Shown: positions 1 through 64,000 of the stretch, piece by piece
Layout of the letters: every line of letters begins with the position of its first letter
How positions within the stretch are numbered: the stretch's first letter is position 1
IMG/VR virus record: IMGVR_UViG_3300046469_000011
Span: 27,878-91,877 of that record
DNA: 64,000 nucleotides
Reading direction: 5' to 3' (one strand)
DNA from: a virus
Taxonomy: Duplodnaviria > Caudoviricetes
The notes under the pieces: model-generated
Told to the model about the DNA's origin: nothing
Databases searched by the model: none
What the model saw: only the letters and a program-made list of their open reading frames with translations
Translations under genes and position numbers: made by a program

Positions 1-217
1 CATCGGGTTGCTCGACCTGCATCATCGGCGCATCGTTCCCCAGAAGAACAATTGCGCCAGGAGGCTTGGCTGTCTCATCCCCATCCGCCACGGGGATATA
101 GCCCAGCGCCTCGTTTTTCAAATCGCCCGACTGAACCTGCGACTGAGCAGGCTGGGAGGGTGCTTCGACCTGCTGAGCCTGGGAATCCGGCGTGGGAGTT
201 GGATCTTCAACTGCCAT
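1..217 (-). CDS. Hypothetical Pro/Gln-rich acidic protein, partial (runs off window start)
   Basis: Translated by hand: AGGAG RBS, then ATG at 217, MAVEDPTPTPDSQAQQVEAPSQPAQ..., open to position 1; not in the ORF track. Confidence 0.7.
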   Translation of the reverse strand, partial: MAVEDPTPTPDSQAQQVEAPSQPAQSQVQSGDLKNEALGYIPVADGDETAKPPGAIVLLGNDAPMMQVEQPD

Positions 218-280
218 TTTTCTCCTATCTGAGAATTTTCTCGGTGGCCCGCGATTTTTCTACAGACCACCGAGAGGATT

Positions 281-691
281 TCACGGAACTGCGAAGTACG
301 GAACTTCGCTTTCGAATGGAAGCCCCATAGTCGCGCCCATCTGACCAGCGCCACCCATTCCGATGCTCGGGGTGCGACGACGCTCGCGGTAGAAGGCGTA
401 CTCGGGGTTGGTGATGTGGACGGCCCCGCGACCGCGAAGGCCACCGGGGAACTGAGAGCCACCTGCACCACCTAGCTCGTCCTGGGAGAGACGTGGAGCC
501 ACGTAGAGCAGATTCGTGCCCGGAATCGGCGTACCGATCTGAGGCAGAGGGGAGGTCCCCAACGTGCCCGGAGCCGAAAGGCCCTTGGCCGAGAAAACGC
601 GAATGTTGTTGGTTTCGCTGCCAGGCCGTTGGGCCACAATTTGACCAGTGGCCCAAGGCATTCCCCGGCGAGTTGCATCTCTTACTGCCAT
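281..691 (-). CDS. Hypothetical Gly/Pro-rich protein
   Basis: AGGAGG RBS 6 nt before ATG; co-directional with neighbours. Confidence 0.75.
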   Translation of the reverse strand: MAVRDATRRGMPWATGQIVAQRPGSETNNIRVFSAKGLSAPGTLGTSPLPQIGTPIPGTNLLYVAPRLSQDELGGAGGSQFPGGLRGRGAVHITNPEYAFYRERRRTPSIGMGGAGQMGATMGLPFESEVPYFAVP

Positions 692-708
692 GCTTTTCCT
701 CCTGTTGA

Positions 709-1080
709 TTATCCAGACCCGCCGTTGGCCTGGGCCGATTGAATAGTCTGTTGCCGGAGCTTCTCATTACGAGAATTCCAAGGCTCAAACCCAGCACCGG
801 GAATTTCTCCCTGATACTGAATTCCTGGCTGCTTGGGGCCATTTGGTGTCGTCCCAAGATTTCCGGTGTCAGCGTGCATGTCCCGAGGGATGGGGTATAC
901 ATAGCGGGGCTGTCCCGGTTTCCCGTCTCTGGTGTATTTGTCAGAGCCATAGGGAGCCTGGGCCAGATTAGCGTTGGTCGTTGGCAGGTTCGTCAACGGC
1001 GAGACGCCAGGAAAATCCCGCTGACCGGGGCTGGTGGGGTGTCCCCGATACTGAGCTACCTGAGAAGGGCTAAGCGCCAT
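709..1080 (-). CDS. Hypothetical Pro/Gly/Gln-rich, probably disordered protein
   Basis: 123-aa ORF tiling between neighbours on the operon strand. Confidence 0.7.
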   Translation of the reverse strand: MALSPSQVAQYRGHPTSPGQRDFPGVSPLTNLPTTNANLAQAPYGSDKYTRDGKPGQPRYVYPIPRDMHADTGNLGTTPNGPKQPGIQYQGEIPGAGFEPWNSRNEKLRQQTIQSAQANGGSG

Positions 1081-1103
1081 AAAAAATCACCGTAAGCCTA
1101 AGT

Positions 1104-1430
1104 CTACCGTTTCCGTCCCGCGCGTCCGCGAGATGATGAAGAAGCTCGGCCACGACCACCTTTCGCGGAAATCCCACGGGCGGGGCCGGAGAGCGCGACG
1201 ATCTTTTGAACAGAAGCCACACCGCGACGGCTAGCTGCTCTAGACTTAGAGCCACGCCCTGCCGGTAGGGGAGTGGAGGACATCGGAGGCCCCTGACCCG
1301 GCAGAAGCGTGGCCGCTGAGACAGGATCGACCGTGTAGCTCGCCAGGGCATTGCGAGCATCACTCACGGGCGCTTTTCCCTTATGGGTTCCCTGCCGCAG
1401 ACTGGAATTCTTCGCTTTACGACTTGCCAT
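1104..1430 (-). CDS. Small basic protein (array member 15)
   Basis: MASRKAKNSS...RGRAGRKR; TGATG coupling with upstream gene. Confidence 0.75.
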   Translation of the reverse strand: MASRKAKNSSLRQGTHKGKAPVSDARNALASYTVDPVSAATLLPGQGPPMSSTPLPAGRGSKSRAASRRGVASVQKIVALSGPARGISAKGGRGRASSSSRGRAGRKR

Positions 1431-1888
1431 CAGAAAGCCTTGTCGTAGACCCTTCTAATCGGGAGAACGTGATACAGACGGGGCGGATGCGGATTCAGAG
1501 CGCGAGGACGATGAATTTCCGTTCCGGTACGGCTCTTGACCGACCTGTTGACTGAATTCGCCTTTGGGGCGCTACGGCCAGCACGAATCACCGTGTTCCC
1601 GGCCCGAGTGGGCTGGCGAGCCTTCATCGTGGCCGGAGCCTGGCCGGATTTCGGATTGGATTTCGCTGCGCGGCCCTTGTGGGTATAGCGCTTCAATTCC
1701 TTGGTCGTGCGCTTGCCGACCACCCGCTCTTCCTTGCGCCGACGACGAGCGCGATTTCTCCGGGCACGGCGAGGTGTTTCCATCGTCGAGCGCCGAAGAT
1801 CATCACGCAGCGGCCTGACAATCAAATAATGCTCGCCAGGGAATTTATGCGTAAGCCGAGAAAGTGAATGACTGTGATGACGTGCCAT
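1430..1888 (-). CDS. Small basic Arg-rich protein (array member 14)
   Basis: MARHHSH...RRARRNRARRRRK; TAATG/TGATG coupling at both ends. Confidence 0.8.
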   Translation of the reverse strand: MARHHSHSLSRLTHKFPGEHYLIVRPLRDDLRRSTMETPRRARRNRARRRRKEERVVGKRTTKELKRYTHKGRAAKSNPKSGQAPATMKARQPTRAGNTVIRAGRSAPKANSVNRSVKSRTGTEIHRPRALNPHPPRLYHVLPIRRVYDKAF

Positions 1889-2046
1889 TATCGAGTGCCT
1901 TTCGGCTTGGTTTCTTTCGGGCCAAGACCAGGGCGCTTGTGCTTCATGGAAGTCGGAAGCCTGTCTGGATTGGTTTTTTTACGAGCAGTCAGAAGAGATC
2001 CGGGATCTCCATGCTTCACGGCAGGAATTATCGTTACGCGGGCCAT
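1888..2046 (-). CDS. Small basic protein, 52 aa (array member 13)
   Basis: Translated by hand: MARVTIIPAVKHGDPGSLLTARKKTNPDRLPTSMKHKRPGLGPKETKPKGTR; fills the gap exactly, TAATG overlaps on both sides; below ORF-track cutoff. Confidence 0.8.
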   Translation of the reverse strand: MARVTIIPAVKHGDPGSLLTARKKTNPDRLPTSMKHKRPGLGPKETKPKGTR

Positions 2047-2354
2047 TACCAATGCCGAGGATGCACAGTTTTATAGAATTCCAGCGTACTCAACGACATC
2101 CTTCCACCGGGAAGCCGCTTCCGCTCAGGCATCGTGACCTTCGTGCTGCCCTTATAGACCCGATGGCCCTTCCTGGACACCTTGAACCCCAAGGGCGACA
2201 GAGACTTGTGAAGCTGGTGGGGACTGATCCCTTGCCGACGTGCCTTCCTCACTATCGCTGAATGCTGAGGAACAGTCGGCCTCATCGCCTTGGCCGCTGG
2301 TGGAAAGCGATGAATGCTCGTCGAGCGTCCTTGCTTACGCTTGACCATCGCCAT
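2046..2354 (-). CDS. Small basic protein (array member 12)
   Basis: MAMVKRKQGR...; TAATG coupling on both sides. Confidence 0.8.
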   Translation of the reverse strand: MAMVKRKQGRSTSIHRFPPAAKAMRPTVPQHSAIVRKARRQGISPHQLHKSLSPLGFKVSRKGHRVYKGSTKVTMPERKRLPGGRMSLSTLEFYKTVHPRHW

Positions 2355-2572
2355 TAGATTTTCCTCAACCTCGGCTTATCCCGCACCGGAGCGCGTCCCT
2401 TATGGGCACCAAGCTTCAGGTGATGACTCGTAGCACCACCCAGGCCATGATGAGTCCTGGCTGGAAATCCACGGCTGGACATAACCCGCAGATCATTGAT
2501 CTTGGGTTTCATGCTGTACGCCTGAATCTGAGCGCGTCGCCTCGATCCAAGCCCTCTACGACCAATTCGCAT
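2354..2572 (-). CDS. Small basic protein (array member 11)
   Basis: MRIGRRGLGSRRR...HKGRAPVRDKPRLRKI. Confidence 0.75.
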   Translation of the reverse strand: MRIGRRGLGSRRRAQIQAYSMKPKINDLRVMSSRGFPARTHHGLGGATSHHLKLGAHKGRAPVRDKPRLRKI

Positions 2573-2577
2573 TCAGA

Positions 2578-2766
2578 TCACCCGGCAGGCCAGTGTGGCT
2601 CCGGCCCATGCGGGGTCGGAGAAATTGACGAAAGTGCAGCAGCGGTCAGTCGTGCATCGCCGCGAATACCCGTGCAGCGAATTCCGCCCGGATGATTCAC
2701 CACGACGCCCTTGCCCTGTCCGCGCCGCTTACCGCGACCGCGCTTTGCTGATTTTCTACGTGCCAT
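2578..2766 (-). CDS. Small basic protein (array member 10)
   Basis: MARRKSAKRGRGKRRG...; AGGAG RBS. Confidence 0.75.
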   Translation of the reverse strand: MARRKSAKRGRGKRRGQGKGVVVNHPGGIRCTGIRGDARLTAAALSSISPTPHGPEPHWPAG

Positions 2767-2774
2767 TTCTTCTC

Positions 2775-2939
2775 CTAGATTTTGAATCCTCTACGCCTCA
2801 TGTCTGCCCTTGTAGAAGGGTGGAGCTTCGGCGCAGCACCTAGTTTTTTCCAATCCCCAGAAGTCATGCGAACGCCTAAAGATTGAGTTGGATTTGTCCT
2901 CATATGGTGAGGACTCGGGACTGTCGCATGTCTAGCCAT
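2775..2939 (-). CDS. Small basic protein, 54 aa (array member 9)
   Basis: Translated by hand: MARHATVPSPHHMRTNPTQSLGVRMTSGDWKKLGAAPKLHPSTRADMRRRGFKI; 8-nt overlap with upstream gene; shares PTQSLGV with 3240..3437. Confidence 0.75.
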   Translation of the reverse strand: MARHATVPSPHHMRTNPTQSLGVRMTSGDWKKLGAAPKLHPSTRADMRRRGFKI

Positions 2940-3240
2940 TGATTTTTGATTTCAGAGAGCGGGCCTTGCGACCAATTTTGGTCTGCCCGCGACGCTTGAT
3001 TTTCGTCTTGGTCGGCTTCCACTCTTTCGGGTGATAAGTCTTTGTGACGGCATCAACCGCGCTACGGCGGGTGGGGAATGTGCCGACCATTTTGTAGCCG
3101 CCGTTGATGCGCTTGAAAGCATGGTGGACCTTGGGACCAGGAGATTCCACGCGACCAATTTCGTGTCCGCGCAGGTGAACCTCATGCGGGCCATAGCCGC
3201 CGTGAGTGAAAACCGTTGCTCCGCCATGCTTAGAAGCCAT
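2932..3240 (-). CDS. Small basic His/Lys-rich protein (array member 8)
   Basis: MASKHGG...; TGATG coupling. Confidence 0.8.
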   Translation of the reverse strand: MASKHGGATVFTHGGYGPHEVHLRGHEIGRVESPGPKVHHAFKRINGGYKMVGTFPTRRSAVDAVTKTYHPKEWKPTKTKIKRRGQTKIGRKARSLKSKING

Positions 3241-3437
3241 CAGACACCAAGAGATTGCGTTGGATGAGTGCGCTTCCGCGTCCGGGGCTTTCTGAATTTC
3301 CCCGCTGCGTGATCATCGTGGAATTTCAAGATGGGATCTACTCCATCGCTGATCTTGCGCGTCCGGCCATAACCAGGAAGAAGACGCTTCCTTGAATTAT
3401 CACCAGTGGTATTCACAATTCGACGAGTACGTGCCAT
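3240..3437 (-). CDS. Small basic protein (array member 7)
   Basis: MARTRR...RKPRTRKRTHPTQSLGV; TGATG coupling on both sides. Confidence 0.8.
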   Translation of the reverse strand: MARTRRIVNTTGDNSRKRLLPGYGRTRKISDGVDPILKFHDDHAAGKFRKPRTRKRTHPTQSLGV

Positions 3438-3769
3438 CAGCGCACCTTTGACCTATGGCCCTTGGGGGGTGTATAGGCCCGCAGAGAATCGGGAACTCCC
3501 ATTTTCTTTGGGCGCGGCGTAAGCCTGGCACCCGTGCCAGCGTGGAAAGTCCCTGTATGGTCGTGGAGCGTGTGAGCGCCACGCATCGAACCGATGAACG
3601 GCTCGTGATTTGGCCGAACACCCTTCGGTCCCAAAGTTTGATTGCGAGTCTTTCGGGGAGCTTTGGGAGTGGGAATTCCTTTACCCTTGCTTCCAGTCTT
3701 CACTGATGCGCCTATGCGAAGGCTCTGTTTCTTATTACGGCGACGAAGCTGACGATTAGTAAGGGCCAT
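3437..3769 (-). CDS. Small basic protein (array member 6)
   Basis: MALTNRQLRRRNKK...; TGATG coupling on both sides. Confidence 0.8.
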   Translation of the reverse strand: MALTNRQLRRRNKKQSLRIGASVKTGSKGKGIPTPKAPRKTRNQTLGPKGVRPNHEPFIGSMRGAHTLHDHTGTFHAGTGARLTPRPKKMGVPDSLRAYTPPKGHRSKVR

Positions 3770-3939
3770 CAGCGCTTTCTCCTTCTCCGGCGAGAACGAA
3801 TCGGTGAAATCACAACTTCGTTCCCTTGAGCGCCAAAGGAATGAACCGTGTTGATCTCGGGAGCGACCTTATTCGAGACGGTGTAAATATGAGGACGAAC
3901 GCCCATTGAGTCAGTGAGATGTCTACGCTTACCGTGCAT
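3769..3939 (-). CDS. Small basic protein, 56 aa (array member 5)
   Basis: Translated by hand: MHGKRRHLTDSMGVRPHIYTVSNKVAPEINTVHSFGAQGNEVVISPIRSRRRRRKR; fills the gap exactly with TGATG overlaps. Confidence 0.8.
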   Translation of the reverse strand: MHGKRRHLTDSMGVRPHIYTVSNKVAPEINTVHSFGAQGNEVVISPIRSRRRRRKR

Positions 3940-4325
3940 CACATTTTCTTCGACCTTCTGCCACCGCGAGGACGAAAGCCCGTCTTCTTGCGGTTGCGAG
4001 GGGATTCTCCTGGCTTGGACTGATCGACCCGAATAACCGCTTTGGGCTTGCGAGAAATTATGTGTTCCTCGGGGCCAAGACCGGGGCGCTGAGCGTGATC
4101 GTGAGCCGGAGGACGGTCAATATTTGATCCGCCTGTCGGCTTGGCAACGCCCTTGATGCCCCGCATGACGTTTTTCTGCTTGCGCGAAGTGCGCCAAGTG
4201 CCCGGAGAAGGACGGCGAGGACCGCCATATGGCTCCTTGGGAGTCGAACCAGGGATGTTCCGACCCGCATTCCCCTTCAAGCCGGGAACGCGAGGACCCT
4301 TCGCCTGGGATTTCCGCCGTGCCAT
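3939..4325 (-). CDS. Small basic Pro/Gly/Arg-rich protein (array member 4)
   Basis: MARRKSQAKGPR...RPRGGRRSKKM; start abuts the upstream stop. Confidence 0.8.
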   Translation of the reverse strand: MARRKSQAKGPRVPGLKGNAGRNIPGSTPKEPYGGPRRPSPGTWRTSRKQKNVMRGIKGVAKPTGGSNIDRPPAHDHAQRPGLGPEEHIISRKPKAVIRVDQSKPGESPRNRKKTGFRPRGGRRSKKM

Positions 4326-4556
4326 CTACTTCTTCTTTCGGGCAGGAGATTTTTTGGCCGCAGCCGAGTCCTTGCGGCGAGCCGCGTGCTTGGAAAAAGC
4401 ATGGGCCTGCTTGTCGGTCATTCCCTTACGCTTCAATTTGTTGTAGATCGTCTTCTGGGAATCCGACATGGAAACCCCGGCAGAGGGCTTTTTCGCTGTC
4501 GCCGGGGAGGAATTCTTGGCCTTGCGAGCCGTAGATTTGGGTTTGCGTGTGGTCAT
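4326..4556 (-). CDS. Small Lys/Ala-rich histone-H1-like protein (array member 3)
   Basis: MTTRKPKSTARKAK...AAAKKSPARKKK with a short helical core YNKLKRKGMTDKQAHAFS. Confidence 0.8.
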   Translation of the reverse strand: MTTRKPKSTARKAKNSSPATAKKPSAGVSMSDSQKTIYNKLKRKGMTDKQAHAFSKHAARRKDSAAAKKSPARKKK

Positions 4557-4574
4557 ATCCCTTGTAGAATCCGG

Positions 4575-4619
4575 TCCCGACCCCGGAGGGGAGTCGCCAA
4601 ACTACCTCCGAGGCCGGGA
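4575..4619 (-). terminator. Strong intergenic hairpin (terminator or processing/stability element)
   Basis: 15-bp stem TCCCGGCCTCGGAGG/CCTCCGGGGTCGGGA with G-U pairs on the - strand; no U tail. Confidence 0.5.
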
Positions 4620-4640
4620 ATCCGAACTCTTCATCCGCTC

Positions 4641-4844
4641 CTAGAGAGCGTCCGCGCGACGGCGGCCACGACGATGCCCGCCATGACGACGCCGACCCAG
4701 GCCGGGGTGACGGCGGACGTGGGCACGAACCCGCGTCCGGCGACCCGTGGCCGTGATCCGGGTATGCGACCGCACCCGATGATGCGTGGGATGCGGATGC
4801 CGCCCGTGACGACGACGGCGGTGTCCAACACGACGACGAGCCAT
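4641..4844 (-). CDS. Protamine-like Arg/His-rich protein (array member 2)
   Basis: AAGGAGG RBS; 67 aa with 25 Arg, 11 His and 1 acidic residue (counted). Confidence 0.85.
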   Translation of the reverse strand: MARRRVGHRRRRHGRHPHPTHHRVRSHTRITATGRRTRVRAHVRRHPGLGRRRHGGHRRGRRRADAL

Positions 4845-4880
4845 GTGTGGATCATCCTCCTTGGTTGTTTGCAATTCCGT

Positions 4881-5204
4881 TCATCGCCTACGGGGATTCC
4901 TCCGGCGATGCGCCCTCACCCGGACCCTCCTGCCAGTAGACGTGATGCGCGTGTGCCCGGAGACACGGTGCGTACCCCGCTTCGAGGCAGAACGGCGGCG
5001 GGTGGACGTAGACCTGGACCGACTCGAACTACCCAGAGGCTTCCATCCTCGACGCGCCATGCGGGCAAAATTCGCTTGGGCACGGGTTCGGGGATTTTTG
5101 CTCCGAAGACCCTGCGAAACCGAAATGCCCTTTCTGGTGAAAGCGCCTCGGTGAGCCGGGTTTATGTTGATGCCTGATCGAGATCTGCGTCTGCGACGAG
5201 CCAT
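4881..5204 (-). CDS. Protamine-like Arg/Ser-rich protein (array member 1)
   Basis: MARRRRRSRS...; 107 aa with no Asp or Glu; shares the HRVxxHTRITxTGRRxRVRAHxRR motif with the next gene. Confidence 0.85.
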   Translation of the reverse strand: MARRRRRSRSGININPAHRGAFTRKGISVSQGLRSKNPRTRAQANFARMARRGWKPLGSSSRSRSTSTRRRSASKRGTHRVSGHTRITSTGRRVRVRAHRRRNPRRR

Positions 5205-5264
5205 TCGGTTCCCGTGGGATTTGAACGGATGTCAGGCCGCTTTTGCTGACCCCTTACACGGATA

Positions 5265-5291
5265 ACTATAGCCGTTTTGGGCAGATGTCAA
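5265..5291 (-). promoter_or_regulatory. Candidate sigma70-type promoter for the basic-protein array
   Basis: TTGACA (5291-5286), 15-nt spacer (short), TATAGT (5270-5265). Confidence 0.45.
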
Positions 5292-5334
5292 GCACTTCTG
5301 TAGGCGGCTCTGTAGACGGCCCACTTTTGCGGCT

Positions 5335-5748
5335 CTAGTCTTCGTCTCGCAAAAGCCCAGGAAGCCTGGATCTACGGCGTTTTTGCTCACCCTTGGTGGG
5401 TACGATGTAGCGGCTCTGCTCCGACTCCAAAATTCGCACGAAATCTGAGGCTCTACAGACCACTACTGTCTCGGTCCCACCATCCAGGGCTATAGCTATA
5501 GCGGGTATGGAATTATCACCATTCTCGCGTATTGCATTATCAGCCTCACGTAGCAATTCTTTAGATATTGAATGGCTCTCTTTCTCCGTCCACTTGCAGG
5601 AGAAGGTGAAGGTGCCATCGCCTACGTCAAGCTTGGCGTACCAGACGTTCCCAGAGCCTTTCTGCGGCTCTACACCGAACAGAGCGGCCCAGAACCGCTC
5701 GAACCTGCGCCCTGATTTTTGCGGGGACTCTCCGGGGCGCTTTCGCAT
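5335..5748 (-). CDS. PD-(D/E)XK nuclease / Holliday junction resolvase-like protein
   Basis: GRRFER...GSGN...KLDV...FSCKWT...IPAIAI pattern of phage resolvase-like proteins. Confidence 0.55.
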   Translation of the reverse strand: MRKRPGESPQKSGRRFERFWAALFGVEPQKGSGNVWYAKLDVGDGTFTFSCKWTEKESHSISKELLREADNAIRENGDNSIPAIAIALDGGTETVVVCRASDFVRILESEQSRYIVPTKGEQKRRRSRLPGLLRDED

Positions 5749-5760
5749 TCTAGGATCATA

Positions 5761-7593
5761 TCATGGTTGGGGAACTTTGCCTGAAGTCCAGCCGCCAGCC
5801 GGTGCAGCAACAAATTTTGAATTGGCTATAGATGCGGCGAAAGCAGATTGCGAAGCGGATGAGCTTTCAATAGCGAAGGTGTCAGTGGCCCCCGAGCCGT
5901 CCGTGTAGGAACCATTGTTGTTGTTGTACCAAAGAGCCGCTTTGATCTGCGGGAAAGTCTTATTAGCGATTTGAGCAAAAGTATCGGTAATCCATGAAGC
6001 CTTCCCGCTAGACCCATACGAATCTTCACTGGCAAACTCGCAAATCACAATTGGCTTATTGGGCGAGAGAGACGCAAATCCGTTCATCGAATGGGTATAG
6101 AGATTGACGAACGACTCGCTGGTGGACCCGGTGTTGTAGCCATCGATCCCCAGCCAATCCACATAAGCATCGCCTGGATACCAGGGGGTCGGATCAACCG
6201 ACACGGTGCCTGAGCCAGTCCAAATATTAGGACACCAGACCCAGGTGATATTTGTCGCTCCTTGAGCATCACAGCGACTCTTGAATCTTTGCCACGCCGC
6301 CACATATTGTGCTGCCGTGGTGCCGTACTCTGTTTGCCACGTATATCCCGAGGACGTGCCCCAATTTCCGTTCATTTCCCAGCACCAACGGAACATGAAT
6401 GGCTTGCCCCAGGAGGCAACCTGTTGCGCCCAGGCATCAATTTGAGAATCCCAGGAACCAGCGGCAATCGAGGCCATAGTCGCGCCTCCCTCCAAGCCGC
6501 TCGTCATCAAGCAAAAAGCGCCCCGAGAAAAGGCATGATCCATTGGAGAGCTACTCCACGTCACAAAATTTTCATGAACGGCGATAGCTGCGACTCTCTT
6601 GCCTGCGTGCGACTCGAACAAATTCCAAGTAGCATCATCTGGTGTTCCGGGCCAAGGCGGATTTGCATACCCAGCATTTGTGCCGCCGTAGACAGACCCG
6701 AGAATGCTGGCACCCCAATAAATGCGCGTAGTGGCGACAAGGCTCGTATCGGTTGCCGCATCGTGAACAGACACGCTATCCGAGGCAGATAGATGATAAA
6801 TCCTAATTCCGCCCGAGAACGCGACTGAATCAAAAACAGAAACCCGGTCGGAAGCGGACATGGAGAAACTGTTGATTCCTCCCGATCCAGTTCTTGTGAC
6901 TGAATCGAAAACTGACACCGAATCCAACGCGCCAACGAAAGAACTACCTGTTCCGCCGCCAGTAGTGCCGCCACCCGTCCCACCTGTGCCTCCCGAACCA
7001 CCCCCGGTGCCTCCTGGACCGCCCTCAATGCCTCCACCTGACGTGGGGCCTCCGGTAACGCTGGTGCCCACACCCTGGCCGCTCTGCCAAAGCTTCTCTC
7101 CGTATACACCATCTTCTAGGCCCCACTGACCGTAGGCCGGTGGCTTAGAGGTGTAACGCGGCCAAAGCTGGCCGTAGGGGACCAGCAAAGTGGGATCAAA
7201 AATAAACGGAGATCCCCAGCCGATGGGCCAGAGTTGCCCGTAGCGGGCATTCGAGACAGCTACATCGATTCCAAGCTGGAAAAGCTTGGCTGTTGAAAAT
7301 TCTGCGCCAGCGACATCAATGCCGAATTGAAAAACAAAGGCGCGAGAAAGCCCTGTTGACGAACCAGCATCACCGAACGGAATTGAATCGTATGCAGCAA
7401 AGAATACGGGTCCAGGCTGAGCGGAATCGGAAATTGCAAGATCATCGCTTGCATAAAGGTGCGCTGCAATAGCATCGTAAATTGCGATGGAATCAGCAGC
7501 CGTCCTTGAATAACTGACTGGCCCTCCGGGTGCCGAAGTTTCTCCGCCACCATAAGGAGAGCCACCATAAGGACGTGATCCGTAACCGGCCAC
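5761..7593 (-). CDS. Virion-associated protein with C-terminal glycoside hydrolase family 26 domain
   Basis: FRWCWEMNG (acid/base), YPGDAYVDWLGIDGYN, KPIVICEF (nucleophile); N-terminal SxSDSV repeats and Gly-rich linker. Confidence 0.8.
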   Translation of the reverse strand: MAGYGSRPYGGSPYGGGETSAPGGPVSYSRTAADSIAIYDAIAAHLYASDDLAISDSAQPGPVFFAAYDSIPFGDAGSSTGLSRAFVFQFGIDVAGAEFSTAKLFQLGIDVAVSNARYGQLWPIGWGSPFIFDPTLLVPYGQLWPRYTSKPPAYGQWGLEDGVYGEKLWQSGQGVGTSVTGGPTSGGGIEGGPGGTGGGSGGTGGTGGGTTGGGTGSSFVGALDSVSVFDSVTRTGSGGINSFSMSASDRVSVFDSVAFSGGIRIYHLSASDSVSVHDAATDTSLVATTRIYWGASILGSVYGGTNAGYANPPWPGTPDDATWNLFESHAGKRVAAIAVHENFVTWSSSPMDHAFSRGAFCLMTSGLEGGATMASIAAGSWDSQIDAWAQQVASWGKPFMFRWCWEMNGNWGTSSGYTWQTEYGTTAAQYVAAWQRFKSRCDAQGATNITWVWCPNIWTGSGTVSVDPTPWYPGDAYVDWLGIDGYNTGSTSESFVNLYTHSMNGFASLSPNKPIVICEFASEDSYGSSGKASWITDTFAQIANKTFPQIKAALWYNNNNGSYTDGSGATDTFAIESSSASQSAFAASIANSKFVAAPAGGWTSGKVPQP

Positions 7594-7597
7594 ACGC

Positions 7598-10111
7598 TTA
7601 CATCACAGTAATGAATCCCATCGGCCTTGAGCCGGTTCCTTCGGGATTCGATGCTGTCTCCGCTGGAATTGCTGAACTAGCTAGCTTTCGCCAGCCAGTC
7701 AAGAGTGCTGCGCCGCCTGGGGCGACTGTAGTCAGATTAGGATCAGACCAAGTTGGGTTATTGGCAAAGTTTTGGCAAAGCCCAACGAGCAGCAAAGGAT
7801 CATCCACATTGCTCGTTGCAGATGGCGTTGAATCGGGGCCGGTTGAGCCACCAGATTTATCAATAGCACTAGCGTTGATGCAGTCATACATAACAACATT
7901 TGCGCCATTGCTGTTCTGGAAGCCCCACGTATACGAATTACTTTCGCTAGCGCCTGCTGTTTTGTAGTAGCAGTAAAGGCCGGTATTGTCGTACTGATAA
8001 ACATTCCAAGCTTGTGTCCAGCCCGCAGGCGCAGAAGTCAAACCATTATTGGAAGAATTTCCGGGGACCCCATGCACGGACACAAACGCCACCAGAATGT
8101 CTCCCTCGGCGGGAGCAGACGGGAATGAGCCAGTTAGCGAGGTAGAGGTAACGCCGCCAACATATGTCTGACCAACCGTGGGGGCAGGCTTGCTGGCAAT
8201 CATTTGGCCTAGAATTTCAATTACCCAATTGACGCCATCTAAACAGGACATTTCGTAGTAATCAGTACCAACGCGAGAGATCGTCGGTGGTGATCCATTC
8301 GGAGCCTGAATATTTGAAGGCCATGTAACTGAATAACCATTATTTACGGTCATCAGTCTGAATGATTTTCCTACTGCTGGCGTGGGGAAGGTCAGAGGAC
8401 AATCAGCCGTAATGGTCAGCAAAGTCCATGAAGCAACATTGGGATCGCTGATCGTATACGCCGACCCTGAATCATCTACCTGAACATTTTGCGTTCTTGA
8501 TCCTGATCCACCGCCGGAGGAAGAACTTTCGGCAGATGTGGATACTAACGGCGTAACAGAAAGGAAGTTGTTTCCAGAGCCATTTCCAACTTGAAGCGAC
8601 GTAGCGTCGCCTGGCTGAATCCACAATTCCAAGAAATCGCCAGCATTACAATTTACTATATCTATAACAGTCGAAACTCCAACGGTGCTTCCTGGGACAA
8701 CCGAACCGTATGCGACGCCCGAGCCGTTTTTGAAAATACCCGCCCATACCTGACCAGAGTTTGCTTCAACATTTCCTATGACCAGATAAGGACCCGCTGC
8801 CGGAACGTTGTAGCGCCCATTTGTATCAACATCGATATTCCCGTTGGGGTCGAAGCTTTCTGTATCAAGAGGAACTTTATTCCAATTGTTTGAAGAAAGG
8901 GACAGATCATTGGCCCGGTACGCGCGAGCAGCAGCAAGATTAGACCCAGGAACGCCAGAAACTTGAGCGACAGCCAGATATGTGCCAGTAGATCCCAGGC
9001 CGCTATCTACATTCAAAGCACCCGAGCCAGAATAAACCCATAATTCTAAATAATCGCCAGCTTCGCAGTAAATCAAATCCGTCGTTTCAGCACGGTCGGT
9101 ATCGGCACTACCGCCAGCTTGAGAGATTTGCGTGCCATTTTTGTAAATGGATACATAACCGTAAGTATTTGCGGTTTGCAGCATTGCCGCTTCTACTTGA
9201 TAATAACCAGAAACAGGCACATCAAACCTATTGTTGGTTGCCACATCCATGTTTGAGCCGGTATCAAAATTCAGCGTGTCAAGGGGAACCTTTGTCCATG
9301 CTCCCGCTGAAAATGAAAAGTCCGCGCTACGACAAGCCCTAGCTGCTACCGGCGCTACCTGAGAAGCAATGCTCTGTTGGCTCAGAGGAACTACCGAGAG
9401 ATAGTTGACCTCGCTGCCTCCCAGATACAAATTATTTCCGTTGCAGTAGACATAAAGCTCTAAATAATCGCCTGCATTACATTGAATAATATCTGTGAGA
9501 ACAGGTTCAACTGCTGCTCCGCCTGACGGCACCGGGGAAGAAGCCTCACTTACTTCGACTCCATTTTTGAAAACACTAACATAAGCATCTTGACCGGAGG
9601 GTGCGCCAAGAGCAGCATTAGCAACTACCAAATAAGAACCACTCGCAGGAACGTTATAGCGACCATTAGTGGTCACATCCATATAACCATTGGTATCAAA
9701 ACTAATTGTGTCGAGCGGAACCTTATTCCAAGCTCCCGAGGTAATACTCAGAGCAGCATTTCGATACGCACGCGAGGGAGGCAGAGAAGAGGATGATGTA
9801 TTTTCTAGAAGAAAATCATCAACGGTAGGAGCAACTTGCCATTCAGCGCCATCCGCGTGTTCAATAGGATTTGTGCCTTCCTGCCCTCTTTCAATTGTTG
9901 CAGTAAGATCACCCTCCGTATATGCCGTTACATAGACGACTTCAAAATTAGGATTGGGAACGTTTGTCGGAGGATCAAGGACAACAGGAATATAATCCGA
10001 TCCCGTGATGGTGTCCCACTCAGGGGGATTATCAAAAGTTACCGTCGTGCCTGTCGCGGTAAGCGGTTCCCCAAGAAGCCCCAGGGAATTATTATAACGC
10101 AGGCGAGCCAC
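7598..10111 (-). CDS. Tail fibre / receptor-binding protein with three C1q-like repeats
   Basis: 3x RAYR...WNKVPLDT.SFD...NGRYNVP.SG.Y...IFKNG...CNAGDYLELWV; N-terminal EVVYVT...ERGQEGT anchor motif. Confidence 0.75.
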   Translation of the reverse strand: MARLRYNNSLGLLGEPLTATGTTVTFDNPPEWDTITGSDYIPVVLDPPTNVPNPNFEVVYVTAYTEGDLTATIERGQEGTNPIEHADGAEWQVAPTVDDFLLENTSSSSLPPSRAYRNAALSITSGAWNKVPLDTISFDTNGYMDVTTNGRYNVPASGSYLVVANAALGAPSGQDAYVSVFKNGVEVSEASSPVPSGGAAVEPVLTDIIQCNAGDYLELYVYCNGNNLYLGGSEVNYLSVVPLSQQSIASQVAPVAARACRSADFSFSAGAWTKVPLDTLNFDTGSNMDVATNNRFDVPVSGYYQVEAAMLQTANTYGYVSIYKNGTQISQAGGSADTDRAETTDLIYCEAGDYLELWVYSGSGALNVDSGLGSTGTYLAVAQVSGVPGSNLAAARAYRANDLSLSSNNWNKVPLDTESFDPNGNIDVDTNGRYNVPAAGPYLVIGNVEANSGQVWAGIFKNGSGVAYGSVVPGSTVGVSTVIDIVNCNAGDFLELWIQPGDATSLQVGNGSGNNFLSVTPLVSTSAESSSSGGGSGSRTQNVQVDDSGSAYTISDPNVASWTLLTITADCPLTFPTPAVGKSFRLMTVNNGYSVTWPSNIQAPNGSPPTISRVGTDYYEMSCLDGVNWVIEILGQMIASKPAPTVGQTYVGGVTSTSLTGSFPSAPAEGDILVAFVSVHGVPGNSSNNGLTSAPAGWTQAWNVYQYDNTGLYCYYKTAGASESNSYTWGFQNSNGANVVMYDCINASAIDKSGGSTGPDSTPSATSNVDDPLLLVGLCQNFANNPTWSDPNLTTVAPGGAALLTGWRKLASSAIPAETASNPEGTGSRPMGFITVM

Positions 10112-10113
10112 AA

Positions 10114-10872
10114 TTAGCCTGCGGTAACGGTTTCTGTAACGGTTACGTTATCGCCGACAACCGCAAGGTTCGCGGTTCCTGAAAGCGCTGTATGGAAAAT
10201 CAATGTCCCGCCCGAGGAAGCATTGAAGACTCCCATCTGGGCGATGGTTAGAGGCAAGCTGGAAGCGTCACTTGAAGTCGTCGTAAATGTCTTGGTCAGC
10301 GTCGATATATTTGTGCCTGCCGTGTGCGCGTAGGTGGCTTGCGCTCTGACCAGGCCGCTCCCTGAAGTGGTGATCTCCCCGGCCAGCGTGGTATCCGAGG
10401 CCGAGGGGGACGCTGTGTTGGTCGTGATAGCCATCCAATTGAAAGTCGCCGGGGGAGTCGAGGTAGATAGAACCTGAGCGTGAACGGCATCACGGCCTAC
10501 GGTCGTCAAAAGGGCTTCGGGTCGCCCCAGAAGGCAACCATAATAAGCTGCCACAGCTTCAGCCAAGGGCCGATCTGATTCCTCATCCACATCGACCCAA
10601 GCAGGTTTTACGCCTGCTGAATGAATATCGAGAATCTGTTCAAGCTCTCGTAGGCAAACAGTATGAATGCGATGTTCGTTTCCCAAACGAGAAGCAATCG
10701 CTGTGATCATCCTGTCATTGTCTGTCGAAAGAGTTCTGTTGACGAATTCCTCATCCTGGATTCCATCCCAGAATTCAACGCGCGTCTCTGACTTACTGAG
10801 ATGCTCAGCCGGTCGAGGGCCAACCGGATAGAAATGAATTGGATTGGGATTTCCCAGAATGATAGTTGTCAT
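10114..10872 (-). CDS. Minor tail / fibre-associated protein
   Basis: DTTLAGEI...R...T.TKTF...QMGVFNASSGGTL motif of phage tail-fibre N-terminal/baseplate proteins. Confidence 0.6.
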   Translation of the reverse strand: MTTIILGNPNPIHFYPVGPRPAEHLSKSETRVEFWDGIQDEEFVNRTLSTDNDRMITAIASRLGNEHRIHTVCLRELEQILDIHSAGVKPAWVDVDEESDRPLAEAVAAYYGCLLGRPEALLTTVGRDAVHAQVLSTSTPPATFNWMAITTNTASPSASDTTLAGEITTSGSGLVRAQATYAHTAGTNISTLTKTFTTTSSDASSLPLTIAQMGVFNASSGGTLIFHTALSGTANLAVVGDNVTVTETVTAG

Positions 10873-10876
10873 TTTC

Positions 10877-11944
10877 CTAGCCTACTCGGACGCCGAATTG
10901 TGCTTCCTGTATCGCATCCGGCGTCCAATCGGAGCCGTCAGAAGGATTTTCCTCAAATATCTGAAGCGCATATATAGGACTATTTGCTGGCAAATTTACT
11001 GATGTCCCATAGTAATCATTTCCAGATTCCCGAATCACAGGCTCTAGTGAACGTAGTTGAGAATTATTTTTGTCAGTGAGCGCATTCGTCTGGATAGCAT
11101 ACACATATCCATCCCAATCAAAGGAATCTAGAACATAAGTGTCTTCTTCTCCTGTATTGGGCGACGACACCCATTTATCAGTTTGGGTGACAGGAGAATT
11201 TACGTGGGAAAAGTTGTTGATGTGATTCCCGGTGTCATTTATAAGGTCAGAACGATCACCATTGGCAGCAGGGCGAAGAGGGATTACCTTGGTGTCGCCC
11301 AGGAAACCGTTGTTTTTGCTGCCTTGCGAATTTGTCAAGTAAAGATCATCAATAGCATACGCATAGTTATTCGAATCGCCTGTGAAGAGAATCGAATCGA
11401 ATGTAGTTTTAGTGCCGCCATTCTTCGTATTCACATCAATGGCGTCAAACCATGCAGCGCCGTTTTGCTGAATTACTACCCTTCCGCCATCAGCCCCTCT
11501 AGCTAGATACGCCTGAACCTCGATATAGGTCCATGCTCCCAAGAGCAAAGGCTGTGGGGAAATAGCTACCTGCGGCAATCCAGGGCCAGCCAGGACATAC
11601 AAAAATCCCGCATTCGTGAAGCCCAGGCGCACATGCTCAGTCTGAATATTGTCGGACATCAATCTGCACATGGCCGACCCCTCACCGAAATCATCAGGCC
11701 GCAAAGCAAATCCCAAAGTGATGAGCGCGTCTTCCTGAGAAGCGCTTACCTGCTGGCATATAGAAGCCGAATGGCCGACAATTTCAGCGAATCTGATGAA
11801 CAAACAATTGTCTGTTCTTCCACCAGACTCGATACCCATAAAGCCTCCGTCTCCGCCAGTACCAAAATTTGTTATCCACTGACGAAGATTGAGATGAGTC
11901 GCGTTATCGGTCCAGTCGAAGCTTTCAAGAAGAACGATGCTCAT
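10877..11944 (-). CDS. Virion structural protein (concanavalin/LamG-like beta-sandwich)
   Basis: WTYIEV...IDDLY...FLGD...LRP...NP.DG.DWT...QFGV pattern; sits in the tail fibre cluster. Confidence 0.55.
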   Translation of the reverse strand: MSIVLLESFDWTDNATHLNLRQWITNFGTGGDGGFMGIESGGRTDNCLFIRFAEIVGHSASICQQVSASQEDALITLGFALRPDDFGEGSAMCRLMSDNIQTEHVRLGFTNAGFLYVLAGPGLPQVAISPQPLLLGAWTYIEVQAYLARGADGGRVVIQQNGAAWFDAIDVNTKNGGTKTTFDSILFTGDSNNYAYAIDDLYLTNSQGSKNNGFLGDTKVIPLRPAANGDRSDLINDTGNHINNFSHVNSPVTQTDKWVSSPNTGEEDTYVLDSFDWDGYVYAIQTNALTDKNNSQLRSLEPVIRESGNDYYGTSVNLPANSPIYALQIFEENPSDGSDWTPDAIQEAQFGVRVG

Positions 11945-12678
11945 TTTGCGTAAACGTATCCGTTGATTTTTATTCTAACGTGAGTTGTGTTGTCATCAAT
12001 TCTGACAACCGCAGGAAAGCTTCTGCCGTGATATACGTCCTGGCTGACCACATCAACAGTCGGTGAAAGAACCAGCGTTCCCACGATGGACTGAATATAG
12101 ACCAGTTCGAGCAGGCAGCCAGCATTCACGCCGGGACTGTGAACTTGCTCTCGTCCTATATCTGCTTCACGCTGAATATTGCTGGCGTAGATTCTGAATC
12201 TACATGCCTTGTTGGCGTAGACAGAAAAAAGCTGGCATGACCGACCAGGCAGATTTACCTCAACCCTAGTCTCCACTCCCTGCTGCAAACCGTGATAATT
12301 GTTTTCCACGGACCTAAACTGAAGCGTCGTGTTGGGTGGAGGTGCAGGCGTCTGAATTACAGAAGGCGGTGGTGGAGGAATGGTGTCCTGGTTGATGACG
12401 TGGCGGATTATTGAATTCCGAGGGAAATCCTTCGCCTTCGTGCGAGATTGCGCTCTCCTGACCCGCCAAATATTCGTGTCCGCGCCGCTGGTCACGTACA
12501 TAACTTCGTATTGAGCCGTTCGCGGGTCGATTACCATGATCCGGAAATTCCCAGGCCGAAGCGTGGGACCGGCTGGCCCACTCGTGTAGGCCAGACCATC
12601 GGCTTTTGCGAGTGGCCTGGTCAGGAAAGTGGCGCTTCCTGGCGCGACATCCGCCTCGATATCGAATACTTCGGCCAC
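11941..12678 (-). CDS. Putative minor virion protein
   Basis: YEVMYVT...VRRAQSRT motif resembles the N-terminus of 7598..10111; poly-Pro linker. Confidence 0.55.
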   Translation of the reverse strand: MAEVFDIEADVAPGSATFLTRPLAKADGLAYTSGPAGPTLRPGNFRIMVIDPRTAQYEVMYVTSGADTNIWRVRRAQSRTKAKDFPRNSIIRHVINQDTIPPPPPSVIQTPAPPPNTTLQFRSVENNYHGLQQGVETRVEVNLPGRSCQLFSVYANKACRFRIYASNIQREADIGREQVHSPGVNAGCLLELVYIQSIVGTLVLSPTVDVVSQDVYHGRSFPAVVRIDDNTTHVRIKINGYVYAK

Positions 12679-12692
12679 GCCAGGAATGACTT

Positions 12693-13388
12693 TCAGCTAG
12701 TGGCCTGAGCGAACTTCTGAACCCGCTGCGCGTGACGCTGCGCCCACGGGGGAAGCTCAGAGCGCTCAGAGCCAAATCCCTGCTGCCACCCGGCACCGAA
12801 ATTCGCCGTGTCGATATAGGAGTAGTAGCCCTGGGGCGAGATCGAGAACGGACCCTCGATGGCTCCACGGAAATCCGTTTTCTCGGTCGCCGACGTGCTG
12901 GGGTCGAAATATGACGGCAGAACGAAGTCGGCCACGGTGAGCTTCGAGGCCAGCGGGAGTTGGTATCCGTTGCCCTGGACGGCATCGGCGACTTCCAGGG
13001 CGTACAGGCGGCTCCCATCGCCCGTCAAGGCCGCTGTGTTGCAGTTGGGATCAACGGCAAGCTCCATCATTTCGTGCGAGGCCACCTCGCAAGCCGAAGT
13101 GCCATCACTCTCGGCGGTCTGAACGAAAATCCGGGCGTAGGGAACTTCGTTGCCGTCCTCGTCGTGATAACCGAGTGCGCCCTGCTGGTCAGACGTGTCG
13201 AGCAGATGCAAGACGATTCCGCCACCGGGGATCTTGGCGTTCGCTCCACCCGGCAGGAAATAGACGTTGGCGTTCCGGTGCCACGCCTGGTTGAACTGGC
13301 GGGTAGCTTGAAATTCGAGCGCTTCTGCGATCTGACCCGCTTCGATGTCAGAAAGCGACGTGCTTTCATTCACTAGATAGATTCTCAT
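12693..13388 (-). CDS. Putative metal-dependent hydrolase (HExxE)
   Basis: LGYHD...ASHEMMELAVDP...EVADAV motifs; AGGAG RBS. Confidence 0.5.
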   Translation of the reverse strand: MRIYLVNESTSLSDIEAGQIAEALEFQATRQFNQAWHRNANVYFLPGGANAKIPGGGIVLHLLDTSDQQGALGYHDEDGNEVPYARIFVQTAESDGTSACEVASHEMMELAVDPNCNTAALTGDGSRLYALEVADAVQGNGYQLPLASKLTVADFVLPSYFDPSTSATEKTDFRGAIEGPFSISPQGYYSYIDTANFGAGWQQGFGSERSELPPWAQRHAQRVQKFAQATS

Positions 13389-14052
13389 TTTTCTCCTTTG
13401 AGTCGATATACACGTTGATTATGGGCTGGGGGATTCTCTTCATAACCTCTGAAACGAGTTCAATCGTCTCGTCGAATTCATCGAGATCCCCGTCGTCGAA
13501 TGTAAGGCCGCCAAATTCTTCATCAGAAAATTTGACTTCGGTTTCTGACGCCTGATCCCACATATCGGGATTGGCGCGTGCGCTTAGATAATCGTCTACC
13601 CGTGAGGGATCGTGGCCTATGGCGACCAGACGATGGCGGACGTGTGCAAGATCTTCGCTCCCCATATTTCGTAGCGCACGGCGCATGTAACCGCGTGGTG
13701 CTTGTGTACGAACCATACGAGAACCGCGAGGCAGCGAACCGTCTCGCCGCATGTGGTGGTCAACGATATCGACGATATCCGCCATTCTTTGCCTTCGAAC
13801 TGCCTCGTGGAAAGCCGGAACATCTACCTGATCGGCATTTCTGGCTCGCGCCCGGAGAAAATGGTGGATGTCGCCTTCTTGCGGGTCATCAAAAGACCTG
13901 GCTGCTTCCCTTACAGCGTCATGGTAGCGGCCCCATTCAGCCGGTCCCGATGTTGAATCAGGCGTGATTATTTCAGGGAGTTCCCTGCGTCCATCGTCAG
14001 CTAGGAGGACGGGGAATTCGCCTTCAAATTCAAGTCGCGGCAAGCGTCTCAC
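13366..14052 (-). CDS. Hypothetical protein downstream of portal
   Basis: 228-aa ORF overlapping both neighbours. Confidence 0.6.
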   Translation of the reverse strand: MRRLPRLEFEGEFPVLLADDGRRELPEIITPDSTSGPAEWGRYHDAVREAARSFDDPQEGDIHHFLRARARNADQVDVPAFHEAVRRQRMADIVDIVDHHMRRDGSLPRGSRMVRTQAPRGYMRRALRNMGSEDLAHVRHRLVAIGHDPSRVDDYLSARANPDMWDQASETEVKFSDEEFGGLTFDDGDLDEFDETIELVSEVMKRIPQPIINVYIDSKEKNENLSSE

Positions 14053-15937
14053 CCACCGCCGCTAGGTACTTCTGCTCTTGTTCGAGGGTGATCGCCTCTG
14101 AAAAATAGACCGTATGCTCGTCCGGATCGAAGCGAGCCAGAATTCCGTTCATCTCGCCGACTCGCTTGATTTTGATCCGGGGCTTGGATTTCCATTCGTC
14201 ATCGAGTTCACCAGAAAGGAAGATCACTTCGCGCGGCTGGATGTAGGTGAATCCTGTGGTCGTATCGCCCGTCGTGCCGCCTGGATCGGTGGCCCCTGGC
14301 TCATTGCCTGCCGAAGCAGGGACAGTGGCCCCTCCTGCACCCGCAGAAGCTACGCCTACGGTCCCATTGGAGCCGCCTCGGGCCTGGACAGGGTTGGGAG
14401 TGGAAGAAGCCTGCTGCTCGGCGACCAAACGCGCCTGCTCGGCCTGCTGCTCTTTGATGTCCAGAAGCGGCACGCCAGCGTCATCGAGAATTTTTTGGAG
14501 ATCCACGAGCGAGATGAGCTTAGAAATGCCAGTTGGTTGCTGGCCGATTAGCTGAAGCATCTGCTGGGTGAATGCCACATCCTCGTCGGCGAATCCCTGA
14601 ATTACGATTTGCGCCGTTCCGTTGCTCTGTAGGAATTCCGGATAATTGACGGCAAGCCATTGCGGGATGACCCATCGGTTGATCGTCTCCTGGATCTGAA
14701 CCGACATGACGGCCTGGGATTCAGTGAAAGACGAATCGAGTTCGGCAGCCACATTTCGCGAAGAAGTTCCACCTTTGCCCTCCACCAAGCTCTGCTCGGG
14801 AATCCAGAGCGAGCGAATTTTTCCAATATCGAGGTAGTCGAATGATCTATCGAACGGGTCGAAATTGACCATATCCTTCGTGAAGTCAATCTCCCACTCC
14901 CGAACACTGGTGGGGCCATTCGTGCCTTCATAGGGCGTCGAGGGCAACGTGATGACGCCACCAGAGCGCATCCGATTTCCCATCGCCAGGGCGTAATCGG
15001 AGTAGGCCATCGTCTGGCCCGAGACGGGATCAGTGAATTCGCCCTCTGGGTGATAGATCAAAATCGAGGGATCAGCCTTCTTTTCAAAGGCGCGGTCTGT
15101 GATCGCCCAGCGGAACCAATAGGACCACCAGTAGCGATAGGCATATCCCAAGCGCGGATAACCGAAGATCGACCCGAAATTCTGCTCACGCTCGTTGGTC
15201 ACCCAGAGCGAGTGATAGCGATCAATGTCAAATTTCTGCTCGTTCTGAGCGCCACCTCCGCCTCCACCACCAGCGGCAGGAGTAGCTCCTACACCGCCAG
15301 GAGGCGCACCGTTTGAAGATCCGTCGTAATTGATGCCGTTGAAAGACCCATCCGGTGCCCAATTCGGCTCGACCGTCTCAGGCGGCAGAGAAACGAACGG
15401 CTTCCAGCGGATCGGCTGAATATTTCCCTGTGACCAGATAGGCTGTTCAGACATCGTGCCGTCAGGATTTTGGGCCACATAGGTTCCCGAAGGCACTCCC
15501 AATTCAAAGCGCTTGGCAATGGCCTGGAAGCCGAAATCCAAGGAGTTGCACCACTGAAGGACCAGTGAGGCCATGATGCGGCGAAGATCGTGGTCAAGGT
15601 GTGCGGCCACCTGGGCATTGGGGCCGTTGATGTCTTTGGCGTCGATGTACCAGCGAGCGCGAATGTGAGGCGTCTTGATGAAGGACAGGCCAAATCCGAT
15701 GACCGGATCGCGCCTCATCATCTTCAGCTTGGAAATCGGGATCTGCTCGACCGAATACGGATCGCCAAGCTGATCCATCGCCTGCCGCCAATTCTGGAAG
15801 GCGGCTCGCTGCTGTTGGGAGGGTGCCTGCTCCTGGTTGCTGCTCACCGATGCTCGGATTGCAGCGGCTTCCTCCGGGGTTACGTCGCCGTTGTTGCCGT
15901 TATTCGGGCCTTGCTGCCGGGAGACGGTAGTTGCCAT
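14030..15937 (-). CDS. Portal protein (Mu gp29/DUF935-like)
   Basis: Follows terminase; MMRRDPVI...NSLDFGFQ...FGYPRL..AYRYWW...INRWVIPQW..VNY pattern. Confidence 0.8.
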   Translation of the reverse strand: MATTVSRQQGPNNGNNGDVTPEEAAAIRASVSSNQEQAPSQQQRAAFQNWRQAMDQLGDPYSVEQIPISKLKMMRRDPVIGFGLSFIKTPHIRARWYIDAKDINGPNAQVAAHLDHDLRRIMASLVLQWCNSLDFGFQAIAKRFELGVPSGTYVAQNPDGTMSEQPIWSQGNIQPIRWKPFVSLPPETVEPNWAPDGSFNGINYDGSSNGAPPGGVGATPAAGGGGGGGAQNEQKFDIDRYHSLWVTNEREQNFGSIFGYPRLGYAYRYWWSYWFRWAITDRAFEKKADPSILIYHPEGEFTDPVSGQTMAYSDYALAMGNRMRSGGVITLPSTPYEGTNGPTSVREWEIDFTKDMVNFDPFDRSFDYLDIGKIRSLWIPEQSLVEGKGGTSSRNVAAELDSSFTESQAVMSVQIQETINRWVIPQWLAVNYPEFLQSNGTAQIVIQGFADEDVAFTQQMLQLIGQQPTGISKLISLVDLQKILDDAGVPLLDIKEQQAEQARLVAEQQASSTPNPVQARGGSNGTVGVASAGAGGATVPASAGNEPGATDPGGTTGDTTTGFTYIQPREVIFLSGELDDEWKSKPRIKIKRVGEMNGILARFDPDEHTVYFSEAITLEQEQKYLAAVGETLAAT

Positions 15938-17800
15938 TTAGGGACCGGGGTAGCGCACGGGCTGGCCCAGAGATTGACGCCAGCGAGCGAATTCGTCGTT
16001 CTGCCCCTGGAATCCTAGCGGTCCATCGTCTTCTTTACGAATCGAGATCGTGACGCCTGCCTGGCGCTGGGCAGGCTGGGCGACAGGGATATTTGCCGTT
16101 GTAGCAGCAGGACGTTTATGTATCTTGCGAATATTGGCAGCAGCATATCTAAAATTAGACATACAGTGATTGAATGTATCTATCTGTAGTCCAGTATTAG
16201 GATGACGCCGCCACTCTTTCGCCTCGCGCACCCACATGGGGCATTTGTCTCCGGCTACGAAGAAAAGATCGCTGTCGAACAGGTCGGTGATGACCTTGAT
16301 GTGTTCCTCGAATTCGCGAGTGATGTGCCAGGAGGTCTTCAGGCCGATATTTTTCCAATCCAGCCTCGCTGCCTTGCCCTGTGGATCTGCGAAACGCTCT
16401 TGAACTTTCCAGCGCTCGCCCCAAACGCGGCGATAGGCAGCTTCCTTGAGCTTGACTAGCTGTCCCAGCCGGTCGTTGCCAATCTCGGCCTTGTAAATCT
16501 CGTCGAAGCAGATGGTGGCACCTGCCGGAATACGCATCCTCAACGGCAGGCCAGGCTTCAACACGAAGCAATCCACCTCGATATCAAATTTCAAATATTG
16601 ATACCAATTGACCGCGTGCGGGTTCGTGCCGCCCCAATCCACTGAGCAATAGATCGGCCCGTTATCAGGATCAGGGTCGTAGTTCCTGAAGCAATGCTTG
16701 GCTTCATCAAATTTCGGGAGATAGTGGAAGTGCATTTCGGGCCGCAGGCATAGCTGCTGCACCTCGAACGTCTCCCGATCATTTTCCGTGAACTGCTTGA
16801 TCACGTCTTGGAGCGGCTGCCACCCCCGCGACTTGTAGAAGTCCCCTTGGCAGATGTCCCGTAGTAGACGAGGTGAGCCATCTTCCCAATCGCCTTTTCT
16901 GATGAGGTGACATTGACATTTCTCGCCGTCAGACAGAGAAGGATTCGCACACTGACAATTAGGGACTTGTGCAGCAGTTTCTTTGATGCACCACTGATAG
17001 AGCTTGCGAGGTGGCTTGAATCCTGCATTGACCGCATTAATAATTTCGTCGATAAGCTTCTGCATCCGGCCATTCGGACCCTTTCGGGTAGAGGTGCAGA
17101 TATCTTGAGCCTTGACTACGCGGCCATCGCTCAAAATTTTGCTGACTGTCATGTTGCGGGACTCTTTCCAAGTCCCGTCGTCCATAAGCTCGATCTCGTC
17201 AGCGTGGGCTTTCTGGGGATGCGGACCATTTACAGCCTGTGGCGTGCCTGGTAGCACCTCCACCTTGGAATTGTTGGAAAAAATAGTCTCGCGGATCATC
17301 GAAGCAACGACAGACGATCTCTTCTCGCCGTTCTCGTCGTAGATCCAGCTTTTTAGATAGGCATAGCAGCGAAGGCCCTGTTGCTCGGTAGCGCCAAAAG
17401 TGCATGACTCACAACCTGGCTTGAAAAGCGAATTCAGCCAATGAAGTATGGCGACGAGAAGCGTCTTAGAGCCACCTCGGTTTGCCATTGCCAAGACAGC
17501 ATCAACGCGCTCGAAATATAGATCAGCGATGAGGGTAAATGGAGCATCATGGTTCTCGCAGACTGAGATTCGCGGGATGTCAATGCCAAGCTCACTTTTT
17601 ATCCACTCGTGAAGCTCGTCATCCGTTTGTGGACCGTACTCAGCAAGACGTTTTTCAAGCTCTTGCTGCGCTCGAACCATTTCTTCGAGTTCTTCATCAG
17701 AAAGACTGCTCAGAAGTTCAAGCATTCCCTCCGGCGTATCCGGAAGCGGCTTGCGCTGTTCTGCTTTTCTGATGAAAGGATTGACTCGGGCAGTCGTCAT
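15938..17800 (-). CDS. terL: Terminase large subunit
   Basis: Walker A ANRGGSKT, Walker B HADEIE, motif TST, nuclease SVDWGG and FADP; GGGAGG RBS before ATG 17800. Confidence 0.85.
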   Translation of the reverse strand: MTTARVNPFIRKAEQRKPLPDTPEGMLELLSSLSDEELEEMVRAQQELEKRLAEYGPQTDDELHEWIKSELGIDIPRISVCENHDAPFTLIADLYFERVDAVLAMANRGGSKTLLVAILHWLNSLFKPGCESCTFGATEQQGLRCYAYLKSWIYDENGEKRSSVVASMIRETIFSNNSKVEVLPGTPQAVNGPHPQKAHADEIELMDDGTWKESRNMTVSKILSDGRVVKAQDICTSTRKGPNGRMQKLIDEIINAVNAGFKPPRKLYQWCIKETAAQVPNCQCANPSLSDGEKCQCHLIRKGDWEDGSPRLLRDICQGDFYKSRGWQPLQDVIKQFTENDRETFEVQQLCLRPEMHFHYLPKFDEAKHCFRNYDPDPDNGPIYCSVDWGGTNPHAVNWYQYLKFDIEVDCFVLKPGLPLRMRIPAGATICFDEIYKAEIGNDRLGQLVKLKEAAYRRVWGERWKVQERFADPQGKAARLDWKNIGLKTSWHITREFEEHIKVITDLFDSDLFFVAGDKCPMWVREAKEWRRHPNTGLQIDTFNHCMSNFRYAAANIRKIHKRPAATTANIPVAQPAQRQAGVTISIRKEDDGPLGFQGQNDEFARWRQSLGQPVRYPGP

Positions 17801-17836
17801 CCTGCCTCCCAACGACTGCCCGAGTCTCCTAAGATC

Positions 17837-18355
17837 CTACTGGATCTGCGGCTGATCCGCTTGGACATTCAGATCGATGGCGTCGCCCATCACGAGATAG
17901 AGCGTCGAAGATCCGACTGTCGAGTTTGATGCCGCGCCATTCGGAGCGCCAGTCTGATTGACGCAAACGTAGAGAGCGGTCTTCGTCTGAGCGGGCGTGG
18001 GAAGCCCGGTTTCGGGGTCGAACTGCTCTGCGGCGACGACCAGCGGCTTGCTCGTGACGGCTGCGCTGGCCTCCGTGGCACCACCGTAGCCCGTCGAAGC
18101 GGAGGCGAGCGAAACAGCGCCCGAACCCAGCGTGGTAAAGACGGTCTGATCACCGGACTCAGAAAATCCGAAATCGGCGTGTGGTGTGGTGCCGTCCCAA
18201 GCTTCATCGGTGACGATGAACGCGCCGTAGATGACGCTGAGCCAGTCGGGAATGACTACCTCGGCACCCGTGGCGATATTGGGTGTCTTGGGCGTGAACC
18301 GAAACTTGTAAAGAGCCAGCGGTTGCTGATTCTTGTCAGTCGGCGTAATGCTCAT
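17837..18355 (-). CDS. Hypothetical beta-rich protein, possibly a capsid cement/spike
   Basis: 172 aa, AGGAGG RBS; VTDEAWDGT motif; lies between the two terminase genes. Confidence 0.55.
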   Translation of the reverse strand: MSITPTDKNQQPLALYKFRFTPKTPNIATGAEVVIPDWLSVIYGAFIVTDEAWDGTTPHADFGFSESGDQTVFTTLGSGAVSLASASTGYGGATEASAAVTSKPLVVAAEQFDPETGLPTPAQTKTALYVCVNQTGAPNGAASNSTVGSSTLYLVMGDAIDLNVQADQPQIQ

Positions 18356-18887
18356 CTTTTTCCTCCTGGGGGTCTATAACAACGTCAACAGCCTCTACGA
18401 CAATCGGTGCGGAAGACCTGGATTCGATTTCTTTCCGCAGCGCCATTGCCGAATAGCCCGTAGTGAGTTTTTCCGACAAGAACGACATCAATTCTGCACG
18501 GTCCCGCTTCTCGTCTTCCTGGCCCTGCTCCTTGAGAAGTATCTTAGCCTCTTCGCGCTCTACCCCCAACCAGGCTTCAGCCGCCTTGATGCGGATGTGA
18601 ATCGGCTGATTATCGGAAATCCCATCCTTGAAGACTTCAATGATCGCCTGGGCATTTTTTTCCTCACGAGCGGCCTCGGCGACCAACTGAGCAACCCGGT
18701 CGCGCTTCGGTGCGCGTTTGCGGGGTTCTGAGCCGGGGCGAGCTACAAAGCCCCCATCCTGAGCGTGACGCCGCTTGGCAAGCTCTGAGAGCCTCTGACG
18801 GCCCTCGTAGGAGACGTGGCGGGGCAGCTTGGCAGTTCCCTTGCCCGTACCAGGCGCGTTCCCAATCGGGGGCCGTGGTCGCGTCAT
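18336..18887 (-). CDS. Putative terminase small subunit
   Basis: Position upstream of terL; basic N-terminus plus helical RIKAAEAWL segment. Confidence 0.45.
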   Translation of the reverse strand: MTRPRPPIGNAPGTGKGTAKLPRHVSYEGRQRLSELAKRRHAQDGGFVARPGSEPRKRAPKRDRVAQLVAEAAREEKNAQAIIEVFKDGISDNQPIHIRIKAAEAWLGVEREEAKILLKEQGQEDEKRDRAELMSFLSEKLTTGYSAMALRKEIESRSSAPIVVEAVDVVIDPQEEKDEHYAD

Positions 18888-19522
18888 ACGGCAATCTTAC
18901 AGGCTTCTTCTTCGATTTCCCATAGCGGCAAGTCGAAGCGATGGCACCACTTATCGACGAGTGCGTGGTCGGGATTTTCCCCGGTTTCCCAAGCTCGAAG
19001 CCGACGTTTCTCGGAATCGGTGGGGAGGACACCATTGATACGACCATGTGCATAGAACCGCCTGAAATACGCTGCCACCACACGGCCATCGAGAAATTCC
19101 TTGGGGTTCTCAATATCCAGCTTGGCGCGGACCTTGCGACCTTTCGCTTCTCTCCAAAAGCGGTCGTACTCGCGGCGCAGAGCCATCCACTCAGGAATCT
19201 GTTTTAGCTCGTGATATCGCTGCCTGCGTAGAGCGTTTTTCTTTTCCTCATACTGCGGCGAGCGAGGATCTCCTGCCGGATACCAATTCCTTGGCCGGTG
19301 ACCGCGCCTTTCACGCTGTATGCGAGCCTTGCATGTGCGGCAATAGGAATCCAGCCGGTCAGGCTTGGTCTGCTGGCGATCAGCCCACTTCAGACAAGAA
19401 AAATCTGATATGTGCCGCCAACGGCCACATATCTGACAGAAATGCCTGCCTAGTGGATATCGCTCTTCAAATGTGGTCGGGAGGGATCTCCCCGTCTGAG
19501 GATCTCGTTTGGTGATCGCCAT
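18884..19522 (-). CDS. Zn-finger protein (CxxC...CxxC) with possible C-terminal HTH
   Basis: CQICGRWRHISDF...DRLDSYCRTCK, as in N-termini of HNH-associated proteins. Confidence 0.55.
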   Translation of the reverse strand: MAITKRDPQTGRSLPTTFEERYPLGRHFCQICGRWRHISDFSCLKWADRQQTKPDRLDSYCRTCKARIQRERRGHRPRNWYPAGDPRSPQYEEKKNALRRQRYHELKQIPEWMALRREYDRFWREAKGRKVRAKLDIENPKEFLDGRVVAAYFRRFYAHGRINGVLPTDSEKRRLRAWETGENPDHALVDKWCHRFDLPLWEIEEEACKIAV

Positions 19523-19937
19523 CTATCTCGGTGATGAAAATGGTGGTGGAAGGCCAAAGCGCCCAACGGCGCTCTGCTCTGACTCGGGCTATTTGAACAT
19601 CATCCTGATAGGCGCGGGAATTCAAGGCATCCATGACAGTCTTCAGCGCGTTATCCAGATCAGGCTTTTTGTTGCATGGGATGGGGTTGCGGACTCCTTC
19701 GAGCGAAAGATTCCCGTTCTTGCGGAAATGCCCCTGAGGCCGAACCACATCCACGATGATCTGAATTTCAATAGGGACTTTCCCCTCGATGCGAGGCTCA
19801 CCCGCCTCCCTCCATACCGCTCTGATGTCATTTTCAGAAACGATGTTGGAAGGAGGCGAATAAGCTCTCCGCGTCCGGGGGTCGAAACGCGGCCTCCCCT
19901 TAGTTGAAGGCTTGCCAGATACCTTGAGTTCAATCAC
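19467..19937 (-). CDS. rusA: RusA-family Holliday junction resolvase
   Basis: GKPSTKGRPR...KKPDLDNALKTVMDALN..AYQDD.QI. Confidence 0.9.
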   Translation of the reverse strand: MIELKVSGKPSTKGRPRFDPRTRRAYSPPSNIVSENDIRAVWREAGEPRIEGKVPIEIQIIVDVVRPQGHFRKNGNLSLEGVRNPIPCNKKPDLDNALKTVMDALNSRAYQDDVQIARVRAERRWALWPSTTIFITEIDGDHQTRSSDGEIPPDHI

Positions 19938-21187
19938 CTACGCGCCCGCTCCCAGGAGTTATGCCGCATCGTCTCAAGGCGCGAGAGGGCCTCATAGACT
20001 TTCTGGTAGGACTCCATTTCACGCTTGGCAGCCAGAGCCATCTGCTCGTGCCTGCGCTGAAGCCGACGCCACTTGCGGACGTTTTCATCGGACTCGATCT
20101 CGGCCTCGATCAGTCCGACTTTCTTCTCCTTGTTGTGATCGTCGTATTTGTCGATCTGAACCATCAGGCTATTTCTGAGCGTGTCGGCAGCTTCCTTGCA
20201 ATGCAGAGCGATTCGCTCGTCGCGAGAAAGCAGATAGCCCTTGTAGTAAGCCAGGGAAGCGAACTGCATCAAATAATCACGCAGGTCGCTGTCGGAAATG
20301 TCTCCCCAGCGCCAGGGCAGATCAGGAGCCTTTTCTTCAGGCGGCTTAGGAACATCCAAGCGCTCGGCGAGTAGTTCATCCTCGACGCGCTCGATCAGCT
20401 TTTGATAGCCCCCAGATCCTTCGCTTCGATTTTCCGCAGGCGGCTCGGCTTCATGTTCTCCGTGCCCACTTTCTGCGCTCTCCGCAGGAGCTTCTGGCTT
20501 TGGCTCAGGGATGGCATCGGCTGGGGCTGCTTCTTGTTTTTCTTGCTGCTCTTCTGGAACCCCCGGCTCATCGGCAGGTATTCCAGATCCGGCTTCACCA
20601 TCCGGGCTTGATACTTCCGGCCCCGGTTCTTGAGGAACGCTCTCTCCTGCTTGCTCTGCCTCGACCCCTTCAGTCTGCCCAGACGGAGCGGCATCAGTTT
20701 TTTGCCCAATTTGGATACCTACTCTTTCTCCTGCTTTCTGTATGTAATCGAGAATTCTTACTCGGCGCTTGTGTGATTGCTCGTATACCCAGACGTGTCG
20801 CAGCACTTCGGCGGCAGCATCGGGTTCATGCTCGATATAGAAATTGATGCCACCTGTGACATCAGAGACACGCTCGTCGCCGTAGCCCTCCCACGGCTCC
20901 ATCTTGGTCAGATTCTCGGGAAATTCAGAGAGATCTTCCGGCTCGGCGACCGGCTCATCTTCCTGACCGGCCTCAGCCTGTGGTCCTGAGCCATTTCCGC
21001 CTGATGCAAGATTGAGAATCTTCTCCACTTCGGCGCTGCGAATGTTCTGCGCCCACGCCTGCTCGGCCATCTGGACAATTTCCTCAGCCGTCTTGATGGC
21101 TGTGGCGTCATCTTCGGGCATCGGACCGTCGAAAGTCTCGTCTGCCTTTGCTTGGGTGATGATTTCTCGTGCTGTTGTGATTTCCAT
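19934..21187 (-). CDS. Hypothetical acidic protein with disordered linker and coiled-coil C-terminus
   Basis: AAAGGAG RBS; Glu/Pro-rich centre; LSRLETMR ending as in recombination-mediator-like proteins. Confidence 0.7.
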   Translation of the reverse strand: MEITTAREIITQAKADETFDGPMPEDDATAIKTAEEIVQMAEQAWAQNIRSAEVEKILNLASGGNGSGPQAEAGQEDEPVAEPEDLSEFPENLTKMEPWEGYGDERVSDVTGGINFYIEHEPDAAAEVLRHVWVYEQSHKRRVRILDYIQKAGERVGIQIGQKTDAAPSGQTEGVEAEQAGESVPQEPGPEVSSPDGEAGSGIPADEPGVPEEQQEKQEAAPADAIPEPKPEAPAESAESGHGEHEAEPPAENRSEGSGGYQKLIERVEDELLAERLDVPKPPEEKAPDLPWRWGDISDSDLRDYLMQFASLAYYKGYLLSRDERIALHCKEAADTLRNSLMVQIDKYDDHNKEKKVGLIEAEIESDENVRKWRRLQRRHEQMALAAKREMESYQKVYEALSRLETMRHNSWERARR

Positions 21188-21324
21188 CCAATCTTCTCCT
21201 TTGTAAACGATTCCGTAGCAAAGCTCGTGGTAGGCCGCCCTTGCTGCTACATCGTATGCAGCGGGGATCGCTTGGCCTCTGACGATGGCAGCGAGAGCGA
21301 GCCTGACATCCTCATAAGATCCTA

Positions 21325-22353
21325 TCAGACTGCCGCCTTCTTTTCAGCCCATCTTGCCCTGACGCGAAGACGAGCAATCTCGGCATCGTAATCCTTGCGG
21401 ATCATCTTGGCGCGGTTCACGCCATTGGACTCAGATAGCTGTGTGCAGCCCTCTCGAAAGTCAAGCTGGCACGTCTTCTTGAAGGGACAATACTGACAGG
21501 GCTTCTGGGACCAGCGCCAGCCATTCGGATGCCCGAATTTTGATGAACGCTTGCCGGGATTCAGTTCGGGGATGAAGTCTTCCTCGAACCAGACCCGCCA
21601 GCGCTTCAGAGTTTCCAGGCCAGCCACCCAGAAATTCTCATCATGATCAACGCGAAACTCAGCCGTGTCCAGAGGATTATCTCGGCTGACATAATAGATC
21701 GTTCCGTGCGTGCAGAGATCTAGATCGCTCAACCACAGACCCAGCTTTTGGTAGTGGCGCACGAAGGCGGTTTCTACCTTGACTTGAGAAACATGCTCAG
21801 GGAATGGACCACGACCAATCTGCATTTCTTGGATTACTTCTGCCTTGCGTTCCTTGATTTCGACGGGAAGCGGTTTGTTGTTGAGAAGGATCACCGCATC
21901 GACTGATCCCGTCAGCCAAGCCTCGGGGTATTCAAACCCCGTCTGCTTATAAGGATCAGCCGACGACAGAAGCATTCCGGAATTTTGGAAGGCTTCAACA
22001 ATCGTCACCTCAGCCTGTTTCCCCGAATCAGCCGTCTGGCGCAGAAGACGCGACATCGGCTCAGACGATGGAAAATCCATCATGCGATAAAGCGCCTGGC
22101 GAGGGCAAGCCATCGGATTGTTGCCAGGGAATTGGCTGCCATGAAAAGAAACATGCCAGGGATTCCCGTGCGGAGAATCATCAGATTGCTCACGCAGGAT
22201 CTTCTCTTCAGAAATTCTGAACGCCTGATCGACGAGTGGCTCGACCGTGCGAATCAACTGAAGGCGCGTGAAGAATTCAGCGCGGGTCAGCTTTCGCAAG
22301 CCCAGCATCGACTTCAGTTGCAAGCCGAGTATGTCTTGCCGGGTGTAATTCAT
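21325..22353 (-). CDS. Cas4-like PD-(D/E)XK exonuclease
   Basis: CPRQ...GSVDAV...VEIKE...H..Q...YYVSRD...CQYCPFKKTC. Confidence 0.8.
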   Translation of the reverse strand: MNYTRQDILGLQLKSMLGLRKLTRAEFFTRLQLIRTVEPLVDQAFRISEEKILREQSDDSPHGNPWHVSFHGSQFPGNNPMACPRQALYRMMDFPSSEPMSRLLRQTADSGKQAEVTIVEAFQNSGMLLSSADPYKQTGFEYPEAWLTGSVDAVILLNNKPLPVEIKERKAEVIQEMQIGRGPFPEHVSQVKVETAFVRHYQKLGLWLSDLDLCTHGTIYYVSRDNPLDTAEFRVDHDENFWVAGLETLKRWRVWFEEDFIPELNPGKRSSKFGHPNGWRWSQKPCQYCPFKKTCQLDFREGCTQLSESNGVNRAKMIRKDYDAEIARLRVRARWAEKKAAV

Positions 22354-22836
22354 TTACTGGCTGCCGATAGAAAGATAGGTGTATTCAGAAAAGCTAGGAG
22401 ATAGACGCGACATCGCAATCTGCCCCGGACCAGCATCAGTCCCATGTGAGTCAACAATCGGATCTGAAATGCCACCCTCATACACGATGGCAGCATGATC
22501 CGCTCCATTGGGACCAAACACGACTATGGAGCCTGTGAGAGTCGCCAGCGGGTCAGAGAAATGGCTCAGGTGAGTGTAAAACTCGCCGCTGTCGCCATAG
22601 CCGTTATACCCGTTCCCAGATGGATCTTTGAAGCCGCAGAAGTGGAAGAGCATCATCACATAGCTAGAGCAATCCATTTCTTGCTTGATGCCTTTACGGA
22701 AATCCCGGTCGAGATCAGACTCGTACAGGTAAATATCCGCTTCCGGGCGCTGCTGTATATAACCAATCCACTGATGGTTCGCCATCGTCCAGTCCATAAC
22801 GGACTTCAGATGGTCGCGCTGATCTTGTCTGATCAT
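22354..22836 (-). CDS. NlpC/P60-family cysteine peptidase (possible cell-wall hydrolase)
   Basis: YIQQR...DCSSYV...GSIVVFG...HAAIV...SHG. Confidence 0.7.
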   Translation of the reverse strand: MIRQDQRDHLKSVMDWTMANHQWIGYIQQRPEADIYLYESDLDRDFRKGIKQEMDCSSYVMMLFHFCGFKDPSGNGYNGYGDSGEFYTHLSHFSDPLATLTGSIVVFGPNGADHAAIVYEGGISDPIVDSHGTDAGPGQIAMSRLSPSFSEYTYLSIGSQ

Positions 22837-23039
22837 GCGAGCTTCGTCTCCAAGAAGTCAATCGCCTTTTCGATGGCGGCTTTTACAAAAAGCTCAGTGG
22901 ACGGACTTACCTCGCGGCCACCGTTGATACGGCGAACTTCATCCAAGCCATCCTCGGTGGCTTTCTCACGAATCTCCTGCCTGATGACCAACCTCATTTC
23001 TTGCCCTTCTCCTTTTTGAGCAAATCCTTCTTGATCCAA
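22833..23039 (-). CDS. Hypothetical protein
   Basis: Tiles the operon, ATGA overlap. Confidence 0.55.
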   Translation of the reverse strand: MDQEGFAQKGEGQEMRLVIRQEIREKATEDGLDEVRRINGGREVSPSTELFVKAAIEKAIDFLETKLA

Positions 23040-23179
23040 CGATTCTTCACTATCACGTCTCCATGAAGATCGCCGCCTGGATCAATTCGCTTAGTATGAA
23101 CAGAACGACCATCTTCCAGAGTCGCCATATCGCACAAGCCTTTGTGGCGCTCACGCCCGCAAATCCGACAAACCCTCAT
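22994..23179 (-). CDS. Hypothetical small Zn-binding protein
   Basis: CRICGRERHKGLC; ATGA overlap with recA. Confidence 0.55.
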   Translation of the reverse strand: MRVCRICGRERHKGLCDMATLEDGRSVHTKRIDPGGDLHGDVIVKNRWIKKDLLKKEKGKK

Positions 23180-24204
23180 TGCTCCCTCGCTGAGTCCAAA
23201 GCTATATCGTGAATGTAGTTCTGAAGCTCTCCGTTGTCTTTGATGAATTCCCGCAAGCCTGGATCACCGTGGAGCTTGGTCACAGAACCATCTTCGTCTG
23301 TGTACCACCAATACGCGCCATGTTGCTCCACCACTTTGTAATGCTTGGCGGCTTTCATAAATTCATACACCCGGTCATATTCGAGCGAGTCAAGATCATA
23401 CCGGAGCGTGGCTGTCCTGAACGGACGGCATACCGATGATTTCTCCACACGGATCTTGATCTCCTGACCGGCTGGCGTGGATTGCCCATCAACGCCTTTA
23501 TTGGCCGTCGTCTTCGGCTCAAGGATTCCGTCGTTGGTGCGATACAACCAACCGGATTTTTTGAAGAGGACGGACATCGAGCTTTGGTGATCGAAAACCT
23601 TGCCGCCCGCTGGATCTTCAGAACCCGTCTTGAAATTTACTCGCACCTGATCAATCAGGATTGCCGTGTTCTCGGTTGGATCGAAGCGCTCATTGAGACG
23701 CCGGAAGACTTTTCCCCAAGCGCGAGCATTGATGCCGGGACGCCAATCACGAATGTCGGCGTTTAGCTCGTCTTCTGAGACGGCGATGGAGCAGGAATCG
23801 ATCACATGAAGATGGATCACGCTGAGAAGCGCTTCCATCTTGTCGCCGATCTCTTCCACACTGGTCCCCTCGACCACTGTAAGGCTGCTGGTGTCAATTC
23901 CCTTGCGCTCGGCGAAGTCCCCCTCGTAGCGCTTCTCGACGTTGTAGTAGGCCACGCTCAGGCCCATCGCTTGAGCCTCGGCCATCACTGAATAAGCCGT
24001 CATCGTCTTCGTTGAACCAAATCCTCCATAAAACCGCGTCCAACGGCCTTGAGGAACACCGCCGCCCATTGCAACATCAAGCTCAGGAGAGCCAGTAGAG
24101 ATCGCATTCGTCTTGAAAAACTCATTGCCCATGTGGAGTGAGTTTTCATACTTTCGATTGATGCGGTTTACAATTTCTGAGTATTTACTTGTGTCCACGG
24201 TCAT
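23176..24204 (-). CDS. recA: RecA/UvsX-like recombinase
   Basis: ISTGSPELDVAMGGGVPQGR, variant Walker A GGFGSTKT, VIDS, LIDQVR, PAGGK. Confidence 0.9.
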   Translation of the reverse strand: MTVDTSKYSEIVNRINRKYENSLHMGNEFFKTNAISTGSPELDVAMGGGVPQGRWTRFYGGFGSTKTMTAYSVMAEAQAMGLSVAYYNVEKRYEGDFAERKGIDTSSLTVVEGTSVEEIGDKMEALLSVIHLHVIDSCSIAVSEDELNADIRDWRPGINARAWGKVFRRLNERFDPTENTAILIDQVRVNFKTGSEDPAGGKVFDHQSSMSVLFKKSGWLYRTNDGILEPKTTANKGVDGQSTPAGQEIKIRVEKSSVCRPFRTATLRYDLDSLEYDRVYEFMKAAKHYKVVEQHGAYWWYTDEDGSVTKLHGDPGLREFIKDNGELQNYIHDIALDSAREQ

Positions 24205-27200
24205 GCAACAGCTTCCTCCAAGTCTGCTTCAGCTTCTTCAACCATATCGGTGATGTTGGCAACGCCACGAGCTATTACCTGAACGGTTCCTTGCCATTCA
24301 TCTTTGGTCCCGTTGACCATGACGGTATTGCCCACGTAGAGATATTTCTCGAACTCGGCCAACGCTTCCGACCAGAAGCGAACTCGCCATTCGTTCATTT
24401 CGAAGCTGATCGTGACCGTGGCGAAATCGTTCCCATTCTTCGTCTTCTTCTTGTCGAATTTTGTGATCTCGCCACCCACGATCACGTTCGCCTTGTTGGG
24501 CAGTTCTTCGACTTCCTCTTGGGTATAGATGTTGGGCGAGATTATGTATGCGTACTGATCGGCCTCGGAAGTGCCCACGATGACCATCCGCAGGCGGTCT
24601 TTCTCCCACATGGCGATCTGCTTGCCGGAAGCCCCATCACGAGCGCCAAAGACATCGAAAGCGCCTGCCTCAGTGAGCGCCGTGACGACCTTCTTGTTGA
24701 CCTTCGAGCCGCAGACCTGGCGAACATGCTCGATGCTCTCGTAATCGACGACGCGATTTTTGATGATCAACGCAGCAGCGACCTCGCCCACATCCTTGAT
24801 AGCCAGCAGACCGAAGCGCAGGGCATTGCCGTCAATCGACCAGTCAAGCTCGGACTTGTTGATATCCGGTGGAAGGAATTTCACGCCATGCTGCTTGGCC
24901 GACTTCACCACACCGCTCATAAAGTCCTGCTTGGCCGCAGGCGTATTGCCGGACGGGAAGGACAGAATGGACGCATAAAATTCCAGCGGATAATGCTCCT
25001 TCAGCCACGCATCCTGATATGCCTGAAGCGCATAGCAAGCTGCATGGGATTTATTGAAGTTGTAGGAGCCTCGGTCGAGGATAAATCCCCACACCTGATG
25101 GGCGGCGTGAGGATCTACGCCGTTCGCCATGCAGCCGCCGAACCAAAGCTCTTCATGCTGGCTCATATATTCCTTGGCGGCTCTACCACCCTTGATGCGG
25201 TATAGCTTGCCCATTGCCTTGCGAAGATCATCTGCCTCGGCTTCGCTGAAGCCAGCCATCCGCTTAGCAAGCTCCATGATCTGCTCTTGGTAGGCGATCA
25301 GCCCGAAAGTCTCTTCGAGAACGTCACGAGACAGATCGTGCGGATATTCAGGCTCTTTGTCGCCACGCTTGAGCCGTGCGTAATCCCACGTCGCCCCAGA
25401 CTTCATTGCACCTGGGCGATACAGAGCATTGGCAGCACACAGATCCAGCGCTGAGTCGGGCTTGATGGATTTGACCAAGCTGGTGATGCCCTTGGAGCCG
25501 AATTGGAAAAGTCCGATGGTGTCGCCATCACCAAATACGTTGAGGACTGATTGTTCTACATCGCGAGGATCACGAAGCGGGCCAAGCTTGTTCAGATCGA
25601 TCCGCTTGCCGTGACGTTTTTCAATCAGTTCCAGCGCATACGAGTGCCGCTGCAACGACATGATCCCCAGCAGATCAATTTTCTGGAAGCCATTATCAGA
25701 GATCACCATGAATTCGGCGCTATCTGACCAGGACGTGACGAGATCACCGCGCTTACCGCGTTCGAGCGCCATGTATTCGATAATCGGCTTGGGCGTGATC
25801 ACCACGCCAGCCGCGTGCTTACCAGCGTTGGCGACGCTGCCCTCTAGCCTCAGAGCGTGTTCCCAGATGTGTGGGTATTTCGACTTGAATTCTTTGAGGT
25901 GGTCGTTGAGAGGGAGTAGCTCTTCAAGGGTCGTCTCTTCGTCATCTTGTCGAATTTCAATGGTATCCGTGACTGCCTGTGCTTCCTTATACGGAACATC
26001 AAAAGCGCGGCAAAGGCGCTGCAAAACAGACTTCGGTTGGAAACGTTCATGCGTGATGATGTCAGCCACATGGTCAGCACCATATTTCTCGATCACGTAT
26101 TGCTTGACTTCCGCTCGCCGGTCGGATTGCACGTCGATATCGATATCCGGCATACCCTTGCGGCCTGGATTCAGGAACCGCTCAAAAAGCAGGCCCCAGG
26201 GAATTGGATCAACGGCGGTTATCCCGATAAGGTAGGAAATCAGGCATCCCGCCGCTGATCCTCGCCCTAAGCCAACACGGATTCCCTGGCCCTTGGCCCA
26301 CCGCACGATATCGGCGACCATAACCATGTAGGGAATCGCGCCTTTCTCCTTGAGAATATCCCATTCGAATTGAATACGTTTTGCATATTCAACTTCGTCC
26401 CATTTCTTCCAATGATCCTCGGGATATTCGTTTCGAAGTCTATCCATTCCCTCATAAACCCACTTCACCAAAAGGCGATCAGCATCTTCAGGCCTTTCGG
26501 TGACTTTCGGGAGCTTGTCCGTGCGGTCGAGCAGGAATGGTTTGATCGTCTGAGCTAGTCCACCCGTATTGGCGATGGCGTACTCATAAATACGGTCATC
26601 AAGATCGGGATGGTAAATGTCAAACCAATGCTGCATTTCCTGAGCCGACGACAGATAGAGATTCGGGTATAGATCGGCAAGATAGGGAACTTCTTGGCCC
26701 TTTGAGCGCATTTCCTCGATCTTCGCAAAGGTCAGCTTCGAGGCCATCATCTTCGCCACCCGCTGAGTCTCAGCCCACTCGGGATAAACAAAGTGCGTGT
26801 CGTTGGTCGCGATCAGAGGAACAGAAAATTCATTGGCGAGCCGAGCGATCTCGATATTCAGCATCCGCTGTTCATCAAAATCGTGAGGCATGATCTCCAA
26901 ATAGAAATCATCCTTGAAGCGCGTCTTCATTTTCTGAACGTAATCACGCACGGCCACCGAATCTCCTGAAGAAATCAGGTGCGCGAGCCAGCTTTGGAAG
27001 CAAGCTGATGTGGCAATCAAGCCCTCGCTGTGCGTGTCCAGCAGATCATCATCGATACACGGATGCTGATAGAAGCCGCCACCCTCCGACTGATCAGCAA
27101 ACGCCACAGAGCAGATTTTCAAGAGGTTATGCCAGCCCGTGAGGTTCTTCGCCAGCAGGATCAGATGCCATGCCTGGCGCGTCATGCGCGAAGCACGGTT

Positions 27201-27410
27201 GGGCCGGTAATACGCTTCAACGCCGACTATCGGGACGATCCCAACCTTCCTGCACGCAGCGATGTGGTGCAGAGCGCCTGAGAGAGTCCCGTGATCAGTC
27301 TGAGCAAGGAAGCCCTGACCTAGATCAACGGCACGTTGAGCGTATTCCTTGGCCGTCCCGATTCCATCGAGCCTCGAAAATTCTCCGTGTCGATGAAGAT
27401 GCCCAAACAT
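24201..27410 (-). CDS. dnaE: DNA polymerase III alpha subunit (DnaE)
   Basis: PHP motifs HLHRH/TDHG, GRGSAAG, LLFERFLNP.R..MPDIDID, HAAGVVI, FNKSHA, C-terminal OB fold; start 27410 by TGATG coupling. Confidence 0.95.
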   Translation of the reverse strand: MFGHLHRHGEFSRLDGIGTAKEYAQRAVDLGQGFLAQTDHGTLSGALHHIAACRKVGIVPIVGVEAYYRPNRASRMTRQAWHLILLAKNLTGWHNLLKICSVAFADQSEGGGFYQHPCIDDDLLDTHSEGLIATSACFQSWLAHLISSGDSVAVRDYVQKMKTRFKDDFYLEIMPHDFDEQRMLNIEIARLANEFSVPLIATNDTHFVYPEWAETQRVAKMMASKLTFAKIEEMRSKGQEVPYLADLYPNLYLSSAQEMQHWFDIYHPDLDDRIYEYAIANTGGLAQTIKPFLLDRTDKLPKVTERPEDADRLLVKWVYEGMDRLRNEYPEDHWKKWDEVEYAKRIQFEWDILKEKGAIPYMVMVADIVRWAKGQGIRVGLGRGSAAGCLISYLIGITAVDPIPWGLLFERFLNPGRKGMPDIDIDVQSDRRAEVKQYVIEKYGADHVADIITHERFQPKSVLQRLCRAFDVPYKEAQAVTDTIEIRQDDEETTLEELLPLNDHLKEFKSKYPHIWEHALRLEGSVANAGKHAAGVVITPKPIIEYMALERGKRGDLVTSWSDSAEFMVISDNGFQKIDLLGIMSLQRHSYALELIEKRHGKRIDLNKLGPLRDPRDVEQSVLNVFGDGDTIGLFQFGSKGITSLVKSIKPDSALDLCAANALYRPGAMKSGATWDYARLKRGDKEPEYPHDLSRDVLEETFGLIAYQEQIMELAKRMAGFSEAEADDLRKAMGKLYRIKGGRAAKEYMSQHEELWFGGCMANGVDPHAAHQVWGFILDRGSYNFNKSHAACYALQAYQDAWLKEHYPLEFYASILSFPSGNTPAAKQDFMSGVVKSAKQHGVKFLPPDINKSELDWSIDGNALRFGLLAIKDVGEVAAALIIKNRVVDYESIEHVRQVCGSKVNKKVVTALTEAGAFDVFGARDGASGKQIAMWEKDRLRMVIVGTSEADQYAYIISPNIYTQEEVEELPNKANVIVGGEITKFDKKKTKNGNDFATVTISFEMNEWRVRFWSEALAEFEKYLYVGNTVMVNGTKDEWQGTVQVIARGVANITDMVEEAEADLEEAVA

Positions 27411-28378
27411 CAGGGAACAGGAACCTTTCCGCTTGTCCAAACGCCAGCCGGAGCAGAAATAAACGCCGGGTTGGATATGCCCTTGGCGAATGCTTGCTGA
27501 GCAGAAGCCGACGACTCGATGGCGAACGAGTCTTGTGGATTCGAACCGTCCTGATACGAGCCGTTGTTACAGTTGTACCACATCCACCCTTTTAGATGCG
27601 GGTAGTCGCCAGCCGCAATTCGTCCCAGCGTGTCGGTGATCCAACCGGCTTTGGCCCCATTGAATTCTTCTGAAGCCGTCTCACAAATAATAATCGGCTT
27701 ATGCGGGTGCTGAGCAACCACTTCCTGATAGGTATGAGAAAACAGGCTGTCAAACGGGACGCTGCCCGATCCCTTGTTGTAAATGTCGATCCCGACCCAA
27801 TCAAAATTCTGCCAGCCTGGGTCCCACGCCCACGGAGCAGGCACACTTCCAGAATCGTTTGACCAGTAGTTGGGGCACCAGATGTACGAAATATTGGTAG
27901 CACCCTGACCATCAGCCAGGCGCTTCAGACGTTGCCATGCCTGAACATACTCGGAGGGAGTAGTGCCGTATTCGGTCTGCCAGGTATAACCCGAGGTTGT
28001 TCCCCAATCGCCGTTCATTTCCCACCAGGGACGCAGGAAGAATGGCTTCTTGAAGGCCGCGACCTGCTTGGCCCACGCTTGAATTTTGCTGTCCCAGCTT
28101 CCGCTATTGATAGCGGAAATACTTGCGCCATTCTCTAGGCCGGTAGTGAGGACTGTGCCCGCACCGCGCGAGTAGGCGTGATTGATCGGATCAGCATCGA
28201 ATGTGCAGAAGTCCAGATGGCAAGCAACCAGCCCGACTTTCCTGCCAGCGTGAGACTCAAACTCATTCCACGAAGCATCACCCGATGAATAGGGCCAAGG
28301 TGGATTTCCATACCCGGCGTTCAGCCCTCCATAGCACTCGCCCTGAATCGAAGCTCCCCAATACAATTTATATGTCAT
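27410..28378 (-). CDS. Standalone glycoside hydrolase family 26 protein
   Basis: LRPWWEMNG, DWVGIDIYN, KPIIICET; clear paralogue of the C-terminus of 5761..7593. Confidence 0.8.
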   Translation of the reverse strand: MTYKLYWGASIQGECYGGLNAGYGNPPWPYSSGDASWNEFESHAGRKVGLVACHLDFCTFDADPINHAYSRGAGTVLTTGLENGASISAINSGSWDSKIQAWAKQVAAFKKPFFLRPWWEMNGDWGTTSGYTWQTEYGTTPSEYVQAWQRLKRLADGQGATNISYIWCPNYWSNDSGSVPAPWAWDPGWQNFDWVGIDIYNKGSGSVPFDSLFSHTYQEVVAQHPHKPIIICETASEEFNGAKAGWITDTLGRIAAGDYPHLKGWMWYNCNNGSYQDGSNPQDSFAIESSASAQQAFAKGISNPAFISAPAGVWTSGKVPVP

Positions 28379-28608
28379 GCTGATTGTTCCTCCACGTAAT
28401 TACCTGCAAGAAAATCACAATTCTTCAGCGCGTAGGTGCGGAAGTCCAGCTTATCGAAGTCGTAGCAATCTAGAAGCCACTGTGGCTCTGAATGGTAGTG
28501 CGAAGAGCCAAAGCGCACCTTGATCGGCCATATCCGACGCATAGCTATTTCTTCGCGGTGATTCTTATAAATGAGTGTGGTAGCTAGTCGCTCATCAAAT
28601 TCATTCAT
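28375..28608 (-). CDS. Small WYL-like domain protein
   Basis: YKNHR.E...RRI.P...FG...H..PQWLLDC.D..K..FRTYAL. Confidence 0.65.
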   Translation of the reverse strand: MNEFDERLATTLIYKNHREEIAMRRIWPIKVRFGSSHYHSEPQWLLDCYDFDKLDFRTYALKNCDFLAGNYVEEQSA

Positions 28609-29266
28609 ATGGAATCTCCGGGCCTTCAACAAAGAGCATGTGGAAATTAGCTGTCATCCAGCTATTTACCTCTACCTCGAATGCTTCGAGAGAAACTGTG
28701 TTGGCAATAGTCAGATCAACCAAATCACGCGGCAACGGCATTTCAGACGGGTGACCATCTGAGGGCAGCCCGCGCTCGATTTCCCATACTTCGCCACCCA
28801 ATTCATGAACACGTTTGGCTTCGTTGGGAAAACGCAGATCGGTGATCACAGCAATATCAGCAGACTCTTGTTCTTCGTTGTTATAAAAGGAGTCCGCCCA
28901 ATCGTCGTAAGGAAGTAGGACATCGAGCCAGAAGTCAGCACCGAAAACGTCACGGTGACCTTCTGTCCCGTACCACTTCAGATATTCACGACCACTGATG
29001 GACCGCTGAATCGAAAGCGATGGAATAGAAATATCGATCACACCAATATTCTTTAGCTCGTCGCAGATCACCACAGCATCGTTCATGTTGGTAGCCATAC
29101 CGAGAGAACGTGCTGCCGATAGCTTCATCGTGTCAGCAAACGCTCTCTCGGTGGTGACTAGCCCTCTTGATGCCCCCCACTTGGCGATTACATGAGCAGC
29201 CGTATTCTTGCCCGATCCCTTTCGGCCATTTAGACCGATCAGGACCGGATTCAATCGCTTTCTCAT
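28601..29266 (-). CDS. Deoxynucleoside monophosphate kinase
   Basis: IGLNGRKGSGK, AFAD.MK, REYL...GTE, ITDLRFPNE, HPSE. Confidence 0.9.
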   Translation of the reverse strand: MRKRLNPVLIGLNGRKGSGKNTAAHVIAKWGASRGLVTTERAFADTMKLSAARSLGMATNMNDAVVICDELKNIGVIDISIPSLSIQRSISGREYLKWYGTEGHRDVFGADFWLDVLLPYDDWADSFYNNEEQESADIAVITDLRFPNEAKRVHELGGEVWEIERGLPSDGHPSEMPLPRDLVDLTIANTVSLEAFEVEVNSWMTANFHMLFVEGPEIPYE

Positions 29267-29980
29267 TTAGCCCCGCCGCATAAAGGGATTGGAGCGCGGA
29301 GCGCCACCATTCCCGTTATCGCCCTGGCGTGGAGCTTCCCCAAGTTCTTTGAGAAAATCTTCATAGCTAGGGGCCTTGGTGAACTGATTCAGATCGTACT
29401 TCTCACCTTCGAGCCGCTTCTCAAGATCAGAAAATTCGACCGGGCCTGAATCAACATCAGCCGGAGTGATGTGGTACTTCGTACTCAGACCATCGCCCTT
29501 GCGCTTGATCTTGAAGGGCCGAGAGCGCAGACCACGGAAATTCCCGTTGATCTCGTATAGCTCTTCGAACACACGGATACCTGATCCCCATACCGCGACC
29601 TGGGGTTTATACCCGGTGATGACCGGCTTGTTGTCCTGCTTGATGAGTTTCCCATCGTTGTCGCGCTTGAAGATGGGAGCCTCATTCCAGATCAGATTGA
29701 TAAATCCCTTGAAGCGACGAGGGAACTTTTTCTCGCATCCTGGGCAGGGTGTTCCATCACCCTCCTGATCGCAGCAGGTCACGTCGCGCCCGAATGAACG
29801 ATTCTCGACGGGAACCTCGTGCATCATCGCCCAAAAGATGTCGTCGTCCTGCTCCAAGAAGCGGACGATGGCCTCTCCGCCATCAGTGAGCCGGAACCAG
29901 AGGGCAGATGGTCCTCCTGATCCCCTTCGCGCCTCCACATCGGCGGCGGCCTGTTGAACTCCTGAAAATCCGCGTGGCAT
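29267..29980 (-). CDS. Single-stranded DNA-binding protein (phage gp32-like)
   Basis: FRL.DG...VRFL...H...C...CPGC...FKIKRKG.GLSTKY. Confidence 0.7.
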   Translation of the reverse strand: MPRGFSGVQQAAADVEARRGSGGPSALWFRLTDGGEAIVRFLEQDDDIFWAMMHEVPVENRSFGRDVTCCDQEGDGTPCPGCEKKFPRRFKGFINLIWNEAPIFKRDNDGKLIKQDNKPVITGYKPQVAVWGSGIRVFEELYEINGNFRGLRSRPFKIKRKGDGLSTKYHITPADVDSGPVEFSDLEKRLEGEKYDLNQFTKAPSYEDFLKELGEAPRQGDNGNGGAPRSNPFMRRG

Positions 29981-30001
29981 GTCTTTCCTCCTATTGATTT
30001 G

Positions 30002-30062
30002 GGTTACGTGTGGTTACGTCTATGACGCCGACCACTATAGCCTATGATCTTGCTAAGCGCAA
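30002..30062 (-). promoter_or_regulatory. Promoter upstream of ssb with tandem ACGTAACC boxes
   Basis: TTGCGC-17-TATAGT; GGTTACGT at 30002 and 30012 on +. Confidence 0.55.
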
Positions 30063-31046
30063 CTGCCGCAAGGATGCCGCTTCAGCTACGCATCTGTGGA
30101 TGGTGTACGGGTGCATTTGCGCGGGATCGCCATCGTGATCGGGCGCGATGAAGATGGTCATGTACGGCGAGAGAGCTTCGGCTACGGCCTCGGTGGCATC
30201 ACGGCCTGCCTGATCAGAATCGAAGAACAGTGTGACCCGCTCGGCACGTTCCTTGATCAGCCGCATCTGTCTATCACCGAAGTATGAACCATTGATAGCT
30301 ACTGTATTTATATAGCCGTGATAGTGCATAGCTATCGCATTGTATTCACCTTCGACAATGATCAGATGATCTCGATCAGCCGGAACTCGATAGAGAGCGA
30401 AGACGATCTCATTTTTCAGATATGGCTCAATGTTCTCATCGCGCAAGTTCAAATACTTTGGCTTGCGATTATTCATGGCACGAGCTTTGATGCCTACGAG
30501 ATTGCCATTCTCGTCACGGATGGGAAGCGTGATGCGGTTGTGCTTGGAACTGAAACCGAATTCCCATTCTTCGAGGACTCCCACAGAAAATCCGCGCTCC
30601 CACATATATTTCGCCCACGGTGTATGAGCGTGAGCTTTCCAATCAACGCGGTAACGATCAAGCACGCTTTCATCAAGAATCACGTTCTCACGCTTGATCA
30701 CGGGCTTTTTTTCGAGAATCAATCTGATCTCTTCGACCATGCTGCGCGAATCAGGGTCGATCCCGGCTGGGGAATACCGCTGCTTGAGCATCCGCGTTGA
30801 TTCGAGCGGGCTGACGCCGAGAATCTGAGCAGCCAGCGAAACAGCATTCCCCTTGGCGTGGCAGGAATGACAGAAGAACGCCGTCGTCTCGTCGTTCATG
30901 TAGGCGCTTGGATTTTCATCCGCCTTCACATGGGCTGGGAGCGGGCAGGAGAATTGCCACTCCTTCTCGGTGGCGCGGCGGACGTTACGAATATCCAGAC
31001 AGTCGAGGTAATCCTCGACCTCTATGCAAGCTGGATCAAAGGGCAT
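30042..31046 (-). CDS. DNA primase (CHC2 zinc finger + TOPRIM)
   Basis: CPLPAH...PS...FFCHSC; IVEGEYN; FFDSDQAG. Confidence 0.9.
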   Translation of the reverse strand: MPFDPACIEVEDYLDCLDIRNVRRATEKEWQFSCPLPAHVKADENPSAYMNDETTAFFCHSCHAKGNAVSLAAQILGVSPLESTRMLKQRYSPAGIDPDSRSMVEEIRLILEKKPVIKRENVILDESVLDRYRVDWKAHAHTPWAKYMWERGFSVGVLEEWEFGFSSKHNRITLPIRDENGNLVGIKARAMNNRKPKYLNLRDENIEPYLKNEIVFALYRVPADRDHLIIVEGEYNAIAMHYHGYINTVAINGSYFGDRQMRLIKERAERVTLFFDSDQAGRDATEAVAEALSPYMTIFIAPDHDGDPAQMHPYTIHRCVAEAASLRQLRLARS

Positions 31047-31851
31047 TCTGTCTTGCCTTCAATATAAATGGATTGCTGCCCATCTTCCATTCATTTATTC
31101 TATTCAGCGCCAACTCACAGTAAGAAAGTTCCTTCTCGATCCCCACACACCTTCTGCCTAATTCCAAACTCGCAATAGCAGTAGATCCAGATCCCAAAAA
31201 AGGGTCCAAAACCAAATCACCCGGCGCTGTATGAGGAAGAATAATACGAGACAAAGCGCCCAAAGGCTTCTGTGCGGGATGTAACACCACCCGTTTCCCG
31301 CGACCACCAGATTTACGTGCTTCCTCAATAGTCGGTTCTTCAATGTCGGACCAAACGTTTGTGGCCCGCTTGTAGGGATTATCTTCCTTGCCTAACCTCT
31401 TGATCCAAGATTCGTGATATTTCTCCGTGCTGTATTGGTGTTCCTTATTCCAGCGATACTGATCAGATTTAGTAGCCCATACGCATTCCTCACGAGTAAA
31501 TAGCCACCCACGGCGGTTCCCACGCCCGCGCTGCTTGTTCCACACAATCATGTCTCGAAAAACAGCTTGCTTTCTCAAAACAGCAACGATGTCAATCAAA
31601 GATGACGATTTCTCCCCTACCGAACACCACACATAAATCGAAGCATCGGTCTTCAAAACTCTCAATACCTCGATAATCCATTCTTCTGTCCATTTAGCAT
31701 AATCGCTAACTTTATCCCACTGAGCAGACAAAACACCCCCGTAAGGCGGATCGCAAATCGCTAAATCAAAAATTGAATCCGGAAACTTCTTTAGCTCGGT
31801 AATGCAATCCCCGCAGATCACACTATATGATCCATAATCAAGATCAAGCAT
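31036..31851 (-). CDS. DNA N6-adenine/N4-cytosine methyltransferase (beta class)
   Basis: DLAICDPPY precedes HPAQKP and VLDPFLGSGST; start at ATG 31851 overlapping the dnaB end. Confidence 0.9.
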   Translation of the reverse strand: MLDLDYGSYSVICGDCITELKKFPDSIFDLAICDPPYGGVLSAQWDKVSDYAKWTEEWIIEVLRVLKTDASIYVWCSVGEKSSSLIDIVAVLRKQAVFRDMIVWNKQRGRGNRRGWLFTREECVWATKSDQYRWNKEHQYSTEKYHESWIKRLGKEDNPYKRATNVWSDIEEPTIEEARKSGGRGKRVVLHPAQKPLGALSRIILPHTAPGDLVLDPFLGSGSTAIASLELGRRCVGIEKELSYCELALNRINEWKMGSNPFILKARQNAL

Positions 31852-33166
31852 GGGCACGGGCAAATCCTGATACGCGGTTTTCCATCCACTTGTCAAAGCC
31901 CGTGCCGGTTGGCTTTGGCTCCGGATCACGATCCTCACGCCGCATACGGTCCTGAATCGTCTGCTCGCGGAAATCCTGTAGCTCGTGGTCCCAGCGAGCC
32001 TTGAAAGACTTGCGCGGTCCTTGGCGATTCTTCGAGAGCCGAATCTCCATTTCCTTGCGCTCTTCCATTTCTTCATCCTGGAAAAGCCCGATGACGATAT
32101 CTGAGTCCTGAGATATGGAGATTGCATCAGCGACGTTAGCTAGCTCAGCACCGCCTTTAGCCCCCTCGCGATTGGTCTGGGCAGCCATGATGATCGGCGT
32201 TCTGAGCCGACGCGCATAGATCTTGAGATCTTGGGTGATCTCAGAAAGCTGCTGATAGCGCTTCACACCACGAGAAATATTTGATGAGCGCATCAGGCCG
32301 ACGTAATCAACGATCACCACATCAGGCTTGTGACGCAAGGTTTCCGCGTACACGTTGTCTGGCGTGATGCGATACATCGAATCGATGATCGAAATGTCGT
32401 TCTTGGTGTTCTTCACCCGCTCGGCGACCTTGCGCCATTCTTTTATGTCATGCGGATCAAGAGAAAGCTGACGCATCTTTGCGTAGTCAATCCGTGATCC
32501 CATCACATCGAAGACGCGAAGAATGTCTTCCGCTTCCATTTCCAAAGAGAAATACAGCGGGTGGTAGCCCTTGAGATAGAAGTTGAAGGCCAGCACGCGC
32601 AGCAGCGTTGATTTTCCAACGTTCGTGAAGCCCAGAACGGAAATTAGCTCGTGGCGCTTGATCCCATCCGTCAGACGGTCCAGCGTGGGAAACCCAAAAG
32701 GAATTCCTGGGTGCCTACCTTCTGCCTGGCGGCGCTCCTGCTCAACGATCCGCTGCTCCATTTCGGAATACCGGGCGACCTTCCCTGACGGAATGACCTG
32801 GATCAGCTTTTGGGCGGCTTCGAGAAGCTCTATGTCGATGTTCTCAGCCCGTTCGCGGTCATCAGCGGCCTGAGCCACTTCCACGAGGATGTCATCAGCC
32901 ATCCGCCGCTTTACTTGGACCGTGAAGCGATCTAGCAGGAAATCCAGAGAATCCTGCATCTGCAACCACTCGAAATCGGGTCGATCAGTCTTAGCTACTT
33001 CAAGGCTGGGGCACGACTTGTATTTGCGAGTGTGGCTGACAAGATAACGGTACATATCCCGGCATTCTTCATCAGCGAAATGATCTTCATTTATGTTGCG
33101 GGAGATTGCTTCTTCGATTTGTCCAGTAAATACGAGCTTTGTTACTAAAGCGCGTTCTATATCCAT
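31844..33166 (-). CDS. dnaB: DnaB-like replicative helicase
   Basis: GFTNVGKS, FSLEM, VDYVGL, AAQTNR, ISQDSD, KNRQG. Confidence 0.92.
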   Translation of the reverse strand: MDIERALVTKLVFTGQIEEAISRNINEDHFADEECRDMYRYLVSHTRKYKSCPSLEVAKTDRPDFEWLQMQDSLDFLLDRFTVQVKRRMADDILVEVAQAADDRERAENIDIELLEAAQKLIQVIPSGKVARYSEMEQRIVEQERRQAEGRHPGIPFGFPTLDRLTDGIKRHELISVLGFTNVGKSTLLRVLAFNFYLKGYHPLYFSLEMEAEDILRVFDVMGSRIDYAKMRQLSLDPHDIKEWRKVAERVKNTKNDISIIDSMYRITPDNVYAETLRHKPDVVIVDYVGLMRSSNISRGVKRYQQLSEITQDLKIYARRLRTPIIMAAQTNREGAKGGAELANVADAISISQDSDIVIGLFQDEEMEERKEMEIRLSKNRQGPRKSFKARWDHELQDFREQTIQDRMRREDRDPEPKPTGTGFDKWMENRVSGFARAHA

Positions 33167-33169
33167 TGA

Positions 33170-33439
33170 TCATTCAGGCTGATCGAGATCGGGGTAATGG
33201 AATCGCCACGAGCGATCCGGGCCGATCACGTTGATTTCCTTTCCCTTGCATTCCAAATACGGAATGAAGAACCTGTCCGTTCCCGTGTAGGGCAATCCGC
33301 CAATGAGGATTCGCCCCATCGCCACCTGAGAGCGGACGATACTGGCCGGGGTGCCAAACTCCTGGCTGATCACCCGGACGATATCCACACCGGCTACATA
33401 TGAATCTTGATGCTGAAATTCAGGACGCTCAGTTGCCAT
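33170..33439 (-). CDS. Hypothetical protein
   Basis: Tiles the operon. Confidence 0.6.
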   Translation of the reverse strand: MATERPEFQHQDSYVAGVDIVRVISQEFGTPASIVRSQVAMGRILIGGLPYTGTDRFFIPYLECKGKEINVIGPDRSWRFHYPDLDQPE

Positions 33440-34031
33440 TTTGAGTCAGTTGCTCCTGAATTGATTCGAGAACGATATTTCGCTGAACGGCAATCACGTC
33501 GCGCTCGACGATCTCCGCAAGCTCGTTCATAGCCTTGGTGAGAGTCTCATTCTCCTGATCTGAGAAATACTTCTCGCTGGTGCGATCCAGATCAACGAAT
33601 GCGGTGATCTGAGCAGGACCAACGGATACGTTCGCGTACTGGCCTGTGGGGATTAGCTCAGAAGCGGTCATGGTGATTTTTGCCAGAGGCTTGCCGCTGG
33701 CGTTGGTCGGCCAGGAAAGCTCAGCCGCATCGGTGTTATCCCGTGCCCGCTTCGCGGCGCTTTCGGCCTTGGCCCGACTCTGGACATCAGGAGTGGCAGC
33801 GGGCGGAACAGATGGGGACGCCTGGGGCTTCTCCTGGGCCTCGGCTTCGGGCTTTTCCACGGGCGGGGCAAAAACCCCCGGCTTCGGTCGAGGACGCGGA
33901 GCTTGAGGCACTTTCGATTCCCCCTCTGCTGGCAATTTGGTGGTCTTGTGTGTGTCGCAGCGCTTCGGCGGACGGCCTCGACCTGAATATTCCAGAGGCT
34001 TGCCGCAGATTTCGCAGTTGTATTCGGCCAA
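33429..34031 (-). CDS. Hypothetical protein with N-terminal Zn finger
   Basis: CEICGKPL...GRGRPPKRC; Pro-rich linker. Confidence 0.65.
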   Translation of the reverse strand: MAEYNCEICGKPLEYSGRGRPPKRCDTHKTTKLPAEGESKVPQAPRPRPKPGVFAPPVEKPEAEAQEKPQASPSVPPAATPDVQSRAKAESAAKRARDNTDAAELSWPTNASGKPLAKITMTASELIPTGQYANVSVGPAQITAFVDLDRTSEKYFSDQENETLTKAMNELAEIVERDVIAVQRNIVLESIQEQLTQNGN

Positions 34032-34032
34032 T

Positions 34033-34347
34033 TTAGATCTCTTCCAGTCTTGATCGCTTTATGCTGTGTGGTCGGCGCATTTTTTCGATGGCCTTTTCGA
34101 GTTCCTTCTCGGTTGGGTTCCAGTGAACCAGACCCTTGCCTGAGCGTCGATCTGTCTTTCGCATCCACTCCCTGATGCCCTCGATCTGCTCGGGCGTCCA
34201 GTAGCGCCAGTTGGAGCGCCCCCGCTCCGACCGCAGATGCTCAGGCAGCACCTTGTCTTGCTCCCACTTGCGGATCGTCCCAATCCGGCGATTGAGCATC
34301 TGTGCCGCCTCCCGTATGTAGATGCGTCCTGCCTCGACTTCTGGCAT
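34033..34347 (-). CDS. MerR-type HTH DNA-binding protein
   Basis: IREAAQMLNRRIGTIRKWE...R...NWRYWT.EQI; probable leaderless start at ATG 34347. Confidence 0.8.
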   Translation of the reverse strand: MPEVEAGRIYIREAAQMLNRRIGTIRKWEQDKVLPEHLRSERGRSNWRYWTPEQIEGIREWMRKTDRRSGKGLVHWNPTEKELEKAIEKMRRPHSIKRSRLEEI

Positions 34348-34354
34348 GAATGCG

Positions 34355-34383
34355 ATCATAGCACCAAAGATCACAGGTGTCCA
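34355..34383 (-). promoter_or_regulatory. Promoter for a leaderless MerR/replication operon
   Basis: TGGACA-17-(TGc)TATGAT, with ATG 7 nt downstream. Confidence 0.6.
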
Positions 34384-34390
34384 AGAACAA

Positions 34391-34417
34391 GAAAACCCCG
34401 CTATTTGCGGGGCTTTC
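34391..34417. terminator. Hairpin between divergent promoters
   Basis: GAAAACCCCGC-TATTT-GCGGGGCTTTC. Confidence 0.5.
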
Positions 34418-34427
34418 TCTGAACCAC

Positions 34428-34456
34428 TTGACGGCCTGGTGGACGCCGACTAGGGT
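34428..34456 (+). promoter_or_regulatory. Promoter reading into the non-coding region
   Basis: TTGACG-17-TAGGGT. Confidence 0.6.
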
Positions 34457-34462
34457 TCTGAA

Positions 34463-34815
34463 TCACCGAGAGATCCACGCACAGCCTAACACATAGCGGC
34501 TATATGTCTAGTGCGGTACAAAGCCCTGTAGTTAGAACCTAGCTACAGAAGAGAGGCCAAGTGACTGACGGCCCTGGGTGCTACAGCCAAAGCCCTTCTG
34601 CTGGGAGGGAGTCGCCGCTATGAATTCCCAGATCCACATGCCCCGTCGCAGTCGCGCAAGCGAGGGCGGGCGCAGACGAGTGAGAAGCGAAAGCTCTCCG
34701 GACGATAAAGCTGCACCTGGGCGTCCTTTCGTCTGCGCGGTGAATAATCACCTGGGCGACGTTCCCGGAGAACTTCGACCCATCGCTTTCCCGGCAAGGG
34801 GGCGGTGGGTTCAGT
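34463..34815 (+). ncRNA. Candidate structured non-coding RNA
   Basis: Many stems, GNRA tetraloops and G-U pairs consistent with the + strand; promoter directly upstream; no credible ORF. Confidence 0.5.
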
Positions 34816-34835
34816 AGCCCAAAGAGGGGAGAGGG

Positions 34836-35252
34836 TTATGGTTTCAGCGCTTCGCGAATGGCTCGTCGGCAAAGTCCGTCAGCTTCTACGTTTTGCTCTC
34901 GCGGAATCCACTGGATTGAAACCGAGCGAAACCGGCTGGCTTCTTCCCACACCTGATCTCGAAGTTTCTGAAGTTCCCGGTTGCGGCAAGTCCATTCCTC
35001 CCGAAGCTGATGAACAATCAGTTTGGAATCCGAGAAAATTTCGAGATCCGTCGCGCCGATCTCTGCCGCGAGGCGAACTGCCAGCAAAGCGCCGTTGTAT
35101 TCGCCGACATTATTCGTCGTATGAGGCGGAAGTAGCTTTGTTTTCTCGAAGTATTCGTTATTCGAGCGCAAAACACACGCTGCCGCCTGAATGCGGGATG
35201 AATTTCCGCTACCGTCGATATATGCCGTAGCGAATACCCTATTCGCCGACAT
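34836..35252 (-). CDS. rnhA: Ribonuclease HI
   Basis: YIDGS...TNNVGEY...FSDSKL...WIPREQN..AD. Confidence 0.9.
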   Translation of the reverse strand: MSANRVFATAYIDGSGNSSRIQAAACVLRSNNEYFEKTKLLPPHTTNNVGEYNGALLAVRLAAEIGATDLEIFSDSKLIVHQLREEWTCRNRELQKLRDQVWEEASRFRSVSIQWIPREQNVEADGLCRRAIREALKP

Positions 35253-36669
35253 AGTTGAGGATATCTCGGCGATTTACGTCGAATATCTCGTAGCCATGCG
35301 CGGCGTAGACCCTATTTCGGCGCACATGCCATTGGGCGTTCAGAGGTTCGCAGTCGATGTCGTGGAAATCGAACACACGAGCTTCGTCTTTATCGTGGTG
35401 GAACCTCGAAACGCGGCCAACCTGCTGCTCAATTAGACCGGGATTGCGCTGCGGGAAGGCCAAAAACAGTCTGTCGAGGCGGCGAATGTCGAGAGCTTCG
35501 TCAGCCAGAGTCGAAAGAATGCAGCATGGCTCGGAATTCGCGTATTCGACAACCCGATTACGCTCTTCTGACGATTCTTTTCCAGTAATCCTGTGAATCG
35601 GATACTGATATTCGTTTTCTTCAAGCAAAGCCTGAATATTGTCCAAATGTTCAAGGCGCTTTGAGAGTACGAGCGTGTGAGTGCCTTCTTCGATCAAGAT
35701 CGATTTGGCAATGAGCCAGTTACGTTCTTCGTCATTGGTCAAAGCCTGGATCATCTTTCCGTAATTTGATGGCCTTCTGCCGCTAGCAGGCCGAAACGGA
35801 TACCTGAACGTCGTGGGGATGCGGTAGATGATCGGCTTGATGATGTTATGGACCTCTTCACGCCTCGTCTCGTAGACGATGGGTCCGAGAACTGCCTGCG
35901 CCAGAGCGAAATCGCCGGTCTTGTCAGGCGTAGCACTTACTCCTATACGCCATGTGGAACTAAACCTATCTACAAGTCTATTGTATGTAGATGCTGTAGC
36001 ATGATGGCATTCATCTAGACACATAAATCCAAATGAATCGAAGAACCCAAGGTTTTCTAGCTCTTCGTATCTATTGTTCAACGTCTGAACTGTAGCTATA
36101 TTTAGATGTTTAGTAGTGGCGAACTGACCATCGCCAATGATCCCGACAGGGTAGTCAGGACCCAGAAATTGCCTGGCTCTGGCTATCCACTGATAGAGGA
36201 TGTCCTTAGTGTTCACGAGGATGATGGCCCGCTGGTGAATCAGGCGGATCAGTTCCAGGACGGCCACGGTCTTTCCTGATCCCGCAGGAGCCTTGTAGAT
36301 ACCCGCGAGTAGCCCTGGCCTGGCGAAATCCACGAATCGCTGCTGCCAGGGCCGCAAGGAAATTTTCATGCCCTTCTCTTCATAGGGGCGCAGGAAGGTC
36401 GTGTGCATGTCTATGTTGGTCTTGATCCCATATGCCTCCAAGCCCTGCAAAAGCGGGCCGATGAAGCCCCGAGGCATCACCAGAGCCGCTTTTTCAACAT
36501 CCCATAGCTGAATCTTCTCGGGCATGTGTTCCCAGCCAGGGGTGTTCTGCTCCATCGCTTTCTGTCTCTCAAGGTTAGGTAACGAGAGCGCTTCTACGAT
36601 AGAATCGCGGACATCGTGAGGAAGCTCGGATAGGGCAATCCGGAGCTTGTGGTCAATCCTGATCACCAT
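35239..36669 (-). CDS. Superfamily II DNA/RNA helicase
   Basis: LRPWQ, APAGSGKT, DECHH, SAT, QQVGRVSR. Confidence 0.9.
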   Translation of the reverse strand: MVIRIDHKLRIALSELPHDVRDSIVEALSLPNLERQKAMEQNTPGWEHMPEKIQLWDVEKAALVMPRGFIGPLLQGLEAYGIKTNIDMHTTFLRPYEEKGMKISLRPWQQRFVDFARPGLLAGIYKAPAGSGKTVAVLELIRLIHQRAIILVNTKDILYQWIARARQFLGPDYPVGIIGDGQFATTKHLNIATVQTLNNRYEELENLGFFDSFGFMCLDECHHATASTYNRLVDRFSSTWRIGVSATPDKTGDFALAQAVLGPIVYETRREEVHNIIKPIIYRIPTTFRYPFRPASGRRPSNYGKMIQALTNDEERNWLIAKSILIEEGTHTLVLSKRLEHLDNIQALLEENEYQYPIHRITGKESSEERNRVVEYANSEPCCILSTLADEALDIRRLDRLFLAFPQRNPGLIEQQVGRVSRFHHDKDEARVFDFHDIDCEPLNAQWHVRRNRVYAAHGYEIFDVNRRDILNYVGE

Positions 36670-36676
36670 AGATGTG

Positions 36677-36685
36677 ATCTTAGCA
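36677..36685 (-). promoter_or_regulatory. Extended -10 for a leaderless helicase transcript
   Basis: TGcTAAGAT, 7 nt before ATG 36669; no RBS. Confidence 0.5.
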
Positions 36686-36710
36686 GTCTAGACAGGATTA
36701 CGCACGAAGA

Positions 36711-36947
36711 ATGTTAGGAGCGACCACAGTATTAGGTATATGGATTTGCCAGGCAGCAATTTTGGCTGTCGTAGCGAATGGATCTTCAACCACGGTGTCA
36801 GCCATCATCGCAGGGGTATTCCTGCTGGTAAACGGGATCACGACTGCTCTAATCACGATCATTCTTCCGAGGAAACTAGATGGAAAGAAAAAGAGGCGAA
36901 GGAAAAGAAGAAGTGTGGAGCGGCGGGGAACGCCGAGTTCCGGGTAG
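36711..36947 (+). CDS. Small membrane protein, holin-like
   Basis: Two hydrophobic segments and a very basic C-tail KKKRRRKRR. Confidence 0.55.
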   Translation: MLGATTVLGIWICQAAILAVVANGSSTTVSAIIAGVFLLVNGITTALITIILPRKLDGKKKRRRKRRSVERRGTPSSG

Positions 36948-37278
36948 GCCCGTGTATAGCCGAGGACCGATCATCCTGACTTTGGAAATCGTCTCGGTTA
37001 TGTCGGGACTCATTGCGATTGTCGCGCTCATCATCACGCTTACGATTTTCTCGTCGCGGGTATCACAAGCTGAATTCAACGCTAAAACGGCTAAAGAGGC
37101 GAGCGTTCTCATCCAGGAAGCCAGATTTAGAGCCGCCGAAGACACCTGTTTTTTGCTGAGAGGACTGGTCTTTGCAGCGGCGACATCTCACACAGCCAAA
37201 GAAGCTGAGGCGTATATCAATTCAACTTCTTTGCGAGATTGCTATCAGTACGGAAAGAAAATTGAAAATCATCCATAG
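36880..37278 (+). CDS. Single-pass membrane protein (lysis-associated?)
   Basis: One TM segment plus a helical domain with two Cys. Confidence 0.6.
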   Translation: MERKRGEGKEEVWSGGERRVPGRPVYSRGPIILTLEIVSVMSGLIAIVALIITLTIFSSRVSQAEFNAKTAKEASVLIQEARFRAAEDTCFLLRGLVFAAATSHTAKEAEAYINSTSLRDCYQYGKKIENHP

Positions 37279-37286
37279 GAGGTAAG

Positions 37287-37475
37287 ATGGGTCTACTTAT
37301 CAACATTCTGATTGCAGCGGTTATCGCGCTGGTCATCTATTTCGTGGCCGTCGCTCTGATCGGGCACGCCACCATCGTCGGCCTGGTGTGTCTGCTGATT
37401 TTCCTGCTGATAGCCTTTGCCGGGTATCAGCGGGGAGGGTTCTACAACAGGCGCTCAGGGCCACCTGTAGTCTAA
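37287..37475 (+). CDS. Small two-TM membrane protein
   Basis: AGGAGG RBS; two TM helices. Confidence 0.7.
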   Translation: MGLLINILIAAVIALVIYFVAVALIGHATIVGLVCLLIFLLIAFAGYQRGGFYNRRSGPPVV

Positions 37476-37759
37476 AAAACGATAGCCGTGCCGGAGAACG
37501 GGGTCTTGTTGTAAAGCAAGACCTCGTTTTCATTTGGGCATGTGGAAGAAATGTCTATCTCGTTCCCAGAGCTATCAAAAAGCCTGGCGGTGACGAACCT
37601 TCCCTTGCCGTGCTGGATCGTCCAGGAGTTTGTGAGCGTGTCCTGTGTGTAAATCTTGGGACGGTCAAGCTCAAGAGCCTGGATTCTCGACTCTAACCCT
37701 CGGATGATCGAGGACATATCTTGCTGCTTGGGGTTTTTCCCTCCCGGTGTGAAAGACAT
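37472..37759 (-). CDS. Minor tail protein
   Basis: LESRIQALE coiled coil plus WTIQHG.G...FSGTA motif; last gene of the tail operon. Confidence 0.6.
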   Translation of the reverse strand: MSFTPGGKNPKQQDMSSIIRGLESRIQALELDRPKIYTQDTLTNSWTIQHGKGRFVTARLFDSSGNEIDISSTCPNENEVLLYNKTPFSGTAIVF

Positions 37760-37760
37760 C

Positions 37761-38888
37761 CTAATCTCCGGTCGGCGAGAAGGCCAAAGACGAAACTTGC
37801 TCGTTGCCGTTGTCGTCGAAATTCAGGGTCGCTCCAAAAATCCTGATCTTCTGCCGCTCTAGCTTGAAATAATCCTTCTCGGCAGAGAGATAAGCGGCAT
37901 CGCCGATATCGTAGTCCTCGAAGATCTTGGGGGACGAGTTCGAGTAGGGGGCCACGCTGTAGGTCAGCAGCGGAACGGAGCGTATGGCTAGCTCTGCGCC
38001 CGCGTAAGCCGCCAGGATGGTCTGCTGTGCCCCAGAGAGCGTGTTGTATTCCTCGAAGACCCCGTAGTCGCGCTGAGAGTCCGCGTCGTAGATCGGTCCA
38101 ACCGGGGCACCCTGGGAAATCACGATCATCGAGTTACACGTCTGAGACGCATCTTCAGTCCAGGAAAAGGTCTTCAGATTGTCCGGCCCCTTGCGGTATC
38201 CGAAAATCACATCCTCGCGCGTAGAGTAGTAATTCCAGTTATACAAATTCAATTCGCGCGTGTCGGGATCAACCATGTAGTCGTATCCGGCTTCGACATC
38301 AGACATATTCTGAAGCGCGTCGCCAAGCTGCTGCCCAATCGTGTAGTAACGATTGCGGGGCAACAGCGGCCCCCCGAAGACGCTCCCCTCCTTGACCCAG
38401 AGTGGCGCGTCGGGAATATTTGCGCGGCTCAGGTATTGCCCGTTGATGACCCGCATCAAAGCGAAGGCGATTTCATCAGCCGGAGTCCCATAGCCCTTGT
38501 TGGAAAAATCCTGGGTGCTGTAGAGGATCTTCTTGACGAGCGATTCGAGCCAGCCTACGCAAGAAACCGTCATCGTGCCTTGGTCAAGACTGCCTTGAAT
38601 TCCCCAGATTGGCCCCGACCAGATGGTCTTCTTGTTGCCTTTGGAATCGGTACGCCTCACTTTTATGCACTTTCTGACGGTCCCCCGGACATCGTTGAGA
38701 TCTACTCTGTCGAGGATCTCCTTGGCGGAGTCAGAGTTGGTGCGAAGAACAAACGAAGCCGATCCTGCCCGGTTTCGCGTGACCGTGCAAGTCTGCTGAG
38801 TAACCCCTGTGAGCGGACCTAGTTTCTCAAGATCACCAAAAGGGTCTTCTGGATCAGGCGACTTGAAAAGAACGCACTCGTACTGCAT
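37761..38888 (-). CDS. Baseplate hub / minor tail protein (ReqiPepy6 gp37-like)
   Basis: N.AGSASF...WSGPIW...DYDIGD pattern; follows Dit. Confidence 0.7.
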   Translation of the reverse strand: MQYECVLFKSPDPEDPFGDLEKLGPLTGVTQQTCTVTRNRAGSASFVLRTNSDSAKEILDRVDLNDVRGTVRKCIKVRRTDSKGNKKTIWSGPIWGIQGSLDQGTMTVSCVGWLESLVKKILYSTQDFSNKGYGTPADEIAFALMRVINGQYLSRANIPDAPLWVKEGSVFGGPLLPRNRYYTIGQQLGDALQNMSDVEAGYDYMVDPDTRELNLYNWNYYSTREDVIFGYRKGPDNLKTFSWTEDASQTCNSMIVISQGAPVGPIYDADSQRDYGVFEEYNTLSGAQQTILAAYAGAELAIRSVPLLTYSVAPYSNSSPKIFEDYDIGDAAYLSAEKDYFKLERQKIRIFGATLNFDDNGNEQVSSLAFSPTGD

Positions 38889-39772
38889 CAGATATACGAG
38901 TCTCGCCAGAACACTTCTACTTGCGGAGAATTCCCTTGGTAGAAAAGCTTATTGGGGCCAGGGGCGAACACCATCATTTCACTGGCATCGTCCATTGCTT
39001 TCCAGGAATTTATGCCAAATGAATTCTTCAGCGTGTTCGCAGCCAGATCGTATTCGTAATAGTCGAACGACGGGACGAAATTGACCTTCACTAGCTGCTG
39101 GGTGGTGTCGTTCCACAGCGAAGAAGAAAGCGAAGGGCCATAGAACCTGATGACCGGCGAGGCGTTGTAGTTGCCCTCGTTCACCGCCGTCAGGACTTCG
39201 GTGAGGCTGTCTATCGTCCCTGGGTAGAAAGACTCCGAGTTGGCGTACAAGCCGAAAAATCTCGGGTCAGAGGCCCGCAAGGAGATCTGGAAATCTCGCG
39301 TGACCATGTTGGACTGCTGGCTTTCCGCCCACTGAATAGGCGAAATCTTCTTGCAGTTGATGTAGTGGTCTGTATCTGGATCGCCAGTTCGGAATATCAA
39401 CGGCTTTTCTTGCGATAGATCAGCAAATGCCGTCCGCAGGGCCATCTGCATATCCCGCAGCTTGGCTACGTTGAAGGTCTGGATATTTCCGTTGATGACT
39501 ATGGTTCGCCCACCGTAAAAAGAGTTGTAGGGAACCTCTCCGTCAGAACCAGTTCTTACGTCCCGAGTGTCCCTGATATCGGGATCTCCCAAGCCATCGA
39601 TTTCCGTGACCCTGTATTGGTCGATGTTTTTTTGGACATTCAGGAACAGGCCGTTGTATTCCAGGACGGCTTCAATGCCAGCGGGGATGGCCCTCCCGCT
39701 TCCCAACAGGGTTTCGCTTCCAGGAAGCCCGTCTCCTGGCCCTGGAATAAATGGCTGAGCTACTCTAGGCAT
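38888..39772 (-). CDS. Distal tail protein (Dit)
   Basis: DG...YGGRTIVING...ISLRASDPRFF...N.GN..A.PVI...GP...PGPN. Confidence 0.8.
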   Translation of the reverse strand: MPRVAQPFIPGPGDGLPGSETLLGSGRAIPAGIEAVLEYNGLFLNVQKNIDQYRVTEIDGLGDPDIRDTRDVRTGSDGEVPYNSFYGGRTIVINGNIQTFNVAKLRDMQMALRTAFADLSQEKPLIFRTGDPDTDHYINCKKISPIQWAESQQSNMVTRDFQISLRASDPRFFGLYANSESFYPGTIDSLTEVLTAVNEGNYNASPVIRFYGPSLSSSLWNDTTQQLVKVNFVPSFDYYEYDLAANTLKNSFGINSWKAMDDASEMMVFAPGPNKLFYQGNSPQVEVFWRDSYI

Positions 39773-39987
39773 TAGCTATCCAGCAATTCTCCGTACTTGT
39801 CGCGCAACCGATCTTCAGCCTCGTCCAGAAAAGCAAAGCGCTCCGCGTAGGTCATTTCATTGGTGCAGCGATGATTATCTGGATGGTTGTTTGTGACCTT
39901 CTGGACTTCTAGCTTAGCTCGCTCGTTATGCAAGGTAGCGAGCATCTGCTTCGCGTGTCGTGCGGTAATGTCAACTGGAACTTCCAT
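39772..39987 (-). CDS. Hypothetical protein
   Basis: AAGGAG RBS; TAATG coupling to Dit. Confidence 0.65.
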   Translation of the reverse strand: MEVPVDITARHAKQMLATLHNERAKLEVQKVTNNHPDNHRCTNEMTYAERFAFLDEAEDRLRDKYGELLDS

Positions 39988-39995
39988 TTCTCTCC

Positions 39996-40919
39996 TTAGT
40001 CAGTCAGGCCGTATGCCTGAAGTGTGTTGGCAATGTCCGTAGGATCAGTAGAGTAGGAACGCTGAGGTGATTTCTGACCCCAGAATCCTAGCATTCTCAC
40101 GTTCGTATCAGCAATGAAATACGAGTTGTGATCAGGGTCATCGAAGCGCATCTGGTACTCGCCGCAGACAATCCAGCCAGACGTGTTTGAGATATAACCC
40201 CAATTGTCTACCTGAGCGGCTCCATTGGAATTGATCCAGTTGAACGCCTTGTAGACGCCTAGCTGCGGCCCCTGGTTGTAATCCGCATATTTAGTGGCGG
40301 CAACCGTAACGCCTCCGCCGCCGACCAGGAGATAGCCATCCGTGTCGTTGCCGGTGGTGACTTCCAAGCCGGTGCTGTCTACGGTGATGTAGGTCGTCTC
40401 GCCTTCATCACTGATCGTCATATTTCCATTTACAACGATGCCGCCATTGAAAGTGGCGACTCCGGTGACGGTCAAGGTTTCGTCAGCCGTGATACCTGCT
40501 TCGAATTCTGCTGTCCCGACGACGGTTAGGGTTCCGCCGATATCTACATTTCCAGTCGTCTCAAGGGTGCCTGTTGAAATATCAGAGGCGATGATGTTGT
40601 TGCCGCCCTCGATGACCCAGAAATTCGTTCCGTCGAACATGAAAAAGACCGATTGAAATGATTCGGTCAGTTGCATCGAATTGATGCCGTCCATACCCGG
40701 ACCCATCCCGTAGATCACGGAGGACCCAGGAGAATTGATCGTCACGGCGTCAGTGGGGAGGGTTCCCGACTGAGCAACAACGCCTACAACCGAGTGCTGT
40801 GGGCCAGCGGGAAGGTCTACAGTCGATCCGGGGGCCGCGCTGATGACCTGCTGAGGCTGCGCGGCATAGACACCGCCCGTGCTAACGGTCCATTCAAGCT
40901 GCTGGGCGATGACTGTCAT
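39996..40919 (-). CDS. Tail fibre-like protein
   Basis: Beta-repeat segment GTLTVVG/TLTVTG; tail context. Confidence 0.6.
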   Translation of the reverse strand: MTVIAQQLEWTVSTGGVYAAQPQQVISAAPGSTVDLPAGPQHSVVGVVAQSGTLPTDAVTINSPGSSVIYGMGPGMDGINSMQLTESFQSVFFMFDGTNFWVIEGGNNIIASDISTGTLETTGNVDIGGTLTVVGTAEFEAGITADETLTVTGVATFNGGIVVNGNMTISDEGETTYITVDSTGLEVTTGNDTDGYLLVGGGGVTVAATKYADYNQGPQLGVYKAFNWINSNGAAQVDNWGYISNTSGWIVCGEYQMRFDDPDHNSYFIADTNVRMLGFWGQKSPQRSYSTDPTDIANTLQAYGLTD

Positions 40920-41485
40920 ACGAGAACCCTCACAATAAATTTGAGGCCCGAAGCCGGTGGCCCGAGCGTGATATCAGGAATGTTGAACGTTGTCGAGCCG
41001 TCTCCTGCTCCGAAAGTCTCTGCGAAGACTCCGAATAGATCTGAGTAAGTGCTTCTGTTCAGCGGGCGACCATCGCAGATCATATTTCTGGTGGTGCCAT
41101 CGCTGTCTACCGGGTCCGTGGTCCCTCCGTAGAAACGGATCTCGCCGACTTTCTGCGGAGCGCTCGCGGCAATCAGTTGGGCTTCGCTGAACGTCAATGC
41201 CGCGAAATATCTGCTGAACGGAGCGATGCGAGCGGGGCTTTGGGAATCCGCAAAGTCGATTCGATACTCGCCGCCGTCGAGAAAGAAGGAAATATTCCCG
41301 TTGCTGTCCGTAGCCGTAGAGGATGCCTGGGTAGAGCCTGTCAGGCCCGCAAATGGCGTGTATTGACTTCCCTGTGAGCCATCCGGGTTGATCTCGTACA
41401 CCGTGGCATCAATGCCCGCCAGGGGAGCCAAAACCCCTCCCTGGTTGACCGTGATGCAATCGACATATTCTGAACGAAGCGGCAT
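40916..41485 (-). CDS. Tail protein with phage tail-collar domain
   Basis: VGEIRFY...CDGR.L.RSTYSDLF.V....FGAGDGSTTFNIPD. Confidence 0.8.
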   Translation of the reverse strand: MPLRSEYVDCITVNQGGVLAPLAGIDATVYEINPDGSQGSQYTPFAGLTGSTQASSTATDSNGNISFFLDGGEYRIDFADSQSPARIAPFSRYFAALTFSEAQLIAASAPQKVGEIRFYGGTTDPVDSDGTTRNMICDGRPLNRSTYSDLFGVFAETFGAGDGSTTFNIPDITLGPPASGLKFIVRVLV

Positions 41486-41492
41486 TTTTCTC

Positions 41493-44400
41493 CTATCTGG
41501 AATCAGGGTCGTGGTTCATCTTCCACGCAACCGCGTTGCTCAGATGCACCGGATCAGCGACTTCCATCGGATGATCGATGTGGAAGTGGTTCTCAATGTT
41601 TTTCGTTCCGAAGTTGTTCGTGCGAGAAATATTGGCCGGGACGATCTGCTCGCCAGCGTGACCGAAGATCAAGCCAGACCTCTGAATGTTACCGCCGATA
41701 TCCATCGAGGGCACCGACATTGCGTACTGCGGAAGCAACCCTCCCAGGCCATTGAAAATCGCGTCTCGGAACATAGTCCACGCACTCGACGAGAAATTCT
41801 GCTGATTGGTCGTCGCTTCAAGCTGCTGAAGATTCGCGGTGTTCTGGACAGTGGCCGTGGTATTAGCGCCCATAGCTGAAATGAGGTCGTTGAAGACTCC
41901 CTGCATATCCTGTGGGAGAATCCCCATCAAATTAGAAATTTGCGATCCCATCGCAACAGACAGCGCTGCGAATGCCTGCGGGCTTTGCTGGAAGGCGGCC
42001 ATGAGTGGCCCGAGTACGGCATTGACCTGACCTTGGTAAGAGCCAAACGTGCCGTTGCTCATATCCTGAACAATTTTCTGAACCAGACTACTGGCAAGCT
42101 GGGCCAATTGAGTCGCATTTTCTTGAGCGACCTGGATTTGCTGCGGCAATGCTTGGTTGCCCTGAATTTGACCTATAAGCTGGAAAATACCCTGTGCGGT
42201 TTGAACAATTCCGCTTTGAGTCTGAGCAGCCGTGTCGTACATGGTGACGATTGCTTGGCCATAAGCAGTAATCGCCTGCTGGTAGGTCAGGTTGGCCTGT
42301 TGGATCTGGGCACCAAGCGTTTGTAGCTGCTCGGTCAGCGTGAGGATGGCCTGCGTATTTCCCTGAGCCTCGGCCTGGGTGAGAAGGCCCTGAGTCGCCG
42401 TGTATTGCTGCTGCATATACTGTTGGTTCAGCCTTGCAGCCTGAATATTTGTGAGCGCACCGCCAAGGAAATTGCCAAAGCCTTGCTGCACCTGGGCGAC
42501 GGTCTGCATTACCTGAACTTGGTTGTTCTGGTACTGAGCCTGCTCCTGCTGCGCGTTCATGGCGTCTTGGAGGGCCTGAGCTTGGGCTTGGCTCACGGAA
42601 GAAATGGCCTGCTGAAGCTGAGCGTAAATCTGATCGGCCACAGATTGCCAGCGGGGATCTCTACGCGCCTTTTGAGCAGCAATATCGTAAGCGTGCTGAA
42701 GCGCCTGGACCTGAGCCTGTGAAGCGGCAATTACGCCCTGATCTGCCATCCGAAGATTGTTCTCGGTGGAGGAAATAATTTCATTGATATTTCCTGTGCG
42801 CCCGATGGCACCTGTAGTCCCAATAGCTTGGTAGGTAGCCAAAAGCTGCTGGAAATATGCGAGCGCATTCGTCGATGCTCGCATTGCCTTAGTCAATCGA
42901 TCTTGGAATAGCTGCTGAGCTAGTTGAAGCGCCTGCTGTGCATCCGAGCCGATCTGCTGATCAAGCTGCATGATGTCTTGGAGAATTTGCTGCCGCGCAC
43001 CAACAAGCTGCTGGTAATACTTCATATTGGAAGCAGTAACTCTCCCGAAGTCACGTATGCGGCGATTTATTTCTCTGAGAGCGCGAGATTCTTGGCTGAC
43101 AAGCCTTTCGTTATCACGCAGGTTTACATTGGTTACATTTATTTGAGCAATATCAGAAGCAACCTGTGTCAAAGGCGTCGTAGAAACAAATCTACTACCG
43201 ATCATGCGAATGCCGTTCGCTGCCAGAGTCGCAGTATTGGTCATCCGCGTGGTTAGATCAGAAATTGCTTGTGCTGCCAGCGCAAACAGACCGTTCGGCC
43301 CAGAAAGTAGCTCGAAATTCTTGGTGAACGTATTTATGCTGTTAGCTATCTGCTGCGCTCGCAGGTAAAGCTGAAGTTGCGCCCTGTAGAAAGCAGGCGT
43401 ATCGAATGAAATAGACGCCAGCGAGAAAGTCCCACCGGGGCCGATTTGGGATCTACCAGCGGGTTGATATGAAGGTGCTGGAACAGCGCCGCTCCCGCCA
43501 CTATTAGCGTTTATGCCAGGTCCATAATTTCCGCCACCAATATTTGGTGAGGGTGGAGGTGCCGAAGCAAGTGAAGGCATTGAGACTGGATTCGGCACCG
43601 AGAGCTTAGGTGCTGACGGGGTAGAAGTGTGATGCGGCCTAGAGGAATGTCGCAGCCAACTAGGCGCACTCTGGCTCAATTGGGAAGCATGGAAAGTGCC
43701 GCTCATACCAAGTTGAGCCATCAAGCTTTGGCCCATTTGATTGAGTTGAGTTTGGAACCCAGGCAAATACTTCACCATGAAATTCCACAGCGATTGCAAA
43801 TCTTGGCCGACACCCTTCACGCCGTCAGCCGTCATTTGTTGGATATTTGCCATAGCAACAGAAATCACCGCTTGGACTTGGGTAGTCCACTGTTGCGTCC
43901 CGCGCGTCCAACGACTCGCAATTTGCTGCCCATCAGAAATAAGCGAATTTCTGAATTCCGCTGCCGATTGAATCCCGGTTGCGCTAAAGGTTTTGAATGT
44001 CCCTGCCCACCTTTGCATCGCAACCTGTGTTTGAGTCAACATGCCAGCATAAGCCCGTAGCGCCTGGCGCTCTCTTTCAGTCATATCTGGCATACGACTG
44101 ATACGCAGCACTTCTTGTCTAAAAGATTCCAATTGCTGCTTGCTCAGATCTGTGAGCGGAGGAAGGTTCTTTATTTCTTTGTTGAGTCTCTGTAGAGCTA
44201 CCGTTGTTGGATCAACGCTGCCCGTAAGCCCAAATATTGCTTTGCCGATAATGGGAATACTTGAAAGTGAATTTTCAACAGATCCGCCAAATGTTCCTAC
44301 CTGATTTGGCGCAATGTATTTATTTGATGGAACGAATTTGAACTGAGAATTAGGGCTAGTCGGAACACCTTGAGTCGCTTGATATAGCGCGTACAGCGAA

Positions 44401-47400
44401 GCAGCAGCACCGCCCAACCTGGACAACCACCCCAATCCGCCACCCAACCTAGAAAGGAACGATCCACCCGCGAAGCCTTCAACGGCATTTATTCCGCCGC
44501 CACCAGCAGCCCCAGCCCCTTCTTCTTCGCCAGCAATCGCACCCCCTTGAACCTCGCCAATTTTTTCTTCTTCGGCTGCTTTTGCCCCGCCAGCAACTTC
44601 CGCTTCTTCAATTTTTGTAGCCGCTTCGGTGCTGCCCACGCCTAGAGCTTCACGAATGGCAGCGCCAAGCCGCTCTGCCCCTGTCGTACAAGCATCGAGA
44701 ATTGGCTGCCCACTGATTTCAAAAGGCTTGCCACCCCATACGTCTTTGATTGTCTGCCAGGGGTGTGTAAAGAATCTCTGTAGCTTTCCAAGGTCACTAA
44801 GCAGCCTGCCGGTGCCACCGAGTAGACCACCAATAATTCCCCTTACAAAACGGAATCCCAAATATGCCGTGGCAAGAGCCGTAACTGCGGTTGCTAGATT
44901 CTGGTGAGCAGCCAAGAATCTAGTTATGTCAGAAATTACCTGTCCAGTAATTATTAGGAATTGCGTGATAGCTGGTATGACCTCTTGCGAGAGCAAGACA
45001 GCCATTGCGTGAAGTCCCTGCTGCCCACCAGCGCTTCCGGTTATATCTAGAATTGCCTTAGCGAGCGCCCCAAAAATCATTCCTAGATCAGCGAGGATTG
45101 GCCTTGCGCTGGCCCAAAGCCTCTGTAGGACATGCCAAGCAGAGCCGTGATCGTTGATTGATTTGGTAAGCCTGTTTATTTTTTTAGTAAAATCATCAAT
45201 CAGGCCAATGCCCGAACGCGCTCCGCCGCCTTCACCAAGTATGGAGAAGAACAGTTTTCCAAAAGCCACAAAGAGACTGATCAGAGACTTGAGCGCATCG
45301 AAAGCATCAGAGAAATATGCCTTGAGTTGATTTTTGCCTTGGGTAGATGAAACCCAGGACGTAAATTGGTTCGCAATTCCTTCAATGAATATAAGTATTT
45401 GATGCAGGAATGGCGAAACGATCCTTACGATGGCCCCAACTGAAGTCAGGAAATCAACGATGATGCGGGCAAGCGGCTTTACATTGGCAGAAGCCTGGTG
45501 AATTAGGTAAATGAATGTATTGATAGCTGCTGGGCTAAAGAAAGCTTTGGTTATTTGCCCAATCCCGCCAGCCATGCTGTGAGCAAGTTGCTGAAGCGCT
45601 CCCAAAATTCTTGGGTCACGAAGAACTCTAATGATGTTCCCAACAATGGGAACAAACGCCCCAATAATTTGATCAGTAATCGGCCTGAGAACGCCGTGCG
45701 CTCCCTGGAACATCCGATAGAGCGTAAGAATGTACCCCGACAGCACTCTTTCCGTTTGAGTCATCTGGCTACGCAAAAATGCAAGCTGAGCCTGGACTCC
45801 CACGTCATAACCAACTGCGGCCTGACGCGCCTCGATGATGGCTGCGCGAGCCTGAGCCAATGCGTATTGAGAATCGACAACTGCTCGCCGTGCCGAGACA
45901 AGGCCGATCTCTGCCTGCCTGACCGTCTGAGCAATATTTTGTCGAGCCAGAGATCCGCTAGCAGCATCCGTAATCGCGTTGTGCATTTGCACAATGGCCT
46001 GTTGGTGGCCGACCTGTGCTTGAGCAACCTGTAGCTGGGCTTGCTGGACATCGCCACCTGTGGCTACGGCCTGCTGCAACGCCTTCTGAGCGTCTGTGAG
46101 GGCCAGCGACGAAGCCAATGCAGCCAGCCTAGCTTGCTCTTCCTGGAAAACGAGTTGCTGTAGCTGGCGATAAGCCTGCTGGCGTGCGGTCAGAAGCCCA
46201 AGCTGGGCGACCCGGACATTGTTGACGGCTTGCTGAGCTTGGAAAAGCGTGTCTGAATAATTGTGTTCAGCAATGTTTACTTGGTTGATTCCCAGAGCCG
46301 TCTGATAAGCGGTCATGTATTGAGCTACGAACCGCGCTTGGGTCTGAGCAACTATTTGTTGAACGTAGCCAAATATGCTTGTGAGACGTTGTAGAGATGC
46401 CCCAAAAATTCCCATCGCGGGAATTGCCTGGGCCATCGCCGTCATAAACCCGGCAGAAACGGCTGTAGAAGCAGCGGTGACCGCAGAAGTGACCGAACCA
46501 AACGCCCCGGCAAGCCCTCCAATCGCCGTGATCCAAGGCGCAATCAGGCCAATTCCCGCCTGAGACAACCCTCCTATGCCGCCCTGACCACCGCCAATTA
46601 TCTTGCTGAAATAACCAAGATTTCCGCCAATATCACCGGCTGCTGTTCCAGTCGTTAGCCCCCGGATATTAGTATCGGCAAGTATCGCTGTTTCTTCACT
46701 GACTGAGGTGTAATCTCCGCGTTTAGTTGCTCTGTTTGCAAGATTTACTTCTCGCCGCGCTTTTGCTACCTCCCGCAAGGCTTCTGCATACGCATATTCA
46801 ACTTTTGCCTTTCGAGCATCCTCTTCATCAGCGAATCCCTGATCTCTAAGAGCCTGGCGACGAACCTCGCTCAAACGATTTTCTGCTTCGGTTTGATCAC
46901 CTATTACATCAGTAAGTCGTCTGCGAATGTCCAACAACGCACGAGTAGCTTCAATTTCCTGAGTTTGATTAGCATCGGGGCTAGCTAGAGTTTTAGCGGG
47001 TCTTTGCGCTAGTGCGAGAAGTCGTTTTTGCTGAGCTTCAATTTCTGCATTGATTTGGAGGGTTTCTTTGGCTCGGGTATTCATCTCAGCTTGGCGCTGA
47101 ATACTTATTGCTGTTTGTCTTGCAGTCTCTTCAGTTCTTGCACCTTGTTCTTTTAGAACCTTCGATAGTTCATCTGTGCGGGTTTTTAGTTGAATGGTCG
47201 CAGCGGCATATGTAGAAGTGCCCGATGCTCCCTCGCGTTGCAATTTGGTAACACGAGCTTGTGCAATTTCAACATTTTGGATGGCTCTTACGTGTTCTTC
47301 TATTGCCTTTTGCGACGAGTTCGCGCTCAGTTTGAGATCGTTATACGAAGCATTCAGTCTCGTAATAGAATCTTTTTGGCGGTCAGCAGGCGTCTTGCCT

Positions 47401-47576
47401 TTGTCAATTTGCTCTGCCCAAGCCCGCTGTGCTGCAATACCCGCCTTGGTGTTATCACCTAGACGCTTCTGAGCTTCATCGAAGCCAGCAATGTTCGCCG
47501 TTGCCGACGCAAAAGCTCGGGACGTATCGTCCTTTGCCTTGATGATGATTTCGATGATGTCCTGAAAATCCGGCAT
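41493..47576 (-). CDS. Tape measure protein
   Basis: 2027 aa, helical Ala/Gln-rich; N-terminal IEIIIKAKDD; follows the chaperones. Confidence 0.9.
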   Translation of the reverse strand: MPDFQDIIEIIIKAKDDTSRAFASATANIAGFDEAQKRLGDNTKAGIAAQRAWAEQIDKGKTPADRQKDSITRLNASYNDLKLSANSSQKAIEEHVRAIQNVEIAQARVTKLQREGASGTSTYAAATIQLKTRTDELSKVLKEQGARTEETARQTAISIQRQAEMNTRAKETLQINAEIEAQQKRLLALAQRPAKTLASPDANQTQEIEATRALLDIRRRLTDVIGDQTEAENRLSEVRRQALRDQGFADEEDARKAKVEYAYAEALREVAKARREVNLANRATKRGDYTSVSEETAILADTNIRGLTTGTAAGDIGGNLGYFSKIIGGGQGGIGGLSQAGIGLIAPWITAIGGLAGAFGSVTSAVTAASTAVSAGFMTAMAQAIPAMGIFGASLQRLTSIFGYVQQIVAQTQARFVAQYMTAYQTALGINQVNIAEHNYSDTLFQAQQAVNNVRVAQLGLLTARQQAYRQLQQLVFQEEQARLAALASSLALTDAQKALQQAVATGGDVQQAQLQVAQAQVGHQQAIVQMHNAITDAASGSLARQNIAQTVRQAEIGLVSARRAVVDSQYALAQARAAIIEARQAAVGYDVGVQAQLAFLRSQMTQTERVLSGYILTLYRMFQGAHGVLRPITDQIIGAFVPIVGNIIRVLRDPRILGALQQLAHSMAGGIGQITKAFFSPAAINTFIYLIHQASANVKPLARIIVDFLTSVGAIVRIVSPFLHQILIFIEGIANQFTSWVSSTQGKNQLKAYFSDAFDALKSLISLFVAFGKLFFSILGEGGGARSGIGLIDDFTKKINRLTKSINDHGSAWHVLQRLWASARPILADLGMIFGALAKAILDITGSAGGQQGLHAMAVLLSQEVIPAITQFLIITGQVISDITRFLAAHQNLATAVTALATAYLGFRFVRGIIGGLLGGTGRLLSDLGKLQRFFTHPWQTIKDVWGGKPFEISGQPILDACTTGAERLGAAIREALGVGSTEAATKIEEAEVAGGAKAAEEEKIGEVQGGAIAGEEEGAGAAGGGGINAVEGFAGGSFLSRLGGGLGWLSRLGGAAASLYALYQATQGVPTSPNSQFKFVPSNKYIAPNQVGTFGGSVENSLSSIPIIGKAIFGLTGSVDPTTVALQRLNKEIKNLPPLTDLSKQQLESFRQEVLRISRMPDMTERERQALRAYAGMLTQTQVAMQRWAGTFKTFSATGIQSAAEFRNSLISDGQQIASRWTRGTQQWTTQVQAVISVAMANIQQMTADGVKGVGQDLQSLWNFMVKYLPGFQTQLNQMGQSLMAQLGMSGTFHASQLSQSAPSWLRHSSRPHHTSTPSAPKLSVPNPVSMPSLASAPPPSPNIGGGNYGPGINANSGGSGAVPAPSYQPAGRSQIGPGGTFSLASISFDTPAFYRAQLQLYLRAQQIANSINTFTKNFELLSGPNGLFALAAQAISDLTTRMTNTATLAANGIRMIGSRFVSTTPLTQVASDIAQINVTNVNLRDNERLVSQESRALREINRRIRDFGRVTASNMKYYQQLVGARQQILQDIMQLDQQIGSDAQQALQLAQQLFQDRLTKAMRASTNALAYFQQLLATYQAIGTTGAIGRTGNINEIISSTENNLRMADQGVIAASQAQVQALQHAYDIAAQKARRDPRWQSVADQIYAQLQQAISSVSQAQAQALQDAMNAQQEQAQYQNNQVQVMQTVAQVQQGFGNFLGGALTNIQAARLNQQYMQQQYTATQGLLTQAEAQGNTQAILTLTEQLQTLGAQIQQANLTYQQAITAYGQAIVTMYDTAAQTQSGIVQTAQGIFQLIGQIQGNQALPQQIQVAQENATQLAQLASSLVQKIVQDMSNGTFGSYQGQVNAVLGPLMAAFQQSPQAFAALSVAMGSQISNLMGILPQDMQGVFNDLISAMGANTTATVQNTANLQQLEATTNQQNFSSSAWTMFRDAIFNGLGGLLPQYAMSVPSMDIGGNIQRSGLIFGHAGEQIVPANISRTNNFGTKNIENHFHIDHPMEVADPVHLSNAVAWKMNHDPDSR

Positions 47577-47579
47577 GGC

Positions 47580-48092
47580 TTACGCCTGATCGAGATCCTT
47601 CATGTAGTCAGGTGCCTCTTCGACCTTCGGTTTTGCATCGCCGCGCTTTTTTTTGTATTCCCTTTCCACTCTTTCAAGACCACGCTCTGCGGCGGCGAAG
47701 AATGGATTGTCTTTGGATAGCTTTTCTTCTTCCTTTACGAAATCCTTCGAGAAAGCTTTCTCAATTGATTCCACAGCTTGCTCGTGGCTTACTTCCAGAT
47801 CCCTGATCGCCTTTCCTCTCGCCCCGGTGTTGTCTTCATCCCACGCTGAGTTAGACCACAGAGCCGCGACCATTTCGCGTCTTTGAATTTCTAGCGTTTC
47901 TAGAATTCTCCGCTTTTGATGCAAAGTATAAAAGCGCTCGAATCGTGTAGCGGACCAATGCAGTAACTCTTCTATGGATTCTGGGTGATAAGCGGAATAC
48001 TCTTCCAGAGCTTCTACGACTGAGACGGGTTTGCTTCCTTCGCCCGAGCCTGCCAGCGAGCGCGAAGCTGCGGAAACCTTTGGCGAAAAAAA
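47580..48092 (-). CDS. Tail assembly chaperone, -1 frameshift extension (G-T form)
   Basis: The -1 frame from T-TTT-TTT (48092-48086) is open without stops into ORF 47580..47924. Confidence 0.7.
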   Translation of the reverse strand, partial: FFSPKVSAASRSLAGSGEGSKPVSVVEALEEYSAYHPESIEELLHWSATRFERFYTLHQKRRILETLEIQRREMVAALWSNSAWDEDNTGARGKAIRDLEVSHEQAVESIEKAFSKDFVKEEEKLSKDNPFFAAAERGLERVEREYKKKRGDAKPKVEEAPDYMKDLDQA

Positions 48093-48679
48093 GTGTTGAT
48101 GGCCTTGTAGTTCTGATCGATGAATGTCTCAAAAATTTCCTGAAACATATCGTCAGACATGCCGCCGACTTCAGGCGACTGCTTCATCATTTCCTGAACC
48201 AAATCCCATTCGTAGTCTGGGACAGAAAGCCAGATGCACACGGACTTCCCGAGAAATTCAGGCGTATGCGTCAGGAGCTTCCCGACCGCGTGGACGAACA
48301 GATCGGCGTCTTGGAAATCGGCAGGTGAGATAACCCCAGGATTCCTGAATTGTGGTGGCGCTAGCAGGTTGTTCAGAGACAGAGCGTTGTCGCCCGAAAG
48401 CGCCTTGTCGAGAAATTCTCCGACCAGTCCAAACCACTGAGCCTTTCCAATTACCGAAAGCTCGCGCTGAATGTATGTGCGCTGCTGCTCAGGAGGGCCA
48501 ATTTTCCATTCCCGCGAGCCTGCCTTGGGAGCTAGAGCCGCCATGTCCTCGGCTATTTGTTCCTTAGTGGGGCCATTATCTGTTTGTGCCCCAGGGCGCG
48601 GGCGAGTCGAATTTTGCTCAACCTCGCCCTCTGAAAGAGCCTCGTTGGGATCTACATCTACGACCTGATCAACTTCCAT
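48014..48679 (-). CDS. Tail assembly chaperone (G form)
   Basis: AGGAGG RBS; lies before the tape measure gene; contains a slippery heptamer. Confidence 0.75.
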   Translation of the reverse strand: MEVDQVVDVDPNEALSEGEVEQNSTRPRPGAQTDNGPTKEQIAEDMAALAPKAGSREWKIGPPEQQRTYIQRELSVIGKAQWFGLVGEFLDKALSGDNALSLNNLLAPPQFRNPGVISPADFQDADLFVHAVGKLLTHTPEFLGKSVCIWLSVPDYEWDLVQEMMKQSPEVGGMSDDMFQEIFETFIDQNYKAINTFFRQRFPQLRARWQARAKEANPSQS

Positions 48680-48702
48680 GACGACCTCCTAAGATCGTGC
48701 GG

Positions 48703-49218
48703 TTATGTGTTTTGTATATCGAAGTCCGCAATGCGAGCTTCAAGTTCTTCCTGCATAGCCAGCTTGGACCTCTCCCACCATTCAATTTGTGGACGCTGAC
48801 CGCGAAATTCTTTGATGGCGTGTGGCTTCTCGCCTTCCTTGTCGATCCAGAAGAACCCTCGCTTAGAAACATCTCTGGCGAGAATTTTTCTCAGGCCGCC
48901 TTCCCCTGTGCCCTCCATGACGAAGCGAGCGTGCGGCGAGGCCACGAACGAGATGTAGAGAGCCGCCTGTCGCGTTCCGCCGCCTCCCAGACCACCTGGG
49001 GCATACTCAGCGTGGGTGTAGCGAATTGCGTCTGCCATCCGCTCTCCCTGGCGATTGCGCCTGGCAGGCCCCCGAGGAACTCCCCTCTGGGCTTCCTCGT
49101 AGCCACGCTCCACGGTTTTCTCAACCGCTTCGATGGCGAATTTGGTGATGCCAGCCTGATTGACTCGCAAGCGGGCTAGCGTCGAATTGATTCCGTCTGT
49201 TTCTACTGAAAAATTCAT
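48703..49218 (-). CDS. HK97 gp10-like tail completion / neck protein
   Basis: A...VP.G......I...SPHARFVMEGT...RGQRPQ pattern. Confidence 0.6.
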   Translation of the reverse strand: MNFSVETDGINSTLARLRVNQAGITKFAIEAVEKTVERGYEEAQRGVPRGPARRNRQGERMADAIRYTHAEYAPGGLGGGGTRQAALYISFVASPHARFVMEGTGEGGLRKILARDVSKRGFFWIDKEGEKPHAIKEFRGQRPQIEWWERSKLAMQEELEARIADFDIQNT

Positions 49219-49224
49219 ATCTCT

Positions 49225-49277
49225 AAAAACAACGGAGCCGCCAGGGAAAAGGAGAGAAAACCCTGACGACTCCGTTG
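49225..49277 (-). terminator. Intrinsic terminator downstream of the tail tube gene
   Basis: 17-bp stem (2 G-U) followed by TTTTT on the - strand. Confidence 0.65.
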
Positions 49278-49373
49278 CGGGGGACGTGCAAGCGTGGCTC
49301 CTTGGCCCTTTTGTAGCCGGTAGCCCGAGGCCGCTTTGCGTCACCCCGGCACTATTTTGATGTTGGGTTACGT

Positions 49374-50354
49374 CTAGCTGAGCGCCTGATCGCGGATGAT
49401 GAAGAACTGCTTCTTCACGTCCGTAATGGACGTATCTGCGAGGCAGTTGAAAAGCAGCGGGATCGTCTGCTGATCGCCTGTCTTGGCAAACGTGACGGCT
49501 GCCTCCGAAGGCGACCGCTGGCAGATCCGGAAGAAGTACCCCCGGATATAGCCGCTCGGGCGCTGGAAGAGGACCGCAACGCGGCGCTGGGTGTAGAACG
49601 GCGGCGCACCGAATCCGATTTCCTTTTCAGGACCGGAGGCCGGTGTGGCGTCGATCAGAATTTCCGAACCCTCCCAAGCGACCTGCATCCGCTCTTCGGT
49701 TGACTCGGCCAGGGCCGTACCGACTGTGACGGTCCACCCGTTTGGCTGAGAACCGATGATCCCAAGCTGCTGGTCGATATCGAAGGTGTCCTCACCGTTG
49801 TTGATGGTGATGGTAATTCCGTTCTTGGTCGCGCCAAGATCGGACCACCCCGGCTGCGCGTCATACAGGCCCAATGCCCCAGAGCCTTCCTGGGTGTGAG
49901 CCACGACAGCCTGACCACCGCCAATAAGCGCTGACTCGACGGTCATCTGCGGCACATACATATCCGCCAGGGTCCCGCCGAAGGTCACCACAACCGGCGT
50001 AGCCGGGAGGGGTCCACCCGTCGCCGTGGCATTCCCCGAACCCACATTGGGGAGAGCCACAATCGCCGCCTGAATGTTCGCTGCGGTGGCGTCATATGCC
50101 AGCGTTGATGTGGTGTACGGACCAGTTCCGTCACCCGTGTCGAGCGTCAGCGTGAACCCGCCGCCCGTAGGAGTCCCACCGGAAACGGAAACTGTCTGCT
50201 CGTCATTATCAGCCGTTGTCGCGGTCGAAGACAGAGAAATCACATCGCTGATCTTCGCCGGAAACGCCTGAGTGATCGGAGCGACAAGGAGGCGGGCTGC
50301 GCCTCGGATGAAGCTCGTATCGTTGACGTTTACACGAAAGAAATCCGTTGCCAT
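49374..50354 (-). CDS. Major tail tube protein with inserted accessory domain
   Basis: RGAARLLVAP...W.DLGATKNGI...DIDQ...LAE pattern; AGGAGG RBS. Confidence 0.8.
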   Translation of the reverse strand: MATDFFRVNVNDTSFIRGAARLLVAPITQAFPAKISDVISLSSTATTADNDEQTVSVSGGTPTGGGFTLTLDTGDGTGPYTTSTLAYDATAANIQAAIVALPNVGSGNATATGGPLPATPVVVTFGGTLADMYVPQMTVESALIGGGQAVVAHTQEGSGALGLYDAQPGWSDLGATKNGITITINNGEDTFDIDQQLGIIGSQPNGWTVTVGTALAESTEERMQVAWEGSEILIDATPASGPEKEIGFGAPPFYTQRRVAVLFQRPSGYIRGYFFRICQRSPSEAAVTFAKTGDQQTIPLLFNCLADTSITDVKKQFFIIRDQALS

Positions 50355-50371
50355 TTAGCTCACCTCCTTCT

Positions 50372-50758
50372 CTAGCTGCTCTGAGGATTTGATTCGGTGG
50401 CGGCTCCCGGCGCACCACCCTCTTCCTGCACCTGCTCTACGACCTGCTGCTCCCCCTGCTGGCTCACGCTGGGGCCGCTGGGGGTTGACTCCACCACCGG
50501 GGACTGACCGGCGACATCTGCGCCGACCGGCTGGACCGGGGCCTGAGCCTCTTCTTCACTCGGTTCCTCTGCCTCGACGACGGCATAACCGAGAGACGTG
50601 GCGACATTCTGTGCCCGCGTCAGATTTTCTTCTGAAAGCTCGGCAGCTTGTCCAATGGAAATGACTTGATCAGGCTCTCCGCTTTCATCACGGGACAGCA
50701 CGATCTCGTTCACAACCACATCTGGACGGCCCGAGGCAACCAGCTTGTAGTAGGGCAT
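50372..50758 (-). CDS. Hypothetical acidic protein
   Basis: AAAGGAG RBS; structural operon. Confidence 0.65.
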   Translation of the reverse strand: MPYYKLVASGRPDVVVNEIVLSRDESGEPDQVISIGQAAELSEENLTRAQNVATSLGYAVVEAEEPSEEEAQAPVQPVGADVAGQSPVVESTPSGPSVSQQGEQQVVEQVQEEGGAPGAATESNPQSS

Positions 50759-50773
50759 CTGGAATTTCTCCTT

Positions 50774-51439
50774 TCACCCTTGATCGATGAATTGACTGTA
50801 ATCGACTTGTGACGCTTCAGCGAAGGTGCCTGGGCCACTAGACGGACGAACCGAATCCTTGCGGACCCGGAAAGAAATCTGCGCTCCCTGCCAAACGTAG
50901 GTTTCGCCATAGGCACCACCTTGGCCGGGAGAACGTACCTTGAAAAGATCAGAGATCATCACGGCGGGCTGAGAAATTTCCCCGATGATGGCTCCGCCAA
51001 GATCAGGATTTCGACGAAGACAGAGAACAACCGCGTCGGCCATTCTCTGAATGCGCCGGTTGGTTTCATCCTCGCTGGTCCCCTTGACCATGACCTCTAC
51101 AGAAATCTGATCATCCCAAGCCTCAAAATTGTCGGCGCTCGGAGATTGCGCGGAGGGATCGGCCCTCATCGCGAACACCGACAAATTTGGATAGGTATCA
51201 GGGGTCCCCAAGACCAGAGATGGCTTGTGGCCCTCATGGAAATTAGATGCCGGGATCGGCTCCATCGTCACAGGCGGAATATTTCTGCCGGTCACGGTGT
51301 TGAAGCGCTGATCAAGCGGCTGCCAATACGCATCGATTTCTTGCTGGGCGTTGTTCATGCCCTCGAAAAAGACGTAGAAGGCGGCTCGCTGAAGATCGGG
51401 CAGGCCAACTGTCGGAGTATCGAGAAGAGTGAAGCTCAC
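50774..51439 (-). CDS. Putative tail terminator
   Basis: TYPNLSV...LRRNPDLGG; position before the tail tube. Confidence 0.55.
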   Translation of the reverse strand: MSFTLLDTPTVGLPDLQRAAFYVFFEGMNNAQQEIDAYWQPLDQRFNTVTGRNIPPVTMEPIPASNFHEGHKPSLVLGTPDTYPNLSVFAMRADPSAQSPSADNFEAWDDQISVEVMVKGTSEDETNRRIQRMADAVVLCLRRNPDLGGAIIGEISQPAVMISDLFKVRSPGQGGAYGETYVWQGAQISFRVRKDSVRPSSGPGTFAEASQVDYSQFIDQG

Positions 51440-51942
51440 GAGTATTGGGTCTGCTTGTAGGGCCGGGGGAATTCCTCTGGGGAAGGCGTGAGATGGAACG
51501 GATTGATGTTCGCGCTCGACATTTGCGGAACGGCTCGGCCATTATCAAGCCAATATCCGATGAGCTTGGCGACTTCGGTGTATTTCGTTCGCGTCTCTTC
51601 CAGAAGTTCTTGGCGCTGCTGATCGAGTCGGCTTGCTCGATCCGTATACGAAAGATTTTCATTGGTCCCGCTGGCGCTGACCGACTGCGCCTGGTTCATC
51701 CAAAAATCAATGCCGCCCGGAATAATCTCGATGACGGCCACCTTGGCTATGTAGTCGATGGCGATCAGCGGATAATTCTGCTCTTGGGTGGAGGGAACGA
51801 CCGTCCCGGTGACCGTTTCCTTGGCGAGATTGATGGCTGCCTGTAGCGGGCCGTCGCCGACCCTGGGATCTCTCGAAAGAGCATCCCAAGTAACGGGAAT
51901 CAATCCCCTTACGCGGTCGGCGACTGGCCCTGCTACTGGCAT
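51436..51942 (-). CDS. Putative head-tail adaptor
   Basis: Size and position after the capsid gene; S.SGTNENLSY. Confidence 0.5.
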   Translation of the reverse strand: MPVAGPVADRVRGLIPVTWDALSRDPRVGDGPLQAAINLAKETVTGTVVPSTQEQNYPLIAIDYIAKVAVIEIIPGGIDFWMNQAQSVSASGTNENLSYTDRASRLDQQRQELLEETRTKYTEVAKLIGYWLDNGRAVPQMSSANINPFHLTPSPEEFPRPYKQTQYS

Positions 51943-51945
51943 TTC

Positions 51946-52665
51946 CTACTCCTGGCCTCCTGCGGGGGCCTCGGCGGGGGCGGTTGGCTGAACCGGGGCC
52001 GTCTCAGGGTCAACCGGCTCACCGGCAGGTCCCTGGTCACCCACACCAACCTGTTCCTCCCCAGACGCGGGAGGACGCGGGCGAGCGGCCTGAGCGTTGT
52101 CTTCGCTCACCTGCTCCTGCTCGTCACCATCCTGGCCCTCGAAGCTCTGCTCGGGGCCGCGATTGTGAGGCTGCCCTGTGCGCGTCTCAGCGCCGTAGAG
52201 AACCTCGTCGGGCACACGCTCCCGGTTATCCGGGTGCATGGCCTCCTGGTTGGCACGGCGGCTTAGACCGGCCTCCGCTGCCGCCTGCTGGTACTGGCGG
52301 GCGTATTCAGCGGACCCCGACAGAGCCTCCAACTCCTGCTCCTTCGGAATCACATGATGGCCGTACTGCTCAAGCGCATGGGCCTCGGCCTCATGCTCGG
52401 CCACGAAAATTCCGAATTCAGGCTCGTCAGCACCGGGGCCATAAGCCTCGGCGTCCTCGCCTGAAACGGGTTCCAGCAGGTGATCAAAATCACCCGACTC
52501 GGCCCGCTCCCGATGATGGGGCGTCATTTCTGACACCTTGATCAGCGAACCGGCAGGGTAATTGACCCCCTCCGTTTCAAACTGCGCGTCCTCTCCCTCG
52601 CCGTGGATTCGAGAAACCACACGCGGGATCGAAACGTCCTGCTTCGCGCGGTAATACTCAGGCAT
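51946..52665 (-). CDS. Hypothetical highly acidic protein
   Basis: AGGAGG RBS directly after the capsid gene; Glu/Gln/Pro-rich tail. Confidence 0.7.
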   Translation of the reverse strand: MPEYYRAKQDVSIPRVVSRIHGEGEDAQFETEGVNYPAGSLIKVSEMTPHHRERAESGDFDHLLEPVSGEDAEAYGPGADEPEFGIFVAEHEAEAHALEQYGHHVIPKEQELEALSGSAEYARQYQQAAAEAGLSRRANQEAMHPDNRERVPDEVLYGAETRTGQPHNRGPEQSFEGQDGDEQEQVSEDNAQAARPRPPASGEEQVGVGDQGPAGEPVDPETAPVQPTAPAEAPAGGQE

Positions 52666-52682
52666 TTTTTATCGCCTCCTTC

Positions 52683-53738
52683 CTAAGCGACCGTCGCGCT
52701 GAGGAAGCACTCCGGATGAATAATCCGGACGATGCGAGCCGCAGCTTCGCGGAGGTAGCGGTTCTTGGTCATGTTGTCGAGGATCACCTCAGAGGTCGGA
52801 CCCTGCTGAATTTCCGTCTCGTTGTAATCCGTTCCGATTTCCACCTGACCATTGAGGGTGTCGGCGATGGCTTCACCCTCGATCAGATACTCGGTCGTCA
52901 ACAGAACCTTGTAGTTCGGCAGGTAGCGGGTGTGCGCCGCCTCAGCCCGGTCTGCACCGGAAGCCATCGGGCGGAAACCGGCGTCATGGACGACGAATTC
53001 CGTACCTTCGGCAAGAAGCTGGGCAACCTGCTCCAACGTGGCCCTGAACGGCGTGCCGGTCGGGATGTTGAAATAGGTCTTGAGCTTCTGATTGTTGAGG
53101 ATCAGCTTGGCTGTCTTGGACGTGAGATGAATTCTCGTACCCAGGAAACCGGCATCGTTGGCTAGCTGAAGCTGCCAGCCTTCGAGGTCGGCCACCGGAT
53201 CAGAATTCACCACGTCACTCCACAGCGTAAGCGGCTGCGGCATATGTCCGGGCAGGAATCCGTAGTCGATGAAGATCTGCGAATTCGTGCGCGGATAGGT
53301 GATCGTCAGCGATCCGTTGACGAACGCCTGCCAGCGCATCCACTCCGTCAGACGCTCAAGGCGACGACGAAGAACCTGACCGCGCGACACGACATCCAGG
53401 CCCTCGGCATTTCGGATGAATTCGTCATTGGAATTCAGCCTCATCCATTGCTCTGAATTGATCCGGTGCATCTCTTCGAGATTCGCCATCTCAATCAGGG
53501 CCTCACGCCGCTCCGTGACTGGCATCTCAACCAGAGCAGGCATAGCGTTGGGGGCCTTGAACTGCCCGATACCGAACGAATACTGACGCCCGATATCCAT
53601 TCGAGCCATGCGGCTCTCCTGGTCAACCATTGGAGCAATTGCTTCCCCAAGGAATGGGGCCTGCTCCAAAGCGGTGTCCACCGGCTGATTCACCAGTTCG
53701 GTGAGAACCGCCTGATCGTAAATATCAAAAATCGGCAC
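52683..53738 (-). CDS. Major capsid protein (lambda gpE-like)
   Basis: RLTEWMRWQA..NG...IDYG...W....SDP..DL..W pattern; 351 aa; AGGAGG RBS. Confidence 0.88.
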   Translation of the reverse strand: MPIFDIYDQAVLTELVNQPVDTALEQAPFLGEAIAPMVDQESRMARMDIGRQYSFGIGQFKAPNAMPALVEMPVTERREALIEMANLEEMHRINSEQWMRLNSNDEFIRNAEGLDVVSRGQVLRRRLERLTEWMRWQAFVNGSLTITYPRTNSQIFIDYGFLPGHMPQPLTLWSDVVNSDPVADLEGWQLQLANDAGFLGTRIHLTSKTAKLILNNQKLKTYFNIPTGTPFRATLEQVAQLLAEGTEFVVHDAGFRPMASGADRAEAAHTRYLPNYKVLLTTEYLIEGEAIADTLNGQVEIGTDYNETEIQQGPTSEVILDNMTKNRYLREAAARIVRIIHPECFLSATVA

Positions 53739-53752
53739 TTGATCTCACCTCC

Positions 53753-54505
53753 TTAGATGAACTCGCAGGTGGGCAGACCAGCGACGATTGCTGCCTGATG
53801 TGCAGCAAAATCGACGATGGCCGCCGCCTTGAATGACACGTTGCGGCGAAGCATCGCCACTGGCTCGTCGGAAAGCTCCGAACCGTCTGCAAATTCGACG
53901 GTATCGAAAAGAATTCCGGCGACATTCTGCGAAGTCTCGGCAGGAGAACCCTGCTCAAGCTCCGCAACCACAATGTCCTGATTTCCAGGACCCGTCAACT
54001 GAGTCGGATCGGCGACGAGCAATTCCGTCTCCGTCCCGGCCTCCGCACCGTTTACCGTCACGGTGTAGACCTCGTTGCCCTGCTCATCGGCCACAGGCCC
54101 GGTCACCGTGGCGTTTCCGGAACCGATTCCCGGAAGGCCCTGGATTGCGGTCTGAAGGGCACTCGCCGAAGTCGGGTACGCAAGCTGCGCTGTCTCTCCC
54201 GAACCCAGACCGAGGGCGAATGTTCCACCCGTGGGCGGACCAACGAATGTGAGCGTTTCCTGCTGATCGACCACGGCCACATTGGTCGCGCCCGTGTAGC
54301 GCTCGTAGGTGTTGTCTGCCCGCTTGGACAGGACGGTTCCGGCCACCATGTAGCGGCGCAGCATGTACGGCCCGCTGGCGTCCGGGGCTACTCCCGAGGA
54401 ATTCAACACCACCGAATCGATGACGTTGGTTTCCAGGGGGTAAGCCAGAATTTCAGGGCGCGGAAGCGCATAGCGCATCCATCCCCGCTGAACACCGAAT
54501 GGCAT
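53753..54505 (-). CDS. Head decoration protein with inserted accessory domain
   Basis: AGTVLSK...Y..Y ... AGILFD split by a PTGGTF...LAY...IQ.LP.IGSGNA insert. Confidence 0.7.
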   Translation of the reverse strand: MPFGVQRGWMRYALPRPEILAYPLETNVIDSVVLNSSGVAPDASGPYMLRRYMVAGTVLSKRADNTYERYTGATNVAVVDQQETLTFVGPPTGGTFALGLGSGETAQLAYPTSASALQTAIQGLPGIGSGNATVTGPVADEQGNEVYTVTVNGAEAGTETELLVADPTQLTGPGNQDIVVAELEQGSPAETSQNVAGILFDTVEFADGSELSDEPVAMLRRNVSFKAAAIVDFAAHQAAIVAGLPTCEFI

Positions 54506-54523
54506 TTCTGATTCGCCTCCTTC

Positions 54524-56365
54524 CTAGCTCCGGCGATTCCGCTTGCCGTGGAGGGCCTGCCTGGCTTCTTCAACCCGCTCTTCGAGCGGCTTCTTTTCGC
54601 CAGCGGCATCCAGGGGCGGCTTTTTGTCGTTACCCGAGGCGAAATGCTGGTCCGAGAAGACCACCTCACCATCGGCCTTCAGCGCGTCGATGAAACGGTC
54701 AAGAACATCAACCGCCGTCAGGCGCTCCTTCTTGTCTTCGTCATCGCTATCGGAAAACAGAATGACGGCTGGGCCACCATCATCCGAGAGCATGACCTGA
54801 CGGTAGAGCTTGAGTGCGCCGGGGCGCTCCTTCAACCCAAGCTCTTCCAGTTCGGAAACCCGCTCATTGACAGCGGCCTCCCGATTTTTCTTTTTGAGAT
54901 CCTCATTCTCGGTGAGGATTGACTGGATCTGGGCGCGAGCCTCATCTGAAAGCTCGACGCCATCCAGCTTCAGAGCAGACATAAAAATGCCTCCTTGGTT
55001 GCTGGTTGGCTGTGCGAACCGAAGCTCGCGCAGTTCTCTTACGCGCTCGAATTCCGTCAAGGAATTTGATGCCGCGACAGCCTGTGGTTGCTCTTCCTCC
55101 TTCGGCTCATCGATCAATTTCCAATCGACTACCGAATCGAGGATTACGTTTTGCCCTTCGGTGCGGAAGCCGACGTTCCACTTGGCATCGGAAATCCGAT
55201 GAGAGATGACGGCAGTATTTCCAACGACATCTTCGACCTGATACTCCGGGCCGAGACGTAGTTGCTCAGCCAGCGCCTTGAGAATTGCTGCCTCACTCTG
55301 GCGGAAGCTGAGCGTCGTAGGCTTTTCCGAAGCGCCAGGCAGATCCTCGCTTTCGCGAGAGGGAGGATGCGGACGGGGTTCTACTGGCGCTTCGGATTCC
55401 CATGTCTCCACGGGAAGATCGTCATCGCCATCCGAGGCCGCGAGGCCGAATGGCGAAAGCTTGTCGATGAAGGGCTTGCGGGTCAGGCAGACGTGATCCA
55501 GCACGGCCCCGAAGAATTTGTTATCAGAGCGCCGGGTCACGCCGAACGGAATTCCCGCGCTGACATCCGGGATAGTTCCGCGCAGAACCTTGCCCTTGAC
55601 ATCCGGCTCAGTGAAATCAATACCGGCCCGCAACTTGGTCACAGCCCCGTCCTTGACCAGCTTCAGCTTGCGGACGAACCCGGTATTCAGGCGAGCGATG
55701 TTCTTGTGGTCGTTGGTGTCATCGGAAAGCGGGACCGTCACATAGGGAACGGCTCCCTCATTGAAATTCCGATACACCTCAGCCAGCGAAATGATTCCGT
55801 TGGCCGGATCGGATTCGCCCTCATCGACGATCCGAAGCTCCTTCTTGACGATTCCCCCTCCGGTCGGCGTGTGCGTCCACTGGCCGGTACGGAGAATGTC
55901 CTTCCAGACAAGGCCGTCCTCTTCGGTGGCCTCGCCCGAGAAAATGATCTCGTTCAGAACCGCTTGATCGGAATACTCGACCGACTCGACAGATTTGTCG
56001 AAGCGCCGGTCGTAATCATCGCGGTCGGCATTCTGCATGTCCTCTGTCCAGGAGGTGTGCGGTTGCTGCCGAAGCAGATCGGCATGTGCCGTAAATCGAT
56101 CACAAGTGCAATCGCCAGCCGCGAGGGCCTCGAACAGATTGCAGATTCCATCCACGATTCCGTCGCCGTCTGTGTCTCCCGTGGGCGTGAAGTGGCCGCA
56201 GTTCCAGCAGGACAGACCGGAAATATCCGCCTTCCTGTACCCCGAAATAGGCGGCGGCTCGGCGGCATACCCATCTATCGGATCACCCTCTTCAGTAATT
56301 TCTGCTGGATCAACAGAAAAAAGCAGAATCCCTTCTGCGTCGTAAAAGCCTCGTGGCTCGATCAT
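54524..56365 (-). CDS. Capsid maturation protease / scaffold fusion (Mu gpI-like)
   Basis: ILRTGQWTH...IDFT...VSAGI...LDHVCLTRKPFI..L; acidic coiled-coil C-terminus; ATGA overlap start. Confidence 0.8.
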   Translation of the reverse strand: MIEPRGFYDAEGILLFSVDPAEITEEGDPIDGYAAEPPPISGYRKADISGLSCWNCGHFTPTGDTDGDGIVDGICNLFEALAAGDCTCDRFTAHADLLRQQPHTSWTEDMQNADRDDYDRRFDKSVESVEYSDQAVLNEIIFSGEATEEDGLVWKDILRTGQWTHTPTGGGIVKKELRIVDEGESDPANGIISLAEVYRNFNEGAVPYVTVPLSDDTNDHKNIARLNTGFVRKLKLVKDGAVTKLRAGIDFTEPDVKGKVLRGTIPDVSAGIPFGVTRRSDNKFFGAVLDHVCLTRKPFIDKLSPFGLAASDGDDDLPVETWESEAPVEPRPHPPSRESEDLPGASEKPTTLSFRQSEAAILKALAEQLRLGPEYQVEDVVGNTAVISHRISDAKWNVGFRTEGQNVILDSVVDWKLIDEPKEEEQPQAVAASNSLTEFERVRELRELRFAQPTSNQGGIFMSALKLDGVELSDEARAQIQSILTENEDLKKKNREAAVNERVSELEELGLKERPGALKLYRQVMLSDDGGPAVILFSDSDDEDKKERLTAVDVLDRFIDALKADGEVVFSDQHFASGNDKKPPLDAAGEKKPLEERVEEARQALHGKRNRRS

Positions 56366-56871
56366 TGGATTGCCTCCCTCGCATCGGAGAAAAGAATTTC
56401 TAGTTCTGACTCCGGGAGGCTGCACAGCCAATCGGATAGCTCGACGGAAATTTCTGGTGGTTGGTCTGCCGCCGTAACATGGTGATGGTGGTGGTGCTTG
56501 GCAAGACCGGCTCTGGCGAGAGCGTCGGCTTCGATTGCGCCAGGGTCACCGTGGTCGCGCTCAGGATGGCCGCGCCAGTGGGTCGTCCCCCGGATGATGT
56601 CTTTCAGCGTGGCGCAGACTCGCTCGGTGCGATTGGGACCGAACCGCTTCATGTTGTCCTGGACGCAGGCGGTGAAGGGGTGATCCTTCTTGGCGTAATA
56701 CTTGAGAATCCCATGAAGCTGGGCGCGAGCGTGGGGGCCAACAGTGGAGGCTTGGGAAACGCCAGGATGCTCTTCGCGGGAGAAGAGAATTTCCAGGCGG
56801 TGGTCGATGGCATTGGCGAGTAGGCGGTCTTCGCGGGCCTCTTGAGCCGCGAGAAGCTGTGCGTCAGTCAC
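56362..56871 (-). CDS. Hypothetical head-morphogenesis-associated protein with His6 run
   Basis: GTGA overlap start; HPFTACV...RVCA..KD...GTTHWRG; HHHHHH. Confidence 0.65.
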   Translation of the reverse strand: MTDAQLLAAQEAREDRLLANAIDHRLEILFSREEHPGVSQASTVGPHARAQLHGILKYYAKKDHPFTACVQDNMKRFGPNRTERVCATLKDIIRGTTHWRGHPERDHGDPGAIEADALARAGLAKHHHHHHVTAADQPPEISVELSDWLCSLPESELEILFSDAREAIQ

Positions 56872-57110
56872 AGTTTTGCTCCCTCGATTAGTTGGAAGAT
56901 TTCTCGAAGCTCGTCCATTGTCAGAGCGGGCGAAAAGACCCAGCGGCACGAAGGACATTTGTAGATCGGATTCGTTTCATCAGCGAATTCTTCAATGATC
57001 CCCATCGGGACATACCGCAGAACATCGTGGTCCTTGCGGCAACGAGGGCACGTCATATTGCGCCCTTTGATGAGCCTCTCGCGTCGCTTTGCGTTCGCAG
57101 CCACAGCCAT
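56868..57110 (-). CDS. Zn-ribbon protein
   Basis: CPRC...CPSC. Confidence 0.65.
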   Translation of the reverse strand: MAVAANAKRRERLIKGRNMTCPRCRKDHDVLRYVPMGIIEEFADETNPIYKCPSCRWVFSPALTMDELREIFQLIEGAKL

Positions 57111-57149
57111 TTCCGCCTGCTCGGAATGCTAAAGGTATTTGCATTGAAA

Positions 57150-57173
57150 TTTTGAACCGAAAACGGTTCAAAA
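57150..57173. promoter_or_regulatory. Perfect 10-bp inverted repeat in a divergent intergenic region
   Basis: TTTTGAACCG-AAAA-CGGTTCAAAA. Confidence 0.55.
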
Positions 57174-57241
57174 ATATCTATAGCTAGACACGTAGCTATG
57201 ACTTGCTATGCTGTGGGTATCCTTCCAGCAGGAGGACATCC

Positions 57242-57472
57242 ATGTCAGATTTCGACTCCACCCTCACCAAGCTCTCCGAGTGGGCCATCGAAGCCAGCAT
57301 CGAAGAGCTACGCAGCCGAGATCGGCTGACCATTGCTCTGCGCGATGCGCTCAAGCATGGGGCCGATATCAACGAGCTTTCCGCGATCACCGGACTGACC
57401 TGCATCGAAATCCGGCGTCGTGCCAACGGCGAGTTGAACGTGCTGAGTGAGCTAGAGGTACTCGCCGCTTAG
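57242..57472 (+). CDS. Small HTH protein
   Basis: GGAGG RBS; ALRDALKHGADINELSAITGLT..EIRR; upstream TAGACA-16-TATGCT. Confidence 0.7.
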   Translation: MSDFDSTLTKLSEWAIEASIEELRSRDRLTIALRDALKHGADINELSAITGLTCIEIRRRANGELNVLSELEVLAA

Positions 57473-57486
57473 CAGCAGGAAAGGGG

Positions 57487-57711
57487 CTAAGCCCGGTGGC
57501 CGTTGTGGGGAACGCCTGCACCCGGCAAGACCACCGGGCTTACTGCTCGCTGGGTGGCCGCAAGCACTTCTCCCTTGAGCGGCAGGACATATCGGTGGCC
57601 GTTGCTCAACGTGTAGGTGAGCAGCTTCAAGCCACCGGGGGCGTCCTGGAAGGAAAATTCAGCGATGTCCTCAAGCCACGTAGTCTCGACTGCCTTCATC
57701 TTCACCGGCAT
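57487..57711 (-). CDS. Hypothetical protein
   Basis: GGAGG RBS; TAATG coupling. Confidence 0.6.
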   Translation of the reverse strand: MPVKMKAVETTWLEDIAEFSFQDAPGGLKLLTYTLSNGHRYVLPLKGEVLAATQRAVSPVVLPGAGVPHNGHRA

Positions 57712-58022
57712 TACTCAACCTCCCCAACGAGTCGTAGGTCTTGCACCGGCTCGTAATTTTCCGACCCTTCCCGGCGCTTGATCAGACCCTTCTCGGCCAG
57801 CAAGGCGCAGAGGTGCGTGACGTTTTTTGCTCCGCTCCGGCTGACCGCGCGTCGGCACGATGTCCTGACTCCCTCGCCGGTATAGAACTTGGCGGCGGCA
57901 ATTTCATCGTAGCTATAACCAGAGGCGTAGAGCGCCAATAATTCTAGCTGTTGCGGAGTAATACTACGTTCAGGGTCTATGAAAACGGTATCCCTGCGAC
58001 CTGAGTTGGCGGCGACGGACAC
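57711..58022 (-). CDS. LuxR-type HTH transcriptional regulator
   Basis: ITPQQLELLALYASGYSYDEIAA...GAKNVTHL..L..EKGLI; GGAGG before GTG 58022. Confidence 0.8.
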   Translation of the reverse strand: MSVAANSGRRDTVFIDPERSITPQQLELLALYASGYSYDEIAAAKFYTGEGVRTSCRRAVSRSGAKNVTHLCALLAEKGLIKRREGSENYEPVQDLRLVGEVE

Positions 58023-58197
58023 GTTCAACCCTCCGTCGTTCGCGTAGCTCGCGGTCGGTGAGAGATTCGAGAATGAATTCGGATCGACAAGTGGTGCATC
58101 TGGTGTAGATCTCGACACGAGGCCCGACACGCCGCTCATGCCTCGCGAATCTCTCAAGACTATTGCAGACGGGGCAATTCGCAGGCGGAAGCCTCAA
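57970..58197 (-). CDS. Zn-ribbon protein with Arg-rich tail
   Basis: CPVC...CTTC. Confidence 0.55.
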   Translation of the reverse strand: MRLPPANCPVCNSLERFARHERRVGPRVEIYTRCTTCRSEFILESLTDRELRERRRVERVRRRQLRSQGYRFHRP

Positions 58198-58397
58198 GGG
58201 GAATGCTTTGCGTCTGCTTCAAGCACGGCGATTATCGCCCACCAGAAAGCCGGTTCTGCGGCCTGAAGCCCTTCGTAGGTGGGTGGGTCGAGGAAGATGT
58301 GAATCGGCGGCTCGTTGGGGTCAGTGAGCGCCTTGCCCGAATAGCAGACCAGGACGCAATCCGAATCCACTTCCACGGTGTTCATCATAACCACCAA
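58194..58397 (-). CDS. Hypothetical protein
   Basis: Tiles the operon. Confidence 0.55.
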   Translation of the reverse strand: MVVMMNTVEVDSDCVLVCYSGKALTDPNEPPIHIFLDPPTYEGLQAAEPAFWWAIIAVLEADAKHSP

Positions 58398-58609
58398 GCA
58401 AAAAGCGCCAGCACGATCAAGACCGAAATGAACGTGGCGAACATGACTTCGGCGAAGAGAATCGTCGCGCCCACGGCGAGGATGATGATCACCCAGGAAA
58501 CCGCTTTCATTCCGGATTCCAGGCCTGTTGACCCGTACATCCGCTTGCGGTCCTGCGGTGTCATCATCCGCACCTTGGGCTTGGCGGGCTTGCCGGGGAT
58601 TAGAGTCAT
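58385..58609 (-). CDS. Small membrane protein
   Basis: Two C-terminal TM segments; ATGA overlap. Confidence 0.6.
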   Translation of the reverse strand: MTLIPGKPAKPKVRMMTPQDRKRMYGSTGLESGMKAVSWVIIILAVGATILFAEVMFATFISVLIVLALFAWWL

Positions 58610-59589
58610 CCCAGGACTACCCGGCGCTCGGGGGGCAGATTGCGGTTCCAGTAAGCCACCAACTTTTGGGACATTTCATAGTAGTTGCGGACATAGCCGT
58701 ACTGAGCAAAGGGGAACCGCCCGATCTTCCGAATCCAGCGGTCACGGTCGTTCCGATGGGGTTCGCGCTCAAGGAACACCGCACGAGCCACAATCGCCAC
58801 GGCCCGCAGATTGCTGGGTGCAAACGCATCGGGATTGTTGACTTTCGATCCCAGAGCGGAGATCAGAACGGCAAGCTCGTCCGCATCCTTCTTATTGAAT
58901 TTGGCCCGCTCGGTATCCAGCGCCGTGGCGCTCATGTGCTTGGACTTGGCCGCGTAGACACGCAGGATGTTGAAAGCCGTCGATGCCGACATGCGCGTCT
59001 TGGAATTTCCGCTCTGACCTGACGCGATCAGATTCGACCAGGGATGATCCGTGGACGTGACGGCATCCTGAATGTATTCCTCGATGTTGCCGTTGGAATT
59101 CAGGATCAGCACGTTCTTGGAAACCCGAGTTGCCTTGGCCTGAAGTGCGAACAGATGCCGCGCTTCATCCTCGGTTCGCTTGGTGACCAGCACCCGCATG
59201 GGAACACGAGCAATCACCGCGCCACCGGCCCGATGCTGGCCGTCCGTGTAAAACAGATGGTCGCCAGTCCAAGAAACTTCGATAACAGGAACGAGATTCA
59301 GGTAATTGTCACGATGCTCGGCAATCCAGCGCCCGAAGTCGCGTACCTTTTCTGCCCGTAGGTGCCGCTGGTATCCAACAATGTCGCCCTGCACGCGCTG
59401 GATGGGAATCCGAATAGCGAGAAGCTGTTCGGGGGCGAGGATGTGAACTCCCTCGCGCCGCGTCACGGCAGCGGAATTCATCCCGTCCACAACCGAGACG
59501 TGAACCTTGCGGTCGCCGCCCATTCCTCCGGGATGAACGGTTTTGAGAACTTCTAATAGGGTGGGGAACTGCGATGCGGCTTTCGCCAT
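58606..59589 (-). CDS. DGQHR-domain (DndB/ParB-Srx-like) protein
   Basis: GYQR.L...YTDGQHR; AAAAGGAG RBS. Confidence 0.75.
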   Translation of the reverse strand: MAKAASQFPTLLEVLKTVHPGGMGGDRKVHVSVVDGMNSAAVTRREGVHILAPEQLLAIRIPIQRVQGDIVGYQRHLRAEKVRDFGRWIAEHRDNYLNLVPVIEVSWTGDHLFYTDGQHRAGGAVIARVPMRVLVTKRTEDEARHLFALQAKATRVSKNVLILNSNGNIEEYIQDAVTSTDHPWSNLIASGQSGNSKTRMSASTAFNILRVYAAKSKHMSATALDTERAKFNKKDADELAVLISALGSKVNNPDAFAPSNLRAVAIVARAVFLEREPHRNDRDRWIRKIGRFPFAQYGYVRNYYEMSQKLVAYWNRNLPPERRVVLG

Positions 59590-59610
59590 TGGATCTCTCC
59601 TTTTATTGGT

Positions 59611-59668
59611 GGTTACGTTTGATTACGTTGCTGCGAGGATCATAGCCACATCAGCAAATAAATGTCAA
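59611..59668 (-). promoter_or_regulatory. Promoter with tandem ACGTAAYC boxes
   Basis: TTGACA-18-TATGAT; GGTTACGT (59611) and GATTACGT (59621) on +. Confidence 0.7.
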
Positions 59669-59677
59669 GGCCGATCC

Positions 59678-60082
59678 TCAATTTATTTGAGACGAATGCA
59701 ATCCGTTGATCGTCGCGCCTCGGGAAAGCAATCCGCCCTCTTCGGTCATCTGCTGTTCAACTTCGTCTAGATCGCCTAGCGGATCAGTCGGAGCAGGTGC
59801 CTCAACTTCAGTCGATTCTCCTTCTGCCTTTCTGACAAAGGGATTCTCAGAGGACTGCACCGGCACAGGCGCTTTCCCATCAGTCACCACCTGCGCGTCC
59901 GGGCCAAACACATTCCGGACTTCCTCCATCACCTTCTCGCGCAATGAATCGCGGCGAGCTTCGATGGCTTCATCGAACCGCCCGAGATATTCGTCGTAGT
60001 GACCCGCGTAAATGAAATTCAGAACCCGCGCGTGGTCGGGAACACTTGGTTTGCGTCCGCGTTTCTTTTCTTCAGTCATCAT
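59678..60082 (-). CDS. Hypothetical protein
   Basis: AT-hook-like KKRGRKP start. Confidence 0.65.
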   Translation of the reverse strand: MMTEEKKRGRKPSVPDHARVLNFIYAGHYDEYLGRFDEAIEARRDSLREKVMEEVRNVFGPDAQVVTDGKAPVPVQSSENPFVRKAEGESTEVEAPAPTDPLGDLDEVEQQMTEEGGLLSRGATINGLHSSQIN

Positions 60083-60101
60083 CTTTCACTTTCGCTCAAG
60101 A

Positions 60102-60251
60102 TCAGGCATTGCGTGGTTCCCAAAGTTCGACAATCAGGTGTGCAATCGCCCCACGATCCAGCGTGGCGATCACTTCGGGCGTCGGGTTGCCATGACAGGA
60201 GATCGCCGTATAGAGGCGCAGGCGCTTGCTCCACCTAGCGCTTAGCTCCAT
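60102..60251 (-). CDS. Hypothetical protein, 49 aa
   Basis: Translated by hand MELSARWSKRLRLY...; TGATG coupling. Confidence 0.5.
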   Translation of the reverse strand: MELSARWSKRLRLYTAISCHGNPTPEVIATLDRGAIAHLIVELWEPRNA

Positions 60252-60643
60252 CACCGCGCCTCCCCGTAGCCGTACTTGGCCCAGTTCTCCCGGACCATCG
60301 CCTCGTGACGATCAACCAGATCGCCCAGACCCTTCTCGCGCATCCGCGCCTTGACCTCCGGCTCCATCTCCTGAACCTCGGGCAGCAGGCCAACGAGCTG
60401 GTGGCGGATCATCTCCGGGGCCGCCGTCTTGCAGTTCTCGATCACGGCTTTGACGGCTGCGACCACTGCTTCGAGTTCGCCCGTCAGCCTTTCAAGTTCG
60501 GCCTGGGTGTCGAGTAGCCGCCCGTGCATCTTCTCGGCTCGGACCTGCATCGCACAGATGAGACATCTCCCTTCGGAGTCCAGCGTGGGAGGAATGCTCG
60601 GCTCGTGCGGATGCAGTGGACTCACCTCGGCGTGGCTGGTCAT
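60251..60643 (-). CDS. Hypothetical coiled-coil protein
   Basis: High-GC3 coding pattern, GGAG RBS. Confidence 0.65.
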   Translation of the reverse strand: MTSHAEVSPLHPHEPSIPPTLDSEGRCLICAMQVRAEKMHGRLLDTQAELERLTGELEAVVAAVKAVIENCKTAAPEMIRHQLVGLLPEVQEMEPEVKARMREKGLGDLVDRHEAMVRENWAKYGYGEAR

Positions 60644-60671
60644 ACGTAAAGCTCCAATTTCGATTGTTCGC

Positions 60672-60887
60672 TCATGCGTCGATCTCCCTTTTCAATTCGC
60701 GCATCGCTGGATCGAGCGGGGCCGTGTTGCCCTTTTTCCATTCCTCCCAGGCTTCCACCGCGTCTGAGGCCAGAGCGCTGAGCCGCGCCAGATCGCGGTA
60801 GAGATTGGTGGCCTTGCGCTCGAACGTCACGGTCTTTCCCAGACCGCTGTGCGGCTTTCTCTTTCGCATCGTCATGTCAATTGCCAA
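60672..60887 (-). CDS. Hypothetical protein
   Basis: Tiles the operon. Confidence 0.55.
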   Translation of the reverse strand: MAIDMTMRKRKPHSGLGKTVTFERKATNLYRDLARLSALASDAVEAWEEWKKGNTAPLDPAMRELKREIDA

Positions 60888-61257
60888 ACGTGTAGGCCCC
60901 GAACACGAAGATCAGAATCCCCGCCAGGAAATCCCAGCATCCCTCGGCGTAGCGGTGAGAGATCACCCCCATAAAAACCCCCAGGATCACCATGAAGCAG
61001 CCAGCCAGAAAAGACAGCACCGACACCAGCGCCACGATCACAGGGAGGCGGCGGATCTCCACGGGCCGATCTCCCGCCTGACGACCATATACGTCAGGTG
61101 GACCTTTCGCATCGTCAGCCAATTTCTCATTTCCAACGCTTCCTCGCGGGTCTTGTAGATCGTCGGGAATATGCGGGCGATATTCGCCCCATCCATCAGA
61201 GCCACTCCCCATTCCCACGTCTTTTCCTGTTCCATGCCACCAGTCCTTTTCACTCAT
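60877..61257 (-). CDS. Membrane protein (start ambiguous: 61257 or GTG 61041)
   Basis: Two C-terminal TM segments; 5' part overlaps 61038..61253. Confidence 0.5.
   Translation of the reverse strand: MSEKDWWHGTGKDVGMGSGSDGWGEYRPHIPDDLQDPRGSVGNEKLADDAKGPPDVYGRQAGDRPVEIRRLPVIVALVSVLSFLAGCFMVILGVFMGVISHRYAEGCWDFLAGILIFVFGAYTFGN
61038..61253 (-). CDS. Hypothetical small phage protein
   Basis: EWGV...YKTREEA...VVRREIGPW looks like small actinophage proteins. Confidence 0.5.
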   Translation of the reverse strand: MKRTGGMEQEKTWEWGVALMDGANIARIFPTIYKTREEALEMRNWLTMRKVHLTYMVVRREIGPWRSAASL

Positions 61258-61492
61258 CGCTCTTTTCTCCTTGTCTGAAAAGTCTCTGCATCGCGTAGGT
61301 ATCCCAGCGAATCAACACGATCTTTCCCTGAACGCCAGGGCCTTCCGCCAGCGCCCGATCCGCTCGGCGAGTGTCCGCGATCATCTGTTCGAGATCTCCA
61401 AGGCCCTCGTCATCAGCCCGGATGATAACGGTTTTGCCGTCAGCATCTACATCAATCATCTGCGTCTCCTTTTTTGCTCGTTGATTTTCCAA
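61250..61492 (-). CDS. Hypothetical protein
   Basis: AAAGGAG before internal ATG (MIDVDADG). Confidence 0.55.
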   Translation of the reverse strand: MENQRAKKETQMIDVDADGKTVIIRADDEGLGDLEQMIADTRRADRALAEGPGVQGKIVLIRWDTYAMQRLFRQGEKSDE

Positions 61493-61808
61493 TCGACATC
61501 AGATCCTCCAAAGCGTCTTCAAACTGTTTGATCGAAATTTTGTTTTTGGCGTAGAGATTCTTCAGCCGCTCAATCTCTCGCGGCCAATGCTCTTCAGGAA
61601 TCCTGATGTCATCGCCCGCATGAAGAAGATCGTCGAGCAATCTCTCATCAGGATTATCTCCGCCGTGATCGATTTCGATCTCATCGTCTGATTCGAATAG
61701 GCACACGCAGGCGAAAAAGCCCAGCCCGACCACGATCATCGGCAGGTCATAAGTGGCCCAGCCGCCAATAAAGAACGCACAGCCCAGAATGAATGCGATA
61801 AGTATCAT
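61452..61808 (-). CDS. Membrane protein with C-terminal SHOCT-like segment
   Basis: Two N-terminal TMs; EIERLKNLYAKNKISIKQFE. Confidence 0.65.
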   Translation of the reverse strand: MILIAFILGCAFFIGGWATYDLPMIVVGLGFFACVCLFESDDEIEIDHGGDNPDERLLDDLLHAGDDIRIPEEHWPREIERLKNLYAKNKISIKQFEDALEDLMSIGKSTSKKGDADD

Positions 61809-61816
61809 CAGGTATG

Positions 61817-61845
61817 ATCGTAGCAGACGCCCCGTTCTAGGTCAA
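61817..61845 (-). promoter_or_regulatory. Promoter for a near-leaderless transcript
   Basis: TTGACC-17-(TGc)TACGAT, ATG 8 nt downstream. Confidence 0.6.
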
Positions 61846-62744
61846 ATCATATAGCAGGGGGTGGGGTGCGAATAAAAAAGGGTGGGCATCAGAAAAAAGG
61901 GTGGGGGGGGTGCGTGCGTGGCGAATTTACTTATCCCATGAGATTCGCGTATGTGCCATCTGACTGCCACGCGGGCAGGGGCAGAGCGGAAATGGGTGGG
62001 GGATCAGTCAGTAGTTTCTACGGATGGAAAATCCGTAGTAACTACGGTTCAGCGGTAGGATCGTAGGCCGATAATTACCGTGGAACGAAAAAACCGCTCC
62101 GGTCGCCATACGGTGCCCGACAGATTGGAGATTGCCTGAAAAAATCGACCTAGCCGACATAATCCGAGGTTCATTACGGACGCCTATGGCGACGTTTTAG
62201 GGTGAATTTTCGGTGTGACGATTTCCTGTCCCCGTGGCAGCTTGGATTTTCCCCGGTTGAGCGCATTCAATTGCGAACCCGGACAATCCTCAAGCGGGAA
62301 CGCGCGAGAACGCGGGATAGGAGATGGCCTAAAGGAGTGGATAGCGACCCTCCATGCCCGATATCTGCGAATACATCGACGACAAGCGTTATCGACGACC
62401 GCTAATGAAAAGCGGCAGCTTGGATTATTCGGTGCCTAGCGAGCATTACTGAGGCGCGAAGCCGGTTTGAGCCTTGCCTACGGCTCATTGCGCTTAGCGT
62501 CATCTTGGAAATTGCGAACCGCTACGGGAGAATCCGAGAATTGAGAGCGGAGAAAGGGGCGATTGCGTGCCAGCGCGGATTAGTGCGAAATCCGAGCCCG
62601 CTGGAACATAGCGCACGATGGCTTCGGCGAAACAGGAGCCAGTGAACCGAAGAAAAGGCAATTTCAACGGCGCGAAACGGTCGATGGCAGATCCCGCACA
62701 CGCGCCGAAGAATGCGCTGGATTTTCGGCCAGTGAAGATGGGAA

Positions 62745-62805
62745 GCGCATAAATGGTGAACGGTGAAACGATATATCCGGGCGGGTTCGATCCCCGCTAT
62801 GCGCT
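62745..62805 (+). ncRNA. tRNA-like element (acceptor stem + T-arm, no anticodon arm)
   Basis: GCGCATA/TATGCGC 7 bp; GCGGG-TTCGATC-CCCGC T-arm; only 29 nt in between; no CCA. Confidence 0.55.
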
Positions 62806-62843
62806 GTGAAGTGCCAGTAAAACCAACCAAAAAAGGAGTAACC

Positions 62844-63278
62844 ATGAGCAATCGCTCATTCGCCGTCCGCGCCAACAATCGTGCGCGTCATTTCGTTGCA
62901 AAGTCCGAGCGCGTCAATGAGCCTGCTTCGGATCGCCAGAAGTATTTCATCGCCCGACTCATCAAGAACGGCGAGAAAATCGGCGTCGCCAGCGACATTC
63001 GGGCCGAGTATGGCCGGATTCTGCGCCAGCCGATGACCTACGGCGAGGCCGATGCGCTCATCAAGGAGATCACCGAGGTCAACGCCACTCAGGTCAAGCG
63101 GAATTCCCACACGAAGCCCGCCACGACCGCTCGCAAGGCCGCTCAGAGCGCGATCAAGGCCACGGCGAAGCCGTCAAAGCCGAGCCGCGAGCAGGTCATC
63201 GCCGCTATCGAGACAATCGAAGCCGCGAAGCTGCCGTCGAAGGTGCTGCGGAACAACCTGGCTGTCTACGCCGCCTAG
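62844..63278 (+). CDS. Hypothetical early protein
   Basis: AAAAGGAG RBS; ASDRQKYFIARL...MTYGEADALI motif. Confidence 0.8.
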   Translation: MSNRSFAVRANNRARHFVAKSERVNEPASDRQKYFIARLIKNGEKIGVASDIRAEYGRILRQPMTYGEADALIKEITEVNATQVKRNSHTKPATTARKAAQSAIKATAKPSKPSREQVIAAIETIEAAKLPSKVLRNNLAVYAA

Positions 63279-63284
63279 TTCGAG

Positions 63285-63312
63285 AAACCCCGCTGAAATA
63301 TGCGGGGTTTTT
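63285..63312 (+). terminator. Hairpin with TGAAATAT loop and U tail
   Basis: AAACCCCGC-TGAAATAT-GCGGGGTTT-TT. Confidence 0.55.
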
Positions 63313-63367
63313 CGCCTGATCGGGCAATTGCTTCGGTCGGACGAAAAACCCCAATAAAGGAGAAACA

Positions 63368-63544
63368 ATGTTTTTCATCGTGCAGGCTCGTTGCACCGAT
63401 CCGGACACCGATCCAATGTGCGACGAAATCGGGCATCGCGTCATCAAGAAGATTCCGGTTGAGAATCGGGAAATGATGCGTGAGACGCTCAAGCGGTGGC
63501 GCGAAATTGGGCGTGTGATCGACGACATTTCTGTGGTCGCATGA
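63368..63544 (+). CDS. Hypothetical early protein, 58 aa
   Basis: Translated by hand MFFIVQARCTDPD...; AAAGGAG RBS. Confidence 0.7.
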   Translation: MFFIVQARCTDPDTDPMCDEIGHRVIKKIPVENREMMRETLKRWREIGRVIDDISVVA

Positions 63545-63651
63545 AGGCCGCATTCTTGTTCGTGTTGTTCGTCGCCATTGCTGGATTTTTGGCGAACGAG
63601 ATCGGGACATTCGTAAATCACGTCATCAGCCAGTTGGCTGTGGCGTTGTAG
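63541..63651 (+). CDS. Small membrane peptide, 36 aa
   Basis: MKAAFLFVLFVAIAGFLA...; ATGA overlap. Confidence 0.55.
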   Translation: MKAAFLFVLFVAIAGFLANEIGTFVNHVISQLAVAL

Positions 63652-63670
63652 GCAACCAAAAGGAGCGACC

Positions 63671-63817
63671 ATGATTTCAGTCAAGGTCACTGACGAGCAG
63701 GGCCGGACCATGACGCGGATTTCCTGCAAGGATCGGGAATCCGCTATCCGCGTCAAGGCGTCGTATCGCGGATCGGGCCTGACGGCTTCGATTCGGGAGA
63801 TTCCGCTGTCGCGCTGA
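63671..63817 (+). CDS. Hypothetical early protein, 48 aa
   Basis: AAAAGGAG RBS; MISVKVTDEQGR... Confidence 0.7.
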   Translation: MISVKVTDEQGRTMTRISCKDRESAIRVKASYRGSGLTASIREIPLSR

Positions 63818-63829
63818 TCTTTCGGGCGA

Positions 63830-63865
63830 ACAAAAGCGCAGGCTGAAATATGTCTGCGTTTTTGT
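63830..63865 (+). terminator. Second hairpin with the same TGAAATAT loop
   Basis: 14-bp stem ACAAAAGCGCAGGC/GTCTGCGTTTTTGT. Confidence 0.55.
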
Positions 63866-63906
63866 CCCTCCGGGGAAAAAGCAATCCACAAATAAAGGAG
63901 TGCAGC

Positions 63907-64000
63907 ATGGCCGGTGGCTCATCCCATAGCGCGAAGCCGTCAAAGGGCGGAACGCGGAAGTACGGTCGTAACGTCCGGCGCTACGGCGCTTTCGGCGGCG
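63907..64000 (+). CDS. Hypothetical basic protein, partial
   Basis: AAAGGAG RBS; MAGGSSHSAKPSKGGTRKYGR... runs off the window. Confidence 0.6.
   Translation, partial: MAGGSSHSAKPSKGGTRKYGRNVRRYGAFGG

What the first reader, a model, noticed from the sequence alone, without database searches (positions are those of the whole stretch)
1104..5204. Operon of 15 consecutive protamine/histone-like basic microproteins in a phage
Seen: 15 back-to-back - strand ORFs of 52-152 aa, all strongly enriched in Arg/Lys (often His, Pro, Gly) and poor in acidic residues. Most begin MA(R). Three (1888-2046, 2775-2939, 3769-3939) are missing from the ORF track but fill the gaps exactly. Member 2 has 25 Arg + 11 His in 67 aa; member 1 (MARRRRRSRS...) has no Asp or Glu. 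A candidate promoter lies upstream. Established: Arg-rich DNA-condensing core proteins are known from sperm (protamines), baculovirus (P6.9) and adenovirus (pVII/Mu), whereas tailed phages usually neutralise packaged DNA with polyamines/cations. Inference: this is a dedicated multi-component nucleic-acid-condensing system. It could be a protamine-like virion core, a coat shielding injected DNA from restriction/CRISPR, a host nucleoid or ribosome takeover cocktail, or a condensate scaffold. I know of no described phage array of this size.
Basis: partly seen in the sequence, partly recalled or inferred. Interest (0 to 1): 0.93.

Follow-up and report, generated by a model that had tools for sequence, protein, structure and literature searches.

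The report
Conserved hyper-basic small-protein operon in phage
An uncultured 92-kb tailed phage and at least seven metagenomic relatives carry a tightly coupled operon of 5 to 15 real, selected genes for very basic, mostly disordered small proteins. One of them shares a module with a crassvirus protein that is packed in the virion, so they are most likely DNA-associated virion cargo, but this is untested.

Summary
Fifteen ATG-started minus-strand ORFs (52-152 aa, pI 11.2-12, net charge +9 to +36) tile 97% of 1104-5204, and eight junctions are one-base stop/start overlaps.

They are real genes:
- dN/dS is 0.07-0.27 for most alignable orthologue pairs.
- Synonymous-codon usage matches that of bona fide phage genes.
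- Seven related metagenomic phage contigs carry the same module in the same order between the same flanking genes. It runs from a Holliday-junction resolvase, through 5-15 basic genes, to two conserved Pro/Gly-rich proteins.

The proteins are predicted to be largely disordered. They are built from short motifs that recur in different members. Five window members have no detectable relatives.

None matches Pfam, protamines, histone-like proteins or ribosomal proteins. However, the N-terminal module of member 1 is homologous to a segment of crAss001 cargo protein gp45. The same module is a stand-alone 71-aa protein encoded between portal and capsid genes in other crassviruses.

A promoter-like site, unique in this genome and conserved in relatives, precedes the array. 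A strong hairpin follows member 2.

Best reading (about 0.4): DNA-associated internal virion or ejected proteins, analogous to T4 internal proteins. "Protamine-like full condensation" is not supported. This scan has noted similar basic arrays in other uncultured phages.

The parts
5335..5748 (-). Holliday-junction resolvase-like gene. It is the conserved upstream boundary of the module.
   Evidence: phrog_2002, E 1.4e-13. Homologues at 55-72% identity sit directly upstream of basic arrays in relatives.
5265..5291 (-). Promoter-like site TTGACA-N15-TATAGT, followed by a conserved leader.
   Evidence: Read from the sequence. It is the only match of at least 11/12 to this pattern in the 92-kb genome, and one of two best sigma-70-like sites. 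The hexamers, spacing and downstream leader recur in L007 and L009, and partly in L004 and L008.
4881..5204 (-). Member 1 (107 aa, net +36). It joins an N-terminal module shared with crassvirus cargo gp45 to a C-terminal Arg/His hairpin module.
   Evidence: Orthologue in L009: 83% aa but 69% nt identity, dN/dS 0.07. Profile hit to PDB 7QOG gp45 residues 373-424. Direct E 4e-4. hhalign probability 92% to the stand-alone crassvirus protein. The AF2 model gives one helix at 38-52 and a hairpin at 84-96; the rest is low confidence.
4641..4844 (-). Member 2 (67 aa, 25 Arg, 11 His). It is a paralogue of the hairpin module of member 1, and a strong AAGGAGG lies upstream.
   Evidence: 20/26 residues are identical to member 1 while the DNA is 58% identical, with 16 synonymous and 6 non-synonymous codon differences. 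Orthologue in L009, dN/dS 0.08.
4563..4633 (-). Strong RNA hairpin in the 84-nt gap after member 2. It has no U-run. It may be an attenuator or a stabiliser.
   Evidence: Free energy -45.8 kcal/mol, z -3.3. A hairpin of different sequence occupies the same position in L009.
4326..4556 (-). Member 3 (76 aa, Lys-rich), with a conserved central helical-looking core.
   Evidence: Orthologues in L009, L007 and L015. dN/dS 0.24.
3939..4325 (-). Member 4 (128 aa, Pro/Gly/Arg-rich). No orthologue was found.
   Evidence: Highest synonymous-codon score in the array, 0.158. It shares a 21-aa motif with member 13.
3769..3939 (-). Member 5 (56 aa). It is a short basic paralogue of the N-terminal region of ORF17.
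   Evidence: Orthologues in L007 (E 3e-13), L004 and L008. Aligned with the ORF17 family.
3437..3769 (-). Member 6 (110 aa).
   Evidence: Orthologues in L009 and L008. Its frame scores best of the six frames.
3240..3437 (-). Member 7 (65 aa). It ends in the recurring His-Pro-Thr...Leu-Gly motif.
   Evidence: The motif is shared with members 5 and 9 and with relatives. The copies differ at third codon positions.
2932..3240 (-). Member 8 (102 aa). An orphan.
   Evidence: It matched only itself among 5.8 billion proteins. Synonymous-codon score 0.152.
2775..2939 (-). Member 9 (54 aa). The least certain gene.
   Evidence: Synonymous-codon score -0.14. It shares a 10-aa motif with member 7 and an L009 gene.
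2578..2766 (-). Member 10 (62 aa), with a conserved C-terminal motif.
   Evidence: Orthologues in L008, L009, L003, L007, L015 and L016. dN/dS about 0.27.
2354..2572 (-). Member 11 (72 aa). It carries the His-Lys-Gly-basic motif at its C-terminus.
   Evidence: The motif is shared with members 14 and 15 and with relatives.
2046..2354 (-). Member 12 (102 aa). An orphan.
   Evidence: An exhaustive phmmer search of 1.84 billion representatives gave one weak repeat hit, E 3e-4.
1888..2046 (-). Member 13 (52 aa). No orthologue was found.
   Evidence: It shares a motif with member 4. Its start overlaps the preceding stop by one base.
1430..1888 (-). Member 14 (152 aa, net +33).
   Evidence: Full-length orthologues in L008 and L009, 48% identity, dN/dS 0.15-0.24. 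The ESM Atlas model has pLDDT 0.54 and pTM 0.20.
1104..1430 (-). Member 15 (108 aa). It is the last basic gene in every relative.
   Evidence: Orthologues in all seven related loci. dN/dS 0.2-0.64.
709..1080 (-). ORF16. A conserved Pro/Gly-rich 123-aa protein that always follows the array.
   Evidence: 72-77% identity in relatives. 38 family members, all unnamed. AF2 pLDDT 61, with only a C-terminal helix confident.
281..691 (-). ORF17. A conserved 136-aa protein that is homologous to array members of the member-5 type.
   Evidence: 58-60% identity in relatives. Joint alignment with member-5 family proteins.

Best explanation
The array is a fast-evolving transcription unit encoding abundant, intrinsically disordered, polycationic proteins that associate with the phage's own DNA. 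They are most likely loaded into the virion as internal 'cargo' proteins, sit on or next to the packaged genome, and leave with it at infection.

Shown here:
- The genes are real and under purifying selection.
- They are translationally coupled.
- They are conserved as a module next to packaging and tail-fibre genes in at least eight phage loci, counting the window.
- They are predicted to be disordered and are strongly cationic.
- Member 1 shares a roughly 50-aa module with crassvirus cargo protein gp45 and with a stand-alone small protein encoded between portal and capsid genes in other crassviruses.

Inferred:
- The proteins bind DNA.
- They are in the particle.
- The recurring short motifs are docking or processing signals for loading.
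- The promoter plus the hairpin after member 2 make members 1-2 the most abundant.
- Rapid turnover of members reflects an arms race with host defences met at DNA entry, as for T4 internal protein I.

By charge arithmetic they could neutralise only a modest share of the genome. The role would be local, such as DNA ends, the portal region or shielding at entry, and not a protamine-like core.
For: Real genes:
- Frame-specific conservation: member 1 is 83% aa against 69% nt identical, with 61 third-position and 11 second-position differences, dN/dS 0.07. Member 2 gives 0.08, member 14 gives 0.15-0.24, and the neighbouring resolvase gives 0.14.
- The paralogous motif of members 1 and 2 shows 16 synonymous against 6 non-synonymous codon changes.
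- The pooled synonymous-codon score is 0.076. Long genes give 0.053 +/- 0.066 and off-frame stretches give -0.067 +/- 0.082.

Module conservation: resolvase, then basic genes, then ORF16, then ORF17, in L003, L004, L007, L008, L009, L015 and L016.

Physical nature:
- All 15 lie on the disordered side of the charge-hydropathy boundary, with aliphatic and aromatic residues at only 9-25%.
- Models are of low confidence.

Cargo link:
- The family profile hits PDB 7QOG chain M, gp45 residues 373-424, E 0.003.
- The L007 orthologue hits 44 Crassvirales records at 45-53% identity over 85% of its length, E 1e-7 to 1e-6.
- hhalign probability is 92%, E 7e-7, to the 71-aa stand-alone protein of phage cr1_1, which lies between portal and major capsid genes.
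- gp45 was detected in virions. Its residues 425-552 bind the portal inside the capsid and 214-245 line the tail barrel (PMC10172136).

Context: the terminase, portal and resolvase (a packaging-linked function in T4, from my own knowledge) and the tail fibres are on the same strand directly upstream.

Evolution rate: the array evolves much faster than the portal (72% identity) or ORF16 (about 75%). Five members have no relatives. The T4 internal-protein locus behaves the same way (my own knowledge).
Against: - There is no direct evidence of virion location or of DNA binding.
- The homologous gp45 segment is unresolved in the cryo-EM maps and its own role is unknown. Only member 1 carries it.
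- The major capsid gene lies about 48 kb away (52683-53738), so the array is not in the head-gene block.
- No common N-terminal targeting peptide or recognisable prohead protease site was found.
- The array has a host-type (sigma-70-like) promoter of its own, which could equally mean early expression in the cell.
- Two fibre modules flank the array, which could point to a tail or envelope role.
Confidence: 0.42

Rival explanations
1. These are intracellular, non-packaged nucleic-acid binders. The proteins are made in the infected cell and coat phage DNA or RNA, the host nucleoid or ribosomes. They would condense replicated DNA before packaging, shut off the host, or seed a condensate, without entering the particle.
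For: The array has its own conserved sigma-70-like promoter, one of the two best in the genome. That fits transcription by host polymerase independent of the late genes. Polycationic disordered composition fits RNA or DNA binding and phase separation. No targeting peptide or protease site was seen. The resolvase next door acts on intracellular DNA.
Against: The one detectable homology is to a virion cargo protein and to a gene in a crassvirus head module. The array sits inside the structural and packaging strand block and not among early genes. The 15-nt promoter spacer is atypical for strong host promoters.
Confidence: 0.27
2. These are tail, fibre or envelope-contact accessory proteins. Together with the Pro/Gly-rich ORF16 and ORF17, the basic proteins would be extended 'glue' or assembly factors of the fibre apparatus, or would bind anionic cell-wall polymers during adsorption.
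For: The array is always flanked by tail-fibre-type genes: BclA_C and GH26 proteins upstream, and Mtd_N or collagen-like proteins downstream in relatives. Member-5-type proteins are homologous to ORF17. ORF16 and ORF17 are highly conserved and predicted to be mostly extended.
Against: Fifteen exposed polycations would bind DNA and debris indiscriminately. Rapid gain and loss of members does not fit stoichiometric structural parts. Nothing links ORF16 or ORF17 to fibres except position.
Confidence: 0.12
3. These are cationic membrane-active lysis peptides, like the phage phiKT gp28-type outer-membrane disruptor (my own knowledge).
For: They are small and very cationic. In L003 and L004, membrane proteins lie inside or beside the array, and in L004 a lysozyme gene lies nearby.
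Against: Hydrophobic content is very low and no amphipathic helices are predicted. Those membrane proteins have no homologue in this genome. The number and size of members far exceed any known lysis cassette.
Confidence: 0.05
4. This is a non-coding region or an artefact of reading the wrong frame of other genes.
For: High-GC DNA gives long chance ORFs. A 263-aa plus-strand ORF (4386-5177) overlaps members 1-3. Simple codon scores for members 1, 2, 10 and 11 are no better than some other frames.
Against: No Rfam family matches.
Confidence: 0.02

Closest known systems
Phage T4 internal proteins IPI, IPII and IPIII, and their hypervariable locus in T4-like phages (my own knowledge; reviewed in PMC6071114)
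   Same: They are small basic proteins encoded in a row and made in large numbers. They are packed with the DNA and injected with it. Locus content changes quickly between related phages, and at least one (IPI*) counters a host restriction system.
   Different: There is no sequence similarity. T4 proteins share an N-terminal capsid-targeting peptide cut by the prohead protease, and no such common peptide is seen here. T4 has three to a few members, this array up to 15. These proteins are far more basic and disordered. Virion location is unproven here.
Crassvirus cargo protein 1 (crAss001 gp45; PDB 7QOG; PMC10172136), and the stand-alone 71-aa protein of Suoliviridae such as phage cr1_1
   Same: A module of about 50 aa, basic and ending in a helix, is shared with member 1 and its orthologues. 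gp45 is a virion-internal, ejected protein. The stand-alone form is encoded between portal and capsid genes.
   Different: gp45 is 842 aa, with a transmembrane helix, a tail-barrel helix and a portal-binding domain, none of which is present here. The shared segment is not resolved in the structure and has no assigned role. The other 14 members show no similarity.
Protamines, baculovirus P6.9 and adenovirus pVII/Mu
   Same: They are polycationic, largely disordered, and associated (there) with packaged dsDNA.
   Different: Arg is 16.5% overall here, against roughly half or more in protamines. There is no homology. Those are one or two proteins at very high copy that neutralise most of the genome. 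Tailed phages package by motor into a preformed shell.
Other arrays of small basic genes noted by this scan in uncultured phages (e1-4091414, e1-5360767, e1-3423917)
   Same: They are chains of tightly coupled genes for tiny, very basic proteins with shared short peptides. The purine-rich codons of basic C-terminal tails double as the next gene's ribosome-binding site, as seen here upstream of members 2, 6, 10 and 12.
   Different: They are on different genomes and no sequence relation was tested. Those notes are AI notes and not published work. Here motifs are scattered along the proteins and are not a single common tail.

Membership tests
T4-type internal proteins | A shared N-terminal capsid-targeting sequence removed by the prohead protease | tested here: not met
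   N-termini share only Met-Ala-(Arg/Lys). All-against-all comparison finds no common N-terminal peptide. No prohead protease was identified among the genes scanned.
T4-type internal proteins | Small basic proteins from a locus whose content varies between related phages | tested here: met
   pI 11.2-12. There are 5-15 members in eight loci, and five window members have no orthologue.
T4-type internal proteins | Present inside the capsid and injected with the DNA | not testable with these tools
   This needs virion proteomics or cryo-EM of a cultured relative.
Crassvirus cargo protein gp45 family | Sequence homology along the protein | tested here: not met
   Only gp45 residues 373-424 match, and only member 1 and its orthologues. 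It is a shared module and not family membership.
Crassvirus cargo protein gp45 family | The portal-binding domain (425-552) and N-terminal transmembrane helix | tested here: not met
   No match outside 373-424. Array proteins have 9-25% hydrophobic residues and no hydrophobic stretch.
Protamine / P6.9 / adenovirus pVII-Mu type core proteins | Homology to, or Arg content typical of, these families | tested here: not met
   No Pfam hit at E up to 1 for any member. Arg is 16.5% overall, with a maximum of 37% in member 2.
Protamine / P6.9 / adenovirus pVII-Mu type core proteins | Condenses the packaged genome | not testable with these tools
   Charge arithmetic only: +293 per set against about 184,000 phosphates of a 92-kb genome.
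Bacterial histone-like proteins (HU, H-NS, Hc1) and ribosomal proteins (bS21, bL34 and others) | Match to the family profile | tested here: not met
   No Pfam or PHROG family at significant E. No PDB sequence match for five family profiles other than gp45.
Cationic lysis peptides (phiKT gp28 type) | An amphipathic cationic helix encoded in the lysis cassette | tested here: not met
   Low hydrophobicity and mostly coil models. No lysis gene adjoins the array in this genome.

The most novel reading that the evidence does not exclude
A clade of uncultured tailed phages packages a variable set of up to 15 disordered polycationic proteins with its genome. The set is assembled by shuffling short peptide motifs, and one part of it descends from a cargo module also used by crassviruses. 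It would act as a diversifying 'escort' that shields or manipulates the DNA at entry. That would make protein-coated genome delivery in tailed phages far more elaborate and widespread than the T4 internal proteins suggest.
Probability: 0.35. Interest if true: 0.85.

Novelty: new variant of a known kind. Interest (0 to 1): 0.68.

Why it matters
Tailed phages are generally thought to pack nearly naked DNA neutralised by small cations. Protein cargo is known in only a few models: T4 internal proteins, T7 and P22 ejection proteins, and crassvirus cargo. This finding would add four things.

- **More protein chemistry travelling with phage DNA.** A conserved, rapidly diversifying operon of up to 15 polycationic disordered proteins would show much more of it than assumed.
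- **A testable role for a crassvirus segment.** It would give a concrete hypothesis for the unresolved gp45 segment and its stand-alone crassvirus homologues, which are currently annotated 'transcriptional regulator'.
- **A defined test set.** It offers proteins for testing DNA shielding against restriction or CRISPR at entry.

Tried and rejected
- **DNA similarity to cultured phages.** None was found for the array.
- **tblastn against 50,697 phage records.** Members 1, 14, the member-3 orthologue, ORF16 and ORF17 gave no match.
- **IMG/VR scans.** Scans with the resolvase, member 8 and the ORF16 alignment gave no relatives.
- **Prokaryote species genomes.** The scan found no prophage copy.
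- **JGI metagenome scan.** It gave only two short fragments.
- **More distant resolvase homologues.** P0027, P0034 and P0043 sit in other contexts without arrays.
- **ESM Atlas look-ups.** They gave only weak leads. A fusellovirus VP2 capsid/DNA-binding cluster scored 0.78, below the usable mark. Nothing was found for member 14.
- **AlphaFold models.** The models of member 1 (pLDDT 63) and ORF16 (pLDDT 61) were too uncertain for fold searches, so none was run.
- **Complex prediction.** Member 1 with the portal protein returned 'no answer'. This is not evidence either way.
- **Rfam.** No RNA family was found in 1-6000.
- **Stop-codon reassignment joining the ORFs.** Considered and dropped, because neighbours are in different frames.
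- **The long plus-strand ORF 4386-5177 as the real gene.** Considered and dropped because of the frame-specific substitution pattern.

Full report
**What is there.** The window is the last 64 kb of a 91.9-kb IMG/VR virus record judged about 90% complete. It is a tailed phage. It has a large terminase, a Mu-type portal, a major head protein, a 2027-aa tape-measure-like protein, a DnaE-type polymerase and helicases, almost all on the minus strand.

Every one has pI 11.2-12.0, and net charges run from +9 to +36, +293 in 1313 residues overall. The composition is Arg 16.5%, Gly 10%, Lys 9.5%, His 5.5% and Asp+Glu 3.7%.

Eight of the 14 junctions share a single base between the stop and the next ATG, which is the classic arrangement for translational coupling. 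These ORFs cover 97% of the region. Dinucleotide shuffles give 51 +/- 8% and the antisense strand gives 39%.

**Are they genes?** Yes, for the array as a whole.

- *Paralogue test.* Members 1 and 2 share a 26-residue Arg/His motif. Twenty of the 26 residues are identical although the DNA is only 58% identical. Sixteen of 22 differing codons are synonymous, and no other frame keeps the similarity.
- *Orthologue test.* Orthologues found in related contigs give the same picture. Member 1 is 83% identical in protein but 69% in DNA, with 61 third-position against 11 second-position differences, dN/dS 0.07. Member 2 gives 0.08, members 3 and 5 about 0.24, member 10 about 0.27, member 14 gives 0.15-0.24 and member 15 gives 0.2-0.64. 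The adjacent resolvase gives 0.14.
- *Codon test.* A score that uses only synonymous codon choice, and so is blind to the odd amino-acid composition, is 0.076 for the pooled array. Pieces of long genes give 0.053 +/- 0.066 and open off-frame stretches give -0.067 +/- 0.082. Fourteen of the 15 members are positive.

Only 2775-2939 is doubtful. Members 4, 7, 8, 12 and 13 have no detectable relatives anywhere. They rest on codon usage and coupling alone.

**The module in other phages.** The resolvase-like gene just upstream (5335-5748, phrog_2002) and the Pro/Gly-rich gene just downstream (ORF16, 709-1080) have many metagenomic homologues.

Seven contigs that could be fetched (L003, L004, L007, L008, L009, L015, L016) all show the same order:
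1. resolvase;
2. a run of 5-10 small genes with pI 11-12;
3. ORF16;
4. ORF17;
5. fibre-type genes.

A core order recurs: the member-1 type, then the member-3 type, member-5 type and member-10 type, then either the member-14 type or another basic family absent from the window, then the member-15 type. The window has the largest set.

The array diverges much faster than its surroundings. Between the window and L007 the portal is 72% identical and ORF16 about 75%. Shared array members are 39-60% identical over parts of their length, and many are not alignable at all. No copy was found in 185,579 prokaryote species genomes or in cultured phages.

**What the proteins look like.** None matches Pfam, and PHROGs gives nothing significant. 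All 15 fall far on the disordered side of the charge-hydropathy boundary, with 9-25% aliphatic and aromatic residues.

An alignment-based AlphaFold model of member 1 has mean pLDDT 63. It has one confident helix (38-52) and a moderately confident beta-hairpin (84-96). The ESM Atlas model of member 14 has pLDDT 0.54.

The members are tied together by short peptide motifs that appear at different positions in different proteins. There are three main ones:
- the Arg/His hairpin, in members 1 and 2;
- a His-Lys-Gly-basic motif preceded by Asn-Ser-x-Leu, in members 11, 14 and 15 and, in relatives, at the N-terminus of the member-10 family;
- a basic-His-Pro-Thr-x-Ser-Leu-Gly motif, at the C-terminal end of member 7, near the N-terminus of members 5 and 9, and at both ends of one L007 protein.

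Copies of this last motif differ at third codon positions, so it is kept as peptide and not as a DNA signal. Member-5-type proteins align with the N-terminal half of ORF17, and the motif corresponds to a conserved stretch of ORF17. Part of the array therefore arose by duplication and truncation of its conserved neighbour.

**The one link to something known.** A profile of the member-1 family hits a single PDB sequence: cargo protein 1 (gp45) of Bacteroides phage crAss001, residues 373-424, E 0.003.
- The 65-aa L007 orthologue matches 44 Crassvirales genomes by tblastn at 45-53% identity over 85% of its length, E 1e-7 to 1e-6, always inside the gp45-type gene or a small gene.
- The window's own member 1 aligns to the gp45 piece at 13/27 identities, E 4e-4 (alignment).
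- In Suoliviridae such as phage cr1_1 the module is a stand-alone 71-aa basic protein. It lies between the portal and major capsid genes and is annotated 'transcriptional regulator'. The family profile matches it with hhalign probability 92%, E 7e-7.

According to Bayfield et al. 2023 (PMC10172136), gp45 is found in virions by mass spectrometry. Its residues 214-245 line the tail barrel and residues 425-552 form a domain bound to the portal wing inside the capsid. The protein is thought to be ejected ahead of the DNA. The segment homologous to member 1 lies immediately before the portal-bound domain and was not resolved. This is a shared module and not family membership, and it concerns one member only.

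**Regulation.** The 130-nt gap upstream of member 1 holds TTGACA-N15-TATAGT (5291-5265). It is the only match of at least 11/12 to that pattern in the 92-kb genome, and one of only five sigma-70-like sites at 10/12 or better. The hexamers, the unusual 15-nt spacing and a following leader recur upstream of the arrays in L007 and L009, and in part in L004 and L008.

The 84-nt gap after member 2 folds into a strong hairpin without a U-run (-45.8 kcal/mol, z -3.3). L009 has a different hairpin at the same place. I infer a dedicated transcription unit in which members 1-2 are made in excess of the rest, and the remaining members are kept in step by coupling.

Several basic C-terminal tails are encoded by purine-rich codons that also provide the Shine-Dalgarno sequence of the next gene (upstream sequences). 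This was also noted for other arrays in this scan.

**Most likely mechanism.** Polycationic, disordered, abundant proteins encoded beside terminase, portal, a junction resolvase and fibres, one of them sharing a module with a virion cargo protein, are best read as DNA-associated internal proteins. They would be loaded into the particle and delivered with the genome.

Their fast turnover resembles the T4 internal-protein locus, where at least one member blocks a restriction system at entry (my own knowledge). The recurring motifs would then be docking or processing signals.

The charge budget argues against a protamine-like core. One copy of each protein offsets 0.16% of the phosphates of a 92-kb genome, so even 10% neutralisation would need about 60 copies of all 15, roughly 9 MDa. 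That is my own arithmetic.

I put this reading at about 0.42. The main rival, at 0.27, is action inside the cell without packaging, which the host-type promoter makes quite possible. A fibre- or envelope-associated role together with ORF16/ORF17 gets 0.12, lysis peptides 0.05 and artefact 0.02.

**Known or new?** The papers searched describe protamine-like proteins for eukaryotic viruses, and internal proteins for T4, but no phage array of this kind.

This scan's own notes list several other chains of small basic genes in uncultured phages. Those are unverified AI notes, but they suggest the phenomenon is wider than this clade.

I class the finding as a new variant of a known kind (phage internal or cargo proteins), with function unproven.

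**Limits.**
- There are no expression or proteomic data.
- The host is unknown. An Rpf-type transglycosylase in this genome and in L004 hints at Actinobacteria, but I did not test this.
- Five members have no comparative support.
- The complex prediction gave no answer.

Noticed in passing
window 709-1080 and 281-691: Two conserved Pro/Gly-rich proteins (ORF16 and ORF17) always close the array. ORF16 has 38 unnamed relatives at 46-80% identity and is predicted to be mostly extended. ORF17 is homologous to the member-5 type of array protein. Their function is unknown.
   Followed up: partly
L012:2953-3168 (uncultured phage cr1_1) and 20 other Suoliviridae records: The stand-alone 71-aa protein annotated 'transcriptional regulator' is the same module as residues 373-424 of crAss001 cargo protein gp45. 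It lies between the portal and major capsid genes, so the annotation may be wrong.
   Followed up: partly
L007:8482-8733, L004:12511-12756, L016:1513-1740, L015:7336-7530: Small acidic proteins (64-83 aa, pI 4.1-4.5) are interspersed in or next to the basic arrays of four relatives, but not in the window. They could be chaperones or counter-ions for the basic proteins.
   Followed up: no
L003:10745-11939 and L004:13790-15041: A pair of genes sits inside the array in L003 and after it in L004. One encodes a protein with an N-terminal membrane helix plus a coiled coil, the other a membrane-anchored collagen-like protein. Neither has a homologue in this genome.
   Followed up: partly
G000:C1:17351-25555 (2.3 kb before the window start), minus strand: A 2734-aa protein lies downstream in the same strand block and hits only phrog_12240 (unknown function) in nine repeated stretches. 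Another first-stage note describes about 100 short repeats.
   Followed up: no
window 59668 (minus strand): This is the only other near-consensus sigma-70-like site in the genome, TTGACA-N18-TATGAT, upstream of the 327-aa gene 58606-59589.
   Followed up: no
window 21325-22353: A Cas4-like / PD-(D/E)XK exonuclease gene (phrog_1706, E 5e-12) lies in the replication block.
   Followed up: no
window 4386-5177, plus strand: A 263-aa antisense ORF overlaps members 1-3. Greedy longest-ORF calling picks it instead of the three real genes, which shows how such arrays get mis-annotated.
   Followed up: yes

Follow-up and report, generated by a model that had tools for sequence, protein, structure and literature searches.

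An EGFOA RNA gene in a phage replication module

The 64-kb stretch of phage DNA that was analyzed here (the window) contains a further member of the known EGFOA family of RNAs, in an extended natural form. Very probably its gene stands alone, yields a structured non-coding RNA that unites the EGFOA core, a 5' domain and 3' hairpins in one molecule, and is accessory cargo of the phage. An Infernal/Rfam scan, which the initial annotation had suggested, yielded a single match: EGFOA (RF02955) is the sole Rfam family found in the window (Rfam 15), with a match of 117 nt at 59.7 bits (E = 3.3e-8 for the 64-kb window). The gathering score of the family is 37.7 bits, and the match spans model positions 1-108 of 108. 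The initial annotation had described a structured non-coding RNA of about 350 nt, which is borne out by the EGFOA match and by the conservation of the RNA body in a relative, and it had considered a new class of structured RNA. Because the core is a full-length match above the threshold, the supposed new class is a known family.

The typical elements of the family are all recognizable (Table 1). Its conserved unpaired nucleotides are CCGUC and GUAAAGCUNNACCUGGG, and the conserved elements CCGUC..AG and (G/A)UAAAGCUNNACCUGGG are found in the window as CCGTCGCAG (34643-34651) and ATAAAGCTGCACCTGGG (34705-34721). The outer stem P2 was recovered independently as inverted repeat I7. The two strands of the pseudoknot covary in the family and read CCUAG/CUAGG in loci L117, L118 and L123. 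A family named EGFOA-assoc-1 was absent from every Rfam scan, and RF02956 is a different family.

Table 1. Features of the RNA gene and its surroundings (positions in the window; H and P denote helices)
Feature	Position	Strand	Remarks
DnaB gene	31844-33166	-	beyond the MerR-like gene and two small genes
MerR-like small helix-turn-helix protein gene	34033-34374	-	divergent from the RNA
Gap housing the RNA gene	34375-34835		461 nt; between the MerR-like gene and the RNase H gene
G+C-rich hairpin between two divergent promoters	34396-34412		outside the RNA; likely terminator of the helicase-RNase H transcript (- strand)
Putative sigma-70-type promoter of the RNA, TTGACG-17-TAGGGT	34428-34456	+	read from the sequence
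Conserved 5' leader	34472-34491	+	17/20 identical to L173; conservation of the RNA body begins here
5' domain	34492-34622	+	131 nt; H1 encloses H2, H3 and H4; ends 4 nt before CCCAG
H1, closing helix	34492-34500/34614-34622	+	9 bp
H2	34526-34535/34539-34548	+	10 bp, one G-U
H3, hairpin	34555-34573	+	
H4, hairpin	34593-34609	+	
EGFOA core	34622-34738	+	cmscan, RF02955
Pseudoknot 5' strand CCCAG	34627-34631	+	pairs with CUGGG 34717-34721 in the P4 loop
P1, TCGC-GCAA-GCGA	34652-34663	+	
P2, outer stem GCGCAGACGA/TCGTCTGCGC	34670-34679/34729-34738	+	10 bp
P3, GAAA-capped hairpin	34682-34698	+	
P4, GGACG/CGTCC	34700-34704/34722-34726	+	loop contains conserved UAAAGCUGCACCUGGG
H5, hairpin GGTGA-ATAA-TCACC	34739-34752	+	stem invariant in L173; loop changed, 2 nt longer
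Second copy of the pseudoknot 3' strand, CACCTGGGCGACGTT (CACCUGGGCG)	34749-34763	+	direct repeat of 34714-34728
H6, 3' hairpin	34778-34810	+	13 bp, four G-U pairs
RNase H gene	34836-35252	-	convergent with the RNA; Pfam RVT_3 2.6e-21, RNase_H 1.5e-9; PHROG 531
SF2 helicase gene	35239-36669	-	precedes RNase H

Conservation of the structure in a close relative

Among eleven contigs with homologues of the MerR-like protein that were looked up, seven represent syntenic loci that lack the RNA, and a single one contains it. This contig, L173, is a metagenome contig of 915 nt with a MerR-like protein 85% identical to that of the window, and it is the only close relative found via the MerR-like homologues that retains the gap. 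Protein-guided scans of IMG/VR with the RNase H and the MerR-like protein yielded no close relatives, a blastn search with the gap had no match among phage GenBank records, and a pattern of the window-type core had zero matches in the metagenome and viral collections. A pattern of the 5' domain matched twice in metagenomes; both matches were dismissed as chance, with no EGFOA at either site.

All helices listed in the initial annotation are present and consist of standard pairs. In a curated structure of 73 pairs, compared between the window and L173, 97% of the cells are paired. Four pairs are compensatory, namely 34493/34621 in H1 (A-U to G-C from the window to L173), 34528/34546 in H2 (G-C to C-G), and 34673/34735 and 34677/34731 in P2. 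Four further pairs have changed one-sidedly between G-U and G-C with retention of pairing; one-sided U-G to C-G changes are found at 34532 and 34597 in L173, and a G-C pair of P4 has become G-U. The inner stem of P3 has been rebuilt, the loop of P1 has changed from GCAA to GAAA, and 11 of the 13 pairs of H6 are unchanged. Controls in which the 3' partners were slid by 1-3 columns had 0-1 compensatory pairs and 39-51% pairing. The covariation that had been proposed as a check is visible in four pairs, but the comparison comprises two sequences, and the observed values are matched by 25 of 500 shuffles. Because it involves two sequences only, the base-pair evidence for the flanks of the core is modest.

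Folding of the 5' domain recovers H1 to H4 (z = -2.04). Neither this region (34460-34620) nor the 3' region (34740-34835) has an Rfam match at E <= 10.

Promoter, strand and extent of the transcript

The promoter that had been read from the sequence was located in the gap; it was missed by a consensus scan because its -10 hexamer is weak. In L173, the -35 hexamer is identical in 6/6 positions and the -10 hexamer in 4/6 (TAAGTT), whereas the spacer has 29% identity and the segment 34457-34471 has 3/15 identical positions (20%). The RNA body (34472-34835) is again 81% identical. Conserved hexamers, a diverged spacer and leader, and a conserved body fit a promoter that is followed by an RNA body starting near 34472. 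The RNA is probably driven by this promoter of its own, judging from the sequence, and would be transcribed convergently with the helicase and RNase H genes. The transcript is predicted to comprise about 350-370 nt of the plus strand, with a start at about 34463 and an end at 34815-34832. H6 is possibly the 3' end or the terminator of the RNA; at a Bacillaceae locus (L148), the hairpin in the corresponding position has a terminator-like score. No canonical terminator was found 3' of H6. The 5' domain, the EGFOA core and the 3' hairpins would be parts of one RNA.

The initial annotation had noted that GNRA loops and G-U pairs agree with the plus (promoter) strand. The G-U pairs are found in H2, H4, P4 and especially H6, and would be C-A mismatches on the minus strand; in addition, the EGFOA model matches the plus strand only. 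The folding energy of the plus strand lies beyond that of shuffled controls (z = -2.17), but modestly, as 4 of 100 shuffles fold equally well; the value for the minus strand is z = -1.33. The real support for the RNA is therefore the covariance-model match and the comparison with the relative, not the folding energy.

The gap contains open reading frames of 56-84 codons, and no known RNA core had been recognized in the initial annotation. Both points could be taken to mean that the gap encodes a small protein or an RNA of an entirely new class, and a 3' UTR element of the minus strand is a further variant of this reading. We regard its probability as negligible. The EGFOA match lies above the threshold, and the G-U pairs as well as the model match favor the plus strand. 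The pairwise comparison of the window and L173 revealed no coding signature in any frame, in agreement with the earlier statement that the region lacks a credible ORF. There is no synonymous excess, non-synonymous differences dominate every frame, and indels of 1 nt and 2 nt break the reading frames.

The flanks of EGFOA cores in other lineages

Pattern scans yielded 52 EGFOA loci, 14 of them in IMG/VR and 38 in genomes of bacteria and archaea; 32 of the 52 were rescanned with Rfam, and all 32 score above the cut-off. A first, loose viral pattern was abandoned, as it found mostly chance matches; 8 of its 116 loci looked real, including that of the window. Conservation of the flanks reaches about 110 nt upstream of the core and 110-125 nt downstream of it; this holds for Bacillaceae, for Paenibacillaceae/Clostridia and for Thermoleophilia, and loci of other phages likewise have conserved flanks of about 110 nt per side. 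The conserved flanks indicate that the natural EGFOA RNA has a length of about 330-370 nt, roughly three times that of the Rfam model.

The downstream flank is characterized by an ACCUCA motif, a hairpin with a 3' arm that starts with GGGGG, and a GUUKUCCUC motif. Across 23 other EGFOA loci, 7 of the 8 pairs of this hairpin covary, and H6 corresponds to it in form and position. A model of the 3' flank (R1) of low information has its best match in the window at 34765-34822 on the plus strand, with 11.5 bits and E = 0.49; because this score is non-significant, it is the placement on H6 that carries weight. The upstream flanks have less in common. Common to them are only a short GUUAGAGGG-like motif (AGGGAG in the case of the window and the relatives nearest to it) and a closing helix ending 4-5 nt 5' of CCCAG. 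An alignment of 5' flanks across lineages yielded no consensus structure. The 5' domain of the window cannot be aligned to the 5' flanks of other EGFOA loci and may therefore be lineage-specific; we assume homology no further than the AGGGAG/GUUAGAGGG-like motif and the closing helix next to CCCAG. A simple scan revealed no promoter upstream of two EGFOA members from Firmicutes.

Of five host genomes that were checked, four contain a single EGFOA copy; the fifth has two, both truncated at contig ends and without a score. This check of five genomes therefore gives no sign of a multi-copy element. Two contigs of Alkaliphilus transvaalensis (L139 and L146, 1050 and 1059 nt) both end inside an EGFOA copy, which could reflect an assembly break in a repetitive element; these truncated copies received no score in the genome-wide model search. 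A sequence at L014:9062-9176, identical in L039 and L108, contains CCCAG, CCGTC and TAAAGCTACACCTGGG, but these are separated by a long insertion. It lies below the Rfam gathering score and could be an enlarged, divergent form of EGFOA.

Genomic setting and accessory nature of the RNA gene

The window is part of a virus record of 91,877 bp from IMG/VR with a CheckV completeness of 90%. Almost all of its genes are on the minus strand, and the RNA is encoded on the strand opposite to both of its neighbors. No integrase or resolvase is encoded in the record. The MerR-like protein has weak Pfam matches below the cut-off (MerR_1/MerR) and 36 homologues, which are found in phage replication modules. 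A promoter-like sequence, TGGACA-17-TATGAT with a TG extension, lies on the minus strand at 34355-34383, directly after the terminator hairpin, and overlaps the annotated start of the MerR-like gene (34337-34374). L173 lacks the GTG at 34374; the gene therefore probably starts at an ATG further downstream, and the message may possibly be leaderless. At the other end of this group of genes, the longest open frames of a DNA methylase (31036-32127, minus strand) and of DnaB overlap by about 280 nt, and the start of the methylase is probably a later codon.

The seven syntenic loci without EGFOA (L163, L165, L166, L167, L169, L171 and L172) all encode the MerR-like protein and DnaB, most of them a primase, and four the helicase and RNase H. 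The gap before their MerR-like gene has a length of 14-516 nt in six loci and of 1230 nt in the seventh, and none has similarity to the gap of the window. The presence of syntenic replication modules without the RNA argues that the RNA gene was inserted as accessory cargo and is no constant component of the module; it would thus stand outside the replication machinery. Two of the loci have long gene-free DNA upstream of the MerR-like gene (L165:2985-3500, 516 nt, and L167:2271-3500, 1230 nt), with no Rfam match and no similarity to the window; on the gene strand, the gap of L165 folds better than shuffled controls (z = -2.56). It may be that various non-coding inserts are taken up at this site upstream of the MerR-like gene. 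In two others a tRNA gene is found shortly upstream of the MerR-like gene, at the place of EGFOA in the window (L169:2957-3030 and L171:288-359); L169 has in addition a weak tRNA-Sec-like match at 534-615, below the cut-off.

In other genomes the gene contexts of EGFOA are varied. A group of phages of about 65 kb contains it in a gene-poor gap of about 2 kb between an amidase (lysis) gene and the gene for the alpha subunit of DNA polymerase III, co-directional with its neighbors (L121:6310-8265 and equivalents in L067, L122, L052 and L119); the gap of the window is shorter. At another locus EGFOA lies upstream of a terminase gene. In bacterial genomes (L125-L162), large serine recombinase genes adjoin 12 loci, in divergent orientation at a distance of about 470-560 nt; tyrosine integrases, an excisionase-like HTH_17 protein and an IS110 transposase are further neighbors, and tRNA or tmRNA genes occur within a few hundred nucleotides. 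This suggests that EGFOA rides on integrative elements near their ends. At the Thermoleophilia loci, which are nearest to the core of the window, the neighboring proteins had no informative Pfam match.

These contexts bear on the second proposal of the initial annotation, an RNA-primed replication origin of the ColE1 or T4 type, in which the transcript would form an R-loop, from which RNase H would produce the primer used by the neighboring replication proteins. The element is indeed located inside a replication module, beside RNase H and near the SF2 helicase and DnaB, it is G+C-rich (52-65%), and the large gap that EGFOA occupies in the 65-kb phages immediately precedes the DNA polymerase III alpha gene. 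However, syntenic phages have the same replication genes without the element, some of them nearly gapless, and the RNase H family of the phage is widespread in relatives that lack the RNA. Elsewhere EGFOA is found in surroundings unrelated to replication: it precedes a terminase gene, and in bacterial genomes its neighbors include serine or tyrosine recombinases and tRNA genes. The gap of the window lacks iterons as well as an AT-rich unwinding tract (the G+C content amounts to 52-65% over 34400-34900), and apart from the duplicated pseudoknot strand it contains no direct repeat. A primer, moreover, would not need a pseudoknotted fold that is conserved across phyla. The absence from syntenic loci, the varied contexts and the lack of iterons and an AT-rich tract make an origin very unlikely, and the proposal is not upheld; the same evidence favors a stand-alone RNA that would act in trans and travel with mobile elements.

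The convergent arrangement with RNase H raises another alternative, namely, that the RNA regulates the helicase-RNase H message in cis, by collision or by pairing with its 3' end. The G+C-rich hairpin, which is 100% conserved in L173 (17/17 identical), is terminator-like on the plus strand, and TTTTCTTGTTCTT follows it on the minus strand. As this likely terminator of the message lies beyond the whole RNA gene, the 3' UTR of the message would be fully complementary to the RNA. We nevertheless regard such a role as quite unlikely. In the 65-kb phages and at most bacterial loci EGFOA is co-directional with one or both neighbors, so antisense pairing cannot be the general role of the family, and it would not require a conserved tertiary fold with a pseudoknot.

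Possible mode of action

The preferred reading is therefore that of a stand-alone RNA carried as cargo. Such an RNA would act in trans as a folded, possibly self-assembling particle, e.g., as a scaffold or a decoy. The varied gene contexts of EGFOA suggest this mode of action, and we give it about even chances. The pseudoknotted core with its highly conserved unpaired nucleotides and the association with phages and integrative elements could also point to a ligand-sensing or catalytic RNA, i.e., a riboswitch-like sponge or a self-cleaving ribozyme on mobile elements. That is improbable in our view, to about the same degree as the antisense role: EGFOA is not consistently located upstream of any gene, and the cryo-EM study of the family reports oligomers, neither a ligand nor cleavage (bioRxiv 10.64898/2026.07.01.735769).

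The EGFOA member of the window may likewise form oligomers. Its pseudoknot 3' strand is duplicated; the two copies (direct repeat D2, 34714-34728 and 34749-34763) are 87% identical, each carries CACCUGGG, and both are conserved in L173. One may speculate that the second copy could be an alternative or intermolecular partner for CCCAG, which would recall the strand-exchanged dimer seen by cryo-EM. A more far-reaching version would be that full-length EGFOA RNAs of about 350 nt are self-assembling, accessory mobile cargo, in which the duplicated strand enables intra- or intermolecular pairing with CCCAG and thereby the formation of decoy or scaffold oligomers. We regard this version as unlikely; if it were true, oligomers formed during infection could sequester a host factor or a defense signal. 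In any case, the duplicated strand provides a concrete idea of how oligomers may form.

Comparison with known systems

The primer RNA II of ColE1 and the R-loop origins of T4 are examples of RNA-primed replication. They resemble the RNA of the window in that a promoter-driven, structured transcript lies beside an RNase H gene within replication functions. They differ in that the element of the window is absent from syntenic phages and has no AT-rich or iteron features, no antisense partner of the RNA I type was seen, and the EGFOA family also occurs in contexts unrelated to replication. The syntenic comparison thus marks the RNA gene as dispensable cargo and not as part of the replication apparatus.

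GOLLD, ROOL and OLE are RNAs that are often borne by phages or prophages. They are large and ornate and form homo-oligomers (Nature 2025, PMC12286853). Like the RNA of the window they are orphan structured RNAs of several hundred nucleotides, and members of both groups self-assemble in vitro. The RNA of the window is smaller and has another fold, and none of the three families reaches its gathering threshold anywhere in the window or has a match with E <= 10 between 33900 and 35400. The similarity concerns the kind of RNA and not the family.

The closest system is the EGFOA family itself. According to a 2026 preprint (bioRxiv 10.64898/2026.07.01.735769), EGFOA RNAs are putative small RNAs whose gene-free surroundings are unusually large; for the motif the preprint refers to its reference 41, which we take to be Weinberg et al. 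2017 (PMC5737381), in the main text of which EGFOA is not named. Two members form homo-oligomers in vitro, and a trimer, a hexamer and a strand-exchanged dimer were seen by cryo-EM, the solved RNAs being described as smaller than 200 nt (same preprint). The RNA of the window has in common with the family the full-length model match, the same CCCAG/CUGGG pseudoknot, CCGUC and UAAAGCUNNACCUGGG, P1 to P4, and the location in a gene-free gap of a phage. The copy of the window differs in several respects: the Rfam model covers 117 of about 350-370 nt, the 131-nt 5' domain with its three hairpins cannot be aligned, a second copy of the pseudoknot strand is present, and the gap is a short one of 461 nt in a replication module, with the RNA on the strand opposite to both neighbors. 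EGFOA is an orphan RNA with a solved quaternary structure, and its recombinase, excisionase-like and tRNA/tmRNA neighbors suggest that it travels with integrative elements. With its apparent promoter of its own, the copy of the window is a candidate for the full-length transcript, about three times as long as the Rfam model of 108 positions.
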